Shown: piece after piece, positions 1-64,000 of the stretch
Numbering within the stretch: the first letter of the stretch is position 1
How the letters are laid out: each line of letters begins with the position of its first letter
Sequence record: ON528736
DNA: 64,000 bases
Source of the DNA: Shigella phage ESh26
Strand: one strand, 5' to 3'
Notes under the pieces: model-generated
Databases searched by the model: none
What the model saw: only the letters and a program-made list of their open reading frames with translations
Told to the model about the DNA's origin: nothing
Program-made: the position numbers and the translations under genes

Positions 1-521
1 GTGAGTTCACACTGATAAAAATCTTTATGTGTAAAGAACGGACTGATATAAGCGGTGTTTTCTCCTGGGTCAACAGGTCTAATTTGCTTATTATCCCCTA
101 TTCCAATTATAGTACACCACGGCGGGATAGTTGAAAGCAGAATTTTAAATAGCTTTCTATCATACATTGACACTTCGTCGCAGATTAATACTCTGCATTT
201 AGCTAAATCCGGTACTTCTTTTTGTTCAAAAAGAACGTTTTCTTCATATGTTACCGGGTTAATTTTGAGAATACTGTGAATAGTACTCGCTTCTTTCCCC
301 GATAGTTTTGAAAGAATCTTTTTAGCCGCATGCGTAGGAGCTGCTAAAATAATACCAGTTTCGCCTGTAGATATTAAGGCTTCAATGATGAACTTAGTAA
401 GAGTAGTCTTACCAGTACCAGCAGGTCCATTAATAGTTACATGATGTTTCTTTTCTTTAATAGCCCTCATAACGATGTTAAAGGCATTTTTCTGGCCTTC
501 TGTCAAATCATCAAATGTCAT
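1..521 (-). CDS. dda: DNA helicase Dda, N-terminal part; 3' end lies beyond the window start
   Basis: Minus-strand ATG at 521-519 reads MTFDDLTEGQKNAF...GPAGTGKTTLTKFIIEA (Walker A); frame open to position 1. Confidence 0.8.
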   Translation of the reverse strand, partial: MTFDDLTEGQKNAFNIVMRAIKEKKHHVTINGPAGTGKTTLTKFIIEALISTGETGIILAAPTHAAKKILSKLSGKEASTIHSILKINPVTYEENVLFEQKEVPDLAKCRVLICDEVSMYDRKLFKILLSTIPPWCTIIGIGDNKQIRPVDPGENTAYISPFFTHKDFYQCEL

Positions 522-829
522 CGTAAATTCCCTGCAATTGGTATACTAACAATACGCCCAGTATCTAAAATTCGCCGATATAATCTTTGTGTGTCTACAT
601 CAGGCTTAACATGTTTAACTTCTATTTTATTAAACCAAAACTTGCGTGGAGTCTCGACTAATCTCGGAATTCCCATACCTAAAGCTAGTCGATACTGATC
701 TTTAAGAGTTGTAAATACTTTATCAGCAATCTCCCTTTCAAAAAATACAGCAGGGCGATGTTCATCAAGCGGAACTGGCACTGCAAATCCATCTTTATCT
801 CTATACACTATCGCATATACATAAAACAT
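518..829 (-). CDS. hypothetical protein (dda.1 position)
   Basis: 103-aa ORF, start overlaps dda start by 4 nt. Confidence 0.5.
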   Translation of the reverse strand: MFYVYAIVYRDKDGFAVPVPLDEHRPAVFFEREIADKVFTTLKDQYRLALGMGIPRLVETPRKFWFNKIEVKHVKPDVDTQRLYRRILDTGRIVSIPIAGNLR

Positions 830-830
830 A

Positions 831-1577
831 TTATCCTCGGATAAGTTTAAAAATTGAACAATTTAGCGGGTATCCTCTTTTCAGTTTAAGTTTATCAATA
901 AAAGACAAGTTTTGATACCGCTCTACACCTTGAATAATTTTATCACACATATCATATTGCATTTCTGCTTCTGACAACTTTTTCACAGTTTTCCAATCAG
1001 AGCCTTTAAGAAGAACGTTCAATTTAACAACTTCAGTGCCTTCTGCTATACGAGAACCATCAATACGAGCTTTGAGTGCTACAATCGTTAGCTTAATATC
1101 AGAGGTTTGTTTTGATTTAGAAAGCTGAGAAATGTGTTCAATTCGGTTTTCACGTTTTTTCTGTATAGCTTTAATTTGATTATAAGTCTTTTTGATTTTA
1201 GCCCATTTCTTTTCATCTAAATTTAGTTTATGAACTTTTTTCGCAGATGAACGACCAATTCGCAAAGCAAATAAATCACGCTTTTCAATCAACTCTTCTA
1301 AAGTATAATCAGAACGAAATGTATTATACTTTTTCTTTACTGCAATAACATTCCCTTTAATGTATCCAACGTTATTATCAAAACGTTCTAATGATAATTT
1401 CTCTCCTTCAATACGATTATCAAAAGGTTCTCCAGAGTAAGCGCAAACTTTCTGATCTAAAATGTTCTTAATGTAATTGAAGTCTAAGTTAAAATCTTTA
1501 GAACGTCTTTTAGCAGATGCCTGAGTATGCTCTAGACGACGTGTAATTTTACGAATTTGATTTTTAGACAGTTTCAT
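831..1577 (-). CDS. hypothetical protein at the srd position; contains His-less HNH-like segment
   Basis: 248-aa ORF; segment CAYSGEPF...LSLERFDNNVGYIKGNVIAV; early promoter 1607-1636 upstream. Confidence 0.5.
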   Translation of the reverse strand: MKLSKNQIRKITRRLEHTQASAKRRSKDFNLDFNYIKNILDQKVCAYSGEPFDNRIEGEKLSLERFDNNVGYIKGNVIAVKKKYNTFRSDYTLEELIEKRDLFALRIGRSSAKKVHKLNLDEKKWAKIKKTYNQIKAIQKKRENRIEHISQLSKSKQTSDIKLTIVALKARIDGSRIAEGTEVVKLNVLLKGSDWKTVKKLSEAEMQYDMCDKIIQGVERYQNLSFIDKLKLKRGYPLNCSIFKLIRG

Positions 1578-1606
1578 ATTTTTCTCACGGACGGTTAACT
1601 ACTTAT

Positions 1607-1636
1607 ACTATAACATTTTTACTTCAGCTTGTAAAC
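1607..1636 (-). promoter_or_regulatory. early promoter (GTTTAC-N18-TATAGT)
   Basis: Plus-strand gtaaac 1631-1636 and actata 1607-1612. Confidence 0.55.
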
Positions 1637-1692
1637 AACTTTATGAAAAATGCTTTAAAACTTTCATGGTATAATGAATCTAAGTCCTTCCA

Positions 1693-2295
1693 TTATAGAT
1701 TAAATCCTTCAAAGTCAAGAGTATAGATAGTGTATGTTGAATACTTTTTATACTCGTATCTATCCGCAATTTTAAATACACTTCCAGCTGGTATCATTAC
1801 TTCTTGTTCATCTGAAACTAATTCCATATTACGATAGCGATGGCTATCTGGAAACTTAAAACTCGGGCTGTATTCTTTACAACGTAGAGCTTTTATAGCA
1901 TACTCCTGGAAATTAAACACCATAGGAGCTTTGAATTCAAAAATAACTTGTGTATTGTATTCTAATCCAGAAGCAAAATGTAGAGCTATATTTTTATCAT
2001 ATGAAGCTGATACTACTTTATCAAATGTAATAATATCAATTCCTTGATTTAACACCTGCTTAGTCTCAACTGGAACACCTCTCCAAAGAGGTTTATCGTT
2101 TGGAACCAAACGAGATTTGATTATTTCATTTAACCAAGAATGATCGTCTGGCTTATTAGTAATACAATGAATTAAAAGTTCAATTTCAGATAAATTAAAT
2201 CCTTCGGAAAGTAATTCTTCACGAATAGAAGCACGCACGGATGCATCCATTGATTTGATTTTAAAATCTTTTAATTGCATTGCTGAATATTTCAT
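1693..2295 (-). CDS. modA: ADP-ribosyltransferase ModA
   Basis: 200 aa; R (LWRGV), S-x-S (VVSASYD) and EQE (DEQEVMIP) ART motifs; position after srd. Confidence 0.7.
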   Translation of the reverse strand: MKYSAMQLKDFKIKSMDASVRASIREELLSEGFNLSEIELLIHCITNKPDDHSWLNEIIKSRLVPNDKPLWRGVPVETKQVLNQGIDIITFDKVVSASYDKNIALHFASGLEYNTQVIFEFKAPMVFNFQEYAIKALRCKEYSPSFKFPDSHRYRNMELVSDEQEVMIPAGSVFKIADRYEYKKYSTYTIYTLDFEGFNL

Positions 2296-2915
2296 TCAAC
2301 TACCTCAATATCATACACTTTAAATGTTCCAAATGAATCGTGTAATTTTTCTTTTGAAATAGAAGTTATTTTATACTTTCCAATTGGAATCATCCATTCT
2401 TGTTCACGTACAATCATCATTAAGTTATCAGTACGTTCTGAATCTAATCCATCAGTATCTTCATATGTATACTTAAACTCAGTATTAGGAGAAGAAAGTA
2501 TAATATCGCTGATATGGTCAGAATAATTAAAAGCTTTATCAGTTTTTAAGCGAAATATTATTTCAGTGAAATATTCGGCATAAGAAAAAGAACACGCTGT
2601 ATGCAAACTAGTAGTAAATGAATCTACTCTGTTCGTTGAAAACACTTCTCCAACTTGTAAATCTTTAATGAGTTCTTTTGTCGATTTTGATATACCACGA
2701 TATAGCTGATAAGGCGATTTAGTTAAATGCTTTTTAACGATTTTATTCAACTGCTGATGAAGAGCTTCATTCTTTTTGGCTTCCATACATTGCCAAAGAA
2801 TTGACTGTTCAAAGTCAGTAAATTTTTCACAGACCTTTTTATACATATCATATTGAAAATCGACACTTTCAGCTTTTATAGATAATTGTTCAACATCTGC
2901 AAGATTAATAATCAT
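2292..2915 (-). CDS. modB: ADP-ribosyltransferase ModB
   Basis: 207 aa; YRGIS, FTTSL, EQEWMIP motifs; tandem with modA. Confidence 0.7.
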   Translation of the reverse strand: MIINLADVEQLSIKAESVDFQYDMYKKVCEKFTDFEQSILWQCMEAKKNEALHQQLNKIVKKHLTKSPYQLYRGISKSTKELIKDLQVGEVFSTNRVDSFTTSLHTACSFSYAEYFTEIIFRLKTDKAFNYSDHISDIILSSPNTEFKYTYEDTDGLDSERTDNLMMIVREQEWMIPIGKYKITSISKEKLHDSFGTFKVYDIEVVE

Positions 2916-2982
2916 GATAGCCTCCGTATACTTCAGAAGCTATCATATCATTGTTAGGAAGGAAAGTAAACAACTTTTTGAA

Positions 2983-3165
2983 TTATTTTGCCCAGGGAGC
3001 CCAGGGCGGAGGGTCAAGATGGTATGAAGCTAGTTCTTCTAGAAGAGCATCTGGGGCTTCAATTCCATAATTCTGTAATACTATACGGTACTCTTTCTTA
3101 TAATCACTAGAATCATTCTGGATATTCGTAGAATGATTATCTTCTAACATCTCAAATAAATCCAT
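2983..3165 (-). CDS. hypothetical protein
   Basis: 60-aa ORF in minus-strand gene train. Confidence 0.4.
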   Translation of the reverse strand: MDLFEMLEDNHSTNIQNDSSDYKKEYRIVLQNYGIEAPDALLEELASYHLDPPPWAPWAK

Positions 3166-3173
3166 ATTAATTC

Positions 3174-3644
3174 CTAGCGATAAAAACCAAAATGACGATT
3201 AGCTTCAATAATCTTTCTTTCTTCTTCGGACATTCTCCAGCGTAGTCCAACATCAAAATGAGCCCAGACCATCTTAACAAATGCATTTATATCTTTAATA
3301 TCTTCAATAATGAATGTTTTACTTTTAGAAGGTTGACTAGCTAATTTAACTTTATCGTCTTCAAACAGGTCAAAAAGACCATATTCATTAGCTCTTTTAT
3401 AGCCTTTAATAGTTAAAGCTTCAGAAGAAGAAAACGGTGAATCTGTATTATGTAAAATATCTTCAGTATGCTTTATAATTAGAATAACATTTTCTGGATA
3501 TTTTCTTTCTTTTATATCTTTAATTAAACGATCCGGATTTTCTGCTAAAGGAATAATTAATGAGCAATTTTTATTAAGTGTATTTACTGATTTACCTTCT
3601 TTAGACATAAATTCTATTGAATATCGTTTTGCTACTTCAATCAT
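3174..3644 (-). CDS. hypothetical protein
   Basis: 156-aa ORF. Confidence 0.5.
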
Positions 3645-3797
3645 GTGATTTCCTTTTGCCTACTAATGGACCGTCAGGAATTTTGTTTTCCTGGATATAT
3701 TTCTCATTTTCTTCCATCATTTTACTGCCAATTTTAAGAAGCAAATCCATTGCTTCATTTGCTTTAGCTTTAGCCTCTTCTAATGTCATATCTCTGT

Positions 3798-4001
3798 TCA
3801 CGATTTATCCCCATAGATGTCTCTCATTAATTTAAGCGCTGAGCGTTCTAATTTCTTTTCTTTCTCAGCACTAATCATTGATTTCATCCATTCTTCTGAT
3901 TCGTTCTGCATTTCTTTATTTGCTTGTTCAACCCAACCATCATCAATATACATTGAGTTTGGTCTACTGAACCATTCAAGCATTTTCTTCAGAACTTTCA
4001 T
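3798..4001 (-). CDS. hypothetical protein
   Basis: 67-aa ORF; overlaps next gene end. Confidence 0.4.
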
Positions 4002-4473
4002 TTGTTTTACCTAAAACAACAGTAGGAGCATCATCAAATTCATGAATTTTTAGCAAATTTGGATGTAAACTATTCCACACAGAAGAAATAAAGTATGATA
4101 AAGCATCTTCACTTGCAATTATAAATTTATTTCCTTTATCTATTTTCCAACTATATACTGAATCATACGAATAAAAAGATAAAGGGTTATCATTATATTG
4201 TTCTGCGCTAACATTAATGTATTCTGATTTAGTAAATGCTTCAATTGCTCTAAACGGAATATTTGGTACAGTTTCAATAATACCAATCTTTTTAAGTTTT
4301 ATTTCAGCATCTTCTGGAACTGGCATTGAAACGAAATTTTCTACGAGATACATTGGGTCACAATAACCCTTATCAATCATTACCGCTACGGTAATTGGAA
4401 CATCTTTAGCAAACGACAAACTATTACTGCTAATATACATTTCAAACAAAATCGCTTCCATAATTTTCCTCAA
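3976..4473 (-). CDS. hypothetical protein
   Basis: 165-aa ORF. Confidence 0.45.
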
Positions 4474-4808
4474 TCACAAGATGTAGATGAACAACTAAAA
4501 TCACAAGAACTTCCACATGAATCACCCGTCCACACATGAACAGGAACATTAGTATCATATGAATCAGAACTAGACTGTGTATTCTGCGTATTAGATGATG
4601 TAGGTGTTGACCAACGCCAAGGATTTTTATAATATTCTTGGGCTTCTTCATAAGTCATAGTAACTGCTTCTACTGTTCCATCTCCCATATAAACATATTC
4701 AACTACAGTTAAAGGAAGGTAGTCGTTTGAAATAGGAACTACACCTTCTCCGGGAGTTGTAGAGAAAAAATCCGTAAAGAAACTTTTAAACCAATTAAAG
4801 ATAAACAT
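4470..4808 (-). CDS. hypothetical protein with Cys/Ser-rich C-terminus
   Basis: 112-aa ORF ending [19 protein letters not shown]; ATGA-type overlap with neighbours. Confidence 0.45.
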
Positions 4809-5014
4809 TACAAAAAGCCTCTCTTGAATTCGACTTGCTTTTCGCCATAATCATATCGAATCTCTGCATTAAATTCGACAGAACCATCTGCGTACATCAT
4901 AAATGAATGCACAACAACTTCTGTAGACCATGGCTGCAGTTCATATTTTTTCATTACATGCCGTGAAATGATAATATCTAAATCTTCATTTGGTTTAATC
5001 CAGCGATTTAACAT
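4808..5014 (-). CDS. hypothetical protein
   Basis: 68-aa ORF downstream of promoter 5041-5070. Confidence 0.4.
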   Translation of the reverse strand: MLNRWIKPNEDLDIIISRHVMKKYELQPWSTEVVVHSFMMYADGSVEFNAEIRYDYGEKQVEFKRGFL

Positions 5015-5040
5015 AGTGCTCTCCTCTATAAGATAATTCT

Positions 5041-5070
5041 ATTATACCATACTCATTTTGGAAAGTAAAC
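5041..5070 (-). promoter_or_regulatory. early promoter
   Basis: gtaaac 5065-5070, attata 5041-5046, 18-nt spacer. Confidence 0.55.
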
Positions 5071-5080
5071 CGGTAAAATG

Positions 5081-5104
5081 AAAAAAGGACTCCCGAAGGA
5101 GTCC
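5081..5104 (-). terminator. intrinsic terminator after soc
   Basis: Hairpin ggactcc-cgaa-ggagtcc; U-run on minus strand. Confidence 0.7.
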
Positions 5105-5110
5105 TTGAAT

Positions 5111-5356
5111 TTATTCACCAGTTACTTTCCACAAATCTTCGTTTGCAGTAATCCATTCAGTACGTTGATTTTCTTCATATACTGTAGAATATGCTGCTTT
5201 TTCTGAAGGGAATGTCTGGTAATGAGCGCCAGAAATTTTGTGAACGTCAGAATAAAGAGGGAAAGCTACAGAAATTTCCTTTCCTTCAATTTTCTTATTT
5301 CCATCTAATTTTTGCTCAAATGTTTTAATATTAACATAACCGCGAGTACTAGCCAT
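5111..5356 (-). CDS. soc: small outer capsid protein Soc
   Basis: 81-aa ORF MASTRGYVNIKTFEQKLDGNKK... matches remembered T4 Soc; late promoter upstream, terminator downstream. Confidence 0.9.
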   Translation of the reverse strand: MASTRGYVNIKTFEQKLDGNKKIEGKEISVAFPLYSDVHKISGAHYQTFPSEKAAYSTVYEENQRTEWITANEDLWKVTGE

Positions 5357-5372
5357 GTAATTCTCCTTTTAT

Positions 5373-5582
5373 TTAAATTACATGACTATTTATAATAAAT
5401 TCTTGCGGAACGTTAAAATACCCAATTTTAGTTAATATAACAACATCACCGTTAATAATTACCGGAGAATAATCGGCTGGAGCATTAAACTTCCAATGGG
5501 CTCTAATATTATATCCATCAGAACCAAATGCTCGACTAGCCGGTCTCCCGGCTTTTTGCCATGCATAAAAATCAAATTTCAT
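5373..5582 (-). CDS. hypothetical protein (soc.1 position)
   Basis: 69-aa ORF. Confidence 0.45.
   Translation of the reverse strand: MKFDFYAWQKAGRPASRAFGSDGYNIRAHWKFNAPADYSPVIINGDVVILTKIGYFNVPQEFIINSHVI
5387..5394 (-). promoter_or_regulatory. late promoter TATAAATA for soc
   Basis: Plus-strand tatttata about 30 nt upstream of soc start. Confidence 0.65.
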
Positions 5583-5782
5583 TTTGAATGCTCTACAATT
5601 AATTTTAAGGCTTCTTCATGCACACACTTACCTAATGGTATATGTCCAGTTTTAATTGTGTAAGCTTTGTGGAGCTGATTAGATAAGAGCTCGTATGTGA
5701 GCTCCTTGTCATAATTTTTAAATAGCTGGTCAATACGTTTCTTGTGGGCTTTCTTAAGCTGACGTTTATTTAAACGAGCCAT
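5579..5782 (-). CDS. hypothetical protein (soc.2 position)
   Basis: 67-aa basic ORF. Confidence 0.45.
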   Translation of the reverse strand: MARLNKRQLKKAHKKRIDQLFKNYDKELTYELLSNQLHKAYTIKTGHIPLGKCVHEEALKLIVEHSK

Positions 5783-6300
5783 TAATAACCTCGGTCTTGA
5801 CGAGCGAAGTTTTCAGCATTTTTCAGATAATAAAGTTTAAAGATTTCTTCAGCCGTAAGACCGAGACCTTGGAACATGTTCAGAACGAAATGAAGAATAT
5901 CAATCATTTCGAATTTAATTTCCAACTGGTCTTGTGGAGACAAATCAGTAATTAAAGTTTCACGACGTTCACCATGCTGTGACTTCCAAGGTTTCCATAC
6001 AGCAGATGCATCTTTTTCGCCATTGCTCATACCACCAAGAGAAGTCAGAAGTTCGCGGAATTCATCATCAATATAATCTTTCTGATTACGCAGCCAATCA
6101 ACAACTTCGCCTGCAGTAGCCAAATCATCAGGATGACGGTTATATTCAGGTTTATCTTTAGCTAAACGAACCTGCAGAGATTTCTGCATATCAAGCATAA
6201 CTTGCAGCGGGTCTTTTTCATCACCGAGAATATCCCAGTATTCATTTTGAGCTTTATCAGCGCCTTCAATCAGTTGTGAACATTCGTTAAAGTATGCCAT
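5782..6300 (-). CDS. 56: dCTPase/dUTPase gp56 (MazG-like)
   Basis: Start chosen at internal MAYFNECSQ (172 aa, T4 gp56 size) rather than the 203-aa ORF start. Confidence 0.75.
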   Translation of the reverse strand: MAYFNECSQLIEGADKAQNEYWDILGDEKDPLQVMLDMQKSLQVRLAKDKPEYNRHPDDLATAGEVVDWLRNQKDYIDDEFRELLTSLGGMSNGEKDASAVWKPWKSQHGERRETLITDLSPQDQLEIKFEMIDILHFVLNMFQGLGLTAEEIFKLYYLKNAENFARQDRGY

Positions 6301-6371
6301 TATTTTTCCTTTCAATTCATGGGTTAGTAGATTAATTATACAATAAATATATAAAGCAATAAGGAGGACAT

Positions 6372-6572
6372 ATGGTACAAAAATTAATGGCACTTGTTAA
6401 TGCCATAAAAGGTAATAAAAAACGTATAGCTTTTACTATTTCTGCTATGGTAGGAATTTTACTCTGGAATTTTGTTTTATCACCAATTGCTATTGCTCAT
6501 GGTGTTAATATTCCAGTAATTACTCTTGATACATTCGTAGATTTAGCATTTGCTTTGGTTGGGTTAATTTAA
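6372..6572 (+). CDS. small hydrophobic membrane protein
   Basis: 66-aa plus-strand ORF in the 56-61 gap, AGGAGG 7 nt before ATG, two hydrophobic segments. Confidence 0.5.
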   Translation: MVQKLMALVNAIKGNKKRIAFTISAMVGILLWNFVLSPIAIAHGVNIPVITLDTFVDLAFALVGLI

Positions 6573-7597
6573 ATCTTAGCGTATTTAGATAGCCGCATTT
6601 TAGCCATCAACCCTTGGGCAATATTATTTTTCATATATTCCATAATTTGTTTAGGGGTTGCACCTTCCTTTCTAATCATATCATTAACATCCTTTGATTT
6701 CCAGGGAGATTTATCCCAAAACATAACCCTTTCTCCTGCATCAACTAATTTAGTCATTCGTTTAATAGTGTCAGGGTGACGAGGTTCATTATCTAAAACC
6801 CACACACGTCTATCTTTAAATGGAACAATTTCTAGGTCTAATTGACCACCCGTAATAGCTATACCATTTTCAATAAAAAGTGAATCTATAGGTCCTTCTA
6901 GAACATATACATCACCATCTTTGACTCGTTCAACTCCATAGATTTTTGTTGCCTCAGGATAAGCTTTGATGGTGATATATTTTTGAGGAGCATCTTTCTT
7001 TAATGCACGTCCTTGAAAAGACTCGGCTTTTCCGTTAGCATTATAAATTGGAATAACAAGACGAGGCTCGGGCATTTCCTTTTTATATGTTCCTGGCGCT
7101 ATACTATTAACTAATTTAGGCCATTCGGTTGTAAACCAAAGATATTTCCATTTATCCTTTGGAATACAACGAGCTTTTACATATTTTATAATTGGATGGT
7201 CTTCCGCCAGTTTATCTAGTCTAATGCATGACGGAAGAGATTTAATTATTTTCTTCTCAGGTTGTTTAGAAAGTTCTTTAGGTTTTTCTACTGGACGACT
7301 TTTACCTTTTTCTTTTCTTATTTCAAAGATATACTCACGATATAAATCAGGTTCAAACTCCTTTAAATATATTCCGATTGGTGCATGATAGTTACAGTTA
7401 TAACAATGAATATTTCCTTCATTATTATCGCCATAATACCATCCACGGGCTTTATTTTGATCGGTTTTTGAATCTCCACAAACAGGACATCTAAACCGTA
7501 ATTTAAAAGTTGAACTATTATTTACTTGTGCGAATTTAGGTAAATGAGCTAATGCACGGTATGCAAACTCATTATCAATCCAAGGTATTGATGACAT
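6569..7597 (-). CDS. 61: DNA primase gp61
   Basis: 342 aa; zinc ribbon CPVCGDSK...HCYNCNYH; position before gene 41. Confidence 0.9.
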   Translation of the reverse strand: MSSIPWIDNEFAYRALAHLPKFAQVNNSSTFKLRFRCPVCGDSKTDQNKARGWYYGDNNEGNIHCYNCNYHAPIGIYLKEFEPDLYREYIFEIRKEKGKSRPVEKPKELSKQPEKKIIKSLPSCIRLDKLAEDHPIIKYVKARCIPKDKWKYLWFTTEWPKLVNSIAPGTYKKEMPEPRLVIPIYNANGKAESFQGRALKKDAPQKYITIKAYPEATKIYGVERVKDGDVYVLEGPIDSLFIENGIAITGGQLDLEIVPFKDRRVWVLDNEPRHPDTIKRMTKLVDAGERVMFWDKSPWKSKDVNDMIRKEGATPKQIMEYMKNNIAQGLMAKMRLSKYAKI

Positions 7598-7599
7598 TT

Positions 7600-7764
7600 T
7601 TACTCTTCTTTTTCTTTAGATTCCTCTTTTTTCTTTTTAGGAATCTGTTCAGGACCTTTATTTACTACAGCGCCTGACGTTGTTCCAGTGGAGATATTTT
7701 CAGGATTACCACCTGAATCTCCAGCTACCATATCTTCTTTGATAAATTCTTTATATGTTTTCAT
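7600..7764 (-). CDS. small lysine-rich protein with CTS-like N-terminus
   Basis: 54-aa ORF below table cutoff: MKTYKEFIKEDMVAGDSGGNPENISTGTTSGAVVNKGPEQIPKKKKEESKEKEE. Confidence 0.4.
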   Translation of the reverse strand: MKTYKEFIKEDMVAGDSGGNPENISTGTTSGAVVNKGPEQIPKKKKEESKEKEE

Positions 7765-7765
7765 A

Positions 7766-8392
7766 TTAACCTCTATTCATAAAAGCATTAAAAATTTGGT
7801 CATCAATAGAAACATTTACTTTAGACTGTTTTTCTGATAGTAATTCATATCCACATATTACAATTTTGTGATCAATATCAAAATGCACAGAAGCAATATG
7901 ATTAATGATGTTTTCAGTAAAGTCTAAATCAACATCAATATCTTTTTGACCACAGCCCAAAGGATAAATAATGCGAGTAATTCGATTATCTTTAACAAAG
8001 ATTCCACCGACATACTCTGTGCTGCGTTTAAAGTCTACACGCCGACGAAATGAAAAATATTCAGGCTCTTTATGAGCTCGGCTCATAGGACACAACGAGT
8101 AACTAGAATAAGAGATGTCAAATCCTACGCCTTCAATATGAGCCAAAGTATTACGATTAAACCAATTATAATCGTACGCCAAATCCATTAGATTATAATA
8201 TGTAAAAGGCACCGGATTAACATCATTAGTCACAAGCACGTAATTAGCAATTGCTATAATTTCATTGTTTTTAACGAATACAAACCGTGATTGATGGGAA
8301 TGACCTGGACCCGCGTTTTCACGATTAATGATATAACACTGGGCACCTTTATATTTGTATGTATCTTTGCACTTGTGCATTTGATAGAGCAT
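7766..8392 (-). CDS. hypothetical protein (61.2 position)
   Basis: 208-aa ORF, translationally coupled to sp. Confidence 0.5.
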   Translation of the reverse strand: MLYQMHKCKDTYKYKGAQCYIINRENAGPGHSHQSRFVFVKNNEIIAIANYVLVTNDVNPVPFTYYNLMDLAYDYNWFNRNTLAHIEGVGFDISYSSYSLCPMSRAHKEPEYFSFRRRVDFKRSTEYVGGIFVKDNRITRIIYPLGCGQKDIDVDLDFTENIINHIASVHFDIDHKIVICGYELLSEKQSKVNVSIDDQIFNAFMNRG

Positions 8393-8685
8393 TATTCACC
8401 TACCACTTCAGCGATGATATTTTTATTATTAAAGTTTTTATCGCAATACAGAACATAATTATACTGCATTACACCACCAGACTTAAGCTGTTTTTGCACT
8501 TCAGCTTTCATTTCAGGACGATCACGCTCAACAATATTCATAATATCTGCTTCAATTTGAGTTTCAACTTCAGTCTGATCTGCAGTCATAGACCATTCAC
8601 ACAAATCTTTGTCATAACCCGCCATAGCAGGCTGAGCAGCACAAGAAGATAAAGCAAAAATTATAGCAAAGATAAATTTTTTCAT
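8392..8685 (-). CDS. sp: spackle periplasmic protein
   Basis: 97 aa with signal peptide MKKFIFAIIFALSSCAAQPAMA; T4 Sp size and position. Confidence 0.8.
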   Translation of the reverse strand: MKKFIFAIIFALSSCAAQPAMAGYDKDLCEWSMTADQTEVETQIEADIMNIVERDRPEMKAEVQKQLKSGGVMQYNYVLYCDKNFNNKNIIAEVVGE

Positions 8686-8745
8686 GATAATCTCCTCAGT
8701 AGTTTATGTTTATATAGTATCTCAATTTCCAATAAAAGTAAACAG

Positions 8746-9045
8746 CTATTTTAAAACTTCTGCATAATCACATGTTACAAACTGTTTCTCTAACTTGACG
8801 ATTTTACGAAAGTATCTTTTGCATTGGCGAATCTGTCGCTTCGTAGGGCGCACAGCAAACTTAATAAATTCCACTCGACCAAATGGAGGACTTTCTTCTG
8901 CTGGAATATCTAATACCAATTCCCACGTATCTGCGATAAGTGCTTTGAATTGAGTATTTTTCCTGACGTTATACGGTGTAGGTTTAAATAAAACAATATG
9001 CATATTATCCTCGGCAATCCACTTCGCATACTTTCTTGTCATCAA
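8746..9045 (-). CDS. hypothetical protein (61.4 position)
   Basis: 99-aa basic ORF between sp and dmd. Confidence 0.45.
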   Translation of the reverse strand: MMTRKYAKWIAEDNMHIVLFKPTPYNVRKNTQFKALIADTWELVLDIPAEESPPFGRVEFIKFAVRPTKRQIRQCKRYFRKIVKLEKQFVTCDYAEVLK

Positions 9046-9187
9046 TGAAAGCTTTAACTAGCGCTTTATTAACTTCAGCATATTGAGTAGTAGCCCATTG
9101 AACGTCATCTTTCATCATTGTGATTTCTTTAGTAAACATGCTTTCGTTCTTAAACCACCCCATAAAAACTACCTTTACCAATTCCAT
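9005..9187 (-). CDS. dmd: Dmd, inhibitor of RnlA/LsoA toxins
   Basis: 60-aa ORF directly downstream of gene 41, T4 Dmd size. Confidence 0.8.
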   Translation of the reverse strand: MELVKVVFMGWFKNESMFTKEITMMKDDVQWATTQYAEVNKALVKAFIDDKKVCEVDCRG

Positions 9188-9213
9188 AAAAATCTCCTCA
9201 TTTAACCAACAAG

Positions 9214-9246
9214 ACTACTATACCATAGTCTTGTCGGCTTGTAAAC
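9214..9246 (-). promoter_or_regulatory. early promoter upstream of dmd
   Basis: gtaaac 9241-9246, actata 9216-9221. Confidence 0.5.
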
Positions 9247-10673
9247 TAAAATTTTAATTCATTTGCCAAAGCATCTAACTGAGCTCGAGCGGATTCGTTT
9301 CTTTGATAGCGATTCTGTTCAGCCTGAATCTGCTGTGAACCTGCTACTTCGTTCACTTCGGTTGGAGTAGAATCTTGCTCAATTTCTACCCATTTCTGAT
9401 TTCCTTTTTGAACACCCATCAAAAACTTATTCCATTTATTCTTATCACCGTATCGTGATTTGATTTGCTTAATGAGTTGTTGTTCAGCAGCTGCTAGCTC
9501 CTCGGTTTCAATGACCGCAAGCATAAAATCAGCTGTTGCTGGAAGACCGGCAGATTCTGCAATATCGCTCATGTTAACATCAGAAGAGTCCCAAGCTTGC
9601 TTACCAACCTGTGCTGCAGTCCAAAGAACAGTTTCGGTTTCAACAGCCAGAGCACGCAATTCCTCTGCGATAGCTTTAACAGTCGTGTAACTATTTTCTG
9701 AATAAACTCTGATGCGGCAAGATTTACAAATACCCAGATAGTCAACAATAATGATTGTTGGAACAAAATTCTTCTTGAGCTTTAATTCATTTAAAAGCGA
9801 CCGAAATGTATTAGCGTCTGCTCCACCAGTAGGATATTGCTTAACGATTAAACGACCGAGAGTAGATTTCTCACGCCATTTTTCCATTTTTCCTTTATAC
9901 TCAGCGTAAGAAATATGCCCATCATCAATGTCATCAAGGGAAACATCAAGCATATTAGCATCAATACGTTTAGCACAAACTTCTTCTGCCATTTCCATGG
10001 AAATGTAAAGAACATTGTGTCCGAGCTGCAAATAATCTGCTGCCAATGAACACAATCCTAATGACTTGCCAACGTTAACACCGGCCATTAAAACGTTCAG
10101 TGTTCCAGTTTCAGCTCCGCCTTTAGTAATTTTATTTAGAATTTTGAGTTTAAATGGAACCTTACGAGCTTTATTCATATAAGATAGCCAACGTGCTTCG
10201 TAGTCATCCATCCAATCATGACCAACGTAACTATCAAATGAAATTGATAATGCTTGGCGCATGATGTCAGGAATAGCACCAACATCCGGCATTTTCTTAT
10301 TTCGTTTTTCTGGAGGAAGCTCAGCATTAGTTTGAATTTCAATTATTTTAGACGTAGCATTAAACATCGCCCTTTGCTGAACATATTTTTCTGTTTCTTT
10401 TACTAACCAGCTGTGGTCTTCTGGAGAATCGGCTAGTTTCGAAATAAGTGTTTTTACACCAGAATATTCTGTTTCAGTAAATGAACTATTTTCTAATGCA
10501 ACATTTAACGCATTAATAGATGGAACGCTATGGTATTCATTAACATGAGATTTAATTAATTTGAATGTATTTTTAGCTGGACCACTTTCAAAATATTCTG
10601 AATCCATATATGGCCAAACTTTTGAAAAATAAGCTTGATCAAATATGAGATGAGAAAGAATAATTTCTACCAC
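9246..10673 (-). CDS. 41: replicative DNA helicase gp41
   Basis: 475 aa; Walker A GVNVGKS; matches remembered T4 gp41 along whole length. Confidence 0.95.
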   Translation of the reverse strand: MVEIILSHLIFDQAYFSKVWPYMDSEYFESGPAKNTFKLIKSHVNEYHSVPSINALNVALENSSFTETEYSGVKTLISKLADSPEDHSWLVKETEKYVQQRAMFNATSKIIEIQTNAELPPEKRNKKMPDVGAIPDIMRQALSISFDSYVGHDWMDDYEARWLSYMNKARKVPFKLKILNKITKGGAETGTLNVLMAGVNVGKSLGLCSLAADYLQLGHNVLYISMEMAEEVCAKRIDANMLDVSLDDIDDGHISYAEYKGKMEKWREKSTLGRLIVKQYPTGGADANTFRSLLNELKLKKNFVPTIIIVDYLGICKSCRIRVYSENSYTTVKAIAEELRALAVETETVLWTAAQVGKQAWDSSDVNMSDIAESAGLPATADFMLAVIETEELAAAEQQLIKQIKSRYGDKNKWNKFLMGVQKGNQKWVEIEQDSTPTEVNEVAGSQQIQAEQNRYQRNESARAQLDALANELKF

Positions 10674-10682
10674 ACTTACTCC

Positions 10683-11045
10683 TTAAAAGAATTTAAATTT
10701 TTTCTTTGACCTTTTATTAAATGCATCTTGTAGTTGCATTGTAATACATTTTTCTACATGAGGAGCTAACTCAGCTTTTCTTTCTTGGTCAAGAACAGCA
10801 AAGTCCATTACGACTTTTCCATCAACCCAATCTAATTTTGTCACATACACAATGTGTGTAGAACCGTCTTCTAGTTTAATGACAATCTCCTGGATAACAT
10901 TTTCCATGGCAGATTTAATTATCTTAAGAGATTCATTAAAAAGACGTTCTTTTCTTTCTTCTTCCCCCTCCGAAGAGGGGGATTCATCGATAATTTCTAG
11001 ATCTAAATCTAAATCATCTTTATTCATTAAATTCTTCCATATCAC
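10683..11045 (-). CDS. 40: head assembly factor gp40
   Basis: 120-aa ORF between uvsX and 41. Confidence 0.65.
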   Translation of the reverse strand: MIWKNLMNKDDLDLDLEIIDESPSSEGEEERKERLFNESLKIIKSAMENVIQEIVIKLEDGSTHIVYVTKLDWVDGKVVMDFAVLDQERKAELAPHVEKCITMQLQDAFNKRSKKKFKFF

Positions 11046-12201
11046 TTAACTGATCTAGGTCAGTTTCTAAATCAGCTGCTGATTTACTTTTACTTTCTGG
11101 AGATTTAAATTTTTCAACCTTTGAGTTAATCAATTCATCAACTTCAGCTTCAACAATTTCATTACTATCAATAGCACCTAACTGATAAGCACGTTTAATA
11201 GCATCTCGGAATGGCTGATGCTTAAATAAAGGACCCCAGAATGTAGTGCAGTTGGTATCTTTTGCACGCCAAGATTTTTCTTCGCGAATCATCTCACCGG
11301 TTTCTTCGTCAAGAAATTCACGAGCATACCAGCCATTTTTAGGTTTTACCACAAATCCTAATTCTAGAGCCATATCTAACAATCCAGAATAAGGATCGAT
11401 GCCACCGTCAAATTTAACATCAATAAAGAATTTACTTTTTTCTTTAACGGTACGAGATTTTTCTACATTTAGAACAAATTGATACCCCTGAAGATCAGAA
11501 CCATCTTTAATCTGGCGCTTACCGATAATGAATACGGTATCAGCCGAATACATTACGCCTGTACCACCTGTCATCACGGTTTTACTAAACATTTCAATTG
11601 TTTCAATTGTATGGTTAACCGCAACGCATGGAATGTTTTTAATACTAAAATAAGGAGTAACAATACGGAATAATGACTTCAGTGATTTAGCACGAGTCAT
11701 ATCTGCTACAGATTTTTCATTCAAGGCATCTTCCGTTTCTTTCTTAGAAGCCATATTACCGATTGAGTCGATGAATACAATAACTTTTTCACCGCGCTCA
11801 ATAGCTTCAAGCTGATTCACCATATCAATTTTCAGCTGTTCAACTGACTGAATTGGTGTATGAATTACTCGTTCCGGGTCAACTCCCATGGATCGCAAAT
11901 AAGCTGGAGTAATACCAAATTCGCTATCATAAAATAGACAAACCGCGTCAGGATATTTGTTCAAATACGCCGCAACCATAGTCAAAGACATATTTGATTT
12001 AAAGTGTTTAGAAGGACCTGCAAAAATGGTTAAACCAGACTGCATACCACCATCAATCGCACCAGAAATAGCGATATTAAGCATTGGGATTTTTGTACGG
12101 ATTACATCCTTTTCATTAAAGAATTTAGATGCAGTCAGTTCAGCAGTCATTTTAGAAGTGGAAGCTTTAATCAAACGGGATTTTAAATCTGCAATAGACA
12201 T
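11020..12201 (-). CDS. uvsX: RecA-like recombinase UvsX
   Basis: 393 aa; MSIADLKSRLIKASTSKMTAE..., RecA fold motifs. Confidence 0.95.
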   Translation of the reverse strand: MSIADLKSRLIKASTSKMTAELTASKFFNEKDVIRTKIPMLNIAISGAIDGGMQSGLTIFAGPSKHFKSNMSLTMVAAYLNKYPDAVCLFYDSEFGITPAYLRSMGVDPERVIHTPIQSVEQLKIDMVNQLEAIERGEKVIVFIDSIGNMASKKETEDALNEKSVADMTRAKSLKSLFRIVTPYFSIKNIPCVAVNHTIETIEMFSKTVMTGGTGVMYSADTVFIIGKRQIKDGSDLQGYQFVLNVEKSRTVKEKSKFFIDVKFDGGIDPYSGLLDMALELGFVVKPKNGWYAREFLDEETGEMIREEKSWRAKDTNCTTFWGPLFKHQPFRDAIKRAYQLGAIDSNEIVEAEVDELINSKVEKFKSPESKSKSAADLETDLDQLSDMEEFNE

Positions 12202-12278
12202 TCATTTTTTCCATAGGCATCATTATATTTTCCTCACTGGTTAAAGATAGAGTAATTATAACACAATAAATTTAGGCA

Positions 12279-13127
12279 TTAATCGACTGCTATTGGATGA
12301 ATAGCATTAAACTTATGAAACGCTTCTGATTTTTCTTTGCGTGAAACACACATGCGAAGAACCTTTAATGGCTCGTCTTCTTCACCCAACGATTTTCTCT
12401 TTTCGATATTCGATGTTTTCCAACGAGCTTGCTCTGGAAACTCTCTATTGATTTGCTCAAGAGCTCTATTATGTTTTGAATTACTACGAATTGAACTACA
12501 TCCGCCAGGAGCTTGTGCTTTTCCAGATACAACCAGATATTTGAACAAGGCCAAATGCGGATAACCTTGATTAATTAAATTGAGAAATGCATACATATCT
12601 TCGCATAAATCAATTTTTCCATACCCAATTTGTTCTGTCGTGAGTTTTCCAAGGTCATACCATGTATTCGTGAATCCATATGAATTTTCACGATAATTAC
12701 CCCAAGATGAAGTAATTTTAAAAATTGGTAGACGAGCATGGCCATGATAATACCCACAATCCATGGCATCTTCAACGTATTGAATCAATTCATAGAACTG
12801 TTCACGAGTTAATTGATTAATTTTATCTACACAGCGACGATCATCTTTCTTTCGCATTGAACTCATACGAATAGTAGTATCATCGTCAATCATCCAGATT
12901 CGTTGACCTGCATACATATCAGTAATTGCTTTACGAGTACCAGCAATTCCATTAACATCATCAGGAATAGTTATAATTTTGGCTTTAGACCCGTAAGCGT
13001 CATAATAAGCTTTTTCTTCGTGTTCACGTACTACAATATGAGGTTCATAATCAGTCGGAAACATATCAAGGGCAGAAACTGCCCCTACGCGTTGATAGCT
13101 TGGAATTACGAATTGAATCATTTCCAC
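12279..13127 (-). CDS. glycosyltransferase, GT-A-like; candidate beta-glucosyl-HMC-alpha-glucosyltransferase
   Basis: 282 aa with DxD-type motif RIWMIDDDTT; sits where T4 has 351-aa beta-gt. Confidence 0.55.
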   Translation of the reverse strand: MEMIQFVIPSYQRVGAVSALDMFPTDYEPHIVVREHEEKAYYDAYGSKAKIITIPDDVNGIAGTRKAITDMYAGQRIWMIDDDTTIRMSSMRKKDDRRCVDKINQLTREQFYELIQYVEDAMDCGYYHGHARLPIFKITSSWGNYRENSYGFTNTWYDLGKLTTEQIGYGKIDLCEDMYAFLNLINQGYPHLALFKYLVVSGKAQAPGGCSSIRSNSKHNRALEQINREFPEQARWKTSNIEKRKSLGEEDEPLKVLRMCVSRKEKSEAFHKFNAIHPIAVD

Positions 13128-13858
13128 TCACCATTATAATCTTTTTTCACAATATGAGTTTCGCCAGTATTCCACCAATGATCAACCAAGTAAAAATGAC
13201 GAGAATATACATGAAGACTTCCAACATTCCATATAATAGAACCTGCTTTATACTGACGAGTTGAATCACCTGCATTCAAATCAGATACTAATTTATCTAG
13301 TACGTATTTTTGCCATGCATAATCATTACGGAATCCGAAGACAACGTCATTTGAACGCATGCTCACTACTGCATTGACTTTCTTATCACGAATCAGGTAC
13401 TGTACTGTATTCGTACACATGAAATCTGACATACCATCTTTATTGTAGTCAAACTGCATGGATGGACGAGTATAAATCATGATACCGCGTCGAGAATCAG
13501 GATTTTGACCAAGTTCAGCTAAACACATATCATATTGGGCATAGTTATCTTCTGACCAGATGGCCCAACCATAATTCGAATTAATTTCGCCTTTAGAAGA
13601 TGCTACCTGTTGCCAAATCTTCGGTGTTTCACCTGGAATATCTTTAACAAACAAACTTTTAGATTTATACCATTCAAGTTCACGCTGAATGTATTCATCA
13701 TTAAGAGCGCCAAAAATAAATGGTTCATCTGCTACAAATGATGCGCCAATAATTTCAATAGTTTTAACGCCAGTTTTATCAACTACGAAATCTTTTTCCT
13801 TTAATGCAAGCCCCAAATGAAGACGGATTTCTTCAACTGTCATAGAGTCACTAATCAT
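13118..13858 (-). CDS. 42: dCMP hydroxymethylase gp42
   Basis: 246 aa; thymidylate-synthase-like; T4 gp42 size and sequence. Confidence 0.95.
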   Translation of the reverse strand: MISDSMTVEEIRLHLGLALKEKDFVVDKTGVKTIEIIGASFVADEPFIFGALNDEYIQRELEWYKSKSLFVKDIPGETPKIWQQVASSKGEINSNYGWAIWSEDNYAQYDMCLAELGQNPDSRRGIMIYTRPSMQFDYNKDGMSDFMCTNTVQYLIRDKKVNAVVSMRSNDVVFGFRNDYAWQKYVLDKLVSDLNAGDSTRQYKAGSIIWNVGSLHVYSRHFYLVDHWWNTGETHIVKKDYNGEWK

Positions 13859-13865
13859 TTAAACC

Positions 13866-14015
13866 TCAATTGATACATTCATATTTAACTTGTAACAGTA
13901 ATAAACCCCAACCTATAATAAGTGTCGGAATCATACAAGGAACCGTTACGCTATAGTATATACTTATTATAATCATCAAGATTAAAAGCAATACTGCTAA
14001 AATTTTGCTTTTCAT
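13866..14015 (-). CDS. small membrane protein
   Basis: 49-aa ORF MKSKILAVLLLILMIIISIYYSV... below table cutoff; ATGA overlap with imm stop. Confidence 0.3.
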   Translation of the reverse strand: MKSKILAVLLLILMIIISIYYSVTVPCMIPTLIIGWGLLLLQVKYECIN

Positions 14016-14263
14016 TCCTTCTCTCTGATGATAATTACTTGATTCGGTTGTGCAGATTTTTTAGTTTCACCCGCAATTGACCAAATAAATGTAATAAACC
14101 AACCAATAATTGACCAATTAAACAGTAAAGATGTGAAAAAGATTCCTACTGTCGATTTTGACCCACGCATCAAGGCGATGAACCACGGAAGCATGTATAT
14201 AATGATAGCCAACACGCCTGAAACTAAAACCATAAAAATTGAACCTGCTACTAAAGTTTCCAT
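14012..14263 (-). CDS. imm: immunity (superinfection exclusion) membrane protein
   Basis: 83 aa, two TM segments, position after gene 42. Confidence 0.6.
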   Translation of the reverse strand: METLVAGSIFMVLVSGVLAIIIYMLPWFIALMRGSKSTVGIFFTSLLFNWSIIGWFITFIWSIAGETKKSAQPNQVIIIREKE

Positions 14264-14270
14264 GTTTTCC

Positions 14271-14651
14271 TCACTTAGTCAAATTTTTTACACATGAATT
14301 ATAAGAATTCACTACATACTCCATCGGAGCATTTTTACCGGTACGCCATTGGTAATTATTAGCCCAATTAGCCCAAAGTTCGGCGCAGTAGTTTTCAATT
14401 TTTTCTTCGCGTGTAATTACATCTGAATTACGATATGCTTGAGCAGATTCATCTGGACGAATAGCTTCGTCAAAATTCGCCTGCATTTGTTCTACTGTCT
14501 GTTTTGGAGCTTCTTTATAACACTTGACGTTAGGATTATAAAATTTGCTTGAACAGTTTACAATTTTTCCTACATCAGATTGATTTACTACCGGTCCTTG
14601 AGCTACACAGCCAGTAAGACCCAATGTAATAACCAAAATAGCAATTTTCAT
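14271..14651 (-). CDS. lipoprotein
   Basis: 126 aa; lipobox LTGC in MKIAILVITLGLTGCVAQ. Confidence 0.55.
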   Translation of the reverse strand: MKIAILVITLGLTGCVAQGPVVNQSDVGKIVNCSSKFYNPNVKCYKEAPKQTVEQMQANFDEAIRPDESAQAYRNSDVITREEKIENYCAELWANWANNYQWRTGKNAPMEYVVNSYNSCVKNLTK

Positions 14652-14661
14652 AATAATTTCC

Positions 14662-14919
14662 TCAAATACAAGCAGTAATTACTCCAGTAGTGCTTACACA
14701 GGTATTACCTAATTGAACACCAAGCGTTCCATTAGTATTCATATGAAGATTATCATCAATTTTTGTTGATACTTTACCATTCATGTGAATAACAGTATTA
14801 GATTCAATCACATTCTGAGTGTCATTTTCAATATCAATAAATGGAACAGCTGCTAATGCAACTAGAACAACTGCTAATGCAACTAAACACGCTGCTAAAC
14901 AACCATAAACAATTTTCAT
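14662..14919 (-). CDS. small membrane protein
   Basis: Start moved to MKIVYGCLAACLVALAVVLVALAAV because promoter 14952-14985 and terminator lie inside the longer ORF; GGAG RBS. Confidence 0.5.
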   Translation of the reverse strand: MKIVYGCLAACLVALAVVLVALAAVPFIDIENDTQNVIESNTVIHMNGKVSTKIDDNLHMNTNGTLGVQLGNTCVSTTGVITACI

Positions 14920-14951
14920 TTTATTCTCCAAATCCGTATCAGTTGATAGTT

Positions 14952-14985
14952 GTATAGTACCATGGAAGAACAGAGATGTAAACCG
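14952..14985 (-). promoter_or_regulatory. early promoter, conserved cassette copy
   Basis: gtaaac 14978-14983, atagta 14954-14959; near-identical to copies at 41413-41446 and 56596-56630. Confidence 0.6.
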
Positions 14986-15066
14986 TTTTGTGAAAAAATT
15001 TTTAATGAATTTACAGGACCTAGAATCATCTATTTTTCCTAAGTATAGATTTATATTACTTGTATG

Positions 15067-15087
15067 AAAAAGGGACCCGGAGGTCCC
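15067..15087 (-). terminator. intrinsic terminator after gene 43
   Basis: Hairpin gggacc-cgga-ggtccc with U-run. Confidence 0.65.
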
Positions 15088-15100
15088 TAGATTTATTCTA

Positions 15101-17797
15101 TCAGCCAAACAGGAAGTCTAACGAAGCTTTTTCCTCATAGTCCATACCTGCCGATTCACACATACCCGCAAGCGGTTTAACAAACGATTTTTGGAACAAA
15201 GTTGAGTAGTCAATCCAAGACAGTACGTCAGAACGAATTTCTTTTGGAAGTTCTGTACCCGATGGCCAAGCAATGCACTTATCACCAAATGGATTTCCTT
15301 CACGCAATGGAAGAACCATTACCTTATTTCCATCCAAAATTGGAGCTACACCTAAACCACTAACAGCTCGACGATAAGTTAGCACACCACGAATATGGAA
15401 CGGACATTTAAATCCTGGCCACCCTTTATCATCATATTTCGCTATATCGTTCGCAGTTTTTACTTCAGCAATAACTTTATAGTCAAGTTGACGATATTCT
15501 TTCTCAAAGTTCTTGTAATATTCTTGGACAGACTCTTCACCTTCCTGAAGAATACGACGAATACTTTCTTCGAGAGCTTCTTGTACTGCTTTTGGTGTTG
15601 AACTCTGTTGAGTTTCCATACCCATAATTTTTAGATGCGGTTCGGCAAATCGCTTATCTTCCATATCATAAACGTTCAGAGCATAACGTTTTTTCGCTTT
15701 CCAAAATCCACCAACACCCTTTGAACCAAGTGGAGGGCAAGAAATAGCTTCACGGTCCATATGCATCAGATGCTCGCGGTTATTCATATAATCACATAAC
15801 TCACGATATGCAACATCAATCATAGGTTCCATCTTTTTCTTACCAAACTGATTCATGAATTCAACTAAATCATTTTGTTCTTTAAAGCGATCAAGACCTA
15901 CTTTTTCAATAACTTTATCTACACAGACATATACCGAATCAGTATCACCTGCTGCGATGAAATCTTCACCATTAGTTCCACATACTTTATTCAGATATTC
16001 ATTAATTTTGCGAGCAATCCACTGAATACCGACTTGACCGAAAATTGTGATAGCAGTAGCATTTCGCAAATCATAGTAACGGAAATGAATATTACCAAGA
16101 GCACCATAAAGACTGTTAATAAGAATTTTACGGTTCAGCTGATTTGTGTTAGCAAGTGTAGCTGCTTTTTCACATTCTTCGATCAGACTATTAAGAACAG
16201 ATTCGGTGTAATTCGATAATTCGTTTAAGAAATCATCACTGAACTTAACATATCGTTCAACTTCTGGTTTAGTTGAGCAAGACCCTGCACCTTTCATAAT
16301 AATCTTTTTAATAGCTTCGGCATTCATTTCTTCCGCGAACATTTTCTTTTTCCAATCTTTACGCTGGAAAAATACTTTAGCGATTTCCTTTGGAATGATA
16401 CCTTCTTGGTGCTTATCATACATCCATCCATTCGGAGAGCAAGAATATTCATCACTTGGCTTAGGAGCTGTTCCTGCGATATATTCATGAATTGGATGAA
16501 CTTTAAACTGCCCGCGAATAGTCTCAGGACTAATGTTAACCTGACGAATAATGCTAGGATACAGAGACGTCAAGTCAAAACTCATAATGTATCGACGAGC
16601 AATCGGTTTAGGTTCAAATACAAATGCACCTGGAAAACTCTGTTTAACGTGCGAACCTTGTTGAGGAATAACCTTATGTTCACCTTTCAGTGAGTTAAAA
16701 ATAATAGCATCCCAAGTTTTAATAGGACTCATTACACCAGAAAAAGGCATTTTAGCGTAATAAGACATACTTAAAACTAGATCGATAAACCCACGAATTT
16801 TATCAATTGCTTGAACTGATTCTACGTCAATGATGTTATAACTAATGTATCGTTGATGATTAGTCTCACGAAGTTTATTAATAGGACCATCGTACGGCAA
16901 TTTACCTTTTTTGGTTTCATGTTGAGCAACTGATTCCAAAGAGAACGATGGCAAATTAGTAAATGCGAACTTCTTGTATAAATCTAAATAATCAAGAATA
17001 GATACGCCATCAATAGAATAAATTTCTTTGCTACCGTACATATTTTGAATTAGTTTAGATTTTACTCGACCGATTGGAGAGAAGCGTTTCATACTGCGTT
17101 CACCGAGAACCATTTTAACACGGTTCATGATATACGGAACGTCAAATCCCTCAATATTCCAACCAGTAAAAATAGCAGGTCGTTTCTGTTCCCAGAGATT
17201 AATATATTCCATGAGCATATCACGCTCATTATCGAATGGCATATAAATTACTCGGTCAAGAATTTCTTGAGGAACTTCATCACCACCTTCACAGTCAAGC
17301 TTAGCAGCTAACTTTGCATCCCATTTTGATACTGAACCGTACATTGAATTCAACAAATCAAAGACGTAAAAACGATCGTCAATTGAATCATAATGAGTGA
17401 TAGCATCAATTTCATATTCTGCTTTCATTGGGTCAGGAAATTTATCACCAGTAACCTCAATGTCACAGTTAGCTACACGAACAAATTTTCGGTCATAAAC
17501 AATTTCTGAACCATATGTATCACTGATATAAGCGAGTTTAAAATCGTTCATACCGAGAGCTTCGAGACCGATGTCTTCCATTCGCTTCATCCAGTCTCGT
17601 GCATCTTTCATTGATGGAAATTTTTGAGGAGCACAGTTTTTACCATAAATGTCTTTGTATTTTGACTCTTCCTTACAATGTCTAAACATAGTCGGAAGAT
17701 ATTCTACTTCACGAGTACGTTCCTTTCCGTTTTCATCAATATAACGCTCAACAATATTATTTCCGACTGTTTCGATAGAGATATAAAATTCTTTCAT
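15101..17797 (-). CDS. 43: DNA polymerase gp43
   Basis: 898 aa, family B polymerase with 3'-5' exonuclease; T4 gp43 size. Confidence 0.95.
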   Translation of the reverse strand: MKEFYISIETVGNNIVERYIDENGKERTREVEYLPTMFRHCKEESKYKDIYGKNCAPQKFPSMKDARDWMKRMEDIGLEALGMNDFKLAYISDTYGSEIVYDRKFVRVANCDIEVTGDKFPDPMKAEYEIDAITHYDSIDDRFYVFDLLNSMYGSVSKWDAKLAAKLDCEGGDEVPQEILDRVIYMPFDNERDMLMEYINLWEQKRPAIFTGWNIEGFDVPYIMNRVKMVLGERSMKRFSPIGRVKSKLIQNMYGSKEIYSIDGVSILDYLDLYKKFAFTNLPSFSLESVAQHETKKGKLPYDGPINKLRETNHQRYISYNIIDVESVQAIDKIRGFIDLVLSMSYYAKMPFSGVMSPIKTWDAIIFNSLKGEHKVIPQQGSHVKQSFPGAFVFEPKPIARRYIMSFDLTSLYPSIIRQVNISPETIRGQFKVHPIHEYIAGTAPKPSDEYSCSPNGWMYDKHQEGIIPKEIAKVFFQRKDWKKKMFAEEMNAEAIKKIIMKGAGSCSTKPEVERYVKFSDDFLNELSNYTESVLNSLIEECEKAATLANTNQLNRKILINSLYGALGNIHFRYYDLRNATAITIFGQVGIQWIARKINEYLNKVCGTNGEDFIAAGDTDSVYVCVDKVIEKVGLDRFKEQNDLVEFMNQFGKKKMEPMIDVAYRELCDYMNNREHLMHMDREAISCPPLGSKGVGGFWKAKKRYALNVYDMEDKRFAEPHLKIMGMETQQSSTPKAVQEALEESIRRILQEGEESVQEYYKNFEKEYRQLDYKVIAEVKTANDIAKYDDKGWPGFKCPFHIRGVLTYRRAVSGLGVAPILDGNKVMVLPLREGNPFGDKCIAWPSGTELPKEIRSDVLSWIDYSTLFQKSFVKPLAGMCESAGMDYEEKASLDFLFG

Positions 17798-17855
17798 AGA
17801 TATTCCTTAGTTTATAGCCCGAGTTATTAGGCTCTTAATATATTATACTCCAAAT

Positions 17856-17873
17856 AAGGGGCCGAAGCCCCTT
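17856..17873 (-). terminator. stable UUCG-loop hairpin (terminator or processing site)
   Basis: aaggggccgaagcccctt. Confidence 0.5.
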
Positions 17874-17877
17874 TGCT

Positions 17878-18114
17878 TTAAATTTCTATTGTACGACGCG
17901 ATATAACGGACTTGCCATCTTTATTTGTGGTTTTGATAATCGCATGAAATGCGAGCTGGTGCGGGTAAACTAATCGTTGGAATTCTTTTTGGAATTCTAT
18001 TTGTTTATCTTCCGGGAGGTCAAAAACCAGTTGGGTAGAAGACAGACCATATGTTTGTTTTAGATTTTCGAATATTAGAAAAGCTTCGGTAAACTGAATC
18101 TCTGATTGTGTCAT
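17878..18114 (-). CDS. hypothetical protein
   Basis: ORF between regA and 43; start set at internal MTQSEIQF to avoid overlap. Confidence 0.4.
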   Translation of the reverse strand: MTQSEIQFTEAFLIFENLKQTYGLSSTQLVFDLPEDKQIEFQKEFQRLVYPHQLAFHAIIKTTNKDGKSVISRRTIEI

Positions 18115-18124
18115 ATAATTTGCC

Positions 18125-18493
18125 TTAATTACCAATCGTATATTTAGGAACGAGTTTCCATTCGTGTTTTTGTTTAAAAGAAATAACTCGGAAGTTATTA
18201 GTTAAATCTTTCATAAAAGTTCTTTGACCAGGAACGATTTCAATCAGTCCCCAATCTTCTAACAGCCACGCAATCGAATCACGACGAACTTCATCTTCTT
18301 CTGTCATTTCAACCTGACGGCCATCCATACGAAGCATTTCTTTAAAATGAACGATATAGTATAGTCCTTTTTTCTGAAGAATATGACAGGACTGATACAG
18401 AACTTTATCTTTATTATTAGCAATTCCCATACGAGTCAAGGTTTCTTTTACTTTCAGAAAATCTTCAGGTTTTTTAAGAGTAATTTCAATCAT
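18125..18493 (-). CDS. regA: translational repressor RegA
   Basis: 122 aa, T4 RegA size and position. Confidence 0.85.
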   Translation of the reverse strand: MIEITLKKPEDFLKVKETLTRMGIANNKDKVLYQSCHILQKKGLYYIVHFKEMLRMDGRQVEMTEEDEVRRDSIAWLLEDWGLIEIVPGQRTFMKDLTNNFRVISFKQKHEWKLVPKYTIGN

Positions 18494-18494
18494 T

Positions 18495-19058
18495 TTACCA
18501 TTCCAATGCTAGTTTTTTGAGTTGTTTCTGTTCTTTTACATTCTTAGTCACTTCTTTCAAAAAATCATCCGTGACTAAACCTTTTAGTTCTTTTAATACT
18601 AAAGGAAGTTTTCCATTTTTAGTAAGAATTGATTTATAGTTAATTGCATCATTTGTATTAACTTGATACCGCTTAGCAAGTAACTTAATAATCAATACTT
18701 CGGTAGAATCTTCGACCAGTTTTGCCCATTTACCATATCTTTTACCACGAGGAACAGCAGCCATCAGATAATTAAAATGGGCTTCATCACTTAAACCTGA
18801 TCCAATTAAATTCATCGCATATACAGCTGGCATGCATTCAGGAAATTGTGATAATGCATTCTCAACCATGTATTTTGAATAATCTTTTTGAGCAATAGAG
18901 CATTTAGTTTTATTATTAATAGCTCCAATTATTTCAAAAAATTCATTTTCAGCTTTTTCCTTAAAAGAATCAGCAGCAGATTGGACAGCTGTCCAATCTT
19001 TTGAATACCAAGCAACTTGATGCTCGTTTAATTGAATATCATCTTCAAATAAGCTCAT
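18495..19058 (-). CDS. 62: clamp loader subunit gp62
   Basis: 187 aa, position. Confidence 0.85.
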
Positions 19059-19059
19059 A

Positions 19060-20019
19060 TCACTTCCACTGCATTTCGCATGCTAATTGAATGAAAAGAT
19101 ATGCTAAATGTAATTCCGTATTAGCCGCAATTCCATGATATTGGTTATTTTCACCAACAATTTCATACATACGAATAATACTTTGCGGAGTTACGCGTGT
19201 ATAAATTTCTTCGGCAAGTTTACCTACGAACCACGAATAATCAGCTGCATATTTTGGCGCTAAAGCTCTGAGCTGTTTAACATCTTTATTTTTGAGAGAT
19301 TCAAGAACATCATCAATAGCACCACGATCGTTAGTAACCAGTGATAAAATACCAGCATCCAAAACACCTTTAGATGAATAACTATCGAGCTCACCAATAG
19401 TTTTACGAAAATCAGGAAAATTCTTTTTAACCAAAGCTGCTACAACTTTCATATCAGCTATAGCAATTCCTTCATGCTTGCAGATTTCAGTCAATCGACG
19501 AATCATCTGCTTCATCATTTCAATTTTATCTTCATCGGTCGGCTGACCGAACGTAATAACTCGGCAGCGTGACTGAAGCGGTTTAATAATACCATCAATA
19601 TTGTTAGCAGTAATAATAATACTACAGTTTGAACTATAAGCTTCCATAAAGGAACGAAGATGTCGCTGAGACTCTGCTAACCCTGAACGGTCAAATTCAT
19701 CAATAATGATTACTTTTTGACGACCATCAAATGAAGCTGCACTAGCAAAATTAGTCAAAGGACCACGAACGAAATCAATTTTACAATCTGACCCATTCAC
19801 AAACATCATATCAGCATTTACATCATGACACAATGCTTTTGCTACAGTTGTTTTACCTGTTCCTGGAGAAGGAGAATGAAGAATAATATGTGGAATCTTA
19901 CCTTTACTTGTAATAGATTTAAAGGTTTCTTTATCAAAGGCGGGAAGAATACATTCATCGATAGTAGATGGACGATATTTCTGTTCAAGAATGTGTTCTT
20001 TTTCATTTACAGTAATCAT
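19060..20019 (-). CDS. 44: clamp loader ATPase gp44
   Basis: AAA+ motifs [16 protein letters not shown]; start at ATG of MITVNEK (table start is TTG). Confidence 0.93.
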
Positions 20020-20051
20020 AATTTCCTCATTCAAGTTTTAGTGTAAATTAT

Positions 20052-20069
20052 AAAGGGCCGAAGCCCTTT
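20052..20069 (-). terminator. UUCG-loop hairpin between genes 45 and 44
   Basis: aaagggccgaagcccttt. Confidence 0.55.
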
Positions 20070-20070
20070 A

Positions 20071-20757
20071 TTAAAAATCGTGGGTAGAATCAGCTTCAAG
20101 AGCTACTACATAATTCGCGTGTTCACCTTCAAATTTAGCAGCACCTTGTTTACCTTTTGCCCAGAGCAGAAGTTTATAATTTCCTGGTTGCATTTTCATA
20201 TTTGCCATATTGATAATGAAATTAAATGTATTTTCACCATCATAATCACCAAGAGTCAAAGAATATTTAACGCGAGTCAAAGCAGAATCTTCTACTTTGT
20301 TAAAACCGTTAATTACAATTTTACCTTCTTTTACTGTGATAGCAATTGTATCAATCTGCAGACCACGAGATACACGCAACAGCTGTTGAAGGTCTTCAGC
20401 TTTAATTTCGGTAACAACAGATGCTACCGGGAATGGAATTGGTTTATTAGGAGCAACTACTGTACTCGGATCGGCTGCTGGCCAAAAAATTGTTGAACGA
20501 GCATCAGCAATTTTAATATTTCCATCTTCTGACTGGGAAATTTCTGCATCGTCATTAACTAAAGACAGAATACCGAGAAAACCGTTCAAATCGTAAATTG
20601 CTACATCAAAATCAATAGTGTCAGAAATATTTGCTTCCGCATAAGTTGTACCATTAACTGCGCGAGTCATAATAAATTGACCAGATTTAAGCATAATACC
20701 AGAGTTAATAGTAGCGAAATTTTTGAGCAGAGCAGTAGTATCTTTAGACAGTTTCAT
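20071..20757 (-). CDS. 45: sliding clamp gp45
   Basis: 228 aa, position. Confidence 0.9.
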   Translation of the reverse strand: MKLSKDTTALLKNFATINSGIMLKSGQFIMTRAVNGTTYAEANISDTIDFDVAIYDLNGFLGILSLVNDDAEISQSEDGNIKIADARSTIFWPAADPSTVVAPNKPIPFPVASVVTEIKAEDLQQLLRVSRGLQIDTIAITVKEGKIVINGFNKVEDSALTRVKYSLTLGDYDGENTFNFIINMANMKMQPGNYKLLLWAKGKQGAAKFEGEHANYVVALEADSTHDF

Positions 20758-20788
20758 GTAATTTCCTTCAATTCAAATGAGATTTAAT

Positions 20789-20813
20789 TTTATAACTAAT
20801 TTAATCAAGCAAT
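20789..20813 (-). promoter_or_regulatory. possible MotA-dependent middle promoter for gene 45
   Basis: Minus strand ATTGCTTGA (MotA-box-like) about 12 nt upstream of TATAAA. Confidence 0.35.
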
Positions 20814-21202
20814 TAACGATTAAAATCGGCAGCAATTGTTTCTGCAACAATTTGAGCAGCAACAATTAGACGTTCATCTGCATTACCACAATAATCATCT
20901 TCAAGACGTTCACCACATGAAGTCATAATAAATTTAGCACCAGCATTTAAAGATTCTGTCGTATGTTTGCGCATTAGTTCAATCCATTTATTACTTACTT
21001 CACGATCGATAGCTTCATAATACGCATGACGAGCAGGTGCAGATTTAATTTTGCTCTGAATAACTTCCATCGCGTTATCAGAAAGAGACAAAACCCATGC
21101 TCGACGAATTTTATTTTGGTTTTGTGGATTTGAATCAGAACGCACGTGTTTTGGCTGAATATCTTTTACATCAACAGTATAATTCACAGTAATTTTAGTC
21201 AT
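20813..21202 (-). CDS. rpbA: RNA polymerase binding protein RpbA
   Basis: 129 aa, position after gene 45. Confidence 0.7.
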
Positions 21203-21211
21203 AATACACCT

Positions 21212-21400
21212 TTAGTCATAATAATCAGTAACAGTCCAAGCTTCATTCCTGTTGGACATTATTTTCGTATATTCTGATTTAAATGCATTCTTAAGCATAG
21301 ATTCAGTAACTATATGCTCTTCATTAGAAAAATTATTTCTCAGAATATATCGTTTTATTTCAGGAATAGTTAATAGATGCTGTCCAGTTGAATATTCCAT
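21212..21400 (-). CDS. hypothetical protein (45.2 position)
   Basis: 62-aa ORF. Confidence 0.45.
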   Translation of the reverse strand: MEYSTGQHLLTIPEIKRYILRNNFSNEEHIVTESMLKNAFKSEYTKIMSNRNEAWTVTDYYD

Positions 21401-21455
21401 GTTTTTCCTCCATAGAGATTATACTCTAATAAATTAAAGCATAATCTCTTATAAA

Positions 21456-23138
21456 TTAAACCATTACAGTAAATCGACCAACTTTCTTCATTTGAAGATG
21501 CTGACCATATGCTTGCGGGTCATGGTCTCTATGTGAAATAACAAAAACATTAGTATTTTTTAAACTATCTAAAATAGTTGAAATAGCTTTTACACCTTCA
21601 ACATCGGTTGCTGAATCAAAAACTTCATCAAGAATTAATGTGTTTATTTTAACACCTGAAACTTTTTCAGCAATATCACGCCAAGTAAATAAAAGAGCAA
21701 TATCAATTCGTGCTTTTTCACCTTGACTAAATGAAGCATAACTAAAATCTTCACGACCGCGGGATTTAATTGTCTCATTAAATTCTTCATCTAATGTAAA
21801 CACATAATCCGCTTCCATTATTTTAAGATAATGGTTAATCTGCTTATTAAATAATGGAATGTACTTTTTAATAATAGCACCTTTAATACCAGAATCTTTT
21901 AGCATATCAGTCAAAATTCCTCGGTGGTATTTTTCCATTACTAAATTAGTTTTTGTCTTAACAATTTTATCAAGTTCTTCTTGAAGCAGTGCTATTTCAT
22001 CAGCATGGTCAATAAACTCGGATGATGCTTTTTCTATAGCTGCTTTAACTTTTTTAGCTTTATCTACCGTCGTGATTAGAGATTGCTTTTTATTGCGAAT
22101 ATCATTCGCCAACGTCTGCTGGGTTTTAATATTATCTCGGTATTCATCAACGAGAACTTTTAAATTATCACGATGTGTTGAAAGCTGTTCAAACGAATGT
22201 GTGCATTCAGAAACTTTATCTTTAATTTTAGAAACAACTTTATCACCGGAACTTAATTGTGACAAACAAGTTGGACATAATCCACCTTCGTGATACATAT
22301 TAATGACTTTATTATACGAGTCAATTTTTGATTTAATTAAAAATGCTTCTTGACCGATTTTATTAAATGCATCAGTTGGATCTTCATCCAAAACAATATT
22401 AACTAATCTTTCATTAGCTTCTTCTATTTCCGATTTTAACGTTCTAGCTTCTTTTGCCAAATCATCATACATATTCTGTAGACGAGTAAGGTTATCACCA
22501 GTTAATTTTTTCTGGCGTTCAACGTTATCATTATATATTTTAATTTGTTGGATAATACTATCTTTTTTAACATCAAGCACTTGGTTTTGTGAATTTAATT
22601 CACGTATTAGTGCTTTATTGAGCTTATCCATTTCAGCTAATGTTCCTACCTCGAGTAGGTCTTCGACGAGTTTTCTTCTTGCAGGAGTGGATAGGCCCAT
22701 AAAAGGGGTATATCCAGCCGTGCCGAGTACGACGATCTGTTTGAAACTGGCGTATGACATTCCGATAAGCTGTTCAAATTCTGCTTGGAAATCTTTACTG
22801 CTGGCAGATTCATTAAGACGTGTACCGTTAACGGTGATTTCGAAAACGTTTGGTTTTTGTCCTCTTTTGATATAGTACTTTTTCTCATCATATTCCATCC
22901 ACAGTTCAACTAAAAGTTCTTTCTTATTCGTGCTGTTTATTAATTGACCTTTCTTTACATCACGAAATGGCTTGCCAAAAAGCCCAAATGTAATGGCTTC
23001 TAACATAGTAGACTTACCACCGCCATTTCGCCCAGTAATAAGAGTTTTTTGAACCTTATCTAGTTGAATGTCAATAGGATTTCCACCTACTGACATTATA
23101 TTTTGATACCTAACTCGGTTTAGTTTAAAATTCTTCAC
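21456..23138 (-). CDS. 46: recombination endonuclease subunit gp46 (Rad50/SbcC-like)
   Basis: 560 aa; Walker A GRNGGGKST, coiled coil, CPTC zinc hook, Walker B LILDEVFDS. Confidence 0.95.
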   Translation of the reverse strand: MKNFKLNRVRYQNIMSVGGNPIDIQLDKVQKTLITGRNGGGKSTMLEAITFGLFGKPFRDVKKGQLINSTNKKELLVELWMEYDEKKYYIKRGQKPNVFEITVNGTRLNESASSKDFQAEFEQLIGMSYASFKQIVVLGTAGYTPFMGLSTPARRKLVEDLLEVGTLAEMDKLNKALIRELNSQNQVLDVKKDSIIQQIKIYNDNVERQKKLTGDNLTRLQNMYDDLAKEARTLKSEIEEANERLVNIVLDEDPTDAFNKIGQEAFLIKSKIDSYNKVINMYHEGGLCPTCLSQLSSGDKVVSKIKDKVSECTHSFEQLSTHRDNLKVLVDEYRDNIKTQQTLANDIRNKKQSLITTVDKAKKVKAAIEKASSEFIDHADEIALLQEELDKIVKTKTNLVMEKYHRGILTDMLKDSGIKGAIIKKYIPLFNKQINHYLKIMEADYVFTLDEEFNETIKSRGREDFSYASFSQGEKARIDIALLFTWRDIAEKVSGVKINTLILDEVFDSATDVEGVKAISTILDSLKNTNVFVISHRDHDPQAYGQHLQMKKVGRFTVMV

Positions 23139-23350
23139 AAAAGATTCCTTTTAATGTATCTTTTAGACCATTCTATCATATCATCATAATCTAAAAAGTA
23201 TTCATCAAATTCAGCCATGCAAACAACACCTTGTGCTGCTTTTGATGTGATATAAATTATTCCAACATATCTAGAATCTTCTTCGGTGTAATCAATATTT
23301 GCTACGAATTCATCGTTAATGTCAAATGTCGAAAACTTCACAGTATGCAT
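23135..23350 (-). CDS. hypothetical protein (46.1 position)
   Basis: ORF after gene 46; start set at internal Met to limit overlap. Confidence 0.35.
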   Translation of the reverse strand: MHTVKFSTFDINDEFVANIDYTEEDSRYVGIIYITSKAAQGVVCMAEFDEYFLDYDDMIEWSKRYIKRNLL

Positions 23351-23585
23351 CCTTAATACAAGATACAGCCATATCTTGTAATGATTTAGGTGTGTCATTA
23401 TCTAAAATGTTGAAGTTAAAAGATACAGCCCAGTCAGTGCAGACCGTAACCTTTTTAATACAATTATCTTCAACCTCTAGCGGTTCAAACCAATATTCAA
23501 TAATTTCTTTATGCCCAATATCATCTTTTACTTCGCATTCAAAATGCTGACTCATCATAACATTTTTAAATTCATCAAAAGTCAT
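23322..23585 (-). CDS. hypothetical protein (46.2 position)
   Basis: 87-aa ORF. Confidence 0.4.
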   Translation of the reverse strand: MTFDEFKNVMMSQHFECEVKDDIGHKEIIEYWFEPLEVEDNCIKKVTVCTDWAVSFNFNILDNDTPKSLQDMAVSCIKDAYCEVFDI

Positions 23586-24601
23586 TGTGTTGCCTCTACA
23601 TATAACTGATTTGCATATTGAATAAGTGCTTCGCGGTCAGAATCAGTGATGTCTGGAATTGCATTAATGTATTCTTCCATCAACGTCTGAAGAGATTGAA
23701 CTTCAACTTCTTCACTATCATCTGACTCGACTGAGTTATCAATCTTTGACACAACTCGTAATGAATGCACAACTTTTTCTAGTTCAGATTCGAACTTCGT
23801 TAAATTTTTGTCTACTTCAGTTACTATAACACGCACTGATAGATTTGTAAAATCTTTATAGTCAATTTTTCCCTTAAATGGATATTGAATTCGACGATGC
23901 CAGGTGGTGTTGTTTGGAATAAATTCCATTCGTTCTGTTTCTGTATCAAACATCCAGAACCCACGAGGGTCATTCTCGTCACCTGCAGTTAGTGTCCATG
24001 GTGTCCCAATATATCTGACGTTAGCAGCCTCAGAGATAGTATGGAAGTGACCAGACCACACCTCTTTATAAGTCTTAAGGAAATCAGGTTCAAGACCGTG
24101 AGATTTCATTCCTTTATAAAAATAAAATCCATTCAGTTCCCAGTGACCAACACAAAAAGAAGCAGATGAAGTTTTGATGTGTTCAAGAATTTCACCAGTA
24201 TTTTCTTCGCACATCCAAGGAATTAAATCAATCAAACACCCGTCAAAATCTACTGTAGTAGGCTTATCATATACTTTAACATTAGGATATTTAGCCAAAA
24301 GCTCAGTAGAAGCATTTGGAGTTAAAGTATTTTTAAAGTGCATATCATGGTTTCCTACGACAGTATGTAGGGTAATACCAGCATCATCAAGCATTTGAAC
24401 TATTTCACGAGCGAACTCCATAGTTTTATGTGTGATTGCTTTTCGCACATCAAAAATATCGCCGTATTGAATCCATGTAGTAATTCCGTTTTTCTTAGAA
24501 TATTCTATTGCTTGTTTAATTCCATCCAACTGAATGGATTGAACCCACTCATCATCGGCTTTAACACCTAAATGCCAATCACCTAAATTTAAAATTTTCA
24601 T
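23582..24601 (-). CDS. 47: recombination nuclease subunit gp47 (Mre11/SbcD-like)
   Basis: 339 aa; phosphoesterase motifs GDWH, GNHD. Confidence 0.95.
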   Translation of the reverse strand: MKILNLGDWHLGVKADDEWVQSIQLDGIKQAIEYSKKNGITTWIQYGDIFDVRKAITHKTMEFAREIVQMLDDAGITLHTVVGNHDMHFKNTLTPNASTELLAKYPNVKVYDKPTTVDFDGCLIDLIPWMCEENTGEILEHIKTSSASFCVGHWELNGFYFYKGMKSHGLEPDFLKTYKEVWSGHFHTISEAANVRYIGTPWTLTAGDENDPRGFWMFDTETERMEFIPNNTTWHRRIQYPFKGKIDYKDFTNLSVRVIVTEVDKNLTKFESELEKVVHSLRVVSKIDNSVESDDSEEVEVQSLQTLMEEYINAIPDITDSDREALIQYANQLYVEATQ

Positions 24602-24761
24602 ATATCAAGAACCGTCATTGAAATGCAAAATAAAATTATTGAAATAAATCCATCTGGAGTGCTAAAGAACCCAATCCAACATGCTCTAGTGAATAGATAA
24701 AACGCGAGAAAAAGTATCACATATCCAAGAAATATCATTATATCAAACTCCGTATAAAGCT

Positions 24762-24779
24762 AAAGGGCCGAAGCCCTTT
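24762..24779 (-). terminator. UUCG-loop hairpin after alpha-gt
   Basis: aaagggccgaagcccttt. Confidence 0.55.
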
Positions 24780-25980
24780 ATTTTGTAATAATGTCAAACT
24801 GTTCTTTAAAGCAGAAGCTTGAATCTTGATGCTGATACAAAAATTCATAAGCTTTTTCGCGTTCACGGTCATAAAGAGCTCGGTCAGATGACAGTTCTTT
24901 AATACGCTCAAATGTTGATTCCATGTCATTTTCATCAAACCAAACGATACCGCTATCATGAGAAATTAACGGAGTATTATCAACACGGAATTTTAAATTT
25001 TCGCCAGTAGATTTCCAAAATACCGGAATTGTTCCGCACGCACCAAGCTCGAGATGAGTATATTCTAAAGAACGTTGTAGATATTTTTTGTCCAACTTAC
25101 TCAACTGATAACCAAATCCGGATTTACTCATGCGTTCAAGCATTTCGCTATTTACATAACGGTCGAGAATTTGCGTTGGCAAATTAGGAGCAATTTTAAT
25201 TTGGTCTACTTGATGAAGACGATAATACTCGTATGGAATTCCTTTTTCTTTAATAGGAATGAACGCTGGAGAACGTTCCAGACCTTCCATAATAGTACTT
25301 AGTCCAGCAGGTTTAAGATGTTTTTCGTGAAAATCAAACATCTGATAAAAGCCTTTCCATGTAGTCGTACGACCAATCCAACGGTTGACATTCATGTTAA
25401 TTTCAGAAACATCTTTCCAGTATGTTGATCGAACTTTCGCAATATCCATAGGAGGCTGAAAGTTGTATACGGTCGGTGCTTCTTCAATATCATCAAACAG
25501 AGAAACTGTTTCTGGATACCATTCTTTCATCAGAACTTTATTAAAATCACCATTATCAGAATGACTAAAAATAACATCAGCTCGGCGAACAGTTTCTTCT
25601 AATCCCAAATTTCGACGCAAAGAAAGAGAAGAATGGTCATGTTGATAAACTACAACACGAACCGAAGGTTTAATGTTATCAATAATTTTTTTATAGTTAT
25701 TAATAGTGTCTTCTTCGACTGAAGTAGCAGGAACTGAATTGATAATTAGAATATCACAATCATTTACCAGCTTAAGTGTTTTATCGTATTCTTTTGCCAA
25801 TAAAACCGGAATTGAAAATGATTTATAATCATGCGCGCAATTACGTGTAAATGATTTATCTTTAGCATAAACCAAAGTTACTTCATGACCATTTTTAATA
25901 AACCAATCACGCTGCTCAAGAGAAAATTTAGTTACGCCGCAACCTTCAAGACCTCGAGCCATAAAAATGCATACTTTCAT
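24778..25980 (-). CDS. agt: DNA alpha-glucosyltransferase
   Basis: 400 aa; N-terminus MKVCIFMARGLEGCGVTKFSLEQRDWF as in T4 AGT. Confidence 0.9.
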   Translation of the reverse strand: MKVCIFMARGLEGCGVTKFSLEQRDWFIKNGHEVTLVYAKDKSFTRNCAHDYKSFSIPVLLAKEYDKTLKLVNDCDILIINSVPATSVEEDTINNYKKIIDNIKPSVRVVVYQHDHSSLSLRRNLGLEETVRRADVIFSHSDNGDFNKVLMKEWYPETVSLFDDIEEAPTVYNFQPPMDIAKVRSTYWKDVSEINMNVNRWIGRTTTWKGFYQMFDFHEKHLKPAGLSTIMEGLERSPAFIPIKEKGIPYEYYRLHQVDQIKIAPNLPTQILDRYVNSEMLERMSKSGFGYQLSKLDKKYLQRSLEYTHLELGACGTIPVFWKSTGENLKFRVDNTPLISHDSGIVWFDENDMESTFERIKELSSDRALYDREREKAYEFLYQHQDSSFCFKEQFDIITK

Positions 25981-26030
25981 TTAATATCCTCATTGTTTTG
26001 GTTTATTTTACCAAAAATTTATAAAGCAAT

Positions 26031-26050
26031 ATAGGAGCCGAAGCTCCTAT
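26031..26050 (-). terminator. UUCG-loop hairpin
   Basis: ataggagccgaagctcctat. Confidence 0.45.
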
Positions 26051-26223
26051 CCGCATAATACACCGTACAGAGGCTCATTAGAGCTTCTAAATTTTATACG
26101 CTTATATGTTATAGTTCCTTCTGCTTTAGCTTTATCATGAGACTCTTTAAAGCGTCTCATCATTTCTACTTTAGAGGAACGAATTTTATTATAATCTATT
26201 TCAGAAGTCTGGGTGTTCATCTT

Positions 26224-26430
26224 TCACAGTTGCCACCATTTTTTGACTTGATAGGAATCAACCCACACTTTCATATTAGGGTCTGCTCTTACAATAGGAG
26301 GATTAACTTCTTTAATTGAACTATCATGGTATTCTTTTTCAGAAATTTTCACACAAAGATGACCATTCAAAGATTCAGTAAATCCGGCATTAATTTTAAG
26401 ACGCTTGAATTTTACGTGTGTAAGCATCAA
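26224..26430 (-). CDS. hypothetical protein
   Basis: 68-aa ORF. Confidence 0.35.
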   Translation of the reverse strand: MMLTHVKFKRLKINAGFTESLNGHLCVKISEKEYHDSSIKEVNPPIVRADPNMKVWVDSYQVKKWWQL

Positions 26431-26713
26431 TCATATCCTCAATCTGCGATCTAGTAGTCTTCCAAAGAATACTAATGAGTTCATCGTTATATGGCTGTTT
26501 TAGAATATCCCGACTTTTCTTGATAGCATATTCGTATTGAGCAAAATTATTGTTTTCAGCTGCAAGCTGAGCGTGCTTATAAAGACGGTTCAATTCGCGT
26601 TTGTTTTTAGACAATAACTTATTTGCTTTTCTTTCTGCTTCAAGACGGTTCTTTTCTTCAATAGAAGAAATAAGCTTTTCCACTTCATCATTAATTTCGG
26701 GTTTATCAGTCAT
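26396..26713 (-). CDS. hypothetical protein
   Basis: 105-aa ORF. Confidence 0.45.
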   Translation of the reverse strand: MTDKPEINDEVEKLISSIEEKNRLEAERKANKLLSKNKRELNRLYKHAQLAAENNNFAQYEYAIKKSRDILKQPYNDELISILWKTTRSQIEDMIDAYTRKIQAS

Positions 26714-26714
26714 A

Positions 26715-26933
26715 TTATTTCTCTAATATAAAATAAAAATCATCATCTGTTAAATGATACCGATAGTTTAATTCTACACCATTAGATTTAAAAGCGGTAT
26801 CATACGGATTTTCTGGATCAATATCAATGTCAAGAGCTAAAACTTCCCTGAGATACATTTTAAGTAAATAGGGAATAGCTTCAACTTCAGGTATTTCTTC
26901 CAAGAATCCGGAGAGGTTAATCGTTAGCCTCAT
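26715..26933 (-). CDS. hypothetical protein
   Basis: 72-aa ORF. Confidence 0.45.
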
Positions 26934-27480
26934 ATAAAAAATCCAAACTAGGAGAATCGTCTACAACACTTTTCTTTTCAGCCCCCGGTGTTCTATAGGT
27001 TGATTCTTCGTAATGCGTCATTTTATCGTAGATGTCTTGAATAAAAGTTTCATCTACTAACGCAACCATATCGTCGTCACGACTGTCATAGACATTGTGA
27101 ACGAAGTAACTGTATTTCTTTGCAACTTCCTTACGTTCTTTTTTAATACGTTGGACGAATGCATTAAAACAAGCTTGAGTTATATATGCATGTGGGTTTT
27201 TATATTTCGTTTCATCAAAATTATGAAGCCCCTTAATAGAAGCTTCTATACCATCTGCAATCATTTCTTGTTTCCAGGATTGGGTGTATCCTGAAAAGTT
27301 GAAACGTTTAGATAAGCCTTCTGCGATAAGCATAATGGCTAATCCGATAGTATCATTCTGACGAACTACTTTATTTGGGTCTTTATTATTTGCTAATTCT
27401 GTTTTCCAATCAATAATAGCTTGTAAAAGCTCTTTATTGTTTACGTAATTATATTTAGGCTTAGTTTCTGACATTTTCAC
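26917..27480 (-). CDS. 55: late sigma factor gp55
   Basis: 187 aa; matches remembered T4 gp55. Confidence 0.9.
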
Positions 27481-27552
27481 CTCTTAGCTCAATTCATAGA
27501 TCTATTATATCATAATATTTGAAGATCTATCTTAAAGCATAGAGGATATCAG

Positions 27553-27822
27553 TTATCTAAGTAAGCAGTATGCTTGGAATACTTTCTCCATCATCTTTTT
27601 AAATTCATGAATATCTATATAATGACTAGTTAAATCAGCATGATATAAAAAGTCTAAAAACTTTTCATGTGTGCTAGCATATTCACTTTCATTTAATTCA
27701 GAAACATGGCTTTCCCAATATCCAACACCAGTCTTATTTGGGAAAAATGAAATTTTCATGTATTGGTCAACATAGAAAATTCCATAATTTTCAATAGTAA
27801 TAGAAATATTAATAAATTTCAT
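27553..27822 (-). CDS. hypothetical protein (55.x)
   Basis: 89-aa ORF. Confidence 0.45.
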   Translation of the reverse strand: MKFINISITIENYGIFYVDQYMKISFFPNKTGVGYWESHVSELNESEYASTHEKFLDFLYHADLTSHYIDIHEFKKMMEKVFQAYCLLR

Positions 27823-28040
27823 ACATTCATCAACTTAGCCGCTTCAAGAGCTGCATCTAACGAATCAAACTGGTCAACGTATTCAATCAATTCGCCATAA
27901 TTAGCGTATAACCACCATTGGCTAAATTCATACTCAAGGATGAATCCATTTCCTTCAATTTGAGTTAAACCAATGCCATTTGTATTTACTTCATATCCGG
28001 CAAGACGCAAATCGTTAATAAGAGCTTCGTTCATATTCAT
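27819..28040 (-). CDS. hypothetical protein (55.x)
   Basis: 73-aa ORF. Confidence 0.45.
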   Translation of the reverse strand: MNMNEALINDLRLAGYEVNTNGIGLTQIEGNGFILEYEFSQWWLYANYGELIEYVDQFDSLDAALEAAKLMNV

Positions 28041-28363
28041 ACCTTAGCAATTTTCAGGTCAGCAAATTTTTTCTTGCGTTGATTTTTCATACGACGAATA
28101 GTTTTATCGGAAATTTCATGCTTTTGATAAGCTTTAGATTCTACGCCAAAAGCTTTAACATCAAATTCTGACAAGATATATTGAACCAACAATTCACGGA
28201 CAGTATTGCGCCCAATCTTCTGATCATTCTGTTTCATCGTCTGATGAAGCTCTTTTTCCCATTTATCCAAAATTTGAGGAGTTACAATATCACCTTTTTC
28301 TAGCAAAGAAACTACTTTATCATATGCATAAGAATTGATGGCGTTTTTAATTTGAATAGTCAT
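28037..28363 (-). CDS. hypothetical protein (55.x)
   Basis: 108-aa ORF. Confidence 0.45.
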   Translation of the reverse strand: MTIQIKNAINSYAYDKVVSLLEKGDIVTPQILDKWEKELHQTMKQNDQKIGRNTVRELLVQYILSEFDVKAFGVESKAYQKHEISDKTIRRMKNQRKKKFADLKIAKV

Positions 28364-28400
28364 ACATTATCCTCAATTACATTAAAATTTTATTATCCAA

Positions 28401-28416
28401 AAGGGCCGAAGCCCTT
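28401..28416 (-). terminator. UUCG-loop hairpin
   Basis: aagggccgaagccctt. Confidence 0.45.
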
Positions 28417-28615
28417 AGCTAAATTTTTTGGCACCCTTCCAGCCTTCGTACATCATTGCAGCTGATATTAATATTGCTCCTGCGCATTTTGAATATTTGT
28501 GATTCCAAAACCAGTTTAGAAAAACTTCGTCATCAATACCTTGGGCTATCATATTTTCAAAGAACTGACGACGAGCTTCAGCAATTCGTTGCGATAATTT
28601 AGATTCAGGATTCAT
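28415..28615 (-). CDS. hypothetical protein
   Basis: 66-aa ORF, hairpin at its 3' end. Confidence 0.4.
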   Translation of the reverse strand: MNPESKLSQRIAEARRQFFENMIAQGIDDEVFLNWFWNHKYSKCAGAILISAAMMYEGWKGAKKFS

Positions 28616-28747
28616 TTAAATTTTCCAGTTACCATTTTCATCAATAAATTTAATCCAGTCATTTACTGACCACTTGGTCGTATCGCCTTTTGGAGCAACA
28701 TTTAAAGTGTATAATCCTTGTTTAAAAAGCATGCGTTTGATATTCAT
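28616..28747 (-). CDS. hypothetical small protein
   Basis: Start set at internal MNIKRMLFKQ with GAGGAA RBS. Confidence 0.3.
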   Translation of the reverse strand: MNIKRMLFKQGLYTLNVAPKGDTTKWSVNDWIKFIDENGNWKI

Positions 28748-28754
28748 ATTTTCC

Positions 28755-29048
28755 TCAGCTATAACGATAACACTCGTTTGATTTACGCTTAGCAACTCGT
28801 TGAGAAGTATTGTAATCAAAATCATCGTCAATGTAAACTGATTTTTTCAACTTTCTTACTTCACCACGTAATTGACGATTTAGCTCATCTTTAACTTCTG
28901 AATCAATGCCTTTCATTCTACGCCATTTATCTGAGCGAAAAATGTTTTCAACCATATCTTTATGACTTACACCATCAGGAGCTTTACGCTTTCCGAAATA
29001 GTCATAATCACGAACTTTCAAGTCTTTACGACGATACGTTTTACCCAT
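28755..29048 (-). CDS. hypothetical basic protein
   Basis: Start set at internal MGKTYRRKDLK. Confidence 0.4.
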   Translation of the reverse strand: MGKTYRRKDLKVRDYDYFGKRKAPDGVSHKDMVENIFRSDKWRRMKGIDSEVKDELNRQLRGEVRKLKKSVYIDDDFDYNTSQRVAKRKSNECYRYS

Positions 29049-29223
29049 GGAGTTTAATTTCCTTAGCAACTGAACTAAATACAGCACGATCACAAATCAT
29101 CTGTTTATGTAACTTGAGTATAAGATAATAAACTTCAAAACCGTTTACATAAGTAACACGAACAACATTACCATTAATAAAATAATATTGTCCCTTTTTA
29201 ATTTCTTTATCAACCACAACCAT
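29041..29223 (-). CDS. hypothetical protein
   Basis: 60-aa ORF after promoter 29254-29283. Confidence 0.4.
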   Translation of the reverse strand: MVVVDKEIKKGQYYFINGNVVRVTYVNGFEVYYLILKLHKQMICDRAVFSSVAKEIKLHG

Positions 29224-29253
29224 ATCAAATCCTCAAAGGCAATTCATATGTTA

Positions 29254-29283
29254 ATAATACCATAGTTTGAACTTCTTGTAAAC
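29254..29283 (-). promoter_or_regulatory. early promoter
   Basis: gtaaac 29278-29283 with TATTAT-like -10. Confidence 0.45.
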
Positions 29284-29362
29284 AACTTTGTGAAATTATT
29301 TTAGGGAACGATAAGAAGGGAACGATAGATTAGAATGGTAATATACAGAATGCGAGAAAGAA

Positions 29363-29378
29363 AGGCCCAGAGGGCCCG
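29363..29378 (-). terminator. hairpin after nrdH
   Basis: GC stem ggccc/gggcc with A-run on plus strand. Confidence 0.4.
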
Positions 29379-29380
29379 TC

Positions 29381-29689
29381 TTAGTCTTCTATGATATCTC
29401 TATCATATCCAAGTGAAATGAGAGTTTCTTTGAAGTGTTTAATGTTCTTTTGTCTAGAATCATTGATGAAAATGACTGGATAACGAATGTTAAGAGATGT
29501 GAATCCAGCGCGTTTAGCAAGAGATACAATCAGTGGACGATCATACTCAATCTTACCATTATTTGTAAGAACTTTATAGAAAGTAAAAGGAGCATTGAGC
29601 TCCTTTAGAAGTTTTGTAACTGATTGACATCCAGGACAACGACCTACTTCATCTGGAATTCCATAGACTTCAATCTTATTTTGTTTCAC
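29381..29689 (-). CDS. nrdH: glutaredoxin/thioredoxin-fold protein (nrdH position)
   Basis: 102 aa; CPGC redox motif; adjacent to nrdG. Confidence 0.6.
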   Translation of the reverse strand: MKQNKIEVYGIPDEVGRCPGCQSVTKLLKELNAPFTFYKVLTNNGKIEYDRPLIVSLAKRAGFTSLNIRYPVIFINDSRQKNIKHFKETLISLGYDRDIIED

Positions 29690-29691
29690 AA

Positions 29692-29904
29692 CTATTCCTT
29701 ACTAAGAGCAGCATTCAGCTTATTAGTAATTTTATCCAGACGCTCATTGAACTCGCTAGAAGACAGTCCTTTTTCTGGAGAAATCAAACTAATCACGAAA
29801 AATATAACAATAAAAGGAATAAGGAAAATAGCTCCAACTGCCATAAACAAAAAGAATGTTACGGTTGTAAGAAAATCAGCTAAACCTTTACGAAATTTAT
29901 ACAT
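29692..29904 (-). CDS. small membrane protein
   Basis: 70 aa with one long hydrophobic segment. Confidence 0.45.
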   Translation of the reverse strand: MYKFRKGLADFLTTVTFFLFMAVGAIFLIPFIVIFFVISLISPEKGLSSSEFNERLDKITNKLNAALSKE

Positions 29905-30019
29905 ATTTTACCCTTAATTGATTAACCAAGCATTGATAAGCACTAAACTATATTGCGAATAAAATTCTGGACCAAAATGAAAAATCATATCATTTATAGT
30001 GTCCATAATATAATTCAAT

Positions 30020-30490
30020 TTAATCATGTTTCCACACCCCATCGGTATTTGACCAAAGTCGCTGATTATCTGATCCTCGCCACAGCTTTTTGGTCGGAAG
30101 ATTTTTCTCATACTTCCCATCAATAATAACATCAACATATTTAAGCATTTCTAGTTGTTTAATATCTTCAAACTTATATCCTGTCCACAACCAAATGCTT
30201 TTATTTGGATAAAGATTTTTTACTGTTTGAACCACAGAGTGAATAACATCTCGGTTATCGGGATAGAGAGGGTCTCCTCCAGTTATAGTTAATCCTTCTA
30301 TATAATCATTATTCAAACATTCAATTAATTGTTCTAGTGTTTCACCAGTGAATGGAACGCCATTTCTAGCGTTCCATGTTGATTTATTATAACACCCTTC
30401 GCATTTATGCAAACAACCTGTAACGAAAAGAACGACCCTGCATCCAGGGCCATTCACAAAATCGCAAGGATAAAATCTATCATAATTCAT
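30020..30490 (-). CDS. nrdG: anaerobic ribonucleotide reductase activase NrdG
   Basis: 156 aa; radical-SAM cluster CDFVNGPGCRVVLFVTGCLHKCEGC. Confidence 0.9.
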   Translation of the reverse strand: MNYDRFYPCDFVNGPGCRVVLFVTGCLHKCEGCYNKSTWNARNGVPFTGETLEQLIECLNNDYIEGLTITGGDPLYPDNRDVIHSVVQTVKNLYPNKSIWLWTGYKFEDIKQLEMLKYVDVIIDGKYEKNLPTKKLWRGSDNQRLWSNTDGVWKHD

Positions 30491-32304
30491 TGGTGTTTAA
30501 CCCTATGCATGATTTCTTTATTTTTGCCGAGATTAAATCCGCGTTCGTTCGGATTTCCCAAATAACCACAAGTTCTTCTTATTGTGTTCATCTTTTTAGG
30601 ATCAGTTTCTCCACAAATAGAACAAACAAATCCGTTTTCAGTAGGAGTCATTTCATGGGTACTTCCACATGTAAAACATTTATCTACTGGCATATTAACG
30701 CCAAAATAATCTAAATGTTGTGCAGCATAATCCCATACAGCCTCAAGACCTTTTAGGTTATTTTTCATATCAGGAAGTTCAACATAAGAAATGTGACCGC
30801 CTGTCGCAATGAAATGATATGGTGCTTCGCGAGAAATCTTTTCAAACGGAGTGATATTTTCTTCTACTGAAACATGGAAACTGTTAGTGTACCATCCTTT
30901 ATCAGTAACGTCTTTTACACTTCCATATTTTTCAGTATCAAGTTTACAGAAGCGATAACAAAGGTTTTCAGCAGGTGTAGAATACAAACTAAAAGCAAAA
31001 CCGGTTCTTTCAGTCCACTGTTTAAGACGAGCATTCATTTTAGTCAAAATTTCCTGTCCAATATCACGACCGACAAGAATATTCAATTCGTGAATACCAA
31101 TGTATCCTAGGGACACTGAACTTCTACCGTTTTTAAATAACTCAATTATGTCGTCATCAGGTTTAAGACGAACCCCGAATGCACCTTCTTGGTAAAGAAT
31201 AGGAGCAACAGTCGCTTTAACTCCTTTTAAGGAACTAATTCTACACATCAAAGCTTCAAAACACAAATCCATTCGTTCATTGAACAATTCGGTAAATTTC
31301 TGTTCATTGAACTGTGTTCCAATATAAGAATCTAATGCGATACGAGGAAGATTCAGTGTTACAACACCGAGATTATTACGTCCATCAAGAATTTCATTAC
31401 CAGTCGAATCTTTCCATACACTCAAGAAACTACGGCAACCCATTGGAGAAACAGGAATAGATGAACCGGTGATAGCTTTATTATTCTTAACTGAAATAAT
31501 ATCAGGATACATTCTTTTGCTTGCACACTCTAGAGCAAGCTGCTTAATATCATAGTTCGGATCGTCTTTATAAAGATTAACGCCTTCTTCAACGAACATA
31601 ACAAGTTTAGGGAAAATAGGAGTTATCCCATCGCGACCAAGGCCTTTAATACGATTTTTCAGAATTGCTTTCTGAATCATTCGTTCAGTCCAGTCAGTTC
31701 CCGTACCAAACGTAATTGTCACAAAAGGCGTTTGCCCATTTGAACTAAAGAGAGTATTTACTTCATATTCATAAGCTTGGAATGCATCGTATACGTCTTT
31801 TTCTGTTTTAGATTGAGCGTAATTCAACGCATCAGCGATTTGCCATTTTTCTGCATCCTCAATATGTTTTGCATAGGTGCGTTTAACATAAGGAGAAAGT
31901 ACTTTATCTACATTAGCAAAAGTCGTTCCGCCATATTGATGAGAAGCAACCTGCGCAGTAATTTGTGCCATAATTGCAGTAGCAACGCCGATTGATTTAG
32001 GAGTTTCAATCTGTGCATTACCGAGCTTAAATCCGTTTTCAAGCATTCCTTTTAAATCTACTAAACAGCAATTAGTAAATGGAAGAGCAGGGGAATAATC
32101 AATATCATGGAAATGGATAATTCCGCTTTCATGTGCTTTCATAATAAAAGACGGGACCATATTTTTGGCAATGTGTTTAGACACAATACCAGCCATAAGG
32201 TCCCGTTGAGTTGGAAAAACACGAGAATCTTTATTAGCATTCTCGTTCAAAAGGTCTTTATTAGTTTTATGAATCAATCCTTCAATTTCTTTTTCAATTG
32301 TCAT
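30487..32304 (-). CDS. nrdD: anaerobic ribonucleoside-triphosphate reductase NrdD
   Basis: Uninterrupted 605-aa ORF; C-terminal zinc ribbon and glycyl radical region. Confidence 0.95.
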   Translation of the reverse strand: MTIEKEIEGLIHKTNKDLLNENANKDSRVFPTQRDLMAGIVSKHIAKNMVPSFIMKAHESGIIHFHDIDYSPALPFTNCCLVDLKGMLENGFKLGNAQIETPKSIGVATAIMAQITAQVASHQYGGTTFANVDKVLSPYVKRTYAKHIEDAEKWQIADALNYAQSKTEKDVYDAFQAYEYEVNTLFSSNGQTPFVTITFGTGTDWTERMIQKAILKNRIKGLGRDGITPIFPKLVMFVEEGVNLYKDDPNYDIKQLALECASKRMYPDIISVKNNKAITGSSIPVSPMGCRSFLSVWKDSTGNEILDGRNNLGVVTLNLPRIALDSYIGTQFNEQKFTELFNERMDLCFEALMCRISSLKGVKATVAPILYQEGAFGVRLKPDDDIIELFKNGRSSVSLGYIGIHELNILVGRDIGQEILTKMNARLKQWTERTGFAFSLYSTPAENLCYRFCKLDTEKYGSVKDVTDKGWYTNSFHVSVEENITPFEKISREAPYHFIATGGHISYVELPDMKNNLKGLEAVWDYAAQHLDYFGVNMPVDKCFTCGSTHEMTPTENGFVCSICGETDPKKMNTIRRTCGYLGNPNERGFNLGKNKEIMHRVKHQ

Positions 32305-32774
32305 TTTAAACTCTTTCTAAGCTGCTTCTTAAATGAAGCTATTAATTGTGTTTTAGTGTCAGATTCATTATATTCAAATCCTCTTTGAAGCATCTCAGCC
32401 ATCATTTCCTCTTTTCCTAAACGAGAAAATTCCTTTGATTTATCTCCAACGAAGTTAGGGTGAATATTATTTTGGGTGTAATCGGATTTTAAATAAGTAA
32501 GTAAATTTTCTAACCATTCAAGATAATCAACGCCTTGTCCCTTTAAGCCAGAACGATTAAATTTGTGTTTCATTTGACCTTCCGCTGCATTGCAAAGATT
32601 ACAGAGCAATCCACGCACCTTTCCTGCTTTTGGTCCATTTAATTCATGGTCATGGTCAAGGTGATTAGCTTGAACATCAGGATTTAATTCTCGTTGGCAA
32701 ATTAAGCATTTACCGTTTTGTGCATCATAAAATTTCTGTTTTTCTTCTTTATATAATTTGCCAGTCAATAACAT
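32301..32774 (-). CDS. 49: endonuclease VII (Holliday junction resolvase) gp49
   Basis: 157 aa; CLICQRE...HLDHDH...CNLCN motifs. Confidence 0.9.
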   Translation of the reverse strand: MLLTGKLYKEEKQKFYDAQNGKCLICQRELNPDVQANHLDHDHELNGPKAGKVRGLLCNLCNAAEGQMKHKFNRSGLKGQGVDYLEWLENLLTYLKSDYTQNNIHPNFVGDKSKEFSRLGKEEMMAEMLQRGFEYNESDTKTQLIASFKKQLRKSLK

Positions 32775-32823
32775 AATAAAACCCTTACCTTGAATAGATA
32801 AGGGTATTTATTATTTTCAAGTA

Positions 32824-33288
32824 TTAAAACGCTCGGTCAGAAAAAGAAATTTGAGTTTCAAGCCATTCAATGTATTCTGCCGCAGCTTGCATCAAATTTC
32901 CTTCATAACCATCGTTATTTTCTTGTGCAGCTAATTTAGCTAATGCATATGAAATGCGTTCACCTTGAAAAGCGGCTTTAGGTTTATGAATAACTTGATC
33001 AACTCGTTCTACGACCTCTTCAATTTCGCCATTTTCTGCGGATTCAGTATTCCACAAGCACCAATACGTAATTGGCTTATCGTAGATGTTAATAATCTTT
33101 CCATCAGAAAGTTCAATTTCAATAATTCCAGTATCAGGTTCTATATCATCTTCGCATTCTTTTGCAAGTTCACGAACTTTAAAGACAGTACCTGCACTAA
33201 GTTCCGGCCAGTAATTACACAGCCCTTTATCAGCACGATTAATTCTAAACCACTTATCTACTGCAATCATATCCCATCTCCATATCAA
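32824..33288 (-). CDS. hypothetical protein (pin position)
   Basis: 154-aa ORF after gene 49. Confidence 0.4.
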   Translation of the reverse strand: MIWRWDMIAVDKWFRINRADKGLCNYWPELSAGTVFKVRELAKECEDDIEPDTGIIEIELSDGKIINIYDKPITYWCLWNTESAENGEIEEVVERVDQVIHKPKAAFQGERISYALAKLAAQENNDGYEGNLMQAAAEYIEWLETQISFSDRAF

Positions 33289-33393
33289 TTAAGTCATTTA
33301 TCGTCGGTTCATTATATACTGTTTCTTCATCAGTGTAAACCGGTTCTTCCGGCTCTGGCTCTACAGTTTCCCATCTAGCCGCCCACCAAGGTT

Positions 33394-33714
33394 TTATAGC
33401 GTAATCCATTCTCGTACTGTCTGAGTTACTACACGTTCACGGGGCTCGACTAGTTCAACAGTCGGAACTGCATAATACCAGTCAGAATGATAAGAACCTG
33501 AGCGAGATTCATTTACGGAAACATGTACATTGTGTTTTGGACTAAAATAAACACACTGACGATATTGGCATTTACCATCTTGCACCCAGTCTTCTATTTC
33601 AATAGGTTTAAGATAATCCGAAAAATCGAAATCATAATTTTCTGAAAATGCATCATGGTCTTCGATGATTTCGCTCAGAACTGCATCAACATCTAATTTA
33701 TTTTCAATATTCAT
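33394..33714 (-). CDS. hypothetical protein
   Basis: 106-aa acidic ORF. Confidence 0.45.
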   Translation of the reverse strand: MNIENKLDVDAVLSEIIEDHDAFSENYDFDFSDYLKPIEIEDWVQDGKCQYRQCVYFSPKHNVHVSVNESRSGSYHSDWYYAVPTVELVEPRERVVTQTVREWITL

Positions 33715-33724
33715 TTTTCACCAA

Positions 33725-33934
33725 TTAATTTCGCAATTTATTAAGTTCTTCATAATCAATCCAGGATTCTAGTCCTGATGGCAAATCAGATTCAATTTCC
33801 CAAAGAAGTTCTTCAATTTTCTGAAGACGATCTAATTCTTCAGCAGGAATAGTAACCATTGACGGAGTTCTTGATACGCTAATATCGTAAATCATATTTA
33901 CCCCAGTTTGACCATACAATCGCCATATTTCCAT
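33725..33934 (-). CDS. hypothetical protein
   Basis: 69-aa ORF. Confidence 0.4.
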   Translation of the reverse strand: MEIWRLYGQTGVNMIYDISVSRTPSMVTIPAEELDRLQKIEELLWEIESDLPSGLESWIDYEELNKLRN

Positions 33935-34113
33935 TTAGAAATAGACTTTTCACCATTAGAATAATAAACTTCAAGTTTAGCACGGTTATTTTTAATTTGA
34001 ATAACCTTGGCTGTCATCAAAGTTCCATACCCATAGTAAACTGCAACTTCATCACCTACATATACCGCGCTTCCGCGGTAGTCATGGATATAATCAGTCC
34101 CTTCGAGCATCAT
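33898..34113 (-). CDS. hypothetical protein
   Basis: 71-aa ORF. Confidence 0.4.
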   Translation of the reverse strand: MMLEGTDYIHDYRGSAVYVGDEVAVYYGYGTLMTAKVIQIKNNRAKLEVYYSNGEKSISKWKYGDCMVKLG

Positions 34114-34373
34114 TTAAAGTATTCCCGCAATTGGTCAAATCCACCAATATGACTTCCATCAGGAGCAAATACCTGAGGCATCGTCAAACCAATTTGAGTA
34201 TCACGACCTAGTTTCGTCAGAAGCTCAGCGATTTTCTCATCATCAAAAACACCTTTTTCCGGCATAATGTTGATAAATTCAAATGGCTGTTTCTTTACAG
34301 TCAAAAGACGTTTTGCATTATCGCAATACACGCATTTATGGATGTTGCTATCATAACCATATACTTTAAACAT
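34110..34373 (-). CDS. nrdC: glutaredoxin NrdC
   Basis: 87 aa; CVYC active site; T4 NrdC size. Confidence 0.85.
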   Translation of the reverse strand: MFKVYGYDSNIHKCVYCDNAKRLLTVKKQPFEFINIMPEKGVFDDEKIAELLTKLGRDTQIGLTMPQVFAPDGSHIGGFDQLREYFK

Positions 34374-34374
34374 A

Positions 34375-34617
34375 TTATTCCTTAATTCCTAGTACTTGTT
34401 TAAAAGTCTCATCGTAATCAAGACTTTGGCCCGTTTGTTCTTTATGTTTGTATATAATATCACTTACTTCTGATAGCATATTTTTATATGAACGGGTTAT
34501 AGCAGATTTAAGCACGCTGTATCTATCAGGAAATTTACCATGTTCATTATAATACGCTATTGCTAATTCACGGACTGCTTTTTCAGCAGTCTCCATATAT
34601 TCTTTACGCTTGGTCAT
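34375..34617 (-). CDS. hypothetical protein
   Basis: Start set at internal [13 protein letters not shown] to remove 134-nt overlap. Confidence 0.4.
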
Positions 34618-34618
34618 T

Positions 34619-34987
34619 TTAATCCAAAATATTATTAGGCATTGGTTGAACACTCGCAAGTTCTTTAAAGAACTCAGTAGAGTCAGGTAATTTAACCATT
34701 TCCGGAGCATGCTTGCTAAATTTGTGTTTACAATGACGGCATTTATATTCAAGTTCCGGTTTACGCCAGTTAATCAATTGAACCTGTTCAGTACCGCATT
34801 CAGGACAATTAGGAACGTTTTTAGAAGCCCTTTCGCGACGATCAACCATAGCCATAATAGCATCCCAGGCTGGAGGTTTAAAATCTAAATCGTCAGTAAC
34901 TAACAGTCCTTTATCAAACCCAGCGCATGGAGTCCATTCAGGAAAATCTGAAGCTTCGGCAATATCTTCTAATAGACGCTTTTTCAT
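34619..34987 (-). CDS. zinc-ribbon protein
   Basis: 122 aa; CPECGTEQ...CRHCKHKF. Confidence 0.5.
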
Positions 34988-35913
34988 TTCAATACCTCAA
35001 TAGCATTACGTAAACCATTTGCTTTTGCATTAAGAGCTTTTAACAATTTGGTGTGTTCGGCAATCTGGGCTTCAACTTCAATCAAACGAGCATTGAGATA
35101 TTCACGTTCTTCGCTCAAGTTATCAATCTTTTCTACTTTAGGCTCTTTTACAACTGTCTTATATGTATTAGGGTTCTTCAGTTTAATTAGAATACGTGAA
35201 CTGTATAACATTGAACCATTATCTTCGATTTCGTCATACATTTCTACTACGTCCATGATTTTTAACATCATGCGGAGTTTATAAGACAACGAACGAATAG
35301 TTTTGTTGTGCTTATTAATTTCTTTAGAGTTCATGGTGCCAAGATTACGTGAGTAATAATAAGGAACCTGGATATTAATTAACACTGATGAACCACCTGG
35401 CTTGTGTGTTACTTCATCAGCAATAACCCAATCCTTAACATGAACTGTATTTGTACGGTCATCACCAGCAGTAAATAGTTTGCGAGCATGCTTAAAAAGC
35501 ATATTCACTTGGTCATTGAATTGACAAGCAAATTTATCAGCAAATTTAGTTTCAGGAATGGTAGATAACCAATCAGCCAAGTGGGTCTTTTTAACATCGT
35601 TAACAATAGTAAATTCAACCAAATCGGTTATAGATGTTGCAGATTTAATGAAGCTCGGCTTCATAAAGTTTTTAATGTTATCGCGAGCTACAGTAGAAGA
35701 TAACATACGAGAACGTTTAAACCATTCAAGCAAATTGCCTAACGAATGAGAATAAGCGTTTTGAGTATCTTTACAGATATGATTTTCCTGACCAACATAT
35801 TGAAGGAAATCACGAAGAATATTATTGATTACTGCTCTGTGTCCGATTTGATAATTACGGTGTTTAGTAATAAGACTGTCAAAATAATCAATATAATGTT
35901 TACGAGTTTTCAT
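34984..35913 (-). CDS. coiled-coil paralog 1
   Basis: 309 aa; N-terminus MKTRKHY; C-terminal heptad region [44 protein letters not shown]. Confidence 0.55.
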   Translation of the reverse strand: MKTRKHYIDYFDSLITKHRNYQIGHRAVINNILRDFLQYVGQENHICKDTQNAYSHSLGNLLEWFKRSRMLSSTVARDNIKNFMKPSFIKSATSITDLVEFTIVNDVKKTHLADWLSTIPETKFADKFACQFNDQVNMLFKHARKLFTAGDDRTNTVHVKDWVIADEVTHKPGGSSVLINIQVPYYYSRNLGTMNSKEINKHNKTIRSLSYKLRMMLKIMDVVEMYDEIEDNGSMLYSSRILIKLKNPNTYKTVVKEPKVEKIDNLSEEREYLNARLIEVEAQIAEHTKLLKALNAKANGLRNAIEVLK

Positions 35914-35965
35914 GTTCTTCTCACTTGGTTAATGATTTATACTCCGAGCCATCCTTGGCTTTAAA

Positions 35966-36967
35966 TTACTTAATTAACTGTAAAGCTTGTTCAAGACGAT
36001 CCAGGCGATTAACAGATTCTTCCCAAATCCTTTTAGCCTGCTCATATTCTTTCTGCGCTTTATTAGAAATTTCTAGAGCTTCTTTATAAGCTTTTTCTAG
36101 TGCAATAACTTCTGGACGAATTTCTAGCGGTTCAGGCGAATCGTCAAGATTATCCATTAGTTCCTCAAGGGTAGTTTCTTCTTTAGGAGTATTCACAATT
36201 TCATCACATTTTTGTTGGTAAATTTCTTTATTAGTCGGTGAGTACGCACACTTTACTTCACGGAGACTAACTATAATTTTATATCCTTCCCAACCACACA
36301 TATTTTTGAAAGGATATGTATGAATACTTTTTACAGTTTCCATACAATCCAAAGCCGTTTCTAATTGATGAGTTATAGTGCTAGCAATTGAGAAAAATTT
36401 ATTAATATTCTTTTGGTTAGCTTCTGGTGTAAAAAATTCATAATTCACAAAAATAGCTACTTTATTTTTATCAAGCTCATATTCTTTTACGATAATCATA
36501 TCAGAAGCCAAAGGATGAATTTGACGATAATCACCATAACATAATTTAGAAGCTGATTTTAAAAGTTGCTTCTTGAAAAGTCTGAAATTACTAATCCAAC
36601 GACGAGTAAAAATATTCTTAGGGTCTTCTTTAATATTAAGATGATAAGAATTAACATCACCGAACCAATTGTATCCTATTACACCTTTAGTTCGTTTAAT
36701 TTCTTTCCCAAAATTACCAAGAATATCCCGATTAACCAAATATGAAAGAAGACGAGACCCTTTAAAGGTTATCTTAATATCATCTTTATCTACGCGGCTA
36801 GAAATTTCACGAACTTCATGAATAAATTTACTGGAAGAAACAATACTTGCATCAATACTGCTGAGCCATTGATTGATAATAGAAAGAACAGCATTCTGAC
36901 TAGACATGGGTTTAACTTTATCATCAATAACGCTATTGAATGATTTGATATATTCGTTACGAGTCAT
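35966..36967 (-). CDS. coiled-coil paralog 2
   Basis: Start at MTRNEYIKSF (GAGGAG RBS, promoter 36995-37025); C-terminal coiled coil. Confidence 0.55.
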   Translation of the reverse strand: MTRNEYIKSFNSVIDDKVKPMSSQNAVLSIINQWLSSIDASIVSSSKFIHEVREISSRVDKDDIKITFKGSRLLSYLVNRDILGNFGKEIKRTKGVIGYNWFGDVNSYHLNIKEDPKNIFTRRWISNFRLFKKQLLKSASKLCYGDYRQIHPLASDMIIVKEYELDKNKVAIFVNYEFFTPEANQKNINKFFSIASTITHQLETALDCMETVKSIHTYPFKNMCGWEGYKIIVSLREVKCAYSPTNKEIYQQKCDEIVNTPKEETTLEELMDNLDDSPEPLEIRPEVIALEKAYKEALEISNKAQKEYEQAKRIWEESVNRLDRLEQALQLIK

Positions 36968-36994
36968 AATAATCTCCTCAGTAGAAAGTAAGAA

Positions 36995-37025
36995 CATTAT
37001 ACCACATCCTTGTGGCAAAGTAAAC
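36995..37025 (-). promoter_or_regulatory. early promoter upstream of coiled-coil paralog 2
   Basis: gtaaac 37020-37025, attata 36997-37002. Confidence 0.5.
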
Positions 37026-38050
37026 TAGTTCAGTGCATTTAGTGCATTGTTCAGTTTAGAACGTTGCTTTGTCAGATTTTGAACTCTTGACTGTGCTTGT
37101 TCTAACACCTTTTCAGCTTCTAACATTTCATTAGTTGCTTTAACAAGTTCATCATCTACTGCTTTAAGAGACTTCTCAATCGCATCGGCGTGCCATTTTT
37201 CTACAGGTTTAAAATTTGAATTTTCAGTAGGAAGAAAACTCACTTTATTAAGTTTCCATGCATCTGTACTACTTGAACTGTACATCCAACATTTAGGATC
37301 GTTTGATGAGTAATTGGATAAATTTAAATTTAAGTTATCTTGCACTTCTTGCTTTTTCTCTTGTGTAACTTCGTCCTTTCTCAAAAATTCATATTTAAAT
37401 GAAACGATCATATCAAGTTCATATGTTGTTGTGTCTAATTTAAATCGTTCGAAATGTTGTGAAATCTTAGACTGAACAGCGGCAACAACATCCATATACT
37501 TAAATGCTTCTGTCAACTGCGATTTAAGGCATTCGCAAATTGAAAGAGAATTTTTTGTATTAGGTTTAAAGCTAATTCGTGCAGTTCTGTTATTTTCTTT
37601 TAATGGTCTTACTTCCATCTGAAGAGTATAACCATCAAATTTCAGGTTCTTTAAGTTAATGTCAGAACCTTTTAATCGACTAGCCGTCGACAAAATTTGC
37701 TTTAATTGTTTACGGAATAGAGCAATAAATCTCCATTCAATACGATAATGATTTGGATTGAAAAATCCAGATGATAAATCGACCTTACTCTGACCAACGC
37801 CTTGAACAAATAGAGGATTTTTATAATCAATAGTTTTACAGAAATCAATGAGCTGCTCACGAGCCGTCATTTGTGTAATATACCCCGCTTTACTAAAATG
37901 ACGTAACCATTCACTGCTATTCATATATTTAAAGTGAATATCACGATTAACTTTATCAGGGTCTAAATTATTTTGGCACAAAAATGTCATAACATCACGA
38001 GTATAACTGGCATTACGAACCATATCTTCAATTTGAGAACGAGTTTTCAT
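37025..38050 (-). CDS. coiled-coil paralog 3
   Basis: 341 aa; MKTRSQIEDM...; shared internal FxxFRKQLKxxxSTASRLK segment; C-terminal coiled coil. Confidence 0.55.
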   Translation of the reverse strand: MKTRSQIEDMVRNASYTRDVMTFLCQNNLDPDKVNRDIHFKYMNSSEWLRHFSKAGYITQMTAREQLIDFCKTIDYKNPLFVQGVGQSKVDLSSGFFNPNHYRIEWRFIALFRKQLKQILSTASRLKGSDINLKNLKFDGYTLQMEVRPLKENNRTARISFKPNTKNSLSICECLKSQLTEAFKYMDVVAAVQSKISQHFERFKLDTTTYELDMIVSFKYEFLRKDEVTQEKKQEVQDNLNLNLSNYSSNDPKCWMYSSSSTDAWKLNKVSFLPTENSNFKPVEKWHADAIEKSLKAVDDELVKATNEMLEAEKVLEQAQSRVQNLTKQRSKLNNALNALN

Positions 38051-38058
38051 GGTGTTCC

Positions 38059-38970
38059 TTAAGATTTAAGTAAATCGACAATTTTAATTAACTTTTCACG
38101 CTCAGATTTAGCTTTACTACTCAGTCCAGATAGTCTGAAAATTTCATCATCATATTGTTGAATAGAAATATTCAGCTCTTCAATCTGTTTATTAAAATAA
38201 TCAATTTGTTCAGAATGTTTTTCGTTACTACGAACTGGTACAGGTTTCGTAGGCAATGTAGTTGAACTGGATTCATTCGGGCGATAAATTAAAATACAAC
38301 TTGAACCAATAGGGCATTTTGCACCAGATGAATATTCTAATGTTCCAGCTTCTTTTAAAACTTCAAAAGCTAAACAGAGATGATGCCCCATATTAACATA
38401 ATCTGTAGAGTGAGCTCTGATGTAATAATCATCGCCACGAATACTAAATTTAAAGCATTTAAGGTCTTCTGTATTATTGGTCTTAAAAATCATTTGTTTA
38501 TCTAGACCTTTAGCTAATCGAGCGCCCAATGCTAATAATCGTCGTTGATTTTCCCACAAATCCGCAATCATTTGATCGAATGATAATTTCGGCATTAGTC
38601 GACCGTAAAGGTCATATCCTTTATTATAATTACGAAGGATTTCACTCGCGTTAATACGAGACAACGCTCCAATTTTATTAAGGGCTTTCATAATGCGATT
38701 AGATAAACTCATTCCAGACCCATTTGTTCGCTGCAAATGTTTTTCTAATCCAAATCCAATATCAACTTTAAATTTATCTAAAATTTCGGCATGAACATCT
38801 TTATCAATAACATTCAAATCCAAAGTTGGGTTAAATCTATGAAAAAATTTATCTGGCTCTGCACGGCGAAATACAGTCCATTCATTCATCATTTTTTTAT
38901 TAACTAAAGATTTAATTACTGCATTGACATTATTAATTACTACTGACATATTTTCCTCACTCAATTTCAA
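38059..38970 (-). CDS. coiled-coil paralog 4
   Basis: 303 aa; C-terminal coiled coil; 8 nt from paralog 3. Confidence 0.5.
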   Translation of the reverse strand: MKLSEENMSVVINNVNAVIKSLVNKKMMNEWTVFRRAEPDKFFHRFNPTLDLNVIDKDVHAEILDKFKVDIGFGLEKHLQRTNGSGMSLSNRIMKALNKIGALSRINASEILRNYNKGYDLYGRLMPKLSFDQMIADLWENQRRLLALGARLAKGLDKQMIFKTNNTEDLKCFKFSIRGDDYYIRAHSTDYVNMGHHLCLAFEVLKEAGTLEYSSGAKCPIGSSCILIYRPNESSSTTLPTKPVPVRSNEKHSEQIDYFNKQIEELNISIQQYDDEIFRLSGLSSKAKSEREKLIKIVDLLKS

Positions 38971-39364
38971 TTTTACTAAATATACAGAATAAGATGGAAC
39001 AGACTATATAAGCACCACACACAGATTGAACTAATGCCATTCCAAAGAACCAAACAATATTATCAAACAATGTCTGTTTTACGTCGAAAGGACGTAAACT
39101 TACAGTAATATTATCACCTTTTTCTATTGAAGAATACATCTCTGGGGAAATATATTCACTAAATCTATAACCGTCTTTGAGTTCATATACGGCAATAAAC
39201 GATAAACTAGACCCTTTTCCTTGTGTTCCCGTAATGGTATTAACTACAGTAACATCATAATCTTTATAGTGCATATAATCATTAATTGCGTAATAACCAT
39301 ATGCAACTACTACACATAAACAACATATCAATAAATTCAATCTTTTAATTATCAACTGTTTCAT
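38957..39364 (-). CDS. membrane protein
   Basis: 135 aa; N- and C-terminal TM segments. Confidence 0.5.
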   Translation of the reverse strand: MKQLIIKRLNLLICCLCVVVAYGYYAINDYMHYKDYDVTVVNTITGTQGKGSSLSFIAVYELKDGYRFSEYISPEMYSSIEKGDNITVSLRPFDVKQTLFDNIVWFFGMALVQSVCGAYIVCSILFCIFSKIEIE

Positions 39365-39419
39365 AATAATCTCAATTAAAAGGGCTTAGAACCATTATAC
39401 CATCCTTGGTATAAAGCGG

Positions 39420-39947
39420 TTATGCGAGTACCGTCTTTAACCGTTCTTCAAACTTCCGAAGAGTATTTTGGCGTTCAGCTCTTTGCTTTTTGTAAGTTTC
39501 AATACGCTCTGAAATGAGAGTGTATCGTTCATTTACCGATTCTTTCATAAAATCAGGAATTTCACGAGAAGCTTTAATCTCGTCAAATTTATCAATAACA
39601 GCTTGCTCTTCAGCAATTAAATTATCATACATTAAAATATCTTTCTTGATGAACTCAATATCTTCTTGAGTTACACGAGATAATTTAGATGCTTTATCCT
39701 TTTTGTACTGTTCGTTAGTATCACGAGACCAGTGTAATGCACGATTTTTATTCGTATTTTTGTAAATTTCTACAATACCGATCTCATCAATAATAACGAT
39801 CCAATTCCAACGGGATTTGTAAATTTGTCCTCCATCAACAGTGATTTCACCTCCGATTGAGATGTCATTAAAGAACTTGCTTTGTGCTTCAGATTTAAAT
39901 TTACCATCGTTATAATTTACCAAGTTGAAAATATCTTTAGCGTTCAT
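39420..39947 (-). CDS. hypothetical protein
   Basis: 175-aa ORF after promoter 39974-40007. Confidence 0.5.
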   Translation of the reverse strand: MNAKDIFNLVNYNDGKFKSEAQSKFFNDISIGGEITVDGGQIYKSRWNWIVIIDEIGIVEIYKNTNKNRALHWSRDTNEQYKKDKASKLSRVTQEDIEFIKKDILMYDNLIAEEQAVIDKFDEIKASREIPDFMKESVNERYTLISERIETYKKQRAERQNTLRKFEERLKTVLA

Positions 39948-39973
39948 TTTGTGTTCCTCCGTAGTTGATAGTT

Positions 39974-40007
39974 GTATAGTACCACAGAGGAACAGTCTTG
40001 TAAACCA
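39974..40007 (-). promoter_or_regulatory. early promoter, cassette copy
   Basis: gtaaac 40000-40005, atagta 39976-39981. Confidence 0.55.
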
Positions 40008-40322
40008 CTAAAAGAAACTTCTTTCACAATTTTTTCCACTGAACCAGGCGCTCACTGCTTTCTTAGTCTCAGGAGCAGTGTTATCCATAAACCATTCAAA
40101 GGCAGCCTTTTTATGATTCTGGAGGGCTTCTCGGGCTTTAATCTGCTCACGGTCTATTAACACTAACATATGAGCCTTTCTTGACACCATGGGCTTCTTA
40201 TGATTTTTTGAATACTCCCAGTCATTTGTCCATCGCATTGTCGTTGCGAACTGAAATACTGCTTCTTTAATTTTAGTTTCGTAAATTTCACGAGCCTTTG
40301 AGTATAACATCATTACCTCCAT
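40008..40322 (-). CDS. hypothetical protein
   Basis: 104-aa ORF. Confidence 0.45.
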   Translation of the reverse strand: MEVMMLYSKAREIYETKIKEAVFQFATTMRWTNDWEYSKNHKKPMVSRKAHMLVLIDREQIKAREALQNHKKAAFEWFMDNTAPETKKAVSAWFSGKNCERSFF

Positions 40323-40411
40323 TCACCAGTTTAATTCTAGTCATCTTTTTAATGGCAGTCCATATAATCTATTTCTGAACTGCCTTTTTGTCATAGAAGT
40401 CCTCTTATGAA

Positions 40412-41380
40412 TTATTTCAGAAGAGTAACCTCAGCGATTTCTTCCCAACCGTTTTTGTCGGTCATAATAAAGTCAGCAAGATAAAGAGCAGTACGCAGTG
40501 AAACATTGCGTAAACGGTTAACATTAACTTTCATCCATGATAATGCTTTATAAGTTTCTTCATCAGAAAGACCGCGCTTTTGCATCATGTCAGTTGAAAG
40601 AATAACATCTTCAACCCTGACCATAATTTCTTCATTAGTGTGAACACCCAAATCTAAATAAACCGAGCGGGACACTAATGCTTGTAAATGTGGAGCAAGT
40701 TTAGTACCACGGTCTAATTCGCGGTCAATGTCAACGTTTGTGATAAAAACAATCGTTCCTTTAAATTCAAACTCACGCTCAATGCCTTTTTCTTCTAAGT
40801 AAGAAGACGCAGTGCTCCAGCAGACTTTACGGGTCTCTCCAGTGTCCAGAGCGGCTTTTAGAAGATTAAGAATGTCCATATCAGAGAAAACATCCACATC
40901 GTCAATCAAAAGGACAGAATTCTCTTCACGATTATTCCAAAGCTGCTCATAAAGACCAATACCAGAGATTTTACCATTAATGCTTTTATATTCAATGTAT
41001 CCAATATCATTTGCTTTATTTAAAGCTTTATCTAAAGAATACGTTTTACCAATACCTGCTGCTCCTGAGATAATTAATGAACGAATATTTCCGTTAATAA
41101 TACCATTCGTCATCATTCCCATAACATTAAATCTTTTATTAATGCGGGTTTTCATATCTTCATACGATTCTTTAACTTCTTCAACTTTTACACCATCATA
41201 TGAAATATCTGATTTGTAAACCCAAACACCGCGACGTTTACCGTCAATTTCAACAAAAACTTTACCATCTCCTTGCGCATCTACCGGAGCATTATCTGGG
41301 AACCATTCGCCTAAGAGCTCAAAAGTTCCAGAGATTTCTTTACCGAAGTAGATACCCTTATTGATAGTTACAGTTTTCAT
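40412..41380 (-). CDS. AAA+ family ATPase
   Basis: Walker A GAAGIGKT, Walker B VLLIDDVDV, sensor-1-like FITN; start at MKTVTINKG after conserved promoter-RBS cassette. Confidence 0.6.
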   Translation of the reverse strand: MKTVTINKGIYFGKEISGTFELLGEWFPDNAPVDAQGDGKVFVEIDGKRRGVWVYKSDISYDGVKVEEVKESYEDMKTRINKRFNVMGMMTNGIINGNIRSLIISGAAGIGKTYSLDKALNKANDIGYIEYKSINGKISGIGLYEQLWNNREENSVLLIDDVDVFSDMDILNLLKAALDTGETRKVCWSTASSYLEEKGIEREFEFKGTIVFITNVDIDRELDRGTKLAPHLQALVSRSVYLDLGVHTNEEIMVRVEDVILSTDMMQKRGLSDEETYKALSWMKVNVNRLRNVSLRTALYLADFIMTDKNGWEEIAEVTLLK

Positions 41381-41412
41381 TTTATTCTCCAAATCCGTAT
41401 CAGTTGATAGTT

Positions 41413-41446
41413 GTATAGTACCATAAAGCTTTATGCTTGTAAACTG
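41413..41446 (-). promoter_or_regulatory. early promoter, cassette copy upstream of AAA ATPase
   Basis: gtaaac 41439-41444, atagta 41415-41420. Confidence 0.6.
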
Positions 41447-41474
41447 TTCTGTGAAAAAATTTTGAAATAAAAAA

Positions 41475-41493
41475 GGGAGCCCGAAGGCTCCCT
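41475..41493 (-). terminator. intrinsic terminator after nucleotidyltransferase gene
   Basis: gggagcc-cgaa-ggctccc preceded by a-run on plus strand. Confidence 0.65.
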
Positions 41494-41494
41494 A

Positions 41495-42508
41495 TCATTT
41501 ATAATAACTTCGGTGGTTTTCAAGATAAACCCTCTCAAGGAAGTCATCCCAGAAACCCATATCTACTTTTTGCTGCATACCGTTCTTAGAAGCTTCAATG
41601 GATGCTGCTTCTACTTGATCGACCACATCTTCCAAAAACTCTTGAACAGTTTTAAATGGATGTTTACCCAACTTCACGTCGAGAATAAATGGAGCGTCTT
41701 GAAGTGGATAGACTAAGTCACCAGTTTTGTAAATTTCCAATAGTTGGAGTCCACCACGACAAGCATGACTCAGAGCTTTCCAGTCAATGCCCTCATTCGC
41801 TTCAGCCTTACGAGCACGTTCGCCGTATTCAGCATCAAGTTTATTCAAAGATTGCTTAAGCTCGATAAGAGAAAGCGTTGTCTGATATTTACGACCCAAC
41901 ACAGTGTAGAACGTTTGTGGACCTGTTTTCTCATGATTATGGAATACCCATTCACAGAATTCGTTTTCTGGAAGACGATGCTTAATATCTTCTACCTTAG
42001 TTCGACGTTGCTTAATAGAACCATCTTCTTGATAATCAACCCATTGCTCAGGGATTTGATTAACTACTTTCAATACATCACGTAATGCGGCCAAACGAGA
42101 ACCCTTAACACCGTATTTAGAAGCTTGCTTGCGAACATATCCTAAATAGGATTTCATGTTAGTTGTATAAAAACGAGAACGATTGTCTTGAATAAACTTC
42201 CATACATCAGGCAAATCAGATTTAACTACCAGTTCAGGTGGAGTATGGAGCATATCCAATGCTACAGTTTCACCATCTGCTGCTAATTTAAAGAAATATT
42301 TAAGACTGTATAGTTCATGGTCAATATCATCTTTAGTGTTTTTAGATGATGTGTTGTTAGTGTTTTTACTCATATGCTCTTTAACATTTCCGATAAGAAT
42401 ATCACGAGCAGGAGGAACAAAGATTTCTTTAAAATCTACATCAGATTCTGGAGTAGAAGTTCCATAAAGATGACTACCAAAATAGCTTTTCATTACTGTT
42501 TTCATCAT
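41495..42508 (-). CDS. Pol-beta-superfamily nucleotidyltransferase
   Basis: 337 aa; N-terminal GSHLYGTSTPESDVDF motif (hG[GS]...DhD); terminator hairpin immediately downstream. Confidence 0.55.
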   Translation of the reverse strand: MMKTVMKSYFGSHLYGTSTPESDVDFKEIFVPPARDILIGNVKEHMSKNTNNTSSKNTKDDIDHELYSLKYFFKLAADGETVALDMLHTPPELVVKSDLPDVWKFIQDNRSRFYTTNMKSYLGYVRKQASKYGVKGSRLAALRDVLKVVNQIPEQWVDYQEDGSIKQRRTKVEDIKHRLPENEFCEWVFHNHEKTGPQTFYTVLGRKYQTTLSLIELKQSLNKLDAEYGERARKAEANEGIDWKALSHACRGGLQLLEIYKTGDLVYPLQDAPFILDVKLGKHPFKTVQEFLEDVVDQVEAASIEASKNGMQQKVDMGFWDDFLERVYLENHRSYYK

Positions 42509-42978
42509 TCAGCCTTATATTCAATAACAGGACATACTTTAGCTTTACGTGCTTTTAAAAATTCGACGATAATAGATTTCTTGGGTTGAATAGGAGGTAA
42601 ACCTTTATACGCTCTATCAATATTTTCTACATGTAAAGCATAATCCTTTTTCCATTTATAATCTTTATATTTTTCATGCAGTTGTGCAGGAATAACAAAT
42701 GAACCAATAATAAGTAAAACAAGCAAAATGGCAAGTATAAATGCTGATGGAATAAGAGTCCATAAACTACCAAAAATAAGCCATTTCTGTATGATTTCTG
42801 CGCAGATAATAGTTAGACCTGCGAGCATAGTACATCCGAATAAAGAAACGAAAAATGTAGGGATAACAATAGACCAAAAATACGCGCACAGTGTCTTAGG
42901 TCGTTTCCATTCGTCGTTAAACATTTTGAATAATTTATAATGCCAAGAGTTTTCATTAATAACCATAATTATAATCAT
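42505..42978 (-). CDS. membrane protein
   Basis: 157 aa, three hydrophobic segments. Confidence 0.5.
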   Translation of the reverse strand: MIIIMVINENSWHYKLFKMFNDEWKRPKTLCAYFWSIVIPTFFVSLFGCTMLAGLTIICAEIIQKWLIFGSLWTLIPSAFILAILLVLLIIGSFVIPAQLHEKYKDYKWKKDYALHVENIDRAYKGLPPIQPKKSIIVEFLKARKAKVCPVIEYKAE

Positions 42979-43496
42979 CCTTTCATTGAAGGTGTAACAG
43001 TTGTTAAATACTTAATCATAGCTTCAGCTTCTGATTTTGATAATGAAATTTCTCCATTGTTTTGACGAATAGAAATAAAATCCGGATGACGGTCACCACC
43101 AGCTTTTAAAATACACATATAAGTATCAGTTTCATCTTCAATATCTGAAATAATTGAAGCAGTTCCACATGAATGTGGTTTTTGATAAATCAATGCAGCT
43201 TTTCTTCCACCGTTTGACTGTTCATAAACTTTTAACACATCAAACAAATCGCTTCTTTTATCAATAGCTAAGATGTTGTTTTCATCTTCAATGTTAAATC
43301 CTTCGGATACTTCATAAAGTGTCACCCATAAATCACCAATATCAATAACAGCGTTCACCTTTCCATGATTTTCAAGCGTATGACAAATTTTCTTAATTTC
43401 ATCATAACTCATTTTAATAATATCATCTCCTTGAATAAGAAAGATGTCATTTTTAAATTCAACACGAATTAAACCACTTCCACTTGAAATAAACAT
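42975..43496 (-). CDS. hypothetical protein, tandem paralog A
   Basis: 173 aa; C-terminus SKSEAEAMIKYLTTVTPSMKG resembles next gene. Confidence 0.5.
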   Translation of the reverse strand: MFISSGSGLIRVEFKNDIFLIQGDDIIKMSYDEIKKICHTLENHGKVNAVIDIGDLWVTLYEVSEGFNIEDENNILAIDKRSDLFDVLKVYEQSNGGRKAALIYQKPHSCGTASIISDIEDETDTYMCILKAGGDRHPDFISIRQNNGEISLSKSEAEAMIKYLTTVTPSMKG

Positions 43497-43502
43497 ATTT
43501 CC

Positions 43503-44069
43503 TCACTTTGAAATCATAGTTGGAATGACAGAATCAAGATAAGTCTTTAGCGCAATAGCTTCGTCTTTAGTAAATGTAACAATATGCGATCGAAAATCGT
43601 CAATTTGACGAATAGTTAAGACATCTCCATCTTCATAGCATTTTGACACATTTAAAACAGTTTCATCATTTTGATCGCACTGATCGCAAGCGTTAGTAAT
43701 AATAGCATTGCAATTTTTGAGCCATTTTAAACTATGTTTTCTTTCATTAGAATAATAAAAATATTTAATGTAAGTTATAAAATTATCCCAATTATTAATT
43801 GATAAACACATTGACTCACTTTTAATATTAAATCCTGGGCATGAAGAATAAAAATGAATTTTGTGCTCATCATTGATGCTTACTATTTTATCAGTATAAG
43901 GATATTCAATTTGGGTTAAATGAATGATTTCACTAGGCATAAAATACAGCATATCGTCTTCTTGTGTCAAACGATACATGTTATTTACTTTTTCTATAGC
44001 CAATTCGCCAAAAAGCGGACTAACTTCTAATACTAATCGTTTCATATTGATTCTCTTCGACTCACTCAC
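43503..44069 (-). CDS. hypothetical protein, tandem paralog B (Cys-rich)
   Basis: 188 aa; C-terminus TKDEAIALKTYLDSVIPTMISK; promoter 44205-44234. Confidence 0.5.
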   Translation of the reverse strand: MSESKRINMKRLVLEVSPLFGELAIEKVNNMYRLTQEDDMLYFMPSEIIHLTQIEYPYTDKIVSINDEHKIHFYSSCPGFNIKSESMCLSINNWDNFITYIKYFYYSNERKHSLKWLKNCNAIITNACDQCDQNDETVLNVSKCYEDGDVLTIRQIDDFRSHIVTFTKDEAIALKTYLDSVIPTMISK

Positions 44070-44204
44070 AATTACATACTCCTTTGAATAATATCAATAA
44101 TGTTGTTCACCAAATTATACGTAAACATTGGGTAATTATATTGAATCATCACATACACAACAAACAAAACTTTCATTCTCTTCTCCTTGGCAGTTGACAA
44201 GATT

Positions 44205-44234
44205 ACTATACCATAACCTTGCCAACTTGTAAAC
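44205..44234 (-). promoter_or_regulatory. early promoter
   Basis: gtaaac 44229-44234, actata 44205-44210. Confidence 0.5.
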
Positions 44235-44399
44235 CATTAAATGACGTTTTCAATAAAATTCTGAAGCTTTGTGTGAGCATCAACCATGATTTTCATTTCT
44301 TCCTTTGCGAAAGCTGTACCTCTTTCCCGAGCAGAATACTCATAGTCAGAAACTGCGTTAGCATATTCTTCAATTAGCTTCATTAAAAACATCTGCTTT

Positions 44400-44594
44400 T
44401 CAGTTTTCATTATTCCACCTAATCATTTCAAGATATTGAACTAACTTAGCTTTGGATTTATCCAAATCCTTTTTAGCTGCTTCTATACCATCGTATGAGT
44501 ATCCTTCACAATGCTCAACTGCCAATTGGTATGAATCTATTTCAATATCACGTGCTAATTTAATGATTTTTTCAAACTGTTCACGTGTTAGCAT
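44400..44594 (-). CDS. hypothetical protein
   Basis: 64-aa ORF. Confidence 0.4.
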   Translation of the reverse strand: MLTREQFEKIIKLARDIEIDSYQLAVEHCEGYSYDGIEAAKKDLDKSKAKLVQYLEMIRWNNEN

Positions 44595-44596
44595 AC

Positions 44597-44836
44597 TTAA
44601 ACTCTCGTATTATGATCGATAATTTCATCAAGAAACATATCTAAAGCTTCTACAGCATTATCAACTTTAGCTTCAAGTTCTTCAGCACCTTTATTTGCAA
44701 TGCCTGCCGAAAACCAAGCAAAGTCACTAAGTTCCTCATCTGCTTTGCGAATTAAAGCTACCAATTCTTTAATTTTATCTGCTTGTTCAATGCTAATCAT
44801 TATTCCACCACATATGAAAGAGAGAATATTGCACAC
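44597..44836 (-). CDS. hypothetical protein
   Basis: 79-aa ORF. Confidence 0.4.
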
Positions 44837-44988
44837 GCCATATGAGTTGCAGCTTCATCACACATACTATAGCGTTTCTTAAGAAATTCTACAAGTTCTT
44901 CACTAGTAACTTCATCCATGTCGACGAAAAAATCACCATTAATGATGACGTAGATATTTCCTTCTTGATTAAGTGCTTCAATTTTCAT
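44800..44988 (-). CDS. hypothetical protein
   Basis: Start at MKIEALNQ (GAGGAG RBS); longer ORF contains promoter. Confidence 0.4.
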
Positions 44989-45013
44989 GATGTTCTCCTC
45001 TTTATCCGATAGT

Positions 45014-45048
45014 TGTATAGTATCACAGCTCAAATGGAAAGTAAACCG
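45014..45048 (-). promoter_or_regulatory. early promoter, cassette copy
   Basis: gtaaac 45041-45046, atagta 45016-45021. Confidence 0.55.
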
Positions 45049-45061
45049 GTAAAATGAAAAA

Positions 45062-45079
45062 AGTCTCCCGAAGGAGACT
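45062..45079 (-). terminator. intrinsic terminator after rI.1-position gene
   Basis: agtctcc-cgaa-ggagact with a-run. Confidence 0.65.
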
Positions 45080-45083
45080 AATG

Positions 45084-45470
45084 TTATTCGAGGGAAAGAA
45101 GATATTTGCTCTGGTAAAACATCCCAGTAATATCATCTATCGTGCTTTGAATGGCTGGAGGCATTTCTTTATAAATGCTGTTCGATTGGTCTAGTATGCG
45201 ATCAATCATTTTAATTGTGTCGGTAGGAAGTTTACTGGCATCTGGAATAGAAGGCGTGTATTTTCTACCAGAATACCCCAAATATTGCTCACCAAATTTA
45301 TCAATCAAATCTGGCAACTCAGAGAAAATAAAATCGTATGCTTTGTGTCTAGCATAACTTTTAGTTTCAAAATGTGCAGAATGAAAATAAGCTTGTGCAG
45401 CCATTAATAAACCTAAGTATTCATCTGCCTTTGAAGGTTTTCCACTTTGTGAAAAGTCGCTGAATTTCAT
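45084..45470 (-). CDS. hypothetical protein (rI.1 position)
   Basis: 128-aa ORF followed by terminator hairpin. Confidence 0.5.
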
Positions 45471-45760
45471 TCAGTCTCCAATTTAATGTTCATAATTCTA
45501 GCGTATGATTGTGCCATCTCCGCGCCTCGCTCTATACATTCAAAATCGGAAGAGCACGGGTCATTTTTATAAGTCGTTCGCATAAAACTATAGAACTGTT
45601 CAGATGATTCTACGCTTTTATTTTCAAAAAGCATATAAACGTGTCTAATACCAGATTCCATAAATTTATCAAAATGAGGATCGACATTCGCTTCAATCGG
45701 TGGAGACAAAGCAAATGCTAATCCTAGCATGGCAAATAGTGCCGTTGCTTTTAAGGCCAT
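45467..45760 (-). CDS. rI: antiholin RI (lysis inhibition)
   Basis: 97 aa; MALKATALFAMLGLAFALSPPIEANVDPHFDKFMESG... matches remembered T4 RI. Confidence 0.85.
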   Translation of the reverse strand: MALKATALFAMLGLAFALSPPIEANVDPHFDKFMESGIRHVYMLFENKSVESSEQFYSFMRTTYKNDPCSSDFECIERGAEMAQSYARIMNIKLETE

Positions 45761-45772
45761 AAAGGCCTCCTA

Positions 45773-45985
45773 TCATTTTTGTCCTGTATTTACTTTATGC
45801 CGATGCACGGCCTTAACTTTATCAAGGTATTTTTCAAAATTTCGCAATCTAGTATAGTCTGCCGGAGATTGGTTGAGTGATACTTCTCGACGCAAAGCTG
45901 AAATGATATTTCCAACTTCCCTACGAATTTCATCTAATTGAAGAACAGTAAGATTGCGAAGTTGCTTTTCAGTTAATTGTAGCAT
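45773..45985 (-). CDS. hypothetical protein (rI.-1 position)
   Basis: 70-aa ORF. Confidence 0.45.
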
Positions 45986-46027
45986 ATATACCCCTTTAGT
46001 TAGATAAACCTATTTATAACTTTTGCA

Positions 46028-46609
46028 CTAACCGAGCTTTTTAGTTAATTCATTCCAATGTTTTCTACACAAAGAAACATAAATTTCATCACCAATACAG
46101 ATTTGATTGCCTTCTTTAACTGGTGTTCCATCTTCCATTAATCGAGCTGTCATAATAGCTTTTTTACCACAATGACAAACTGCTTTTAGTTCAATAAGTT
46201 TATCTGCAATCGCCAAAAGTTCTTTAGAACCTTCAAATAATTTTCCAGCGAAATCAGTCCTTAGCCCATAAGCCATAACAGGAACATTATATGTATCAAC
46301 AATTCGGCTTAATTGATGCACCTGTTCAGTTTTTAAAAACTGGGCTTCATCTACAAATACACAATGAATATCTTTTTGTGCTTCAGCCCATTTATAGAAC
46401 TCAAAAATATCCATATCATCCGTAATAATATTCGCTTCCTGTTTAATTCCAATGCGAGAAACGACTTCACAGACAGAATCGCGAGTATCAATAGCAGGCT
46501 TAAGAACTAATACACCCATTCCGCGTTCTTTATAATTATGCGCAGCAGTCAAAAGAGAAGCAGATTTTCCAGCATTCATTGCTGCATAAGTAAAAATTAA
46601 ACTCGCCAT
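46028..46609 (-). CDS. tk: thymidine kinase
   Basis: 193 aa; P-loop AAMNAGKS; zinc ribbon CHCGKKA...C. Confidence 0.9.
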   Translation of the reverse strand: MASLIFTYAAMNAGKSASLLTAAHNYKERGMGVLVLKPAIDTRDSVCEVVSRIGIKQEANIITDDMDIFEFYKWAEAQKDIHCVFVDEAQFLKTEQVHQLSRIVDTYNVPVMAYGLRTDFAGKLFEGSKELLAIADKLIELKAVCHCGKKAIMTARLMEDGTPVKEGNQICIGDEIYVSLCRKHWNELTKKLG

Positions 46610-46618
46610 ATCACCTTC

Positions 46619-46804
46619 TTAAAGCGTATTCACATAAGCTATTAATTCGTTTTCTTTCTTATCAAACCGATCAGCAAATTCTTCCTGTTGTTCGGGAGAT
46701 AGCGGGCCGTATTCATCATAAAAGGTGTTTGCTTCTGTATGCTCATCTAGAAGTTCATGGATAAGCTCAAACAATTTATCTTTTTGTTCTTTGCTTAGGC
46801 TCAC
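46619..46804 (-). CDS. hypothetical protein (tk.1 position)
   Basis: 61-aa acidic ORF. Confidence 0.4.
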   Translation of the reverse strand: MSLSKEQKDKLFELIHELLDEHTEANTFYDEYGPLSPEQQEEFADRFDKKENELIAYVNTL

Positions 46805-46973
46805 AGTATGTCAATCCCCAAAAGTTTTAAAATGACTCGTTTCTGATTCATAACCGCTACGATTGAATGACCGTTGGGGTCTTTTTGACCCGATCCAATT
46901 ATAAATCCTTTTTGTGCAGAAAGTTCAATCAAAACATCGAGTTCACGTAATAGTTGATATTTTAAATCATCAT

Positions 46974-47186
46974 TCATTTTGGTTTACCTTCTTTAACGAA
47001 ATCAGGATAAGGATAAAATCCTGAATAAAATCCTTCACCTTTATGATTGATGCATCCTTTATTAGAACAATAGCACCAATAATCGAAATCACAAGCCATT
47101 TCATCATTACATAAAGCAAAAACAACCGGCCATTCACACTTTTCGCAGTGGGCATTTTTAAGAATACTAGTTTGGCTCATAACCAT
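46974..47186 (-). CDS. Cys-rich small protein, putative zinc binding
   Basis: HCEKCEW...CNDEMACDFDYWCYCSNKGCINH; start set at internal Met. Confidence 0.45.
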   Translation of the reverse strand: MVMSQTSILKNAHCEKCEWPVVFALCNDEMACDFDYWCYCSNKGCINHKGEGFYSGFYPYPDFVKEGKPK

Positions 47187-47389
47187 GTAACCTTTAAGCA
47201 ATATTCTTCTACGTGCTGTTTACGACCTTTCTTATCAATAAAGGTATATTCAACGAATGTTCCAATATAGTCTTTATCTACATCATGTGGACTATTAATT
47301 GGACATTTAGTACGGCAAATGCGTTCCCATTGACGAATAATTTCCACTTTGTTTTTAGGATCAAACGGATGCGGGTAATGTACTTTCAT
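47177..47389 (-). CDS. hypothetical protein
   Basis: 70-aa ORF. Confidence 0.4.
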   Translation of the reverse strand: MKVHYPHPFDPKNKVEIIRQWERICRTKCPINSPHDVDKDYIGTFVEYTFIDKKGRKQHVEEYCLKVTWL

Positions 47390-47840
47390 AATCCACCACT
47401 ATTAAATCAATATCAGGAGTAAACATGTCGATTAATTTAGAAACCTTATCCCAATCGCCGCCAGCAATACCGCAACCTATGCGTGGAATGTAAATTACTG
47501 GTTTAAACAAAAGGGTTTCTGCCTGTAGATTTAATTCTATCATGCAGTTTACTAAAGCACCATAATCAAGATTAGGACCCGGTTCGTATTGCGTATACAA
47601 ATTATAGCACATACTAAATCCTGTAGGATTATGTTTAAAAACAATAGACATATCGCCTAATTTATCACGAGAACCGTACTCGGTAGTGGTTTTATCTATT
47701 TCTAAAATTTTGGGATAGGCTCTTGCTAATTGACCTGCTACGCCAGAGCCCATTGTGTGAAAGCAATTGCACCCGTGCGCAATAATATTACCTTGAAGAA
47801 ATAGGGCGACAATATCGCCCTTGATATATTTTACAATCAT
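47361..47840 (-). CDS. macro-domain-like protein (ADP-ribose binding/processing)
   Basis: 159 aa; IKGDIVA...IIAHGCNCFHTMGSGVAGQL and IYIPRIGCGIAGGDWD resemble macro motifs. Confidence 0.5.
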   Translation of the reverse strand: MIVKYIKGDIVALFLQGNIIAHGCNCFHTMGSGVAGQLARAYPKILEIDKTTTEYGSRDKLGDMSIVFKHNPTGFSMCYNLYTQYEPGPNLDYGALVNCMIELNLQAETLLFKPVIYIPRIGCGIAGGDWDKVSKLIDMFTPDIDLIVVDYESTLPASV

Positions 47841-48178
47841 CTAGTACTCAATCCTCGATTATAAGAATCTACTAAACGGTCAACCATTGAATGACAAGCG
47901 GCTTTATCTTTCTCCTCCGCAACTGAACATTCTAAGGTATTCCACTTTTTAGCATATCGTTTTAACAATGTATCATTTTTGTATCTGCTTGATTTATCTC
48001 TTTCTCCGTCTTTATATGCATATATTAATTTCTGTGCAAATTCAGCTTGGCATGCTTTATTTTTCCCACAATAATCCGCGGCGGTACGGTTTACATACTC
48101 TCTAATTTCAGTATATGATGTATCTGCTAACGCAGAAAATGAAATTAATCCTATACATAAAACCAAAATTTTAGTCAT
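47837..48178 (-). CDS. secreted/periplasmic protein
   Basis: 113 aa; signal peptide MTKILVLCIGLISFSALADT; paired cysteines. Confidence 0.5.
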   Translation of the reverse strand: MTKILVLCIGLISFSALADTSYTEIREYVNRTAADYCGKNKACQAEFAQKLIYAYKDGERDKSSRYKNDTLLKRYAKKWNTLECSVAEEKDKAACHSMVDRLVDSYNRGLSTR

Positions 48179-48716
48179 TTACTATTTCCAAAAGTTTATT
48201 ATTTTTAAGGTAATTAGCCTTTTCTAGGACTTCAGAAGCATATTTAGAACCTGCTTTAACATTCCATCCCGAATTATAAGAGGATATTGCTTTTCTTATA
48301 TCACCCTTATGTATATTTAACCAATAAGAAAGTTCAATGTACGCCCAGGAAGCTGAATTGGACCGTTTATTCAACATTCTTTTTATTTCAGCATCGGTCA
48401 TATTATAACCAAGTTCCTTGACTCTCGCTCGCATAGTAGGCAAATAATTTTGGAACATTCCATAGGCATGATGCTTTGGTTTAGATTTTAAATTAACTCC
48501 GGCAGAGCTTTCTTGCCATAAAATAGCAGCCATTATATGACCCAATCCGCTCTTGTGGATATTTTTGTGTGTTTTATATTTTCCATCCTTAGAAAATTGT
48601 TCCCCGAATTGATATGCGTAGCGCATGTTATCGAGTTGGACATTACTGAAAGTATGCTCGGAGCTATGTGCCATCATTGAAATGGCCAATAGACCAGCGA
48701 GTAGTGCTTTTCTCAT
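48171..48716 (-). CDS. secreted lytic-transglycosylase-like protein
   Basis: 181 aa; signal peptide; SLT-like WQESS, YGMFQN, SSYNSGW. Confidence 0.55.
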   Translation of the reverse strand: MRKALLAGLLAISMMAHSSEHTFSNVQLDNMRYAYQFGEQFSKDGKYKTHKNIHKSGLGHIMAAILWQESSAGVNLKSKPKHHAYGMFQNYLPTMRARVKELGYNMTDAEIKRMLNKRSNSASWAYIELSYWLNIHKGDIRKAISSYNSGWNVKAGSKYASEVLEKANYLKNNKLLEIVND

Positions 48717-48723
48717 GCTTACC

Positions 48724-49185
48724 TCATTGAGTTTTAATTACTGCTTTAGAAGCCTTTCCTGGTAAACGACGACTGTTGATAATTGCCATCCTACATTGAA
48801 GCGACGGGTCTTTGAACTTCGCATTAGGTTTACAAACTGTAAATCCAAGCCAAAGATTTCCATCTGTGATTTCTAAACGTCCAGGGCGATATTCAACCCC
48901 ATCAATAAAATCCTCGTCAATGTCAGGACGCGGAGGCATACTCAGGAATTCATTAACTTCTAAAACATGGTCTTTTATTTTGTGGAATAATTCAAAAACA
49001 TATGTCTCATCAATCTCCCGTTGAATTGCACGATCAAGAAGATGCTGAGAATATTTTAGATGAAACGATGAGACCCCTGCTGCTTTTGATGCCTCACGAA
49101 TCTCATTGTTAATTTGACGAAACTCCGACTCAAAGTGACGACGAAGCTTATTTCGACGGATAAAAACTTCTGTGTTGATAGTCAT
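48724..49185 (-). CDS. regB: endoribonuclease RegB
   Basis: 153 aa, T4 RegB size and position; early promoter 49213-49242. Confidence 0.7.
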   Translation of the reverse strand: MTINTEVFIRRNKLRRHFESEFRQINNEIREASKAAGVSSFHLKYSQHLLDRAIQREIDETYVFELFHKIKDHVLEVNEFLSMPPRPDIDEDFIDGVEYRPGRLEITDGNLWLGFTVCKPNAKFKDPSLQCRMAIINSRRLPGKASKAVIKTQ

Positions 49186-49212
49186 GTTATTCTCCTCTTA
49201 ACTGATAGAAAA

Positions 49213-49242
49213 ATTATACCACAGTCAAGAGGAAAAGTAAAC
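49213..49242 (-). promoter_or_regulatory. early promoter upstream of regB
   Basis: gtaaac 49237-49242, attata 49213-49218. Confidence 0.55.
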
Positions 49243-49244
49243 AG

Positions 49245-49565
49245 TTATTCTTTAAATCTAATCAATTTATTCATAGACTTTGAAACTTCTGCACGGACCT
49301 CATGTAGGTTTTTAAGCTGTTCAAGACGCTGCTCATAGTAAGCAATTTCATCTTCTTCGAGACAGTCCTGTGAATCTTCTTTAAGATAACGTGCATAATC
49401 CTGGAAAGCTTTACGGACTACTTCTTGGAAGTCATCAAGACTTTGAATTTTCTTAGGAGCAACAGATACACGACGAGGGGCAGTATAATACTCATAACCA
49501 AACCCTGCGCTTAATTGAGCCATTAATATTTTTCCTCTGGTTGGAACACAGCACGACAAGCCCAC
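49245..49565 (-). CDS. hypothetical protein (vs.x)
   Basis: 106-aa ORF. Confidence 0.45.
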
Positions 49566-49825
49566 ATACTGGCTTCTTTGAGTTTCGTTTTAGCAATAGT
49601 TAACTGATCGAGGCTTTCAGCATAATTCTTCGCGAATTCACAGTCTTCACAATTATCTAGTGCTTCCCAAAATTCATCGTATAAAGCGTCAAAGATAAGT
49701 CCTAAACGAACTTCAGCGTCTTTGATAGCATTCACTTTACCGATTTTCTCTTCAGTGTGCGGCTTATAACCTTTAATGTCTTCAATCATATTTGACTTCC
49801 TCACCAGTACATAAATCATATTCAA
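49523..49825 (-). CDS. hypothetical protein (vs.x)
   Basis: 100-aa ORF. Confidence 0.45.
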
Positions 49826-50003
49826 CTAAACGAATAGGTTCATGAATGCCATATCCTTGAACAGAAATTTCTGTCGTAGGATAAATTCCATCAATATCAC
49901 CCATGGTCCACGCTTCATTAAATTGCTGTTCGCCTGAATTACTAAACCACTCGGCGAAAGCATTTAACACATCTTTAGAACCTTCAATAATTATCTTTGC
50001 CAT
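49782..50003 (-). CDS. hypothetical protein (vs.x)
   Basis: 73-aa ORF. Confidence 0.4.
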   Translation of the reverse strand: MAKIIIEGSKDVLNAFAEWFSNSGEQQFNEAWTMGDIDGIYPTTEISVQGYGIHEPIRLVEYDLCTGEEVKYD

Positions 50004-50365
50004 TACAAGCTCTCAGTAAAGGTACGAGCGATAACGTCGCGCTGCTGTTCCGGAGTCAGAGAGTTAAAGCGAACTGCATAACCGGATACACGGATGGTCA
50101 GCTGCGGATATTTTTCCGGATGCTTAACTGCATCTTCAAGAGTTTCACGACGCAGAACGTTAACGTTCAGGTGTTGACCACCTTCAATTTTAACTGTAGG
50201 CTGTGATTCAATTTCAATTTCACGGGTGTGCAAACCGTAGAAAATTTCTGGGTCTACAAAAGAGTCCTCTTTAAAGGTTTTAGAAACAATAATTCGTGCT
50301 TGAATACCATCTTCAAAATAAATAGTACCTTTATGTGTGCCTTCAAGAATTTGATATGCTTTCAT
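50003..50365 (-). CDS. autonomous glycyl radical cofactor (GrcA/YfiD-like)
   Basis: 120 aa; C-terminal half [42 protein letters not shown] matches the GrcA glycyl radical domain. Confidence 0.85.
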
Positions 50366-50371
50366 ATAACC

Positions 50372-50701
50372 TCAATTAGAAAATAAATTTATCCAAGACT
50401 GTTCTTTAATTAAAAATGGCTCAGAATCATATGCCATTAAACTTTGGGTGATTAGTCCTTTAAAAGGTCCATCAATAAATTCCATGGTAAAATATGGAAT
50501 TTTATTCATTAATCTTGCATTAGGAGCAGTACACAAAACTCTGCATCCTTTGAATACACCTTTTTGTAATTTGTATTGCTTAGGATAAAATTCGCTCAAG
50601 ACGTTGTTATTTGCCAAAATTTCAAAATGATTCACCAATTTATTTTTAATAGTTTTTGGCGAAAAATAAAGATATTCGAAAAGCTGTGTGTCTGTCATCA
50701 T
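50372..50701 (-). CDS. hypothetical protein
   Basis: Start set at MMTDTQLFEY to remove overlap with upstream gene. Confidence 0.4.
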   Translation of the reverse strand: MMTDTQLFEYLYFSPKTIKNKLVNHFEILANNNVLSEFYPKQYKLQKGVFKGCRVLCTAPNARLMNKIPYFTMEFIDGPFKGLITQSLMAYDSEPFLIKEQSWINLFSN

Positions 50702-51237
50702 TGCATTCCGATTACGAAAAACTGCGGACGAGTAATACCACCAATGCAACATTTAATATTACAGCAGTAGTGTACAGTGTCAATATGGACACTATAAATC
50801 TTATCCATATCAGGAGATTTAACAGGCTCATCAATTATATACAAAATTCGAGAAAGCGATAAACCTCTGAACTTGCTTCCTTTATTACCGATAAAACTAC
50901 GGACAGAATCAGTAAATAAGCGGAATCGAATATCATCACTAGAATAACGAGAAAATTCTTTTTTAATGTGGCCTGCAGAAATTTTAGCGTAAGCTGAAGT
51001 ATTAGAAAGAACAATAACTGTTCCACCGTCATACAGCCAATTAGCAGCAAAGTTAGTCACAGCAGTTGATTTACCAGATTGACGTCCACCATCTAGTCGA
51101 AGTGTGCAATACTGTTTGAGTAAGTCTTCAAATGGTGGGATATAATCGTTTTTACAAATTTCTTCTACTCTAGCATCAGAATGGTGTGTAAAAGCATTCA
51201 TCAGGGATAGATAAGGGCCAGTTAAAAATGTTCTCAT
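50698..51237 (-). CDS. small P-loop NTPase
   Basis: Walker A GGRQSGKST, Walker B ILYIIDEP; start at MRTFLTGPY after promoter-RBS cassette. Confidence 0.5.
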   Translation of the reverse strand: MRTFLTGPYLSLMNAFTHHSDARVEEICKNDYIPPFEDLLKQYCTLRLDGGRQSGKSTAVTNFAANWLYDGGTVIVLSNTSAYAKISAGHIKKEFSRYSSDDIRFRLFTDSVRSFIGNKGSKFRGLSLSRILYIIDEPVKSPDMDKIYSVHIDTVHYCCNIKCCIGGITRPQFFVIGMQ

Positions 51238-51390
51238 TTTATTCTCTCTAAATTTGGGCCATTCCATGGCACATGAATTGTCCATTTCTGTATTTACCCA
51301 TTACCGCACTCAGGCTCGACCTTATTACAGGTTGGCGGGAATCCCTCATAGAATCATGAGGTCCAGCTTGTTCCCATATTTCTTATTTGC

Positions 51391-51789
51391 TTATTTGAAT
51401 GATTTGACGTACTGAATAGAACCTTTACTATTCACGAAAGCGATTTTACCATTTTTGTTATACATGGTAGCAGTACGCTGATAGCCATAAGTTTGCTTAC
51501 CAGATTGATAACCAACTAATGCAAAATTATCTTCACCCATTTTATTCTGCTTCGCGCGGATACGTTCATGACCGTGCGCCATAAGAACCTTAGCATCGCC
51601 AGTTGAAATTGATCTACGAGTTTTTTCATCTTCAACTGTACTAACAAAGTCGTCAAATGAATCAAATTTAGCATGAGATTTATTATACAGTTTTCCATCT
51701 ACTGCATAATTATATCCCTGTACATCCATCTCAACTTCTGTACCATCATCCAATACAGCAGTGATTTTTTGACCTTTTTTAAATTTCAA
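51391..51789 (-). CDS. hypothetical protein
   Basis: 132-aa ORF. Confidence 0.5.
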   Translation of the reverse strand: MKFKKGQKITAVLDDGTEVEMDVQGYNYAVDGKLYNKSHAKFDSFDDFVSTVEDEKTRRSISTGDAKVLMAHGHERIRAKQNKMGEDNFALVGYQSGKQTYGYQRTATMYNKNGKIAFVNSKGSIQYVKSFK

Positions 51790-51877
51790 AAGATCAGTAA
51801 AAGATTCAGCAATAATTTGAGAATTAATAGCTGGCTGCTTCAGTGATAAATTCTTGATATGTTTTCATGTGTTTCCT

Positions 51878-52294
51878 TTAAATGTAAATATTTTTACCGT
51901 AGTATTTATACCAGTGTGGCTTCATTAAAATTTTTTCATCGAGTCGTTGTTGACTCAATTTAATAGCAGATTTGCATGGATTATAATCATTTTTCCATTC
52001 TGCTGGAATATCGCTGATGTCAGGAACTTCAGTATCTTTTATACTAAACCCACGTTTTAAGCATTCCGTTATAATGTCTGATTGACGCTTTCGCAAAAAT
52101 TCTAACTTATCGTAAAAGAACGTAACATGACCAGAACCTAAAATAAACTCAGAAGATATTTTAAAATCTTTAACCCGCTTACCATTTGCCACGTGTTTAC
52201 GAACTATACCAAAAACACGTGGCAATTCACGGTATTCTGCGATTAAATGTTGATCAGCAAGTTCAGATACTAAAGTCAAATTAATACGAGTCAT
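51878..52294 (-). CDS. denV: endonuclease V (pyrimidine dimer glycosylase) DenV
   Basis: Start at [17 protein letters not shown] (138 aa, GGAGG RBS); promoter 52321-52350. Confidence 0.9.
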
Positions 52295-52320
52295 TTTATC
52301 CCTCCAAGTAACTGTGAATA

Positions 52321-52350
52321 ATACTATCACAATTCTAGGAGAAAGTAAAC
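52321..52350 (-). promoter_or_regulatory. early promoter upstream of denV
   Basis: gtaaac 52345-52350, atacta 52321-52326. Confidence 0.55.
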
Positions 52351-52354
52351 AACT

Positions 52355-52885
<531 letters not shown>

Positions 52886-53341
52886 TTAAAAGAGGCTGTT
52901 CATTATTCGGTAAAGTGAAGGGCCCATCACATATTGCCACTGAGTACGAGGAATAAGAGCAAAAGCATCCATCTCTGGAATCATAACGCCATCTTTATTT
53001 TCAAAATAAGACTCGCAATGGCAATTTCTGAACATCTCATGCTCTACTGGAATCGTATAATAAAATAACTGTAAGTCTTTATTACTAGAATATTTAAATA
53101 CACCTAGGTCTTCTAGAAGGTCTGGATTATAATTGTTAAAACCAGTCTCTTCTGAGCATTCTCTTCGTGCTGCATCTAATGCGCTTAAATCAGAATTTTC
53201 TACACGCCCCTTTGGAATATCCCAGCGATGTGCCATCATTCCAGGCTTACGAGAACCAGTAACTCGTCCCATAAATAAATCTTTATCTTCTGTCATAAAG
53301 ATAATACCAGCTGATAATGTTTTCATTTTAATTTCCTGCAT
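52886..53341 (-). CDS. nudE: Nudix hydrolase NudE
   Basis: 151 aa; Nudix box GRVENSDLSALDAARRECSEETGF. Confidence 0.8.
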   Translation of the reverse strand: MQEIKMKTLSAGIIFMTEDKDLFMGRVTGSRKPGMMAHRWDIPKGRVENSDLSALDAARRECSEETGFNNYNPDLLEDLGVFKYSSNKDLQLFYYTIPVEHEMFRNCHCESYFENKDGVMIPEMDAFALIPRTQWQYVMGPSLYRIMNSLF

Positions 53342-53811
53342 TCAGTGATAAAGTTATTTAAATTTTGGGTATATTTCTTTTCATCAAAAATCTTTTGCTG
53401 CCTACGTAACCGCCATGGCATTTCAATGAACACGCACCATATTCCTGATAGTACTGCTGCTGTAAAAATATTAACAAGTATAATTAAAAGAATCCAATCT
53501 TCCGTTCTGCCTACTGGACTTTCTCCAAAGAAGCAAAATACAAATGATGTCACAGGAAAACTAATAATATACCACAGAATAACCTTCTTATCTGTGAACC
53601 AATCAGCGTTCGTTAACTTAGCACGACCATTTTGAATACACACGAATTTATCATCTGTTACAGTAGATGGCTTAACTGCTTGATATCCCATTCTAAACTC
53701 CCTAATTAATCGTTTCTTTGTATCTTCAGAACAGCCGCTCCAGTCAACTCTATCAACTGAAATGCCATCGTCCCCATCATCTAAATCATACCAGCGAGTT
53801 TTTAAAATCAT
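53323..53811 (-). CDS. membrane protein, CRK-tail family member 1
   Basis: 162 aa; two TM segments; C-terminus NFITECRKLK. Confidence 0.5.
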   Translation of the reverse strand: MILKTRWYDLDDGDDGISVDRVDWSGCSEDTKKRLIREFRMGYQAVKPSTVTDDKFVCIQNGRAKLTNADWFTDKKVILWYIISFPVTSFVFCFFGESPVGRTEDWILLIILVNIFTAAVLSGIWCVFIEMPWRLRRQQKIFDEKKYTQNLNNFITECRKLK

Positions 53812-54170
53812 TTAATTTTCCTACAATCACTCACAAACTCTTCCATTGATTCTTTTTCAATATAAGACATGTAGTTATTATATTCCTTTAATTGTATTTT
53901 GTAATCCTTTTTTCTTTGCCAATTTATTTTAAAATTATCATAATGAAAATATATCATGGTACCAAAGAATGAAAATAATGAAATCGCTATAGTATAATGA
54001 AGTTCACTCCAAACTTCTATTATATTTACTGTGCCGTCGATATTTAAAATAAGACAGTCAATTAACAATCCAATAAGACTACCCGCAAGAGCTGCAGCCA
54101 ACGCCACAGCAAAAATTAAAAATGACTCAGGAAGCGAATATTTGACTTTATTTAGTTTTGGCTTTTGCAT
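53808..54170 (-). CDS. membrane protein, CRK-tail family member 2
   Basis: 120 aa; TM segments; C-terminus EEFVSDCRKIK. Confidence 0.5.
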   Translation of the reverse strand: MQKPKLNKVKYSLPESFLIFAVALAAALAGSLIGLLIDCLILNIDGTVNIIEVWSELHYTIAISLFSFFGTMIYFHYDNFKINWQRKKDYKIQLKEYNNYMSYIEKESMEEFVSDCRKIK

Positions 54171-54565
54171 CGTGATTCCTTAACAAATTTCATAATTTCA
54201 TCAAATTCATACGCAGCAAGTTTAAGCTGGTGTTCCTTTTTAATCTTTTTACACTGTGCTTTCCAATCACGTACGCGTTTACGATAATGTCTTCCTTGAT
54301 ACCAGTATCCTACCCAATTTACGGGTACTAATAAAAGTGGAACTATTAATGGAAGAATTAGCATTAACACAAGTATTTCGCCAGAATCAATATCAGTCAT
54401 AACATCTAAAACACCTCCAATAATCAGTAGAATTACAAATGATATAAGTATTACAGGACCTATTAATACATCAGTAGAAATTATCTGGCGCTTTAATTCA
54501 TACTTTAAAGGTTTACTTGGAAGATACATTGATGGCTTTGACATATTCTCTACATTCCTTAACAA
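54152..54565 (-). CDS. membrane protein, CRK-tail family member 3
   Basis: 137 aa; TM segments; C-terminus IMKFVKESRCKSQN. Confidence 0.5.
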   Translation of the reverse strand: MLRNVENMSKPSMYLPSKPLKYELKRQIISTDVLIGPVILISFVILLIIGGVLDVMTDIDSGEILVLMLILPLIVPLLLVPVNWVGYWYQGRHYRKRVRDWKAQCKKIKKEHQLKLAAYEFDEIMKFVKESRCKSQN

Positions 54566-55127
54566 ATTTTTCTAATAATAAATCGCTTTCAAAATTAGGA
54601 TTTTCCACGAATTTATCAAAAAGATCATCAACAATAGTTAAGATATTCTTTTTACTAAGAATACGTTTATTTTCATATTTTGTTTCAGAATCAACTATAA
54701 GAGTAAAGAAATATTTCTTTCCCTGAAATTTTACCGTAGTATCAATATAGAACAAATTTGACTTTTGTAAATTACGTTTAAACCATGCGTCACTTAAACT
54801 ATAAACGCCAAGATAATCATAATCGTCATTTAAATAACAAACTGTCCATTCAGGAGAAATGAAATCAGTAAATTCAACATCAAAATCACATGTCAATGAA
54901 TGAATTGATTCAATACTTTTAATGAGTATTCCAGGACGTATTAAAGACTTTTTACCTCTAGAAAATCTTCCAGAAAGACTTTCATCAGTTTCATATGAAG
55001 ACCCCCAATAGTAATTACGTCCTTCTGCCATGCGTTTAAGAGCATTTAGTAATTGGTCTGGAACATCAACCTGTCTTTGGAACTCTTCAAACATTGAATT
55101 GAAATCACTTTGCATTTTCATTTTCAT
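54513..55127 (-). CDS. hypothetical protein with related C-terminal motif
   Basis: 204 aa; C-terminus EKFVKECREYVKAINVSSK. Confidence 0.5.
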   Translation of the reverse strand: MKMKMQSDFNSMFEEFQRQVDVPDQLLNALKRMAEGRNYYWGSSYETDESLSGRFSRGKKSLIRPGILIKSIESIHSLTCDFDVEFTDFISPEWTVCYLNDDYDYLGVYSLSDAWFKRNLQKSNLFYIDTTVKFQGKKYFFTLIVDSETKYENKRILSKKNILTIVDDLFDKFVENPNFESDLLLEKFVKECREYVKAINVSSK

Positions 55128-55147
55128 TCCTATTTACTCCAAGTAAT

Positions 55148-55163
55148 AGGGGCCGAAGCCCCT
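55148..55163 (-). terminator. UUCG-loop hairpin after PspA-like gene
   Basis: aggggccgaagcccct. Confidence 0.55.
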
Positions 55164-55168
55164 TATCA

Positions 55169-55762
55169 TTATTTCAGGGAATTAATGTATTCCTGAACAT
55201 CGGCAGAGGTAGTTTCAACCCCAGAAATATTACCGTTAAAGGTTTCAACTCGAGCAAGGGTATCTTCAATATCAACCTTAGTCAGTGCTGCAATTTCAAC
55301 TACATCATCGGCAGTACTAATTCCAAGGGCATTTGCTGCACGAGTTTCACGGATATATTCCAATTTAACTGCAAGTTCTTGGCGAGCATCATCTAATTCA
55401 ACTACTTTCTTGGCGATTTCAATTCGCATTTCAGCATAACCGTCAGCCTTAGTAGTCAACTGCTCAGCTGTTCGACGATATAGTAAACCGAGTTTAGCAT
55501 GCATTGTTACATCTTGACCTTCGGAAAGAAGTTTACGAATTTCACGCTCTTTTGATTCAGCCTGTCGATTCTTTTCGACAATAAGTTCACGAATACGTTT
55601 TTCTTCATTAATAGATTTAACAGAAGCAGTTTTTAGATCTTTAATTTTATCAAGTAGTTTTGCTGCTGCAGCAGTATACTGTTCTTCAACAGATAGATTT
55701 TTAGCCATAGCAGAACCAAGTTTAGTGCGAATAAACTCAACAATTTTCTTCAGTGTGTTCAT
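55169..55762 (-). CDS. coiled-coil protein, PspA/IM30-like
   Basis: 197 aa; heptad-rich; [11 protein letters not shown] resembles PspA DDTLARM; terminator downstream. Confidence 0.45.
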
Positions 55763-55836
55763 AGTATTTCCTTAGGTTGATTAAGATTTAAAATCCGTGT
55801 AGAATTATATCCTGTTATTTGAGAAATGTAAACATG

Positions 55837-56235
55837 TTATTTCATTTTTGCGAGACAGATTTCATTGGCTTCCCATTGAGCTTGCTTAATAATAGCTTTG
55901 GATACAGGAACCTTTTGACCATAAGTTTTTGACGTTGAGAGAACAATATATTTGTTTGCCTCATTATGCCAACCCCATGATTCTTCGCCATGAGTACCTT
56001 TAACTACAGCTGACACCTCAACAGAGCAGCCATCAGAACTAATCTTGGTGTCTACAATCCATTCATTTCTCTCGACAGCTTCATTTTCAGACCTCATTTT
56101 TTCTTCATACACGGCGGCCCAATCAGTTTTTGTCAAGCTTAAACTAAGAGCTTTCTCTAATTCTTTGGCAGCTTTTTGTTGTTCGGGTGTTAATGAATTA
56201 TATAACTCTCGCATTTCTTTATCTTCAATATTCAT
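55837..56235 (-). CDS. hypothetical protein
   Basis: 132-aa ORF. Confidence 0.45.
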   Translation of the reverse strand: MNIEDKEMRELYNSLTPEQQKAAKELEKALSLSLTKTDWAAVYEEKMRSENEAVERNEWIVDTKISSDGCSVEVSAVVKGTHGEESWGWHNEANKYIVLSTSKTYGQKVPVSKAIIKQAQWEANEICLAKMK

Positions 56236-56290
56236 TATGTTCTCCTCAAGTTACAGGCTCATAATATCTAAATCATGAGCCTATGTAAAC

Positions 56291-56554
56291 TTATTTCATA
56301 TTATTGAAATATTCTTCTGCGATTTCGTCGTTATCATGGTAAACTTTAGAAGACAGTTTAACATAACCTTCAGCTGTGAACATATTAATCACAACTTTTA
56401 CAGTATACCACTGACCATCTTCATTACCCATTACTGCGTAAGTTTCAAACATCGGATGGTCAGGACCGATAACTTTAATATCATTCACTGTACGACCGAA
56501 ATCTTCTGAAACGCATTTCATAAAGAAGTTGAACAGTTCGCCGTAATTATCCAT
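56291..56554 (-). CDS. hypothetical protein
   Basis: Start at MDNYGELFNFF after promoter-RBS cassette 56596-56630. Confidence 0.45.
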   Translation of the reverse strand: MDNYGELFNFFMKCVSEDFGRTVNDIKVIGPDHPMFETYAVMGNEDGQWYTVKVVINMFTAEGYVKLSSKVYHDNDEIAEEYFNNMK

Positions 56555-56595
56555 TTCATTCTCCAAGTTGTTTTTCTGTATCAGTAGTTGATAGT

Positions 56596-56630
56596 TGTAT
56601 AGTACCATGGAAGAACAGGGATGTAAATAG
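56596..56630 (-). promoter_or_regulatory. early promoter, cassette copy
   Basis: gtaaat 56623-56628, atagta 56598-56603. Confidence 0.55.
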
Positions 56631-56751
56631 TTTTGTGAAAAAATTTTTAGGGAATTATGGGGCAGGGAGGGGCAATTAAAAGGTAGGATAATATATTATA
56701 AAGGGTATAAACTAAATGATGCCTAGAGATGCCCAGAAAGGCCTAGATACC

Positions 56752-56777
56752 AAAAAGCCCTATCATTTAGATAGGGA
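56752..56777 (-). terminator. intrinsic terminator after IPIII-like gene
   Basis: a-run then gccctatc-attta-gataggg. Confidence 0.55.
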
Positions 56778-56784
56778 TTTAAAA

Positions 56785-57348
56785 TTATTTATCTAGTTTA
56801 GTTATTATAGCTTCTGCAGCAGCTTTTAGCTTAGATGCGGTGTTAATACGATTTTTAATTTCAGTATACGCATCGCCAAGAACATCAAGGCTATCAGAAT
56901 AAACACTTACACTATTGCGTTCGCTATTTGAAATAGAACCTTTAGTTTTGCGGTCAAAATCGGTGTACACGTCTTGAAGATCGCGGGCTGCCTTCTTTGC
57001 ATCATCCAATGCATCAAGAGCTTTATTCAAAGCATTAACGTATTTTTTAGTGTCGAACATATTCTTAGAAATTTTAACAGGTGCGCGTTCAGGAGTAGCT
57101 AACACAGATTTAGGAACCTGAGCGCCAGATGCCAATTTCTTAGAAATTTTGAAAAATGCTTTATTGAATTTATTTTCTTGACTCATTGTAAAAGAACTAT
57201 TATCGATGTTGTACATTTCAATAGCTTTAGCTTTCCACTTAAGAAAATCGCCGCGGTCTTTTGGGTCCAATTGGAAGAATACTTTAGTAAGATCTGCTTC
57301 AGATGGTAATTTTGCTGCTTCGGTTAAAAATTCGGCATAGGTTTTCAT
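56785..57348 (-). CDS. internal head protein (IPIII-like)
   Basis: 187 aa; N-terminal MKTYAEFLTEA capsid-targeting-sequence-like; terminator downstream. Confidence 0.65.
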   Translation of the reverse strand: MKTYAEFLTEAAKLPSEADLTKVFFQLDPKDRGDFLKWKAKAIEMYNIDNSSFTMSQENKFNKAFFKISKKLASGAQVPKSVLATPERAPVKISKNMFDTKKYVNALNKALDALDDAKKAARDLQDVYTDFDRKTKGSISNSERNSVSVYSDSLDVLGDAYTEIKNRINTASKLKAAAEAIITKLDK

Positions 57349-57438
57349 TTAAAATCCTTGAAATAATTTATCGGTTGGTTATTAATTATTTATTACTTTG
57401 TTACTATCCGTAGCAGCATTCTCTATGTGATTCAAACC

Positions 57439-57466
57439 AAAAAGCCCCAACCTTTCGGCTGGGGTT
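57439..57466 (-). terminator. intrinsic terminator after IPII-like gene
   Basis: aaaaa then gccccaacc-tttc-ggctgggg (GNRA-type loop on transcript). Confidence 0.6.
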
Positions 57467-57473
57467 AAGAATG

Positions 57474-57947
57474 TTATTTGATTTGTTTAGCAGACCAAAT
57501 GCGGTCTTTAATAATTTTTTGGATGTCTTCAACATACTCAAGAGAGTGAACATGCGGATTATCTTTGAAACTATAAGCACGGGCTAACTTTTGGCCTTCG
57601 GTTTTGATTACTAAAAGCTCTTTAAGGATAGCTTCATATTTAGCGATAATTCCTTTAACGATATTTTTTTCTTGTGCAGCTTTAGGATCTGCTTTAGGAG
57701 CAGGTTTACCCGAAGCCTTTGCAAAAGCAGCGCCAGTAGCAACTAAACTTTTCCAGGCCATACTAACTGCATTTCCCGTAAATCCTTCTGCTTTCATGTC
57801 GCGAGCAAATTGGAATCGTGATTCGTCAGAAGCATCTTTATAGGAATATTTACCCGCTGCAATGGCTGCTTTTGCGACAGCTTGAATTTCGGTGCTAGAT
57901 GCTTCATTTAACACCGCTTCATTTAAAAATTGAGCATATGATTTCAT
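57474..57947 (-). CDS. internal head protein (IPII-like)
   Basis: 157 aa; MKSYAQFLNEA; late promoter TATAAATA at 57988-57995. Confidence 0.65.
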   Translation of the reverse strand: MKSYAQFLNEAVLNEASSTEIQAVAKAAIAAGKYSYKDASDESRFQFARDMKAEGFTGNAVSMAWKSLVATGAAFAKASGKPAPKADPKAAQEKNIVKGIIAKYEAILKELLVIKTEGQKLARAYSFKDNPHVHSLEYVEDIQKIIKDRIWSAKQIK

Positions 57948-57987
57948 CTTATTTCCTGTTTTAATTCGTGGATTTAATATACTACTA

Positions 57988-57995
57988 TATTTATA
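57988..57995 (-). promoter_or_regulatory. late promoter TATAAATA for IPII-like gene
   Basis: Plus-strand tatttata 41 nt upstream of start 57947. Confidence 0.6.
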
Positions 57996-57996
57996 C

Positions 57997-58025
57997 TAAA
58001 AAGCCCCAACCTTTCGGTCGGGGCT
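57997..58025 (-). terminator. intrinsic terminator ending the tRNA-operon transcript
   Basis: aaaaa then agccccaacc-tttc-ggtcggggct. Confidence 0.6.
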
Positions 58026-58336
58026 AAGCCTTGCGGCAACCTTGTCGGGGTTCCACCTGCTAAGGCAAGTGTTTGTACGAAACGCCGGGATTCGAACCCG
58101 GTTATTAAGCAGTTGACGCTACTCAATATTTTTAAAAGGCCATATCTCGACCATATCCGAACGTTCCGTCAAAAACGCTACTCGGCTTACGGCAAAGATA
58201 TTTCCTCGAATCGATAATTCTGTGCGCCGTTTCTGCTGTGATGTAAGGGGACATTAACAGATCGTAAAGATTTGTTAATGCCAGTCCTTACCCAGGGAAC
58301 ATCAGTCCGACGACTTACCGGTAGCGACCCGGTTTC
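58026..58336 (-). ncRNA. structured GC-rich untranslated region after the tRNA operon; possible stable small RNA(s)
   Basis: No ORF; composite hairpin 58243-58291; tRNA T-arm-like CCGGG-TTCGAAT-CCCGG (minus strand) near 58086-58102; ends at terminator 57997-58025. Confidence 0.35.
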
Positions 58337-58687
58337 TTAATATTCTTTTAAAGCATCAATCTGTTCACGGCGTTTACGCCATAAATCAATTGCTTCATAC
58401 GCAGATTCAGCATTTCGAATTAGTCGGCATTTGTGTAAAGACTTGTGATTTTGATATTGCGTAGATAACGAAATTTTATCTAAAAGGTCTTTACGTTCAA
58501 AGTATTCGTAACCATCTAAGCCAAATGAACGATTTTTGAGAAATTGCCAATGACCATATTCGTTTTCGACATAAACATAATCCGCATGTTGATAAAGCAA
58601 ATTAATTACACGTTCAGAAATAACAGTGTCATTGTGATTAAAATAAAATGTTAAATCATGAACTACTAAATAAACATTACCTTTCAT
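58337..58687 (-). CDS. hypothetical protein
   Basis: 116-aa ORF immediately downstream of tRNA-Arg; GAGG RBS. Confidence 0.45.
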   Translation of the reverse strand: MKGNVYLVVHDLTFYFNHNDTVISERVINLLYQHADYVYVENEYGHWQFLKNRSFGLDGYEYFERKDLLDKISLSTQYQNHKSLHKCRLIRNAESAYEAIDLWRKRREQIDALKEY

Positions 58688-58703
58688 ATTTTCCTCACTT
58701 AAT

Positions 58704-58779
58704 TGGTCGAGGCAGTAGGGATCGAACCTACGACCTAGGACTTAGAAGGTCCTTGCTCTTCCTTCTGAGCTATGCCCCG
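58704..58779 (-). tRNA. tRNA-Arg (anticodon TCT)
   Basis: Manual cloverleaf: acceptor CGGGGCA/TGCCTCG, loop CTTCTAA, T-loop TTCGATC, encoded CCA. Confidence 0.85.
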
Positions 58780-58783
58780 TAAT

Positions 58784-58859
58784 TGGGGTGACCGATGGGG
58801 GTCGAACCCATGACTACGAGAATCACAATCTCGAGTTCTACCAACTGAACTACGGCCAC
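58784..58859 (-). tRNA. tRNA-His (anticodon GTG)
   Basis: Manual cloverleaf: acceptor GTGGCCG/CGGTCAC, loop TTGTGAT, discriminator C, encoded CCA; no G at -1. Confidence 0.75.
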
Positions 58860-58972
58860 ATTAATACCTACTCCAACAATCAAGATGTCTTCACACGAAA
58901 TTAAGAGAAGAGTGATCAGTTCAACCCTATAATCGCGTCAAGTAGATATTAATGTGACAGTTGTCACAAATT

Positions 58973-59047
58973 TGGCGGACGTGATAGGATTCGAACCTAT
59001 AACCAATCGCTTAACAGGCGATCGCTCTGCCATTGAGCTACACATCC
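58973..59047 (-). tRNA. tRNA-Asn (anticodon GTT)
   Basis: Manual cloverleaf: acceptor GGATGTG/CACGTCC, loop CTGTTAA, T-loop TTCGAAT, encoded CCA. Confidence 0.8.
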
Positions 59048-59051
59048 AAAT

Positions 59052-59138
59052 TGGTGGGGAGTGATGGAGTCGAACCACCCGAGTCGCAATGACAATGGAT
59101 TTACAGTCCACACCGCTACCTCTACGGGATAACTCCCC
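59052..59138 (-). tRNA. tRNA-Tyr (anticodon GTA), long variable arm
   Basis: 87 nt; acceptor GGGGAGT/ACTCCCC, loop CTGTAAA, T-loop TTCGACT, encoded CCA. Confidence 0.75.
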
Positions 59139-59151
59139 TTAATTCTTAATT

Positions 59152-59226
59152 TGGTGGCCCTGGGTGGAATTGAACCACCATCTGGCGATTATGAGTCGCT
59201 TGCTTGAACCTTCCAGCTACAGGGCC
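59152..59226 (-). tRNA. tRNA with anticodon CAT (Ile-lysidine type as in T4, or Met)
   Basis: Acceptor GGCCCTG/CAGGGCC, loop CTCATAA, T-loop TTCAATT, encoded CCA; position after tRNA-Thr. Confidence 0.75.
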
Positions 59227-59227
59227 T

Positions 59228-59303
59228 TGGTGCTGATTGACGGAATCGAACCGCCGACCTTCTCATTACAAGTGAGTTGCTCTACCTACTGAGCTAAATC
59301 AGC
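59228..59303 (-). tRNA. tRNA-Thr (anticodon TGT)
   Basis: GCTGATTTAGCTCAGTAGGTAGAGC...CTTGTAA...GGTTCGATTCC...CAATCAGCACCA. Confidence 0.9.
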
Positions 59304-59308
59304 AAAAC

Positions 59309-59398
59309 TGGCGGAGGCGATAGGATTTGAACCTATGAGTCGCCGGAGCGACTGCCGGTTTTCAAGACCGGTGCATTAAACCACTCTGCCACGCCTCC
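59309..59398 (-). tRNA. tRNA-Ser (anticodon TGA), long variable arm
   Basis: 90 nt; GGAGGCGTGGCAGAGTGG...CTTGAAA...GGTTCAAATCC...CGCCTCCGCCA. Confidence 0.9.
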
Positions 59399-59400
59399 AG

Positions 59401-59474
59401 TCTCCATACAAGGATTTGAACCTTGGACCTCCTGATCCCAAATCAGGCGCTCTACCAAACTGAGCTACACGGAG
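59401..59474 (-). tRNA. tRNA-Pro (anticodon TGG), CCA not encoded
   Basis: CTCCGTGTAGCTCAGTTTGGTAGAGC...TTTGGGA...GGTTCAAATCC; 2 nt from tRNA-Ser (dimeric precursor as in T4). Confidence 0.88.
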
Positions 59475-59484
59475 TAAATTAAAT

Positions 59485-59558
<74 letters not shown>

Positions 59559-59563
59559 AAATT

Positions 59564-59650
59564 TGGTGCGAGAAGTGGGACTCGAACCCACAAGGAAATC
59601 ATTCCGCAGCATTTTAAGTGCTGTGCCTTTACCAATTTGGCCATTCTCGC
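59564..59650 (-). tRNA. tRNA-Leu (anticodon TAA), long variable arm
   Basis: 87 nt; GCGAGAATGGCCAAATTGGTAAAGGC...CTTAAAA...GGGTTCGAGTCCC...CGCACCA. Confidence 0.9.
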
Positions 59651-59651
59651 G

Positions 59652-59724
59652 CTGGGAATAAAGGACTCGAACCTTTGCATCCTGGAATCAAAATCCAGTG
59701 CCTTACCAACTTGGCTAATTCCCA
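59652..59724 (-). tRNA. tRNA-Gln (anticodon TTG), CCA not fully encoded
   Basis: TGGGAATTAGCCAAGTTGG...TTTTGAT...GGTTCGAGTCC...ATTCCCAG; abuts tRNA-Leu. Confidence 0.88.
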
Positions 59725-59821
59725 ATTATTAACAAAGGCTCTTAAGCAAGAACCCTTGATGATAGAGGGTATTAATCAGTGCGATATGAGTTAATAATAA
59801 CAAATAATTCTTAAAGCATAT

Positions 59822-60109
59822 TTACCATTTATGATAATACATATTTACGATGCATTCAAGACCCAAAGGATTCTTGAAAATATCATATTCAAGAGGACCT
59901 TTTTCTGTTTCAATAAAGAAATCAAAATTTACTGTATTAAATTTACGGTCTTCCTTTACTAATTTAACTTGAGAAGATGAACGGTCAATGTAAACCTTTT
60001 CAACTTCAAAACATGTTAAAATGCCATAATCATCAATCAAGGCTTTAGCTGCTTCTTGATCATATTTATATCCATTTTCAATGGATGATACTTTCGCATA
60101 AAGAATCAT
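59822..60109 (-). CDS. hypothetical protein
   Basis: 95-aa ORF upstream of tRNA cluster. Confidence 0.45.
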   Translation of the reverse strand: MILYAKVSSIENGYKYDQEAAKALIDDYGILTCFEVEKVYIDRSSSQVKLVKEDRKFNTVNFDFFIETEKGPLEYDIFKNPLGLECIVNMYYHKW

Positions 60110-60111
60110 TA

Positions 60112-60555
60112 TTAACCTTTATCAACAATAGTATGTGTATTGGCATTTACGATTTGCCACCAATCGAAACTATCGCCAAATCGTTTTGATTTATTGTCTT
60201 CAATAATTTGGCGTAATTCATCTTCTGTTTCAGCATACGCAATCAAATCATCATATCCACCACAAGGATAGTAATTATCGCCTGCGAACAAAAGAAAATT
60301 TACTTTAGATGGGTCTACATAATAATGCTCTTTAGGATATTTAGTTCCTCTCCAATCAGTTACTTCAACATAACGATAAGAAAATCCATTTTTACTTTCA
60401 ATCCAACTCCACGCTTCAAAAGGAGTATTAAAAACTTTATCAGGTATTAAATTACCTTCAAAATGAGAAGGATTTGCATAATCCCCAGCATAAACATAGT
60501 ATTCGTTAATACTCACACTCATTCTATTCACCTTTAGAAATTTTATCCATAACAA
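60112..60555 (-). CDS. hypothetical protein
   Basis: 147-aa ORF. Confidence 0.5.
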   Translation of the reverse strand: MLWIKFLKVNRMSVSINEYYVYAGDYANPSHFEGNLIPDKVFNTPFEAWSWIESKNGFSYRYVEVTDWRGTKYPKEHYYVDPSKVNFLLFAGDNYYPCGGYDDLIAYAETEDELRQIIEDNKSKRFGDSFDWWQIVNANTHTIVDKG

Positions 60556-60709
60556 TAGCTATTAAACCAATTAAAAATGCTACTACAAGTGAAAAAACAT
60601 TTTCTGCTGTAGTCAATAATCCGCATATAAATCCAACAAACATTGAAAAACTAAAAGCGGAAGCAGAAATTGCAATAGCAACATTTCGAATTAATTCACA
60701 ACGTTTCAT
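60524..60709 (-). CDS. small membrane protein
   Basis: Start at MKRCELIRN after promoter 60736-60769. Confidence 0.4.
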   Translation of the reverse strand: MKRCELIRNVAIAISASAFSFSMFVGFICGLLTTAENVFSLVVAFLIGLIAIVMDKISKGE

Positions 60710-60735
60710 TTTATTCTCCTCAGTAGTTGATGAGA

Positions 60736-60769
60736 TAATAGTATCACTACCCCATCTAAAAGTAAACTT
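60736..60769 (-). promoter_or_regulatory. early promoter
   Basis: gtaaac 60762-60767, atagta 60738-60743. Confidence 0.5.
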
Positions 60770-61001
60770 ATTTTTTACGAAAAATTGATTTATTTTCTGC
60801 TGCCCATTTTTCAATAACTGCAGCAGGACCAGTAACAACAATTTTATCACCGTAATCTTCTGCGGCGAGTTGACCGAAATTATCTAATGCATCACGAAGA
60901 ACTCCATAAGGCATTTCACCCATTTTATCTTTCTTGCCAGTGTAAATAAACTCAACTTTTACATCAGAAGATTCAGCGATAAACTCTTTGAAAGTTTTCA
61001 T
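60768..61001 (-). CDS. internal-protein-like small protein
   Basis: Start at MKTFKEFIAESSD (CTS-like); promoter 61034-61067. Confidence 0.55.
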   Translation of the reverse strand: MKTFKEFIAESSDVKVEFIYTGKKDKMGEMPYGVLRDALDNFGQLAAEDYGDKIVVTGPAAVIEKWAAENKSIFRKK

Positions 61002-61033
61002 TTTGATTTCCATTTGATTTTGTTTTGATAGGG

Positions 61034-61067
61034 TAATAGTATCACTACTAAAACCCTGTGTAAACAA
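61034..61067 (-). promoter_or_regulatory. early promoter upstream of IP-like gene
   Basis: gtaaac 61060-61065, atagta 61036-61041. Confidence 0.5.
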
Positions 61068-61077
61068 CTTTGTGAAA

Positions 61078-61335
61078 TTATTTTAAATCTTCTAATCGTT
61101 TCTTCATCTTAGAACCATTTTTAGCAATTTCTCCTGCATCGGAGCATAACGCTAAAAGTGCTTTAACTTTAGTTTGGTCTCCTTTAAAAGATGAAGGATC
61201 GACTGCAGCAGCAAGTTCTTTAATACGAGAGAAAAGACGCTCAGCTTCAGCTAAAGCCATTCCAAGCTTTACTTCCATACCGTGAGAAGATTCAGTGATA
61301 GTAGTTTTTGTAGCAAACTCTTTGAAAGTTTTCAT
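61078..61335 (-). CDS. internal-protein-like small protein (ipI position)
   Basis: 85 aa; MKTFKEFATKTT; promoter 61364-61397; adjacent to 57B. Confidence 0.55.
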   Translation of the reverse strand: MKTFKEFATKTTITESSHGMEVKLGMALAEAERLFSRIKELAAAVDPSSFKGDQTKVKALLALCSDAGEIAKNGSKMKKRLEDLK

Positions 61336-61363
61336 TTTATTTTCCTAATTAATTTTGATGAGA

Positions 61364-61397
61364 TAATAGTATCACTACCTCATCAGCATGTAAACAA
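61364..61397 (-). promoter_or_regulatory. early promoter upstream of IP-like gene
   Basis: gtaaac 61390-61395, atagta 61366-61371. Confidence 0.5.
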
Positions 61398-61407
61398 CTT
61401 TGTGAAA

Positions 61408-62104
<697 letters not shown>

Positions 62105-62105
<1 letters not shown>

Positions 62106-62818
62106 TATAGTACCTTTAGTGTATTTTTAATTTTAGAAAAAAGTTCTTCAAGAGAACCATCGTTTGTAATTACTAAATCGCCATCACGAATTGGCAATCC
62201 AGCTTCTGTAATATGTGTATCATTGGATTTTTGACCAGGACGAACTACATGAATTACTGTAGCACCCATCGCCCTAGCCGCATCCATTTCATGATCTTGA
62301 CGAGTATCAGGAACGATATAATAATCATAACCTGAGTTAAATTTATCAAGATAATCTAAAGCAAATAATTTTACCCAATACATGCGGTCGAAGTTATTAA
62401 CAATCAAATCCGTACCTAGGGCTTGCATCAGACGACGGACTGACCATTGATCTTCAATATTATTTATAACGTCAGCAATCTTGTTAAATGCTACGAAATT
62501 AACTGCGTCATCAAAAACAAACACACCTTTAATTGGGCTTTTACTATTAAGATAGCAAAATGCTTGTTCCATAATCGTAATTACTTCTAATTTAGTCAGA
62601 TTTAAATTAGTTTCACGATCATAGTCAATTCCTTCAAACTCTTTACGAGTTAAGCAAGGATAATCAGTGTTTGCTGCAAATACGCCCCATGCATAAGCCA
62701 ATGCATCCTTAATAGGACCAGCAAGTTGATATTTAACTGCAGAATAATTTTTCATGATAAAATCTGCAGTAGTATCTTTTCCACTACGCTTTACACCACT
62801 TAAAAAGATTAGTTTCAT
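62105..62818 (-). CDS. 1: deoxynucleoside monophosphate kinase gp1
   Basis: 237 aa; P-loop GVKRSGKDT. Confidence 0.9.
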
Positions 62819-62867
62819 ATGTTTCTCCTCAAATTTAGTTAAGATTATAACACATGAAACTGAAGCA

Positions 62868-63398
62868 TTAAACTTCTGCTATAATTTTGCCATCTTTTTC
62901 TACTTGAAAATACATATAAGGAATCGTTGCTGTGCATACTAAGGCTGGGTCTGAATCTTCCGTGTAGCTAAATTCTACTTCAGAGAGGTCAGAAACCCAA
63001 GGCTTATAAAAATTTATTGACATCACGATTTCAGTTTTACTATTATCTAAAATGTAAAGCGTAATGTATTCAGGACCTGTTTTTTGGGCAGTATTTTCGC
63101 CTGTAAGATAGTTACTAGTTCCTAGCATCCATTCATACATTCCTATCCACGACTTAAGCTCTTCATCAACTATAAATCTCACGATGAGTGGATCATACTC
63201 AAATGTAACTCCTGGACGCTGTGCTCGGCCTAGTCCAAACGGCCCAGTCACGGTATCAGTAACAGGTATCCTAATTCCTGGAATAGGAACTGACTGAGCA
63301 TTTAAAGTAAAAGCAGATGTAGTATTACTATGCGGTATTGATACTACAAAGTTAGTTGTATTTGCTTGGTTAAAAATTTGTTGTAGTGCTTGCGACAT
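62868..63398 (-). CDS. 3: tail completion / sheath stabiliser gp3
   Basis: Start at MSQALQQIFNQANTTNF (176 aa, GAGGAA RBS) rather than the 203-aa ORF start. Confidence 0.8.
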   Translation of the reverse strand: MSQALQQIFNQANTTNFVVSIPHSNTTSAFTLNAQSVPIPGIRIPVTDTVTGPFGLGRAQRPGVTFEYDPLIVRFIVDEELKSWIGMYEWMLGTSNYLTGENTAQKTGPEYITLYILDNSKTEIVMSINFYKPWVSDLSEVEFSYTEDSDPALVCTATIPYMYFQVEKDGKIIAEV

Positions 63399-63504
63399 AT
63401 ATTCCTCATAATGCTTCATAAATGTTGGTGGTATAATGGGTCTAAGTCCCTTCCATTCAATTCCAATTAGAACAAACAATAGAAAAGAATGGAAGATAAT
63501 AGAA

Positions 63505-64000
63505 TTAATTTATTAGACTTCTTAAACGAGCAGAAGTCATAAATGGAAATTTTTCTAAAGTTGGCTTTCGCCAATATCTTGGATGACAAGTTGATTTAAA
63601 ATCAAGAACAATTTTCTTTGCTTCATCAATAGTGTTAACTCCAAAGTTATCTAACATTATTTTCTTTTCTTTTTCCCACCGTTTATTAGCTAAAGCAGAT
63701 TGAAGCTTTTTGTTTTTAAATGTGTCATTTTTTCTAGAATGAGTTGTGCCTTGTGTCGGACTCCATCCTCTTCCTAAAATAAATCCCTCAGGAATTATAT
63801 CTCCATCATGTAATTTTATACATCTTTTACCATTATTATAATATTTTCGTCCAGTTTGTGTATTTGAAATATTATTTGCATGTTTTCTTTTTAACCAACC
63901 ATAAACTTTATTATTTCTCCTAACATATTTAGTTGAAACCGTCATTTTTATGGCTGCATAAGATAATTTTAAAGAATTTGGGTGTATTTTTACTAATAGC
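63505..64000 (-). CDS. homing-endonuclease-like protein, C-terminal DNA-binding part; frame open to window end
   Basis: Basic ORF with YYNNGKRCIKLHDGDIIPEGFILGRGW; no in-frame stop between ATG 63945 and position 64000. Confidence 0.4.
   Translation of the reverse strand, partial: LLVKIHPNSLKLSYAAIKMTVSTKYVRRNNKVYGWLKRKHANNISNTQTGRKYYNNGKRCIKLHDGDIIPEGFILGRGWSPTQGTTHSRKNDTFKNKKLQSALANKRWEKEKKIMLDNFGVNTIDEAKKIVLDFKSTCHPRYWRKPTLEKFPFMTSARLRSLIN

What the first reader, a model, noticed from the sequence alone, without database searches (positions are those of the whole stretch)
47361..47840. Macro-domain-like protein near tk
The ORF shows the N-terminal KGDIVA...IIAHGCNCFHTMGSGVAGQL and later IYIPRIGCGIAGGDWD segments that parallel the GDIT...NAAN...GGGV and ...G.G..G... 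signatures of macro domains, which bind or hydrolyse ADP-ribose. The same phage encodes the ADP-ribosyltransferases ModA and ModB at 1693-2915. The macro protein could reverse or read ADP-ribosylation, or counter host ADP-ribosylating defences.
Basis: partly seen in the sequence, partly recalled or inferred. Interest (0 to 1): 0.55.

Follow-up and report, generated by a model that had tools for sequence, protein, structure and literature searches.

The report
T4-type anti-DarTG2 macrodomain gene (tk.4/adfM)
The ORF is a genuine macrodomain (ADP-ribose-removing) protein, the counterpart of phage T4 gene tk.4, which a 2025 preprint showed protects T4 from the bacterial DNA-ADP-ribosylating defence DarTG2, so the finding is correct but already known.

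Summary
The 159-aa ORF at 47361-47840 (minus strand) exists exactly as described. It is a macrodomain: Pfam Macro scores above its curated cut-off, the AlphaFold model has pLDDT 94.9, and Foldseek matches TARG1, BT1257, Poa1p and DarG.

The window is a T4-like phage (Tequatrovirus). The ORF lies between tk.3 and vs, the position of T4 tk.4, and is 58% identical to T4 Tk.4.

A 2025 preprint (HIDEN-SEQ) showed that deleting T4 tk.4 sensitises T4 to DarTG2, and renamed the gene adfM. Nothing supports the suggested link to ModA/ModB, which are real but 44 kb away.

- **Catalytic site:** the family has an invariant Gln84 where DarG and TARG1 have their catalytic lysine. SCO6735, which removes thymidine-linked ADP-ribose, also has an essential Gln there. 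The mechanism is therefore probably SCO6735-like rather than DarG-like.
- **Allele replacement:** this allele sits in DNA otherwise 96-100% identical to T4. At least three allele classes circulate.
- **Hairpin:** a conserved hairpin lies at codons 7-13.

The gene itself is already known, so interest is low to moderate.

The parts
47361..47840 (-). tk.4 / adfM-type gene: 159-aa single-domain macrodomain protein of the ALC1/TARG1-like class. Key codons: His22 at 47775-47777, Asn25 at 47766-47768, Gln84 at 47589-47591, and the P119-W130 loop (PRIGCGIAGGDW).
   Evidence: ORF found. Pfam Macro scores above its cut-off and PHROG 335 matches at 4e-71. It is 58% identical over 155 aa to T4 Tk.4, E 8e-71, with the same tk.3 | tk.4 | vs order. 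AF2 pLDDT is 94.9 and Foldseek matches TARG1, BT1257, Poa1p and DarG. Invariant residues come and residue equivalences. Codons were read.
47852..47856 (-). GAGGA ribosome-binding-like motif, 11 nt upstream of the ATG. The ATG overlaps the vs stop codon (ATGA at 47840-47837), which suggests translational coupling with vs.
   Evidence: Read directly from the sequence (ORF ends). The T4 record X04567 annotates a potential ribosome-binding site at the same place for ORF 60.5. Function is inferred.
47858..47863 (-). TATAAT -10-like hexamer, 17 nt upstream of the ATG. Its function is not established.
   Evidence: Sequence. X04567 annotates 'pot. -10 region (ORF 60.5)' at the homologous position and describes the whole stretch as an 'early region'. 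The generic promoter scan did not exceed the shuffled expectation.
47803..47821 (-). Stable hairpin AGGGCGAUAUUGUCGCCCU (8 bp, about -13 kcal/mol) followed by a U-rich tract, lying inside codons 7-13 of the gene. Role unknown: possibly an attenuator or terminator for vs transcripts, or an mRNA stability element. It coincides with the point where the window and T4 alleles start to diverge.
   Evidence: Flagged as terminator-like. Identical in T4. In 36 distinct homologous 5' ends, 73.6% of cells pair. The covariation score is 0.239, against 0.160 +/- 0.017 for shuffles (0 of 500 reach it) and at most 0.159 for slid controls. No Rfam family matches. The signal is suggestive only, because codon constraints confound it.

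Best explanation
This is the orthologue, as a diverged allele, of phage T4 tk.4 (adfM). It is a small stand-alone macrodomain enzyme, probably made early in infection, that protects replicating phage DNA from the DarTG2 toxin-antitoxin defence.

Proposed mechanism:
1. When DarT2 is unleashed, it attaches ADP-ribose to thymidines in single-stranded DNA and blocks replication (from the literature).
2. The macrodomain binds the ADP-ribose in the cleft formed by the H22-G23-C24-N25...G31-S32-G33 loop and the P119-R-I-G-C-G-I-A-G-G128 loop.
3. It hydrolyses the thymine-ribose bond and restores normal DNA.

The family has an invariant Gln84 where DarG and TARG1 have their catalytic lysine. Chemistry is therefore most likely of the SCO6735 type: Gln positions the substrate and a water network, with no lysine nucleophile or base.

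Status of each step:
- **Shown here:** the ORF, the fold, class membership, orthology and synteny with T4 tk.4, the Gln substitution, and purifying selection.
- **Shown by others for T4 Tk.4:** loss of the gene sensitises the phage to DarTG2.
- **Inferred:** that this 58%-identical allele does the same, that it acts by hydrolysing dT-ADPr on DNA, and that it is expressed early.
For: - **Fold and family:**
- **Orthology:** 58% identity over the full length, E 8e-71. Gene order is identical and the flanks are 96-100% identical to T4 at the nucleotide level.
- **Genetics on T4 tk.4:** it was the only significant hit on a DarTG2 host, and a clean knockout is sensitised. T4 lacking adfA and adfN remains DarTG2-resistant, so a further factor was expected.
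- **Catalytic site:**
  - Q84 aligns with SCO6735 Q85, TARG1 K84, Taq DarG K80 and the PhiKZ AdfM Lys, and is invariant in 55 family members.
  - H22 and N25 align with SCO6735 H24 and N27, and N25 also with PhiKZ AdfM N23.
- **Precedent:**
  - SCO6735 lacks the Lys/Asp residues. It nevertheless removes dT-ADPr efficiently but not dG-ADPr, rescues DarT toxicity, and is dead as Q85A or Q85E.
  - The PhiKZ macrodomain AdfM removes DarT2-made T-ADPr from an oligonucleotide in vitro.
- **Conservation:** dN/dS is 0.03-0.13 within the allele class.
- **Consensus motif:** this allele keeps the family consensus IGCGIAGGDW, which T4 itself has changed to IGAGIGKGNW.
Against: - No biochemistry exists for any Tk.4-type protein. 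The preprint itself calls enzymatic removal 'likely'.
- This allele differs from the tested T4 protein at 42% of positions.
- It lacks the 5-6-residue 'mobile loop' and the Lys34 and Lys89 that SCO6735 uses for DNA binding.
- The protein is acidic, pI 5.0 against about 9 for SCO6735 and TARG1. However, the DNA-active PhiKZ AdfM is equally acidic, pI 5.05.
- The DarG family models score it far below threshold: 28.9 bits against a cut-off of 250.
- Iyer et al. argued that phage macrodomains mostly target small ADP-ribose derivatives.
Confidence: 0.7

Rival explanations
1. It hydrolyses low-molecular-weight ADP-ribose derivatives rather than a macromolecular adduct. Candidates are ADP-ribose-1''-phosphate, O-acetyl-ADP-ribose, and ADPr-derived immune signals or toxins. 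This is the meaning of the legacy 'A1pp phosphatase' or 'Poa1p-like' annotation.
For: T4 RefSeq and PHROG 335 label it 'phosphatase'. It resembles yeast Poa1p in sequence and fold. Iyer et al. 2022 argue that stand-alone phage macrodomains mainly counter soluble ADPr derivatives.
Against: The label is inherited from the old domain name and does not come from an assay. The only phenotype known for the T4 orthologue is specific to DarTG2, a DNA-modifying system. The closest characterised Gln-type enzyme acts on DNA and on protein adducts. The two activities are not mutually exclusive.
Confidence: 0.12
2. It neutralises DarT2 mainly without catalysis, either by binding and inhibiting the toxin or by sequestering the ADP-ribosylated product.
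For: Catalytically dead SCO6735 Q85A still inhibits DarT in vitro, more strongly than DarG K80A or TARG1 K84A. The canonical catalytic Lys is absent here.
Against: The protein has a single 159-aa domain and lacks the C-terminal DarT-binding domain of DarG. Active-site residues H22, N25, Q84 and the Gly-rich loops are invariant across distant relatives, which is what an enzyme would show. Stand-alone bacterial relatives have no DarT neighbour.
Confidence: 0.08
3. One reading: it erases or reads ADP-ribosylation laid down by the phage's own Alt/ModA/ModB transferases, on RNA polymerase, on other host proteins, or as RNAylation marks. That would make the phage's modification of the host reversible.
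For: ModA and ModB are indeed encoded in the same window at 1693-2915. TARG1-class enzymes can remove protein mono-ADP-ribose, and SCO6735 does so.
Against: There is no genomic linkage: the genes are 44 kb apart. From general knowledge of these enzymes, Alt and Mod modify arginine, a linkage that ARH-type enzymes cleave and ALC1/TARG1-class macrodomains do not. tk.4 was dispensable except on DarTG2 hosts. A mutant T4 clone deposited as a complete genome carries a split tk.4. The same family occurs in about 2,700 phage records of many genera; whether those phages carry Mod-type transferases was not checked.
Confidence: 0.05
4. It reverses ADP-ribosylation by a different host defence transferase, acting on RNA or protein, and the two or three allele classes track different targets.
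For: The alleles are strongly diverged within otherwise identical DNA. Defences that ADP-ribosylate RNA exist, such as CmdTAC (abstract of PMC11618068).
Against: CmdTAC defends robustly against T-even phages, so Tk.4 evidently does not neutralise it. The catalytic-site residues are identical between the alleles.
Confidence: 0.05

Closest known systems
Phage T4 Tk.4 = AdfM (anti-DarT factor Macrodomain), NP_049723; bioRxiv 10.1101/2025.11.20.689424
   Same: Same locus between tk.3 and vs, with the start overlapping the vs stop. Same length class (159 vs 155 aa). Collinear with 58% identity. H22, N25 and Q84 are identical, as are the first 14 residues and about 80 nt including the 5' hairpin.
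   Different: 42% of residues differ. The phosphate-loop motif is IGCGIAGGDW here, matching the family consensus, and IGAGIGKGNW in T4. The gene body is only 50-63% identical at the nucleotide level, while the flanks are 96-100% identical. This allele has not itself been tested against DarTG2.
Streptomyces coelicolor SCO6735 (PDB 5E3B) and Bacteroides BT1257 (2FG1/2AFC): the Gln-type ALC1-like macrodomains
   Same: Stand-alone proteins of about 155 aa with Gln at the catalytic position, an AH-x-CN motif and a PRIGCG(L/I)AGG-W loop. BT1257 is the best PDB sequence match. SCO6735 cleaves dT-ADPr made by DarT and rescues DarT toxicity.
   Different: Only about 26-30% identical. Tk.4 lacks the 5-6-residue extension of the mobile loop and the Lys34, Lys89 and Lys93 implicated in DNA binding. 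It is acidic rather than strongly basic.
DarG (DarG2) antitoxin macrodomain (Thermus aquaticus 5M31/5M3E, M. tuberculosis 5M3I)
   Same: Same fold class (TM about 0.73) and presumably the same substrate, thymidine-linked ADP-ribose on ssDNA.
   Different: DarG has the catalytic Lys80 in an FPTK motif where Tk.4 has YTQ. DarG has a VNTVN motif rather than AHGCN, a C-terminal DarT-binding domain, and is encoded next to DarT (DUF4433). Tk.4 has none of these. It scores 28.9 bits against a cut-off of 250 on the NCBIfam DarG model.
PhiKZ gp104, also named 'AdfM' (Cell Rep 2026, PMC13309987)
   Same: A phage stand-alone macrodomain that counters DarTG2. It is acidic, and its Asn23 aligns with N25 here.
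   Different: It is a true DarG-type macrodomain (FPTKDNW, with Lys retained), is imported into the phage nucleus, and has been shown biochemically to remove T-ADPr. Tk.4 belongs to a different subfamily. The shared name hides two independent acquisitions.
Human TARG1/OARD1 (4J5S)
   Same: Best structural match (E 6e-10, TM 0.73-0.83). TARG1 also reverses DarT thymidine ADP-ribosylation (abstract of PMC8501950).
   Different: The TARG1 catalytic dyad Lys84/Asp125 corresponds to Gln84/Ala126 here.

Membership tests
Macro domain superfamily (Pfam PF01661) | Profile score at or above the curated gathering threshold over the whole domain | tested here: met
   33.8 bits against a cut-off of 22, E 3.7e-8, covering profile positions 2-117 of 118.
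Macro domain superfamily (Pfam PF01661) | Three-layer alpha/beta/alpha macro fold | tested here: met
   AF2 pLDDT 94.9 and pTM 0.89, with alternating strands and helices. Foldseek probability is 1.00 to many solved macrodomains.
Macro domain superfamily (Pfam PF01661) | Binds ADP-ribose | not testable with these tools
   Only inferred, from the conserved Gly-rich loops G31-S-G33 and G122-C-G-I-A-G-G128.
ALC1/TARG1-like class of macrodomains | Closest sequence and structure neighbours are TARG1, DarG, SCO6735/BT1257 and ALC1, rather than MacroD or PARG types | tested here: met
   Profile hits: BT1257 2e-19, TARG1 3e-17, SCO6735 2e-15, Poa1p 2e-14, DarG 5e-12. MacroD-like and viral macros score 3e-3 or weaker. 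The Foldseek ranking is the same.
T4 Tk.4/AdfM orthologous group | Full-length homology and the same genomic position (tk.3 | tk.4 | vs) in a Tequatrovirus | tested here: met
   58% identity over 155 aa, E 8e-71. Synteny. PHROG 335 at 4e-71. Flanks are 96-100% identical to T4.
T4 Tk.4/AdfM orthologous group | Needed for plating on DarTG2-expressing hosts | not testable with these tools
   Shown only for the T4 allele.
DarG (DarG2) antitoxin | Catalytic lysine (Taq DarG Lys80) in the PTK motif | tested here: not met
   Gln84 occupies this column and is invariant in 55 relatives.
DarG (DarG2) antitoxin | C-terminal DarT-binding domain and a neighbouring DarT (DUF4433) gene | tested here: not met
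   The protein is a 159-aa single domain with vs and tk.3 as neighbours. Compare a real DarTG locus, L003. The NCBIfam DarG model gives 28.9 bits against a cut-off of 250.
SCO6735/BT1257 Gln-type subclass | Gln at the position of the DarG/TARG1 lysine, plus the His24 and Asn27 equivalents | tested here: met
   Q84, H22 and N25 align with Q85, H24 and N27. Their roles in SCO6735 are described.
SCO6735/BT1257 Gln-type subclass | Mobile loop about five residues longer, carrying Lys89 and Lys93 | tested here: not met
   A 6-column gap sits opposite SCO6735 and BT1257. The loop reads QYEPGPN, with no lysines.
SCO6735/BT1257 Gln-type subclass | Hydrolysis of thymidine-linked ADP-ribose on ssDNA | not testable with these tools
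   Requires an enzyme assay.
Poa1p-type ADP-ribose-1''-phosphate phosphatase (source of the 'phosphatase' annotation) | Phosphatase activity on Appr-1''-p | not tested
   Only sequence and fold similarity to Poa1p is seen: E 2e-9 over the N-terminal half and TM about 0.7.

The most novel reading that the evidence does not exclude
Tk.4-type proteins may form a third mechanistic subclass of DNA de-ADP-ribosylating macrodomains: Gln-dependent like SCO6735, but with the short loop of DarG/TARG1 and an acidic surface. In that reading, the sharply diverged alleles swapped into otherwise identical T-even genomes (window-type, T4-type and an approximately 84% T4-like type) are specificity variants driven by an arms race with different DarT2 toxins or other nucleic-acid ADP-ribosyltransferases. 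The conserved 5' hairpin might then act as a regulatory element or as the recombination boundary of this cassette.
Probability: 0.2. Interest if true: 0.5.

Novelty: already known. Interest (0 to 1): 0.25.

Why it matters
DNA ADP-ribosylation by DarTG is a widespread anti-phage defence, and T-even phages stack several counter-measures against it. This window alone carries two, adfA (61.2) and tk.4/adfM.

The gene's identity and role were already published for T4, so the finding opens no new question.

- T4-type AdfM is not a 'DarG-like' enzyme in the catalytic sense. It has Gln where DarG has Lys.
- It is a different lineage from the PhiKZ protein that has been given the same name.
- It exists as strongly diverged alleles exchanged between near-identical genomes. 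That pattern is typical of genes in an arms race and can be tested by allele swaps.

Tried and rejected
- **Truncated DarG.** Rejected: the catalytic Lys, the C-terminal domain and a DarT neighbour are all missing, and the DarG models score far below threshold.
- **Surface charge as an argument against a DNA substrate.** The protein is acidic (pI 5.0), but so is PhiKZ AdfM (pI 5.05), which cleaves T-ADPr DNA in vitro. The argument was dropped.
- **DarT neighbours of bacterial relatives.** The Pelagimonas homologue (40% identity) is a stand-alone chromosomal gene with no DUF4433 nearby. Only one locus was examined.
- **Promoter and terminator scan.** Counts do not exceed the shuffled expectation. 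Only the intragenic hairpin was followed up.
- **Rfam search of 46000-49500.** Nothing meaningful was found; the one hit has E 0.79.
- **First structure job.** It was rerun without that row.
- **Residue-level structural superposition.** Model coordinates are not exposed, so residue equivalences rest on HMM and MAFFT alignments.
- **Poa1p residue at the Gln84 column.** It could not be read, because only partial Poa1p alignments were printed.
- **Other literature on T4 Tk.4.** Searches found only the HIDEN-SEQ preprint and older genome papers.

Full report
**Observation**

The ORF exists exactly as described. It runs 47361..47840 on the minus strand, starts with ATG and encodes 159 aa. The translation is MIVKYIKGDIVALFLQGNIIAHGCNCFHTMGSGVAGQL...VIYIPRIGCGIAGGDWD.... 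Its ATG overlaps the stop codon of the upstream gene (ATGA). A GAGGA motif lies 11 nt upstream.

Pfam Macro (PF01661) matches over essentially the whole profile and above the curated threshold: 33.8 bits against 22, E 3.7e-8. PHROG 335 matches at 4e-71.

**Context**

The window is a Tequatrovirus. The 3.2 kb around the ORF is 99% identical to Escherichia phage A6-6 and 97-98% identical to hundreds of T4-like phages. Some of those records already call this ORF 'macro domain protein' or 'phosphatase'.

The gene order is regB, vs.1, vs, this ORF, tk.3, then tk, as in T4, where the gene in this slot is tk.4. The protein is 58% identical to T4 Tk.4 over 155 collinear residues, E 8e-71.

They lie 44 kb away.

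**Fold and class**

I built a 55-sequence family alignment from a search of 5.8 billion proteins. It gave an AlphaFold2 model with pLDDT 94.9 and pTM 0.89.

- Foldseek against the PDB ranks TARG1 first (E 6e-10, TM 0.73-0.83). BT1257, Poa1p, and Mtb and Taq DarG follow, with coronavirus Mac1 lower.
- The family profile gives the same picture by sequence: BT1257 2e-19, TARG1 3e-17, SCO6735 2e-15, Poa1p 2e-14, DarG 5e-12.

So this is an ALC1/TARG1-like macrodomain.

**What is already known**

A November 2025 preprint (HIDEN-SEQ, 10.1101/2025.11.20.689424) screened a T4 transposon library on E. coli expressing DarTG2.

- tk.4 was the single significant hit.
- A clean tk.4 knockout was sensitised to DarTG2.
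- The authors renamed the gene adfM. They stated that enzymatic removal of ADP-ribose from DNA 'seems likely'.

Earlier work had shown that T4 lacking adfA (61.2) and adfN (30.3) is still DarTG2-resistant, so another factor was predicted. No biochemistry on a Tk.4-type protein was found.

**Mechanism**

HMM and MAFFT alignments place Gln84 of this protein in the column of TARG1 Lys84, Taq DarG Lys80 and the Lys of PhiKZ gp104. The reference sequences were recovered from PDB alignments and from a paper's methods. TARG1 Asp125 aligns with Ala126.

Gln84 is invariant in all 55 family members, as are G8, H22, G23, N25, C26, G33, A35, D49, N80, Y82, P119, G122, G124 and W130.

The same Lys-to-Gln difference defines SCO6735 and BT1257. 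For SCO6735 it has been shown that:

- the enzyme removes DarT-made thymidine-ADP-ribose faster than DarG or TARG1, but does not remove guanine-ADPr;
- it rescues DarT toxicity;
- Q85A and Q85E are dead;
- a water-mediated mechanism was proposed, in which Gln positions the substrate.

Tk.4 also shares H22 and N25 with SCO6735 H24 and N27. N25 additionally matches PhiKZ AdfM N23, whose mutation lowers activity.

Tk.4 differs from SCO6735 in two ways. It lacks the extended lysine-bearing mobile loop, and it is acidic. The acidity is shared with the DNA-active PhiKZ AdfM.

My best reading is a Gln-type hydrolase of thymidine-linked ADP-ribose on DNA, with confidence about 0.7. Fold, class, orthology and the active-site make-up are shown here. 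The substrate and the phenotype of this allele are inferred.

**Two different 'AdfM' proteins**

PhiKZ gp104 was independently named AdfM and has been shown to cleave T-ADPr in vitro. It keeps the DarG motifs VNVVG and FPTKDNW, so it is DarG-type.

Tk.4 is not DarG-type. DarG models score it at 28.9 bits against a cut-off of 250. It has no DarT-binding domain or DarT neighbour, whereas a real DarTG locus does. The closest bacterial relative examined is a stand-alone gene.

**Allele replacement**

Against T4, the flanking genes tk, vs, vs.1 and regB are 96-100% identical at the nucleotide level. The tk.4 body drops to 50-63%.

- The first ~80 nt are identical.
- tk.3 is 84-91% identical.
- The tk.1/tk.2 stretch is rearranged and carries an extra ORF.

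In the phage collection, 312 records carry the window-type allele at 90% amino-acid identity or more. 224 carry the T4 type at 90% or more, and 159 carry a type 80-90% identical to T4.

Within its class the gene is under strong purifying selection, with dN/dS 0.03-0.13. The catalytic-site residues are the same in both alleles. The window allele keeps the family consensus IGCGIAGGDW, where T4 has IGAGIGKGNW.

**Rivals**

- A role on small ADP-ribose derivatives cannot be excluded. This is the origin of the 'phosphatase' label and is the view of Iyer et al..
- Non-catalytic DarT2 inhibition is possible, given the SCO6735 Q85A result. The invariant active site makes it less likely.
- Reversal of Alt/ModA/ModB marks has no support.
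- CmdTAC-type RNA ADP-ribosylation is evidently not countered, because T-even phages are sensitive to it.

**Verdict**

The gene is already known as T4 tk.4/adfM, and many GenBank records annotate it as a macro domain protein. The residual interest lies in three things: the Gln-type active site, which contradicts the 'DarG-like' label; the allele cassette; and an unexplained conserved hairpin at the 5' end of the gene.

Noticed in passing
window 47803-47821 (minus strand), inside codons 7-13 of tk.4: A stable 8-bp hairpin, AGGGCGAUAUUGUCGCCCU (about -13 kcal/mol), followed by a U-rich tract. It is terminator-like although it lies about 20 nt into the ORF. It is identical in T4, and the two alleles diverge immediately after it. 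Across 36 homologous 5' ends the pairs covary above the shuffled and slid controls. Examples are G-C to A-U through two synonymous changes in L022 and L026, and C-G to A-U in L035. Lineages encoding VKL or VEL instead of VAL lack it. Its role is unknown.
   Followed up: partly
window 46560-47760 compared with T4 (L002): Mosaic structure: tk, vs, vs.1 and regB are 96-100% identical to T4, but the tk.4 body is only 50-63% identical and the tk.1/tk.2 stretch is replaced. At least three tk.4 allele classes circulate in T4-like phages: 312, 224 and 159 records.
   Followed up: partly
window 7769-8392 (minus strand): Homologue of T4 gp61.2 (AdfA, the anti-DarT factor A described in the DarTG1 paper read), 94% identical over 208 aa. 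The window therefore encodes two anti-DarT factors. adfN (30.3) is discussed in the literature but was not searched for in this window.
   Followed up: partly
window 46974-47201 (minus strand): A 75-aa Cys-rich ORF (CEKCEW...CNDEMACDFDYWCYCSNKGCINH), PHROG 2306, function unknown. This window has four small ORFs between tk and tk.4, where T4 has three (tk.1-tk.3); this ORF falls in the stretch that has no counterpart in T4. It looks like a small zinc-binding protein.
   Followed up: no
locus L006 (OL964745.1, mutant T4 clone T4_7t1): In this mutant T4 genome tk.4 is annotated as two separate 'macro domain-containing protein' ORFs, so the gene is disrupted. The clone was nevertheless deposited as a complete phage genome, which fits tk.4 being non-essential.
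   Followed up: no
literature: PhiKZ gp104 versus T4 Tk.4: Two unrelated macrodomain subfamilies have both been named AdfM in 2025-2026. PhiKZ gp104 is DarG-type with the catalytic Lys. T4 Tk.4 is Gln-type.
   Followed up: yes
window 48171-48716 (minus strand), vs.1: The 181-aa protein upstream of vs has an N-terminal signal-like segment. It shows weak similarity to lytic transglycosylase or tail lysin families (PHROG 2013, E 8e-5). Some GenBank records mislabel it as 'RegB domain'.
   Followed up: no

Follow-up and report, generated by a model that had tools for sequence, protein, structure and literature searches.

The vs.6 gene of Shigella phage ESh26, a probable orthologue of T4 Y06I, has a radical-domain half that appears to derive from Escherichia coli grcA

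Results

The vs.6 locus and its surroundings

The window analyzed in the present study is a stretch of 64,000 nucleotides from Shigella phage ESh26 (sequence record ON528736). It is Tequatrovirus DNA, and over the 2.5 kb around the gene of interest its identity to T4-like phages of Escherichia and Shigella, e.g. ECP2301 and pSs-1, is 98%. The gene itself, vs.6, is an intact open reading frame of 120 codons running from ATG to TAA, and the interval reported in the initial annotation coincides exactly with this reading frame (Table 1). The gene order vs.8-vs.7-vs.6-vs.5-vs.4-vs.3-regB is that of the regB-denV interval in T4, and synteny with pSs-1 was also observed. The Shine-Dalgarno sequence of vs.6 overlaps the stop codon TGA of vs.7 (50372..50374), and the TAA of vs.6 shares 1 nt with the ATG of vs.5 (TAATG at 50001..50005). 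Given this stop-start overlap, vs.6 is tightly packed in a vs.7-vs.6-vs.5 run of small genes.

A sigma-70-like match lies upstream of vs.7 and is possibly an early promoter for vs.7-vs.6-vs.5; this candidate is a weak lead, as the consensus scan returned 14 sites against 11.8 +/- 3.5 in shuffled sequence, which is no excess, and nothing in the promoter and terminator scan of the sequence exceeded the shuffled expectation. A terminator-like hairpin was also called within the vs.6 coding sequence, at the edge of the host-derived tract described below. This call is probably due to chance, with such sites totalling no more than the shuffled expectation.

Table 1. Positions of vs.6, its parts and other features in the window
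Feature	Position	Strand	Basis
nrdG, radical-SAM activase of NrdD	30020..30490	-	Pfam Fer4_12 4.4e-49, Radical_SAM 1.8e-07
nrdD, class III ribonucleotide reductase, own motif RRTCGYLG	30487..32304	-	Pfam NRDD (PF13597) 2.1e-171, Gly_radical 1.2e-25
T4 vs.4 homologue	49523..49825	-	Pfam Acb2/Tad1 hairpin domain, E 1.1e-19
vs.6 (Y06I) coding sequence, GrcA/YfiD-like autonomous glycyl radical cofactor	50003..50365	-	open reading frame, Pfam, 6OWR, T4 NP_049730, phrog_1209
Putative host-derived 3' tract of vs.6, second base of codon I60 to stop, encoding the structured glycyl radical domain	50003..50187	-	grcA identity, GC, dS
Glycyl radical loop R92-V93-S94-G95-Y96-A97-V98	50072..50092	-	direct reading, alignment, HMMER
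Terminator-like hairpin call, probably chance	50169..50183	+	
Phage-type 5' half of vs.6, residues 1-59/60, 178 nt	50188..50365	-	no E. coli DNA similarity, GC 0.33
Shine-Dalgarno GAGG, 4 nt 5' of the vs.6 ATG	50370..50373	-	direct sequence reading
vs.8-like open reading frame	50698..51285	-	phrog_2, Pfam AAA_14 (weak)
Sigma-70-like promoter match TTGACA-16-TAATAT, 5' of vs.7	50756..50783	-	consensus scan; weak
Open reading frame in the T4 ipII/ipIII position	51391..51789	-	
tRNA cluster, 11 genes	58704..59724	-	

Several other features were observed in the window. The T4 vs.4 homologue, two genes downstream of vs.6, carries an Acb2/Tad1 hairpin domain, which is the family of the anti-CBASS/Thoeris cyclic-nucleotide sponges. 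The vs.8-like open reading frame differs in length from T4 vs.8 and resembles P-loop ATPases only weakly: phrog_2 (terminase large subunit) was matched with E 8e-6, and Pfam AAA_14 with E 0.008, which does not reach the cutoff. The T4 ipII/ipIII position, a known hypervariable internal-protein slot, is occupied by one different open reading frame, for which relatives carry the annotation internal virion protein or ipIV. The tRNA cluster contains genes for Arg, His, Asn, Tyr, Met/Ile(CAT), Thr, Ser, Pro, Gly, Leu, and Gln. The reference T4 has 8 tRNAs, so that those for His, Asn, and Tyr appear to be additional in ESh26, and in a minor megablast match the tRNA-Tyr gene (59052..59138) was 90.5% identical to a plasmid-borne tRNA-Tyr in an E. 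coli record.

A PFL-type glycyl radical domain

The initial annotation described the product of 50003-50365 as a GrcA/YfiD-like spare-part protein whose C-terminal half matches the glycyl radical domain of GrcA and pyruvate formate-lyase (PFL), including an RVSGYAV loop, and both statements are borne out by the present results. First, Pfam PF01228 (Gly_radical) matches residues 60-101 with E 2.3e-18 and 67.1 bits (cutoff 22.2). Second, HMMER matched residues 22-120 to PDB 6OWR (E. coli GrcA, E 9e-42) and aligned residues 58-120 to residues 697-759 of E. coli PflB (PDB 1H16, E 4.4e-26), whereas other glycyl radical enzymes gave E 1e-12 or worse. Third, residues 61-120 are identical to E. coli GrcA 68-127 at 60 of 60 positions, and these same C-terminal residues are approximately 80% identical to PflB 700-759. 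As judged from sequence, the match between vs.6 and GrcA is far beyond chance. In the alignment to E. coli GrcA, which had been proposed as a check, not only the conserved motif but the whole radical domain is identical. The loop extends from R92 to V98 and is invariant in 16 of the 16 phage, bacterial, and PflB sequences aligned, and 42 columns of the glycyl radical domain are invariant across phages and bacteria in this alignment. G95 (codon 50081..50083) is aligned by HMMER with GrcA G102 and PflB G734, in the numbering of PMC12338860, and is the predicted radical site of vs.6.

The domain is of the PFL type rather than the type found in class III ribonucleotide reductases: alongside the matches to GrcA and PflB, vs.6 lacks the NrdD-type radical motif RxxCGY and has no similarity to the phage's own NrdD. 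The protein also shows the features by which the spare-part class is structurally defined, namely a stand-alone size of approximately 120-130 aa, PF01228, a PFL-type loop, and the glycine. A single-sequence AlphaFold2 prediction gave an unusable model (mean pLDDT 38.8); the solved GrcA structure covers the identical domain.

The N-terminal half is different. HMMER aligned residues 22-57 only weakly to GrcA 28-64. Against the NCBIfam equivalog TIGR04365 (spare_glycyl), vs.6 covers model positions 25-126 of 126 and scores 154.8 bits, below the cutoff of 170, because this half is divergent and shorter. In other words, vs.6 is outside the bacterial GrcA equivalog as modelled, yet the functional class includes T4 Y06I by experiment. 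The phage profile phrog_1209 was matched over its full length (residues 1-120 aligned to positions 1-121 of the 121 in the profile, E 8.7e-63), and within the spare-part class the protein is best assigned to a phage (Vs.6/Y06I) branch, not to the bacterial GrcA equivalog.

Relationship to T4 Vs.6 and to other homologues

The closest characterized relative is T4 Vs.6 (NP_049730.1), labelled in RefSeq as 'autonomous glycyl radical cofactor GrcA'. The two proteins are of equal length and identical at 117 of 120 residues (97.5%), and the genes are 97.2% identical at the nucleotide level. ESh26 has T47, S54, and R73 where T4 has A47, P54, and H73; since R73 is also the state in E. coli GrcA, the H73 of T4 is derived. 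T4 Vs.6 also shares the neighbours, with vs.7 upstream and vs.5 downstream, and the mosaic with an E. coli-like 3' half, but shows small differences from ESh26 in the last three codons.

With E. coli GrcA (YfiD, 6OWR), vs.6 shares the radical glycine and the two-part layout of a variable N-terminal half followed by the radical domain. However, the N-terminal half of vs.6 is strongly diverged from that of GrcA, is 7 residues shorter, begins with the phage-specific MKAYQILEG, and has no DNA similarity to E. coli grcA. The two genes also differ in setting, vs.6 lying in a phage early-region cluster for expression whereas GrcA uses the grcA promoter. The RVSGYAV loop and its surrounding residues are identical in PflB, but vs.6 is without the barrel of approximately 700 residues that holds the catalytic cysteines C418/C419 and therefore cannot be a stand-alone enzyme.

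Homologues of vs.6 were found in 1,514 phage records, comprising T4-like, T5-like, and jumbo phages. Those of RB16, Klebsiella Slopekvirus/Jiaodavirus, Aeromonas 44RR, T5-like Tequintavirus, and jumbo phages have the size, architecture, and invariant radical domain of vs.6. In jumbo phages, the matches were to the radical-domain half. The annotations of these homologues are inconsistent and include 'acetyltransferase', 'ribonucleotide reductase subunit', and '2-ketobutyrate formate-lyase'. The phage-type N-terminus of vs.6 is clearly shared by T4-like phages and is recognisable in T5-like phages, and in the alignment an N-terminal motif ending ARxIVSKT is common to T4-like phages and partly to T5-like phages, but not to bacteria. 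The T5-like Salmonella phage SE11 (320-688 of the compared locus) has an N-terminus, MKAYQNLKSG, nearer to the T4-like phage type than to bacterial GrcA. The resemblance of the T5-like N-terminus suggests that the gene may have spread from phage to phage across families.

A mosaic gene with a host-like 3' tract

At the DNA level, vs.6 is a mosaic. The 185-nt tract at its 3' end is 98.4% identical to grcA in 5,426 of 5,426 complete E. coli genomes, and no DNA similarity to E. coli was detected for the first 178 nt of the gene or for either flank. The edges of the tract are sharp: identity begins abruptly at ...TTGAAGGTGG and stops at the stop codon, after which the phage vs.5 sequence follows. 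The two halves differ in GC content, with 0.49 for the 3' half and 0.33 for the 5' half. When the window was searched in its entirety by megablast against all E. coli genomes, no match was obtained in 1-50000, and in the search with 39001-64000 the tract was the only match present in every E. coli chromosome. The tract starts at GrcA codon 67, so that, relative to the junction of disordered and structured parts published for YfiD (60/61), the mosaic boundary lies approximately 6-7 codons further inside.

The longest exact in-register run shared with E. coli grcA is 125 nt in ESh26, 138 nt in T4, and 134 nt in the Mosigvirus phiC120, whereas the background, defined by bacterial grcA pairs at 78-86% identity, has a median of 17, a 95th percentile of 29, and a maximum of 56. 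In the other phage groups, the DNA identity of the 3' halves to any bacterial grcA compared is 72-87%, and their exact runs of 23-38 nt do not leave the upper tail of this background or exceed it only slightly, indicating that these groups are without a recent E. coli tract. Consistently, the homologues of Klebsiella, Enterobacter, Morganella, Aeromonas, and T5-like phages gave no outlier exact runs that would mark recent host-derived patches, as compared with 80 bacterial grcA loci, a set that excludes K. pneumoniae and the exact isolation hosts.

With respect to direction, E. coli grcA has diverged from its Citrobacter and Salmonella counterparts in an ordinary, even manner across both halves, and this normal vertical divergence indicates transfer from host to phage. 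That host sequence has recently replaced the radical-domain half of vs.6 at least once is well supported by the sequence comparisons. We propose that vs.6 is an old resident of T4-like phages, and that in Tequatrovirus and Mosigvirus its radical half was recently overwritten by E. coli grcA via homologous recombination. In the literature searched, no description of a host-identical tract or of gene conversion in vs.6 was found.

The same identity might in principle result from extreme constraint, or from an assembly or contamination artefact, instead of from recent transfer. The domain is indeed invariant or nearly so at the protein level in phages and bacteria, as would be expected under constraint. 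However, the residues encoded by RB16, phiKp11, and KP179 are the same or nearly so, yet the dS against E. coli is 0.9-2.1, showing that synonymous sites are free. RB16, with 60 identical residues and saturated synonymous divergence, in particular indicates that the identity of the T4 type reflects recent replacement and not nucleotide constraint. The GC content of the tract is also host-like, and its occurrence in approximately 640 independently sequenced phage genomes, including the reference T4, excludes an artefact. We therefore consider these explanations very improbable.

Selection, age, and number of transfer events

The radical domain is under very strong purifying selection. In the 3' half, RB16 and E. 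coli differ at 32 synonymous and 0 non-synonymous sites (dS approximately 2, dN 0), and dN/dS among phage pairs is 0.004-0.10 in the 3' half compared with 0.08-0.34 in the 5' half. The dS of the ESh26 tract against E. coli is 0.069, which is similar to the 0.044 between E. coli and a cryptic Escherichia species and much lower than the 0.39 between E. coli and Citrobacter or the 0.98 between E. coli and Salmonella.

An E. coli-like tract of at least 95% identity was present in approximately 640 phage records, with the best at 99.5% and none at 100%. All of the approximately 750 tract alignments begin at one 5' position, and Yersinia-isolated Tequatroviruses keep the E. coli-like tract. This common 5' edge and the retention in Yersinia phages point toward one founding replacement that then spread.

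Other observations point toward more than one event, or toward later spread from phage to phage. Between ESh26 and Mosigvirus phiC120, the tract forms an island of 95-100% identity, compared with 83-90% in the 5' half and 45-85% in the flanks. The dS for this pair is 0.144 in the 3' half versus 0.449 in the 5' half, values resting on small counts (6 versus 12.5 synonymous differences), and the tract looks younger than the split between Tequatrovirus and Mosigvirus. The last three codons also vary, being GAG AGT CTA in phiC120, GAA AGC CTG in E. coli, GAG AGC TTG in ESh26, and GAA AGT TTG in T4. The phiC120 codons represent the phage-ancestral state, as in RB16 and phiKp11. This variation resembles the variable ends of conversion patches and could reflect them; ordinary mutation is also possible.

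Residues hinting at a match to the host were observed outside the E. coli phages as well. Klebsiella phage vs.6 proteins have LLDAVEH, as in Klebsiella/Salmonella GrcA, and E. coli phages have LEDAVKH, as in E. coli GrcA. In the loci compared (vs.6 at 401-763 in KP179, 401-763 in phiKp11, and 360-722 in RB16), each protein agrees with the GrcA of its host group, although the DNA is only approximately 80-87% identical to any bacterial grcA compared. The Klebsiella-type residues could be due to convergence on the host or to short patches of conversion.

Discussion

In the present study, the vs.6 gene of Shigella phage ESh26 is best explained as the orthologue of T4 vs.6/Y06I (NP_049730.1), encoding an autonomous glycyl radical cofactor, and we assign this joint reading a probability of approximately 0.9. 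Gene, family, and function were known beforehand, with experimental characterization in T4, and the ESh26 copy is an ordinary intact allele.

The published work on this class is informative about the probable function. PMC8683613, with reference to Wagner et al. 2001 (PMID 11444864), lists only two spare-part proteins as validated, E. coli YfiD and T4 Y06I. As described there, both proteins receive a radical from the PFL-activating enzyme and form an active complex with oxygen-cleaved PFL, restoring its activity. The statement of the initial annotation that T4 carries a protein able to repair oxygen-damaged PFL is thus in agreement with what this source reports for Y06I. In the published account of YfiD, residues 61-127 adopt the fold of PFL 693-759, and residues 1-60 are disordered, aiding binding and radical installation but being dispensable for catalysis. 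Oxygen cleaves PflB at G734, and the radical on GrcA G102 is described in PMC12338860 as abstracting hydrogen from PflB C419. For ESh26, in which the intact gene, motif, and domain, the orthology to T4 vs.6, and purifying selection are observed, radical uptake from PflA and rescue of cleaved PFL would be expected by analogy with T4 Y06I (97.5% identical). The N-terminal half of vs.6 is only weakly similar to that of GrcA and is 7 residues shorter, so that details of binding may differ.

Herein, we propose the following sequence of events. During infection of an anaerobic or microaerobic host, oxygen would cleave host PflB at its radical glycine, G734. The vs.6 protein would then bind the cleaved PflB, with its C-terminal 60 residues taking the place of the lost radical domain, and host PflA would install a radical on G95. 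This radical would pass to C419 of PflB, and pyruvate would once more be turned into acetyl-CoA and formate. The infected cell would be unable to make new PflB or GrcA, and vs.6 might therefore keep PFL going under fluctuating oxygen. The resulting activity may supply ATP, via acetyl-CoA and acetate, together with formate, which may serve as the reductant of the phage NrdD/NrdG. Both the advantage for the phage and the connection of formate with NrdD are what we infer here. The literature searched gave no phenotype in vivo for phages with a mutated vs.6.

The most serious variant of this proposal is that vs.6 acts as a general radical donor or booster for a full-length PFL lacking its radical, or for the paralogue TdcE, and not strictly in the repair of the cleaved enzyme. 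According to the strain table of PMC12338860, GrcA restores formate production with PflB G734A, which is full length and uncleaved, and the abilities that GrcA has through its radical domain are probably shared by vs.6, in which that domain is identical. However, the in vitro work on Y06I cited in PMC8683613 used oxygen-fragmented PFL, and such a donor would represent a variant of the same mechanism and not an alternative family. The sequence does not separate the two modes, and we regard a general donor role as possible but rather doubtful.

The initial annotation also stated that vs.6 is accompanied by nrdD and nrdG, and both genes were located in the window by Pfam. The presence of vs.6 together with nrdD/nrdG may reasonably be read as an investment in anaerobic metabolism. 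Most characterized ribonucleotide reductases of class III take formate as their reductant, and for T4 NrdD a formate site has come under discussion (PMC4493059). Around the one T5-like homologue inspected, no nrdD or nrdG annotation was found within 35 kb, and for this reason the co-occurrence of vs.6 with nrdDG is not established.

A further idea is that vs.6 is a spare part for the phage NrdD itself, activated by NrdG. Both genes are present in the same genome, NrdD is a glycyl radical enzyme that is oxygen-cleaved at its radical glycine, and a role in nucleotide metabolism was speculated by Nolan et al. 2006 (PMC1524935) from the shared Pfam domain. Against this idea, BLASTP of vs.6 with the NrdD of ESh26 gave a best E of 2.7, away from the radical site, and the motifs differ (RRTCGYLG in NrdD versus IRVSGYAV in vs.6). 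Moreover, the vs.6 domain is 100% that of GrcA and approximately 80% that of PflB, and Y06I is activated by the PFL activase in the account of PMC8683613. On the BLASTP result and the motif difference, a spare part for NrdD was rejected, and its chance of being correct appears very slight. Weaker still is a decoy that competes for PflA or cleaved PFL and lowers host fermentation, which is hardly credible: an abundant mimic of the radical domain could in principle titrate PflA, an idea with no specific support, but vs.6 retains the catalytic glycine and an entirely intact domain, on which purifying selection is strong, and PMC8683613, where it treats these proteins, reports restored activity and not inhibition.

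Returning to the spare-part protein proposed here, the question of how often its radical half was replaced is of evolutionary interest. We considered a "host-tracking" gene conversion, in which the radical half of T-even vs.6 is repeatedly re-copied from the grcA of the current host by phage recombination. This idea derives from an E. coli-specific tract that looks younger than the Tequatrovirus/Mosigvirus split, from the variable 3' edge, and from the host-matched residues in Klebsiella and E. coli phages. The single common 5' edge, the lack of any allele pair with 100% identity, and the E. coli-like tract in Yersinia phages argue against it, and we consider repeated re-copying unlikely, although less so than the constraint or artefact explanations discussed above. 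If it were true, the spare part would be kept perfectly matched to host PFL and PflA.

As for significance, vs.6 itself adds nothing new, being a near-identical allele of T4 Y06I in a T4 relative, and its host-identical half is a modest evolutionary footnote and not a new kind of system. The combination of vs.6, nrdD, and nrdG is in keeping with a phage adapted to the gut, an oxygen-poor and fluctuating setting in which a live host PFL would sustain ATP and formate. The DNA mosaic is a clean, datable case in which a virulent phage appears to have put host sequence in place of one part of an auxiliary metabolic gene, with the junction at the boundary of a protein domain. If such overwriting is recurrent, it would provide a simple model for how the auxiliary genes of phages stay compatible with the partner enzymes of their hosts.

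Follow-up and report, generated by a model that had tools for sequence, protein, structure and literature searches.

In T4-like phages, hundreds of small early genes of unknown function are clustered in hyperplastic regions. Some of their gene products and signals are well described. The internal proteins of T4 bear a capsid-targeting sequence, MKTYQEFIAE, at their N-termini, and this sequence is cleaved by gp21. The T4 holin is T, which is encoded away from e.2–e.5. T4 also manipulates host proteolysis through PinA. The genes e.2, e.3, e.4 and e.5 themselves (formerly msp7–msp4; Pfam PF26896, PF26873 and PF26876) are listed in the databases as four separate families of unknown function. A shared C-terminal tail is mentioned neither in these annotations nor in the literature that we searched by gene name, a search whose results were noisy.

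We analyzed a stretch of 64,000 nucleotides from Shigella phage ESh26 (ON528736), referred to below as the window. In this Tequatrovirus sequence e.5, e.4, e.3 and e.2 lie on the minus strand, between e.6 and nudE–e. The features are as follows.

55804..55832, minus strand: sigma-70-like promoter upstream of e.6 (TTTACA-17-TATAAT, 11/12)
55169..55762, minus strand: e.6, a 197-aa conserved coiled-coil protein, first gene of the predicted operon
55148..55163, minus strand: GC-rich hairpin with a UUCG loop between e.6 and e.5, without a T-run after it on the coding strand
54513..55127, minus strand: e.5, a 204-aa soluble protein, first tail-bearing gene after e.6 (ORF, PHROG 2607, synteny)
54534..54581, minus strand: tail helix of e.5, LLLEKFVKECREYVKA, with the motif FVKECR at 54549-54566 (translation and AF2)
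54152..54544, minus strand: e.4, a predicted 130-aa inner-membrane protein with two TM segments (ORF, PHROG 2604)
53808..54170, minus strand: e.3, a predicted 120-aa inner-membrane protein with two TM segments (ORF, PHROG 2330)
53323..53811, minus strand: e.2, 162 aa, predicted to consist of a 75-aa cytoplasmic N-domain, two TM segments and the tail (PHROG 2203)
52886..53326, minus strand: nudE, Nudix hydrolase (Pfam NUDIX, E 1.2e-13; T4 annotation), translationally coupled to e.2 and separating the array from e
52355-52849: lysozyme e, beyond nudE relative to the array of tailed genes

The four proteins are 83–99% identical to their T4 orthologs and match full-length PHROG profiles (e.2, 2203, E 9e-78; e.3, 2330, E 1.1e-60; e.4, 2604, E 7.4e-71; e.5, 2607, E 2.7e-109). 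The gene order e.6-e.5-e.4-e.3-e.2-nudE-e is the same in NC_000866 and in 495 phage records that cover at least 80% of the region. The T4 record L13089 annotates an early promoter at the position equivalent to the one upstream of e.6, and a stem-loop after msp3 (= e.6). No site comparable to that promoter was found in the gap between e.6 and e.5. The reading frames overlap by 32 nt (e.5/e.4), 19 nt (e.4/e.3), 4 nt (e.3/e.2, ATGA) and 4 nt (e.2/nudE, ATGA), with the ATG at 54544 taken as the start of e.4; a TTG at 54565 is unlikely as a start. The genes from e.6 through nudE are thus arranged as a putative single operon behind an early-type promoter.

The shared C-terminal tail in the window

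After translation, the C-termini of e.5, e.4, e.3 and e.2 conformed to one consensus, [LIF]-[ED]-x-[FW]-[IV]-K-x-C-R-[KR]. The e.2 protein ends in NNFITECRKLK (motif FITECRK at 53332-53352), e.3 in EEFVSDCRKIK (FVSDCRK at 53817-53837), e.4 in MKFVKESRCKSQN (FVKESRC at 54167-54187) and e.5 in EKFVKECREYVKAINVSSK. The regular expression F[IVLM].[ED][CS]R was run over six-frame segments of the whole window, 45,822 aa in all, and matched six times. The tails of e.2–e.5 account for four of these matches, each 3–11 residues from the stop. Per-protein shuffling placed this expression, which was picked post hoc, in the last 16 aa by chance with a frequency of 2.5e-5 to 1.9e-4 per protein. We also built a tail HMM from 33 non-redundant tails, the window's own four among them; in a search of the window and of T4 1–50 kb it matched only the e.2–e.5 ORFs, at 16–19 bits, and the next best match reached 8.9 bits. 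The tail pattern in e.2–e.5 is beyond chance. This loose expression also matched FINDSR in NrdH (window 29381-29689), 23 aa from its end; because NrdH has an unrelated glutaredoxin fold, we regard this as a chance match.

To what extent the four proteins resemble each other outside the tail was examined by profile-profile comparison. With the tail included, hhalign gave probabilities of 81–94% between families; after its removal every pair fell to 18% or less. The similarity lies nearly entirely within the tail, and the e.3–e.4 alignment alone extends further (75 columns, probability 93.6%). Single-linkage clustering of the tail-less sequences put all membrane proteins in one group. The tail is the sole robustly shared element of e.2–e.5, and we claim full-length paralogy, tentatively, for e.3 and e.4 alone.

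By hydropathy, e.2, e.3 and e.4 each have two predicted TM segments, whereas e.5 has none. In the three membrane proteins the inter-TM loops contain 0–1 K/R and the termini 4–15, which by the positive-inside rule predicts an N-in/C-in orientation. Since e.2–e.4 are predicted to be N-in/C-in and e.5 is soluble, the tail should face the cytoplasm in all four. An AF2 model of e.5, of moderate confidence only (pLDDT 63.8, pTM 0.63), has a helix at residues 183–198. The helical hydrophobic moment of the e.5 tail was 0.56, compared with an average of 0.25 after shuffling (p~0.009), which indicates an amphipathic helix; the corresponding signal in the tails of e.2, e.3 and e.4 was not significant (p 0.12–0.16).

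An earlier sequence-only reading of this DNA had proposed three consecutive small membrane proteins and a following 204-aa protein with related cytoplasmic tails and overlapping starts and stops. Translation, regular expression and HMM bear out the related tails; hydropathy and charge agree with the membrane and cytoplasmic assignments as predictions, and the overlaps are as given above. The same reading described a duplicated set of proteins. This stands for the tails and, over a longer stretch, for e.3 and e.4; the other pairs are alike in the tail alone.

Conservation of the tail across T4-like phages

Every T4-like lineage sampled (Mosigvirus, Dhakavirus, Karamvirus, Tulanevirus and RB43) has the tail downstream of e.6, on membrane proteins as well as on soluble ones. 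Mosigvirus tails read ..EQFIMECREYVK, ..MEFVKEIRCK, ..ENFIKECRK, ..ENFIKECRGK and ..ERFITECRNLR. The motif is kept in Dhakavirus orthologs. Karamvirus has 5 tailed genes, and four further IMG/VR lineages have up to 6 each; the number per lineage ranges from 1 to at least 6. In Aeromonas phage AS-gz the tail is ..MFVDYCRRTAPKRE, and in RB43 it is KFIHSCKK. The distance from motif to C-terminus is 0–15 residues, and about 25 in RB43.

Of all 8-aa windows in each family, the tail is the best conserved, with conservation of 0.49 against a mean of 0.16 in e.5, 0.58 against 0.29 in e.4, 0.54 against 0.29 in e.3 and 0.60 against 0.23 in e.2. In orthologs the motif is conserved from Mosigvirus, Dhakavirus and Karamvirus to AS-gz and RB43. 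Its form had to be amended from the F-x-x-E/D-C/S-R-K first proposed. The core kept across lineages is [FW]-[IV]-K-x-C-R; E/D at +3 lacks such conservation, and S, I or V replaces the Cys in the e.4 family. The shared tail is a real protein tag and the best-conserved part of e.2–e.5 across distant T4-like phages.

Wider searches led back to the same locus. An exact-pattern scan of IMG/VR returned 28 sites, five of them at the ends of T4-like e.2/e.3-type genes (four intact ORFs and one truncated e.3). A tail-profile search of 5.8 billion proteins gave 88 candidates, which were only orthologs or fragments of e.2, e.4, e.5 and RB69 ORF133c. A word-index search with e.3 found Tequatrovirus only, and exhaustive phmmer returned 6 matches to e.5 among 1.84 billion representatives. 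In the sequence sampled, the tail was found only at the e.6-linked locus of T4-like phages. One short peptide thus links four classic T4 ORFs with dozens of orphan genes in other genera.

Codons, gene junctions and gene gain or loss

We compared the codons of the conserved residues in 38 tails. Phe is encoded by TTT (25) and TTC (10), Ile by ATT (19), ATC (6) and ATA (4), and Cys by TGT (16) and TGC (12). All six Arg codons occur (AGA 13, AGG 7, CGT 8, CGA 3, CGC 3, CGG 1). Cys is present in 28/38 tails, Arg in 35/38 and E at +3 in 15/38. Three tails that no downstream gene overlaps, those of AS-gz, L026_8845 and L031_6878, keep the motif as well; here the next gene starts 29–79 nt past the stop (two gaps of 29 nt and one of 79 nt). 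Because the synonymous codons are all used and the motif survives without downstream overlap, these comparisons show that the tail peptide is selected at the protein level.

The shared tail could instead be a by-product of nucleotide constraint, in which similar Shine-Dalgarno and start RNA yields similar peptides, and several features of the gene junctions speak for this. In 34/37 tails a downstream gene overlaps or abuts and the motif covers its translation-initiation region; the next ATG usually lies 17–32 nt past the F codon. In the window CRK is written TGY AGG AAA: the e.3 tail codons TGT AGG AAA are also the Shine-Dalgarno site of e.2, and the e.2 tail codons TGC AGG AAA that of nudE. 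KE is written AAG GAA, likely the Shine-Dalgarno of e.3 and e.4. The e.5 tail DNA overlaps both the Shine-Dalgarno (AAGGAA) and the ATG (54544) of e.4, the e.3 ATG falls within the R-C codons of the e.4 tail, and 16 identical nucleotides (AAATTTGTTAAGGAAT) are common to the e.4 and e.5 tails. Against it stand the free use of synonymous codons and the tails with distant downstream genes described above. In addition, the Shine-Dalgarno of the next gene shifts relative to the motif, to differing positions within or after it (WG01 ORF134, L012 and L026), and E at +3, the commonest Shine-Dalgarno supplier in T4, is the least conserved motif position. We consider nucleotide constraint a very unlikely source of the shared peptide. 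RNA-level constraint may nevertheless be added to peptide selection.

The same DNA marks places where genes come and go. The e.2 gene is frameshifted in T4 and intact in the window phage. It is cleanly absent in L007 and UFV-AREG1, in which nudE is joined, within a 22-nt repeat, to a hybrid e.3 tail (..CRK+LK). Because it is repeated at successive gene ends, the tail DNA serves as a recombination junction for gain and loss of whole genes. Knockdown of T4 e.2–e.6 is scored 'Not Fit', read here as no fitness effect, in the CRISPRi-ART supplement (PMC11879866), the one source in the literature searched that names these genes. Together with the T4 frameshift of e.2, this score points to dispensability. 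One DNA stretch does three jobs: it encodes a conserved peptide, usually holds the ribosome-binding site for the gene downstream, and provides a repeat for gene gain and loss.

Candidate functions and comparison with known systems

We tentatively propose that the tail is a common cytoplasmic docking or assembly helix of early, translationally coupled accessory proteins, a reading whose chances we put a little short of even. On this proposal e.5, e.4, e.3 and e.2 would be transcribed early from the single operon that runs from e.6 through nudE and would be translationally coupled. The e.5 protein would be cytosolic, and e.2–e.4 would sit in the inner membrane with both ends in the cytoplasm. 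Through the tail, proteins that evolve fast and are otherwise unrelated would then be tied to a single partner on the cytoplasmic side of the inner membrane, and the variable bodies would carry lineage-specific, dispensable functions. The partner might be the tailed proteins themselves, e.6 or a host protein.

We infer that e.6 is a candidate tail partner from its constant company. It is co-linear with tailed genes in 10/10 lineages examined, upstream of a tail-bearing e.5-like gene, and retains 51–99% identity as far as the Aeromonas phages, falling to 33% in RB43. Its AF2 model is a helical hairpin. The C-terminus of e.6 (..EYINSLK) was considered as a cryptic tail and rejected, scoring -1.3 bits with the tail HMM. 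We also considered e.6 as a PspA. It did not match Pfam PspA_IM30, hhalign against a hand-entered E. coli PspA sequence gave a probability of 0.2%, and an alignment with Vipp1 was collinear but had E values of 4.6–7.2. The sequence tests were negative, and the hairpin fold match is generic because SMC, BAR and chemoreceptor hairpins score equally well.

Other functions for the tail were weighed against docking. As a C-terminal, cytoplasmic element common to otherwise unrelated early proteins, it could be a turnover signal, either a degron or a protective cap, read by FtsH, ClpXP or Lon and setting the lifetime of early proteins; a pin gene is annotated, and interference with host proteolysis by PinA is part of T4 biology. 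We think this unlikely, as the distance from motif to C-terminus varies so widely, and as the very ends of the proteins are basic and variable, which known C-terminal degrons are not. An ssrA-like degron places its signal at the extreme, typically non-polar C-terminus, which the tails do not. Instead of docking, the conserved Cys and Arg could reflect chemistry that involves a metal, a redox reaction or a modification. The Cys-Arg pair would then be a chemical site for joint metal binding, a redox-sensitive link or covalent modification. The prevalence of both residues agrees with this, as do a second invariant Cys in e.2 orthologs (VDW[ST]GC) and the position of the e.6/e.5 pair among thioredoxin, glutaredoxin and nrd genes in AS-gz and RB43. 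However, there is only a single Cys and no CxxC, several membrane paralogs have I, V, M, A or S instead of the Cys, and the whole e.4 family lacks it at this position. Such replacements are more in keeping with a small hydrophobic residue used in packing than with an obligate ligand, and we give the chemical site little credence.

The sequence-only reading had linked the array to the neighboring lysis genes and suggested superinfection exclusion, lysis timing or membrane-level immunity. The membrane proteins would then be exclusion, immunity or holin-/antiholin-like factors, and the tail their regulatory cytoplasmic domain. Small proteins with two TM segments, N-in/C-in orientation and a basic cytoplasmic C-terminus, as predicted here, have the general architecture of class II holins and Imm. 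The array is upstream of nudE–e in Tevenvirinae, and its dispensable genes of variable copy number are as expected of an arms race. The link to lysis genes did not hold up: nudE intervenes before e, the operon has an early-type promoter, and in AS-gz and RB43 the e.6 gene and the tailed e.5-like gene are surrounded by nrd genes, and a lysozyme gene is absent from their vicinity. The tail also occurs on soluble proteins, and T4 has its holin T elsewhere. BLASTP showed no similarity to T4 Imm or Sp (best E 1.8–7.4). Searches of e.2–e.6 and nudE against Pfam, NCBIfam and PADLOC yielded no match except NUDIX for nudE, and PDB sequence searches with e.2, e.5 and e.6 gave nothing significant. None of the comparisons with protein families, folds or defense libraries pointed to a function. 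The 'Not Fit' knockdown score, read as no fitness effect, also counts against this explanation. The e.2–e.5 proteins may have a role in lysis, superinfection exclusion or immunity, although our results lend it no support; the tail as a regulatory domain of such factors seems improbable to us.

The tail itself, which could serve as a peptide bait or be mutated at 3–4 residues, offers experimental access to the whole gene class at once.

Compared with described systems, the locus has partial likenesses. As in ordinary translational coupling, every junction has an overlap of ATGA or more, and the tail codons contain Shine-Dalgarno sites of the AGGA type. Coupling alone would not conserve a peptide, whereas here the amino acids are kept and the codons and the Shine-Dalgarno position vary. 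To class II holins and T4 Imm, e.2–e.4 are similar in their 100–160 aa, two TM segments, predicted N-in/C-in orientation, basic C-terminus and position upstream of the endolysin gene. They differ in that their operon is early, nudE intervenes before e and a soluble protein shares the tail. Of the features that define class II holins, the topology and the charged C-terminus were found as predictions; late expression from a lysis cassette and a need in lysis were not.

The Psp system combines the coiled-coil protein PspA with the small membrane proteins PspB and PspC, and at the sequence level e.6 showed no likeness to it. It is conceivable, at long odds, that the tail is a universal docking peptide that recruits changing membrane and cytosolic effectors to e.6 as a possible PspA/ESCRT-III-like scaffold. 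The e.6-to-e.2 operon would then be a phage Psp-like module on the host inner membrane, and the tail DNA a site for swapping effector cassettes.

The capsid-targeting sequence, too, is a peptide that is short, conserved and terminal, and the proteins that carry it are hypervariable, dispensable and encoded in a plastic T-even region. Its E-F-I-x-E bears a superficial resemblance to the tail, and both conserved ends may favor cassette exchange. We rejected the tail as a capsid-targeting sequence or gp21 site ([LI]-x-E), since it is C-terminal and has E at +3 in only 15/38 cases; nor did the tail HMM match those N-termini in the window that resemble internal proteins. The capsid-targeting sequence sits at the N-terminus and is cleaved, whereas the tail is C-terminal and is carried by membrane proteins unable to enter the prohead. 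Should the tail turn out to address its carriers to one shared membrane complex, the capsid-targeting sequence of the T4 internal proteins would have a counterpart at the C-terminus.

Genes from e.6 to lysozyme and their shared tail

The ESh26 window belongs to Tequatrovirus, and its best match is Escherichia phage ECP2301 (98.9%). Comparison with the annotated T4 genome gave the following genes, named after their T4 orthologs.

Genes of the e.6-to-e region
55169-55762, minus strand: e.6
54513-55127, minus strand: e.5
54152-54544, minus strand: e.4
53808-54170, minus strand: e.3
53323-53811, minus strand: e.2, intact, 162 aa
52886-53326, minus strand: nudE
52355-52849, minus strand: e (lysozyme)

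In an older T4 record, the genes of the e.6-to-nudE region are called msp3-msp8. From e.5 on, successive reading frames overlap by 32, 19, 4 and 4 nt. The gap between e.6 and e.5 contains a GC-rich UUCG-loop hairpin (55148-55163). No T-run follows it on the coding strand, and instead of acting as a terminator it may serve in RNA stability or processing. Because a sigma-70-like promoter was found upstream of e.6 and only this hairpin separates e.6 from e.5, the genes from e.6 through nudE probably form a single early operon.

The sequence-only reading had described a membrane-protein family here, with related C-terminal tails on three small membrane proteins and the adjoining 204-aa protein, and the four tails that it quoted are correct. 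A regular expression for the motif gave six matches when every six-frame segment of the 64-kb window was scanned. Four of the matches are in the consecutive genes e.5-e.2, each 3-11 residues from the stop; one of the remaining two, in NrdH, was rejected as an unrelated fold. When each protein was shuffled, the probability of a match in the last 16 residues was 2.5e-5 to 1.9e-4 for this expression, which was picked post hoc. An HMM seeded with 33 non-redundant tails matched only the e.2, e.3, e.4 and e.5 ORFs in the window and T4 1-50 kb. The shared tail is thus more than chance. Its consensus, with the core [FW]-[IV]-K-x-C-R, is L/I/F at position -3, E/D/N at -2, F (29) or W (4) at 0, I (25) or V (7) at +1, K (21) at +2, a variable residue at +3, C (25) or else I, V, M, A or S at +4, and R (31) or K (2) at +5, followed by K/R/E.

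Hydropathy analysis gave two TM segments in each of e.2, e.3 and e.4 and none in e.5. In e.2-e.4, the loops between TM segments hold 0-1 K/R, against 4-15 in the segments at the N- and C-terminus. The positive-inside rule therefore predicts that these proteins have both ends, tail included, in the cytoplasm. The N-terminal 75 aa of e.2 (53587-53811, minus strand) carry a cytoplasmic motif conserved among e.2 orthologs, W-x-[ND]-L-D-D-G-x-x-G-I-x4-V-D-W-[ST]-G-C, which includes a second invariant Cys and gave no family match.

Conservation and kinship of the tailed proteins

Comparison loci were anchored on the conserved neighbor e.6, whose identity ranged from 99% down to 33%. In all lineages sampled, the motif ends genes downstream of e.6. 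Five tailed genes were found in Mosigvirus (e.5, e.4, e.3, RB69 ORF133c and e.2) and five in Karamvirus, two to four in Dhakavirus, and up to six in further IMG/VR lineages. Aeromonas phage AS-gz has a single one, e.5-like, with the C-terminus ..MFVDYCRRTAPKRE; in RB43, KFIHSCKK occurs in an e.5-like gene. The tail is found on membrane proteins with two TM segments, on the soluble e.5-like protein and on some other soluble proteins of small size. Among the tailed genes, the e.5-like one always comes first downstream of e.6; in RB43 a 65-aa ORF lies between.

The tail is the most conserved 8-residue window in all four ortholog families, with scores of 0.49 against a mean of 0.16 for e.5, 0.58 against 0.29 for e.4, 0.54 against 0.29 for e.3 and 0.60 against 0.23 for e.2. 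Since it tops conservation in each family, the idea that the motif is not kept in orthologs is clearly refuted.

Full-length kinship, implied by the word "family", did not hold in the same way. The four proteins fall into different PHROGs and, in the collection behind the protein search, separate Pfam entries. Alignments of the families matched each other with 81-94% probability by hhalign, but without the tails every pair dropped to 18% or less. With e.2 the aligned region was the tail alone (19 columns); only e.3-e.4 aligned further, across the linker and TM2 (75 columns). As the probability collapses without the tails, the tail is the sole robustly shared element of e.2-e.5. It may be what is left of a common ancestor, or a module that recombination has spread. 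The e.5-like proteins, by contrast, form one cluster across all lineages even with the tail removed, and they also match each other by fold.

A second C-terminal motif family was observed in tandem small soluble proteins (RB69 ORF136c-139c and relatives), which end in G-x-W-[VI]-S-S-S-x-x-C at the extreme C-terminus. In Mosigvirus, Dhakavirus, Karamvirus and other lineages, their genes form an insertion that separates e.3 from e.2; none was found in the window or the T4 parts checked.

Genes for G-x-W-[VI]-S-S-S-x-x-C proteins in fetched comparison loci
L003, 3857-4651
L005, 3665-4704
L031, 6299-6825
L020-L024, about 7560-9340

Peptide selection and recombination at tail repeats

The DNA that encodes a tail and the translation-initiation region of the following gene overlap, and tail similarity could in principle result from an RNA-only constraint. 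In e.2 and e.3, the C-R-K codons TGY AGG AAA form the Shine-Dalgarno of the gene that comes next, and an ATGA overlap follows. K-E is encoded by AAG GAA in e.4 and e.5, whose tails share 16 identical nucleotides. Of 37 tails, 34 are overlapped or abutted by a downstream gene. However, conserved residues use every synonymous codon, including six Arg codons, the Shine-Dalgarno shifts between genes from within the motif to after it, and the motif is kept even with 29-79 nt between the stop and the start of the next gene. From these patterns we conclude that the peptide is selected, with an RNA role overlaid on it.

Because successive genes end in nearly identical 20-odd nucleotides, the tail repeats can recombine. 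e.2 is cleanly absent from the IMG/VR Tequatrovirus locus L007 (7900-8000) and from GenBank phage UFV-AREG1 (L059). In both, the e.3 body is joined to the e.2 end (C-terminus ..CRKLK) and the hybrid is fused directly to nudE; the alignment blocks at the junction overlap by 22 nt, within the repeat. In the T4 reference, e.2 (L001, NC_000866 67490-67960) is broken by two frameshifts and annotated as 102 aa, with TM2 in another frame and the tail back in frame, unlike the intact e.2 of ESh26. Given these losses, e.2 is dispensable, and the tail repeat marks cassette boundaries.

Candidate function and comparison with T4

No line of analysis gave a function, and sequence searches of Pfam, NCBIfam, PADLOC and PDB came back empty. 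Some public records among the e.3/e.4 orthologs label e.3 "sulfurtransferase" or "DNA primase"; no profile search done here supported these labels, which look like propagated annotation errors. The supplement of a CRISPRi-ART T4 screen (PMC11879866) lists e.2-e.6 among genes of unknown function and scores their knockdown "Not Fit". In a model of e.5 (pLDDT 63.8) the tail is a helix (residues 183-198); apart from one weak NuoC-like match, the fold resembled only T4-like proteins that are uncharacterised. Amphipathicity of the tail reached p~0.009 for e.5 and p 0.12-0.16 for the other three.

The tail is predicted to be a cytoplasmic, helical, at least partly amphipathic peptide. It is the lone conserved feature on otherwise fast-evolving membrane and soluble proteins of one operon, as a common docking or assembly helix would be, and this is its most likely role. 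Candidate partners would be found among the tailed proteins themselves, in the conserved e.6 or in the host's proteins. Rival readings, besides the RNA-only constraint, are that the tail is a turnover signal, that it acts by Cys/Arg chemistry, or that the tailed proteins function in exclusion or lysis. The last had been proposed earlier for a set of membrane proteins beside lysozyme. The association with lysozyme proved weak: nudE lies between the array and e, and the e.6/e.5-like pair of AS-gz and RB43 is set among nrd, thioredoxin and glutaredoxin genes. Sequence comparison with Imm and Sp revealed no similarity.

The window differs from T4 in having neither ipII nor ipIII in the denV-e interval. 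Two ORFs with an internal-protein-like capsid-targeting N-terminus were observed between e.8 and a tRNA cluster.

Features beyond e.8
56785-57348, minus strand: ORF beginning MKTYAEFLTEA..
57474-57947, minus strand: ORF beginning MKSYAQFLNEA..
58704-59724, minus strand: 11 tRNA genes

In annotations and in the papers covered by a limited literature search, the shared tail selected at the protein level, its spread in Straboviridae and its triple role are undescribed; e.2-e.5 themselves have long been known as T4 ORFs.

Follow-up and report, generated by a model that had tools for sequence, protein, structure and literature searches.

Two open reading frames, both on the minus strand, were found in the e-to-tRNA accessory region of the 64,000-nucleotide stretch of Shigella phage ESh26 (ON528736) analysed here, which is called the window below. 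ORF-A (57474..57947) encodes a protein of 157 amino acids starting MKSYAQFLNEA, and ORF-B (56785..57348) encodes one of 187 amino acids starting MKTYAEFLTEA. The predicted mature proteins, about 16 kDa (16.0) with a pI of 9.50 for ORF-A and about 19.7 kDa with a pI of 9.46 for ORF-B, are basic like T4 IPII (pI 9.56) and IPIII (pI 9.65). The downstream border of the slot that holds the two genes is a homolog of e.8 (56291..56554, minus strand), identified by blastn to T4 70299-70854 and by the e.8 annotation in LR746311 and ime09. The upstream border is a homolog of the small stable RNAs rnaC and rnaD (57993..58337, minus strand). No Rfam model matched this stretch; its identity was taken from blastn, which showed 93.6% identity to T4 70825-71168, where rnaC and rnaD are annotated. 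A cluster of 11 tRNA genes lies beyond the rnaC/rnaD-homologous stretch, at 58704-59724. The e.8-rnaC slot stands empty in T2, T4, and T6, in agreement with the preliminary description of this DNA, which had put the genes where T4 lacks an ip gene.

The N-termini of both proteins are T4-type capsid-targeting leaders, as had been proposed from the first reading. In ORF-A the capsid-targeting sequence comprises codons 1-10 (57918..57947, minus strand), with Y4, F7, L8, and E10 as the key residues. Six-frame translation of the window gave five occurrences of the motif MK[ST][YF]x[EQ]F[ILVM]xE, against none in 200 shuffles. Leader mutagenesis has shown that an aromatic residue at position 4 and Phe7 govern targeting, and that Ile or Leu8 and Glu10 govern processing (Mullaney and Black, 1996, summarised in PMC9026906). 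The targeting determinants were present in ORF-A (MKSYAQF) and in ORF-B (MKTYAEF), and so were the processing determinants, Leu8 and Glu10 followed by a small residue (L/I-x-E↓A/G/S, the arrow marking the candidate gp21 cut), which read FLNE↓A in ORF-A and FLTE↓A in ORF-B. The ORF-B leader, MKTYAEFLTE↓A, contains one candidate gp21 site; that of ORF-A, MKSYAQFLNE↓AVLNE↓A, contains two, the second being LNE↓A at residues 13-15. When ten family members from several T4-like lineages (24-78% identity to ORF-A) were aligned, M1, F7, L8, and E10 were the sole invariant columns, and position 4 was Y or F in nearly all of these divergent relatives. Even the most distant relatives from a search of 1.84 billion representative proteins had the start MxxFx[ED]FLxE. 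A homolog of T4 gene 61.1, which adjoins the primase gene, also starts MKTYKEFIKE; a CTS-like leader by itself does not prove packaging.

The relationship between the two proteins was investigated by profile comparison. ORF-A matched phrog_2280 end to end (residues 1-157, E 1.7e-60), and ORF-B matched the same family over residues 1-181 (E 2e-53); a 205-aa protein of JS98-type phages also matched it end to end (E 1.4e-59). With shallow alignments, an earlier comparison of the ORF-A and ORF-B profiles had aligned the leader alone. After the distant relatives and the proteins of JS98 and fHe-Yen9-01 were added, the ORF-A-type and ORF-B/C-type profiles aligned over their full length, with 165 aligned columns, an hhalign probability of 97.9%, and an E value of 3e-13. 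By these profile matches, ORF-A and ORF-B are distant paralogs within one family, PHROG 2280, which is labelled 'unknown function'. Neither protein had a significant family in Pfam or NCBIfam, and the named members of the ORF-A and ORF-B clusters that were listed are called 'hypothetical protein' in public databases, bar one evident misannotation. A 2146-aa Sushi-repeat protein and a zinc-ribbon protein that came up in the representative-protein search were rejected as relatives, both being spurious low-complexity or repeat matches. The AF2 model of ORF-A (pLDDT 75) predicted a three-helix domain at the N-terminus, joined through a Pro/Ala/Lys linker to a helical hairpin at the C-terminus, and the low-confidence model of ORF-B (pLDDT 61) suggested the same three-part architecture. 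Structure searches returned generic helical-hairpin matches only, which therefore offer no functional lead.

The preliminary description had called the two genes displaced relative to T4, giving the T4 order as denV-ipII-ipIII-e, and the T4 annotation bears out that order. Here e (52355..52849) and denV (51878..52293) are adjacent, as had been noted, and neither ipII nor ipIII was found between them in the window. It could be supposed that ORF-A and ORF-B represent ipII and ipIII that have left the denV-e interval and since diverged: there are two genes, the T4 pair is missing from its place, and ORF-B is near IPIII (193 aa) in size. The sequence comparisons refute this idea and leave it almost no probability. 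Alignment to T4 IPI, IPII, and IPIII by BLASTP and tblastn matched over the leader of about 11 residues only (residues 1-12), so the claim that the mature regions do not resemble T4 IPII or IPIII held. IPII and IPIII belong to PHROGs 7857 and 5341, against 2280 for ORF-A and ORF-B. Family members are also found just downstream of the tRNA genes in JS98-type, Klebsiella, and Yersinia T4-like phages, and in the lineage of the present phage the denV side carries ip4 in place of ipII and ipIII. ORF-A and ORF-B are not relocated genes; they form a separate family in a slot of their own, and on this point the earlier wording was wrong.

Other ip genes in the window had been overlooked. Ip5 (61078..61335, minus strand; 85 aa) and Ip6 (60768..61001, minus strand; 77 aa) lie at the canonical ipI locus. 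Ip5 has an IPI-type leader, MKTFKEFATKTTITE, and is identical to a T6 CDS annotated Ip5; Ip6 starts MKTFKEFIAE, is a homolog of T6 Ip6, and falls in phrog_8111, 'internal virion protein'. Immediately downstream of denV is a pseudogene of ip4 (IpIV, DUF7412; 51391..51868, minus strand) with the leader MKTYQEFITEAA. Alignment with the intact fPS-90 g125c showed that its frame is shifted by a 4-bp CAGC duplication after the leader, and this duplication was absent from all the phage-collection and IMG/VR matches listed.

We analyzed the regulatory signals around ORF-A and ORF-B. An exact match to the T4-type late promoter, TATAAATA, was found at 57988..57995 (minus strand), 48 nt before ORF-A starts, where it directly follows the U-tract of the terminator on the rnaC side. 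No exact late promoter was found upstream of ORF-B, the best candidate being AATAAATA at 57387..57394 (minus strand), a 7/8 match 46 nt upstream. These distances are comparable with that of the ip4 gene, which has TATAAATA at -42 (51910-51903); in the 75 nt upstream of T4 ipI, ipII, and ipIII, no TATAAATA was found. The terminator after ORF-A (57435..57464, minus strand; stem 57464-57445) has the form CCCCAGCC-GAAA-GGTTGGGG followed by a U-tract (-16.2 kcal/mol, z -2.6). The terminator after ORF-B (56748..56776, minus strand; stem 56776-56758) reads CCCTATC-TAAAT-GATAGGG followed by a U-tract (-11 kcal/mol, z -2.9), and the minus-strand terminator on the rnaC side (stem 58025-58002) also has a U-tract (-20.3 kcal/mol, z -3.9). 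Since these three intrinsic terminators stand on the coding strand, ORF-A and ORF-B each have a terminator of their own; this, together with a late promoter on one of the two genes, is what had been described at the outset. The three terminators are copies of one 40-nt direct-repeat family (D1) and are 65-85% identical to each other. The single terminator that T4 has at the empty site (T4 70827-70859) shares 91% identity with the one after ORF-A; blastn aligned this lone T4 terminator (70825-70859) to both 57436-57468 and 57993-58028. The repeats fit the stem-loop-mediated cassette shuffling reported in PMC2839356.

The distribution of the two genes was examined in the 531 e.8-carrying phage records of the collection searched. 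ORF-A was present in about 386 of them and ORF-B in 164, and the slot between e.8 and rnaC held a family member in about 70%. The carriers include many phage-therapy isolates of E. coli, Shigella, and Yersinia. Both genes are carried by RB14, ime09, pSs-1, and the BASEL phage Bas42, among others. Each of the two genes was 95-99% identical in most of the Tequatrovirus records with a copy of it, and the comparisons divergent enough to be informative gave dN/dS values of 0.03-0.08 for ORF-A and 0.05-0.09 for ORF-B. Both are therefore real, constrained genes, and both are under strong purifying selection. The term hypervariable, which had been applied to ip loci in general, is wrong for the sequence of ORF-A and ORF-B. 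Variation at this slot takes the form of whole cassettes that are present, absent, or replaced, and frameshifted and fused variants of the two genes also exist. The polymorphic presence of ORF-A and ORF-B is as expected for dispensable ip genes.

A homolog of ORF-A has been detected in virion preparations. Gp140 of phage fD1, which is 97% identical to ORF-A, was found by LC-MS/MS in ultracentrifuge-purified virions and met the stricter threshold of at least 2 peptides and a spectral count of at least 2 (PMC8309999, Table S3; public dataset PXD026812). For ORF-B, a proteomic detection was looked for and not found. The fD1 proteome was low in specificity, with 113-137 of 277 phage proteins and 672 host proteins detected, including denV, lysozyme e, and NudE (PMC8309999). 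The fPS-90 paper contains no virion proteome. If gp21 cuts fD1 Gp140 after its leader, MKSYTQFLNE, the predicted neo-N-terminal peptide is AVLNEASSTEIQAVAK or ASSTEIQAVAK. The broad content of the fD1 preparation is one of the points in favor of a different reading, in which ORF-A and ORF-B are not packaged, their CTS-like N-termini are leftovers of recombination at the 5' ends of ip genes, and the proteins act inside the cell that produces them. Recombination is known at these 5' ends, and the 61.1 homolog beside the primase gene shows that such a start can stand on another gene. However, positions 1, 7, 8, and 10 of the leader are the only ones invariant across the aligned family members, a pattern not easily reconciled with a relic that has no function; ORF-A also has a late promoter, and fD1 Gp140 passed the stricter of the detection thresholds. 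We consider the unpackaged reading very unlikely.

Taken together, the data suggest that ORF-A and ORF-B are two distant paralogs in a family of T4-type internal head proteins that has gone unrecognised, and we regard the whole account of packaging, injection, and anti-defence that follows as probable. Both genes would be expressed late in infection, ORF-A from its own late promoter and ORF-B either from its weaker candidate promoter or by read-through past the ORF-A terminator. The capsid-targeting sequence would carry the proteins into the scaffolding core of the prohead, where the prohead protease gp21 would remove the leader by a cut after Glu10 and possibly, in ORF-A, after Glu15. The mature proteins, basic and of 16 and 20 kDa, would stay in the head with the DNA and be injected together with it. 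In the new host they would neutralise a defence that attacks modified DNA as it enters; a type IV restriction enzyme of the GmrSD type is the most plausible target. The slot downstream of the tRNA and rnaC-rnaD cluster would gain, lose, and swap terminator-bounded cassettes by recombination between the repeated stem-loops.

An anti-defence role may reasonably be expected by analogy with Ip1, Ip2, and Ip3 of T4, each of which inhibits a distinct GmrSD enzyme (PMC12373910). When ip4-ip10 were combined with further GmrSD variants, no new inhibitor pairs were found (Silas et al., 2025; PMC12373910), and therefore not every Ip need target GmrSD. This result is also compatible with the reading that ORF-A and ORF-B are packaged and injected but serve a general role, such as DNA binding, charge neutralisation, or aid to ejection, instead of inhibiting a specific defence. 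The basic charge of both proteins would suit such a role, and so would their predicted build, in which a linker rich in Pro, Ala, and Lys accompanies a long helical hairpin and no binding fold could be recognised; the high conservation given by the dN/dS values is unlike a fast arms race. On the other hand, ORF-A and ORF-B are missing from T2, T4, and T6 and from roughly a quarter of the e.8-carrying records, so that no general function of the virion depends on their presence. The three T4 Ips whose function is known are all specific anti-restriction proteins, and polymorphic presence or absence of a cassette is typical of host-range accessory genes. A purely general role is thus judged unlikely, and specific inhibition of a host defence by injected ORF-A and ORF-B remains the preferred reading.

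Two Ip loci have been described, and several active GmrSD variants are left without a known inhibitor (PMC12373910). The ORF-A and ORF-B leaders were not found in the supplements of that study. We tentatively suggest, as a possibility that falls short of a probable one, that PHROG 2280 marks a third, ancestral, and overlooked internal-protein locus of the Tevenvirinae, lost from T2, T4, and T6, whose products are injected inhibitors of defences with no known phage inhibitor. Candidate targets may be the GmrSD clusters that restrict T-even phages and were unblocked by Ip1-Ip10 (Silas et al., 2025). The window thus points to a possible third Ip locus in a family that public databases label hypothetical, and recognition of this family would improve the annotation of many genomes.

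Compared with known systems, ORF-A and ORF-B share with T4 IPII (phrog_7857) and IPIII (phrog_5341) an N-terminal capsid-targeting sequence of 10 residues that ends in (I/L)-x-E. In both cases small basic mature proteins are encoded or predicted, and the genes are dispensable and co-oriented on the minus strand of the accessory region. IPII and IPIII are injected and inhibit specific GmrSD enzymes (PMC12373910), and in this respect ORF-A and ORF-B are likened to them by analogy only. The two pairs differ in everything past the leader, in locus (denV-e versus e.8-rnaC), and in the end of the leader itself, FIAE in the T4 proteins and FL-x-E here. T4 IPI/IPI* (phrog_4363) resembles ORF-A and ORF-B in leader-directed packaging and gp21 processing, both predicted for ORF-A and ORF-B, and in a gene position that adjoins the tRNA region in a hyperplastic cassette locus. 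However, ipI lies upstream of the tRNA cluster (trna.4-57B), and ORF-A and ORF-B lie downstream of it. IPI carries a leader of 19 residues, and in its solved structure alpha helices flank two beta sheets in a compact fold (PMC3012670), whereas the models predict that ORF-A and ORF-B are all-helical two-domain proteins; comparison of ORF-A and ORF-B with IPI* gave no structural or sequence similarity.

Ip4/IpIV (DUF7412), Ip5, Ip6, and Ip7 of T-even phages are, like ORF-A and ORF-B, cassettes with a CTS that are exchanged for one another among related phages. They sit at the two classical loci and carry the annotation internal head protein, whereas the ORF-A/ORF-B family is called hypothetical. 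The alternative Ips of T-even phages were reportedly named by Repoila et al. in 1994. ORF-A and ORF-B were set apart from ip4-ip10 of that series by database names only, and a relative may be among those. The arrangement at the slot also recalls the PeSL cassettes of RB49 and phi1 (Arbiol et al., 2010; PMC2839356), in which, as here, conserved stem-loops rich in GC bound an accessory ORF and adjoin a promoter. At ORF-A the stem-loop is joined to a late promoter (TATAAATA), in the PeSLs of RB49 and phi1 to a sigma-70 early one, and the putative PeSL-like cassette described here is recognised by its repeats rather than by mini-circles or recombination junctions. The single stem-loop that T4 retains at the empty site is what would be expected if flanking stem-loops recombine in the manner of PeSLs.

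ORF-A (57474..57947; 157 aa, MKSYAQFLNEA...) and ORF-B (56785..57348; 187 aa, MKTYAEFLTEA...), the two genes with N-termini resembling a capsid-targeting sequence (CTS), lie in a Tequatrovirus (T4-like) genome segment, and the 1.8 kb around them was 96-99% identical to phages UGKSEcP1, pSs-1, ime09, and fPS-90. All genes treated around them are on the minus strand. In transcription order, an 11-tRNA cluster (58704-59724) comes first, followed by a 116-aa ORF, a homolog of the T4 small RNAs rnaC/rnaD (57993-58337; 93.6% identity to T4 70825-71168), ORF-A, ORF-B, e.8 (56291..56554), the remaining e.x genes, nudE, e, and denV. The tRNA cluster comprises Arg, His, Asn, Tyr, Met-CAU, Thr, Ser, Pro, Gly, Leu, and Gln genes without the segB homing endonuclease, whereas T4 has 8 tRNAs and an inserted segB.

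Three intrinsic terminators of one 40-nt direct-repeat family were found on the coding strand, one each after rnaC, ORF-A, and ORF-B. An exact T4 late promoter, TATAAATA, is located at 57995-57988, 48 nt ahead of the ORF-A start, and ORF-B has AATAAATA at the equivalent distance (-46). The leader motif occurred 5 times in the window and 0 times in 200 shuffles. Because the ORFs, the terminators, the promoter, and a non-random leader motif were all found, the preliminary description of two leader-bearing genes, each with a terminator and one with a late promoter, was confirmed as written. Across the 64-kb window, all 8 exact copies of TATAAATA were on the minus (coding) strand, a complete strand bias, and their total was not above chance (8 observed vs 10.3 expected).

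The T4 gene order was also described correctly (denV, ipII, ipIII, e, and onward nudE, e.2-e.8, rnaC, rnaD, the tRNAs, trna.2-4, ipI, and 57B), and e (52355..52849) does adjoin denV (51878..52293) in the window. However, the two genes are not displaced ip genes, as had been proposed, but fill a separate third slot between e.8 and rnaC, while the classical ipI locus is occupied by Ip5 (61078..61335, minus strand; identical to the T6 CDS annotated Ip5) and Ip6 (60768..61001, minus strand). Relative to T4, the window has 1.2 kb inserted between rnaC and the e.8 terminator (56777-57992), and the single T4 terminator (T4 70825-70859) aligned to two terminators of the window, that of ORF-A and the one on the rnaC side. 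The cassette has a stem-loop terminator next to a promoter, repeated on both sides, and the empty site of T4 has one copy. When T4 IPI, IPII, and IPIII were aligned to the window, they matched only through their first ~11 residues. They belong to PHROG 4363, 7857, and 5341, respectively, while ORF-A and ORF-B both belong to phrog_2280 ("unknown function"). With only the leader in common and different PHROG families, the possibility that ORF-A and ORF-B are relocated ipII and ipIII was refuted.

By pairwise BLAST and a first shallow profile comparison, ORF-A and ORF-B had only the leader in common. With distant relatives added, the A-type and B/C-type profiles aligned over 165 columns (hhalign probability 97.9%, E 3e-13), and the 205-aa JS98-type protein matched phrog_2280 end to end. 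The AlphaFold models of the two have one layout, in which a leader helix and an N-terminal domain of three helices are joined through a linker rich in Pro, Ala, and Lys to a long helical hairpin at the C-terminus (pLDDT 75 for ORF-A; the model of ORF-B, at 61, is weak). When ten members sharing 24-78% identity with ORF-A were aligned, M1, F7, L8, and E10 alone were invariant, and position 4 was Y or F in nearly all members. In IPIII, leader mutagenesis mapped the determinants of targeting to positions 4 and 7 and those of processing to positions 8 and 10 (Mullaney & Black 1996, as summarised in PMC9026906); three of these four are among the invariant positions. In a search of 1.84 billion representative proteins, the remotest relatives still started with MxxFx[ED]FLxE, and the 14 clusters obtained at E <=0.001, two of them spurious, suggest that the family is small and confined to T4-like phages. 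A 15-residue extended leader carrying the cleavage motif twice was seen in several Ip-type proteins, for example ORF-A (FLNEAV-LNEAS) and the JS98-type protein (FLNESVLNEAG); the places concerned are 57903-57947 in the window and L010 4260-4877, L003 9102-9383, and L019 4422-4991 in the comparison loci. Shorter relatives do not have the 5-residue insert, and the doubled motif looks like a duplicated site for the prohead protease gp21.

The mature proteins would be basic (pI 9.50 for ORF-A and 9.46 for ORF-B), like IPII (9.56) and IPIII (9.65). For both genes dN/dS was 0.03-0.09 in comparisons with dS of 0.11-1.9, one nearly identical pair being uninformative, which showed that they are constrained coding genes. 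The hypervariability known of ip loci is, in these two genes, a matter of whether the cassette is present, and not of fast-changing sequence. Gp140 of phage fD1, which is 97% identical to ORF-A and encoded in the same slot, was detected by LC-MS/MS in ultracentrifuge-purified virions, as was the Ip4 homolog g129 (PMC8309999, Table S3). The fD1 detections were broad (PMC8309999), with 672 host proteins found alongside 113-137 of the 277 phage proteins, among them denV, lysozyme, and NudE, so they support packaging of the ORF-A homolog non-specifically. That the leader is a relic on unpackaged proteins is disfavoured by its invariance and by the late promoter, although the motif by itself is no proof of packaging, since a 61.1 homolog also carries it. 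This 54-aa acidic ORF (7600..7764, minus strand) lies immediately upstream of the primase gene 61 and has a near-perfect CTS-like leader, MKTYKEFIKED, at its start; it matches phrog_1823 (unknown function) and probably corresponds to T4 gene 61.1. We consider it probable that ORF-A and ORF-B are both packaged, processed internal proteins, with higher confidence for ORF-A than for ORF-B.

The slot is empty in T2, T4, and T6. Among 531 e.8-carrying phage records, ORF-A (>=80% identity) was present in about 386, ORF-B in 164, and in 127 the 1.8-kb stretch that spans both was matched over at least 80% of its length; all these fractions are approximate because the collection includes duplicate records. 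At ten IMG/VR loci the slot held A and B, A alone, the JS98-type protein, or nothing, and Shigella phage CT01 (L016 2501-2989) has ORF-B alone with a clean in-frame linker deletion (residues 71-95). In Klebsiella T4-like phages an A-type gene directly follows the tRNA cluster, and then come a run of small ORFs, a NUDIX gene, and one for lysozyme, the same order as e.x genes, nudE, and e in the window, followed by an Ip4-like gene. Yersinia phage fHe-Yen9-01 carries C-type and A-type genes in tandem downstream of its tRNA genes. This location thus recurs across several T4-like lineages, and from the distribution the empty slot of T2, T4, and T6 looks like a loss. Since many close relatives do not have the genes, a general role, for instance in binding DNA or neutralising charge, is disfavoured. 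Natural variants (database proteins P0013, P0021, P0065, P0073, and P0083, and CT01) include the ORF-B linker deletion, several proteins truncated by frameshifts, and others fused through deletions to trna.3-like and nudE sequences. These variants indicate frequent decay and deletion in the region, and the fusions of ORF-A or ORF-B parts to neighbour genes show that deletions around the slot are common.

The T4 e.7 position is another variable slot beside e.8. It holds an unrelated 132-aa ORF in the window (55837..56235, in the stretch 55799-56242), which is missing from fPS-90, and database protein P0082 fuses an N-terminus resembling this ORF to the ORF-B C-terminus. Directly downstream of denV, ip4 (IpIV, DUF7412; 51391-51868, minus strand) has its own late promoter and is frameshifted by a CAGC tandem duplication of 4 bp immediately behind its leader (GAAGCAGCCAGCTATT in the window vs GAAGCAGCTATT in fPS-90). 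The duplication was not found in the phage-collection records listed or in any IMG/VR contig; it reflects either an inactivating mutation private to this genome or an error in sequencing. The window order is e-denV-ip4, compared with e-ipIII-ipII-denV in T4, and denV (52005-52298) has 78% DNA identity to T4 while its flanking genes have 94-96%; the denV-ip module seems to have been swapped as one unit. At its 5' end, ip4 has 91-93% identity to the 5' ends of T4 ipII and ipIII, suggestive of a recombination point there. Ip5, Ip6, and T4 ipI, ipII, and ipIII have an upstream hairpin overlapping a sigma-70-like promoter (PeSL-like; window 61001-61075 and 61335-61410), with no TATAAATA within 75 nt upstream, whereas ORF-A and ip4 have exact late promoters, so the two groups may be regulated differently.

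From established T4 biology, the ORF-A and ORF-B proteins would be synthesized late and directed by the leader into the prohead core, where gp21 would cut after Glu10; ORF-A carries another LNE|A site, at residue 15. The mature proteins would stay with the DNA, be co-injected, and, by analogy with Ip1-Ip3, might counter host defence. Each of T4 Ip1, Ip2, and Ip3 is an inhibitor of a single GmrSD type IV restriction enzyme, without cross-protection (PMC12373910), and growth on ECOR17 requires IPIII (PMC9391042). This analogy makes it possible, at somewhat under even chances, that ORF-A and ORF-B are specific anti-defence factors. Two Ip loci were described in PMC12373910, in which ip4-ip10 were tested and yielded no new inhibitor pairs; the ORF-A and ORF-B leader sequences were not present in the supplementary text searched. 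Sequence and structure searches suggested no target for either protein.

Diverse CTS-bearing internal proteins in hyperplastic loci have reportedly been described since Repoila et al. in 1994, and a specialist would not be surprised by ORF-A and ORF-B as internal proteins. What is apparently new is that PHROG 2280 is a family of such proteins, and that it marks a third ip locus, which the three classical T-even phages lack. The named members examined in the ORF-A and ORF-B clusters, among them those from RB14, AR1, ime09, pSs-1, and BASEL phages, were all labelled "hypothetical protein" except for one evident misannotation; recognising them would correct the annotation of many genomes. Both ORF-A and ORF-B are concrete, easily testable candidates for unmatched GmrSD variants. 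The cassette layout of the slot matches the logic of the stem-loop-mediated modular shuffling in RB49/phi1 (PMC2839356).
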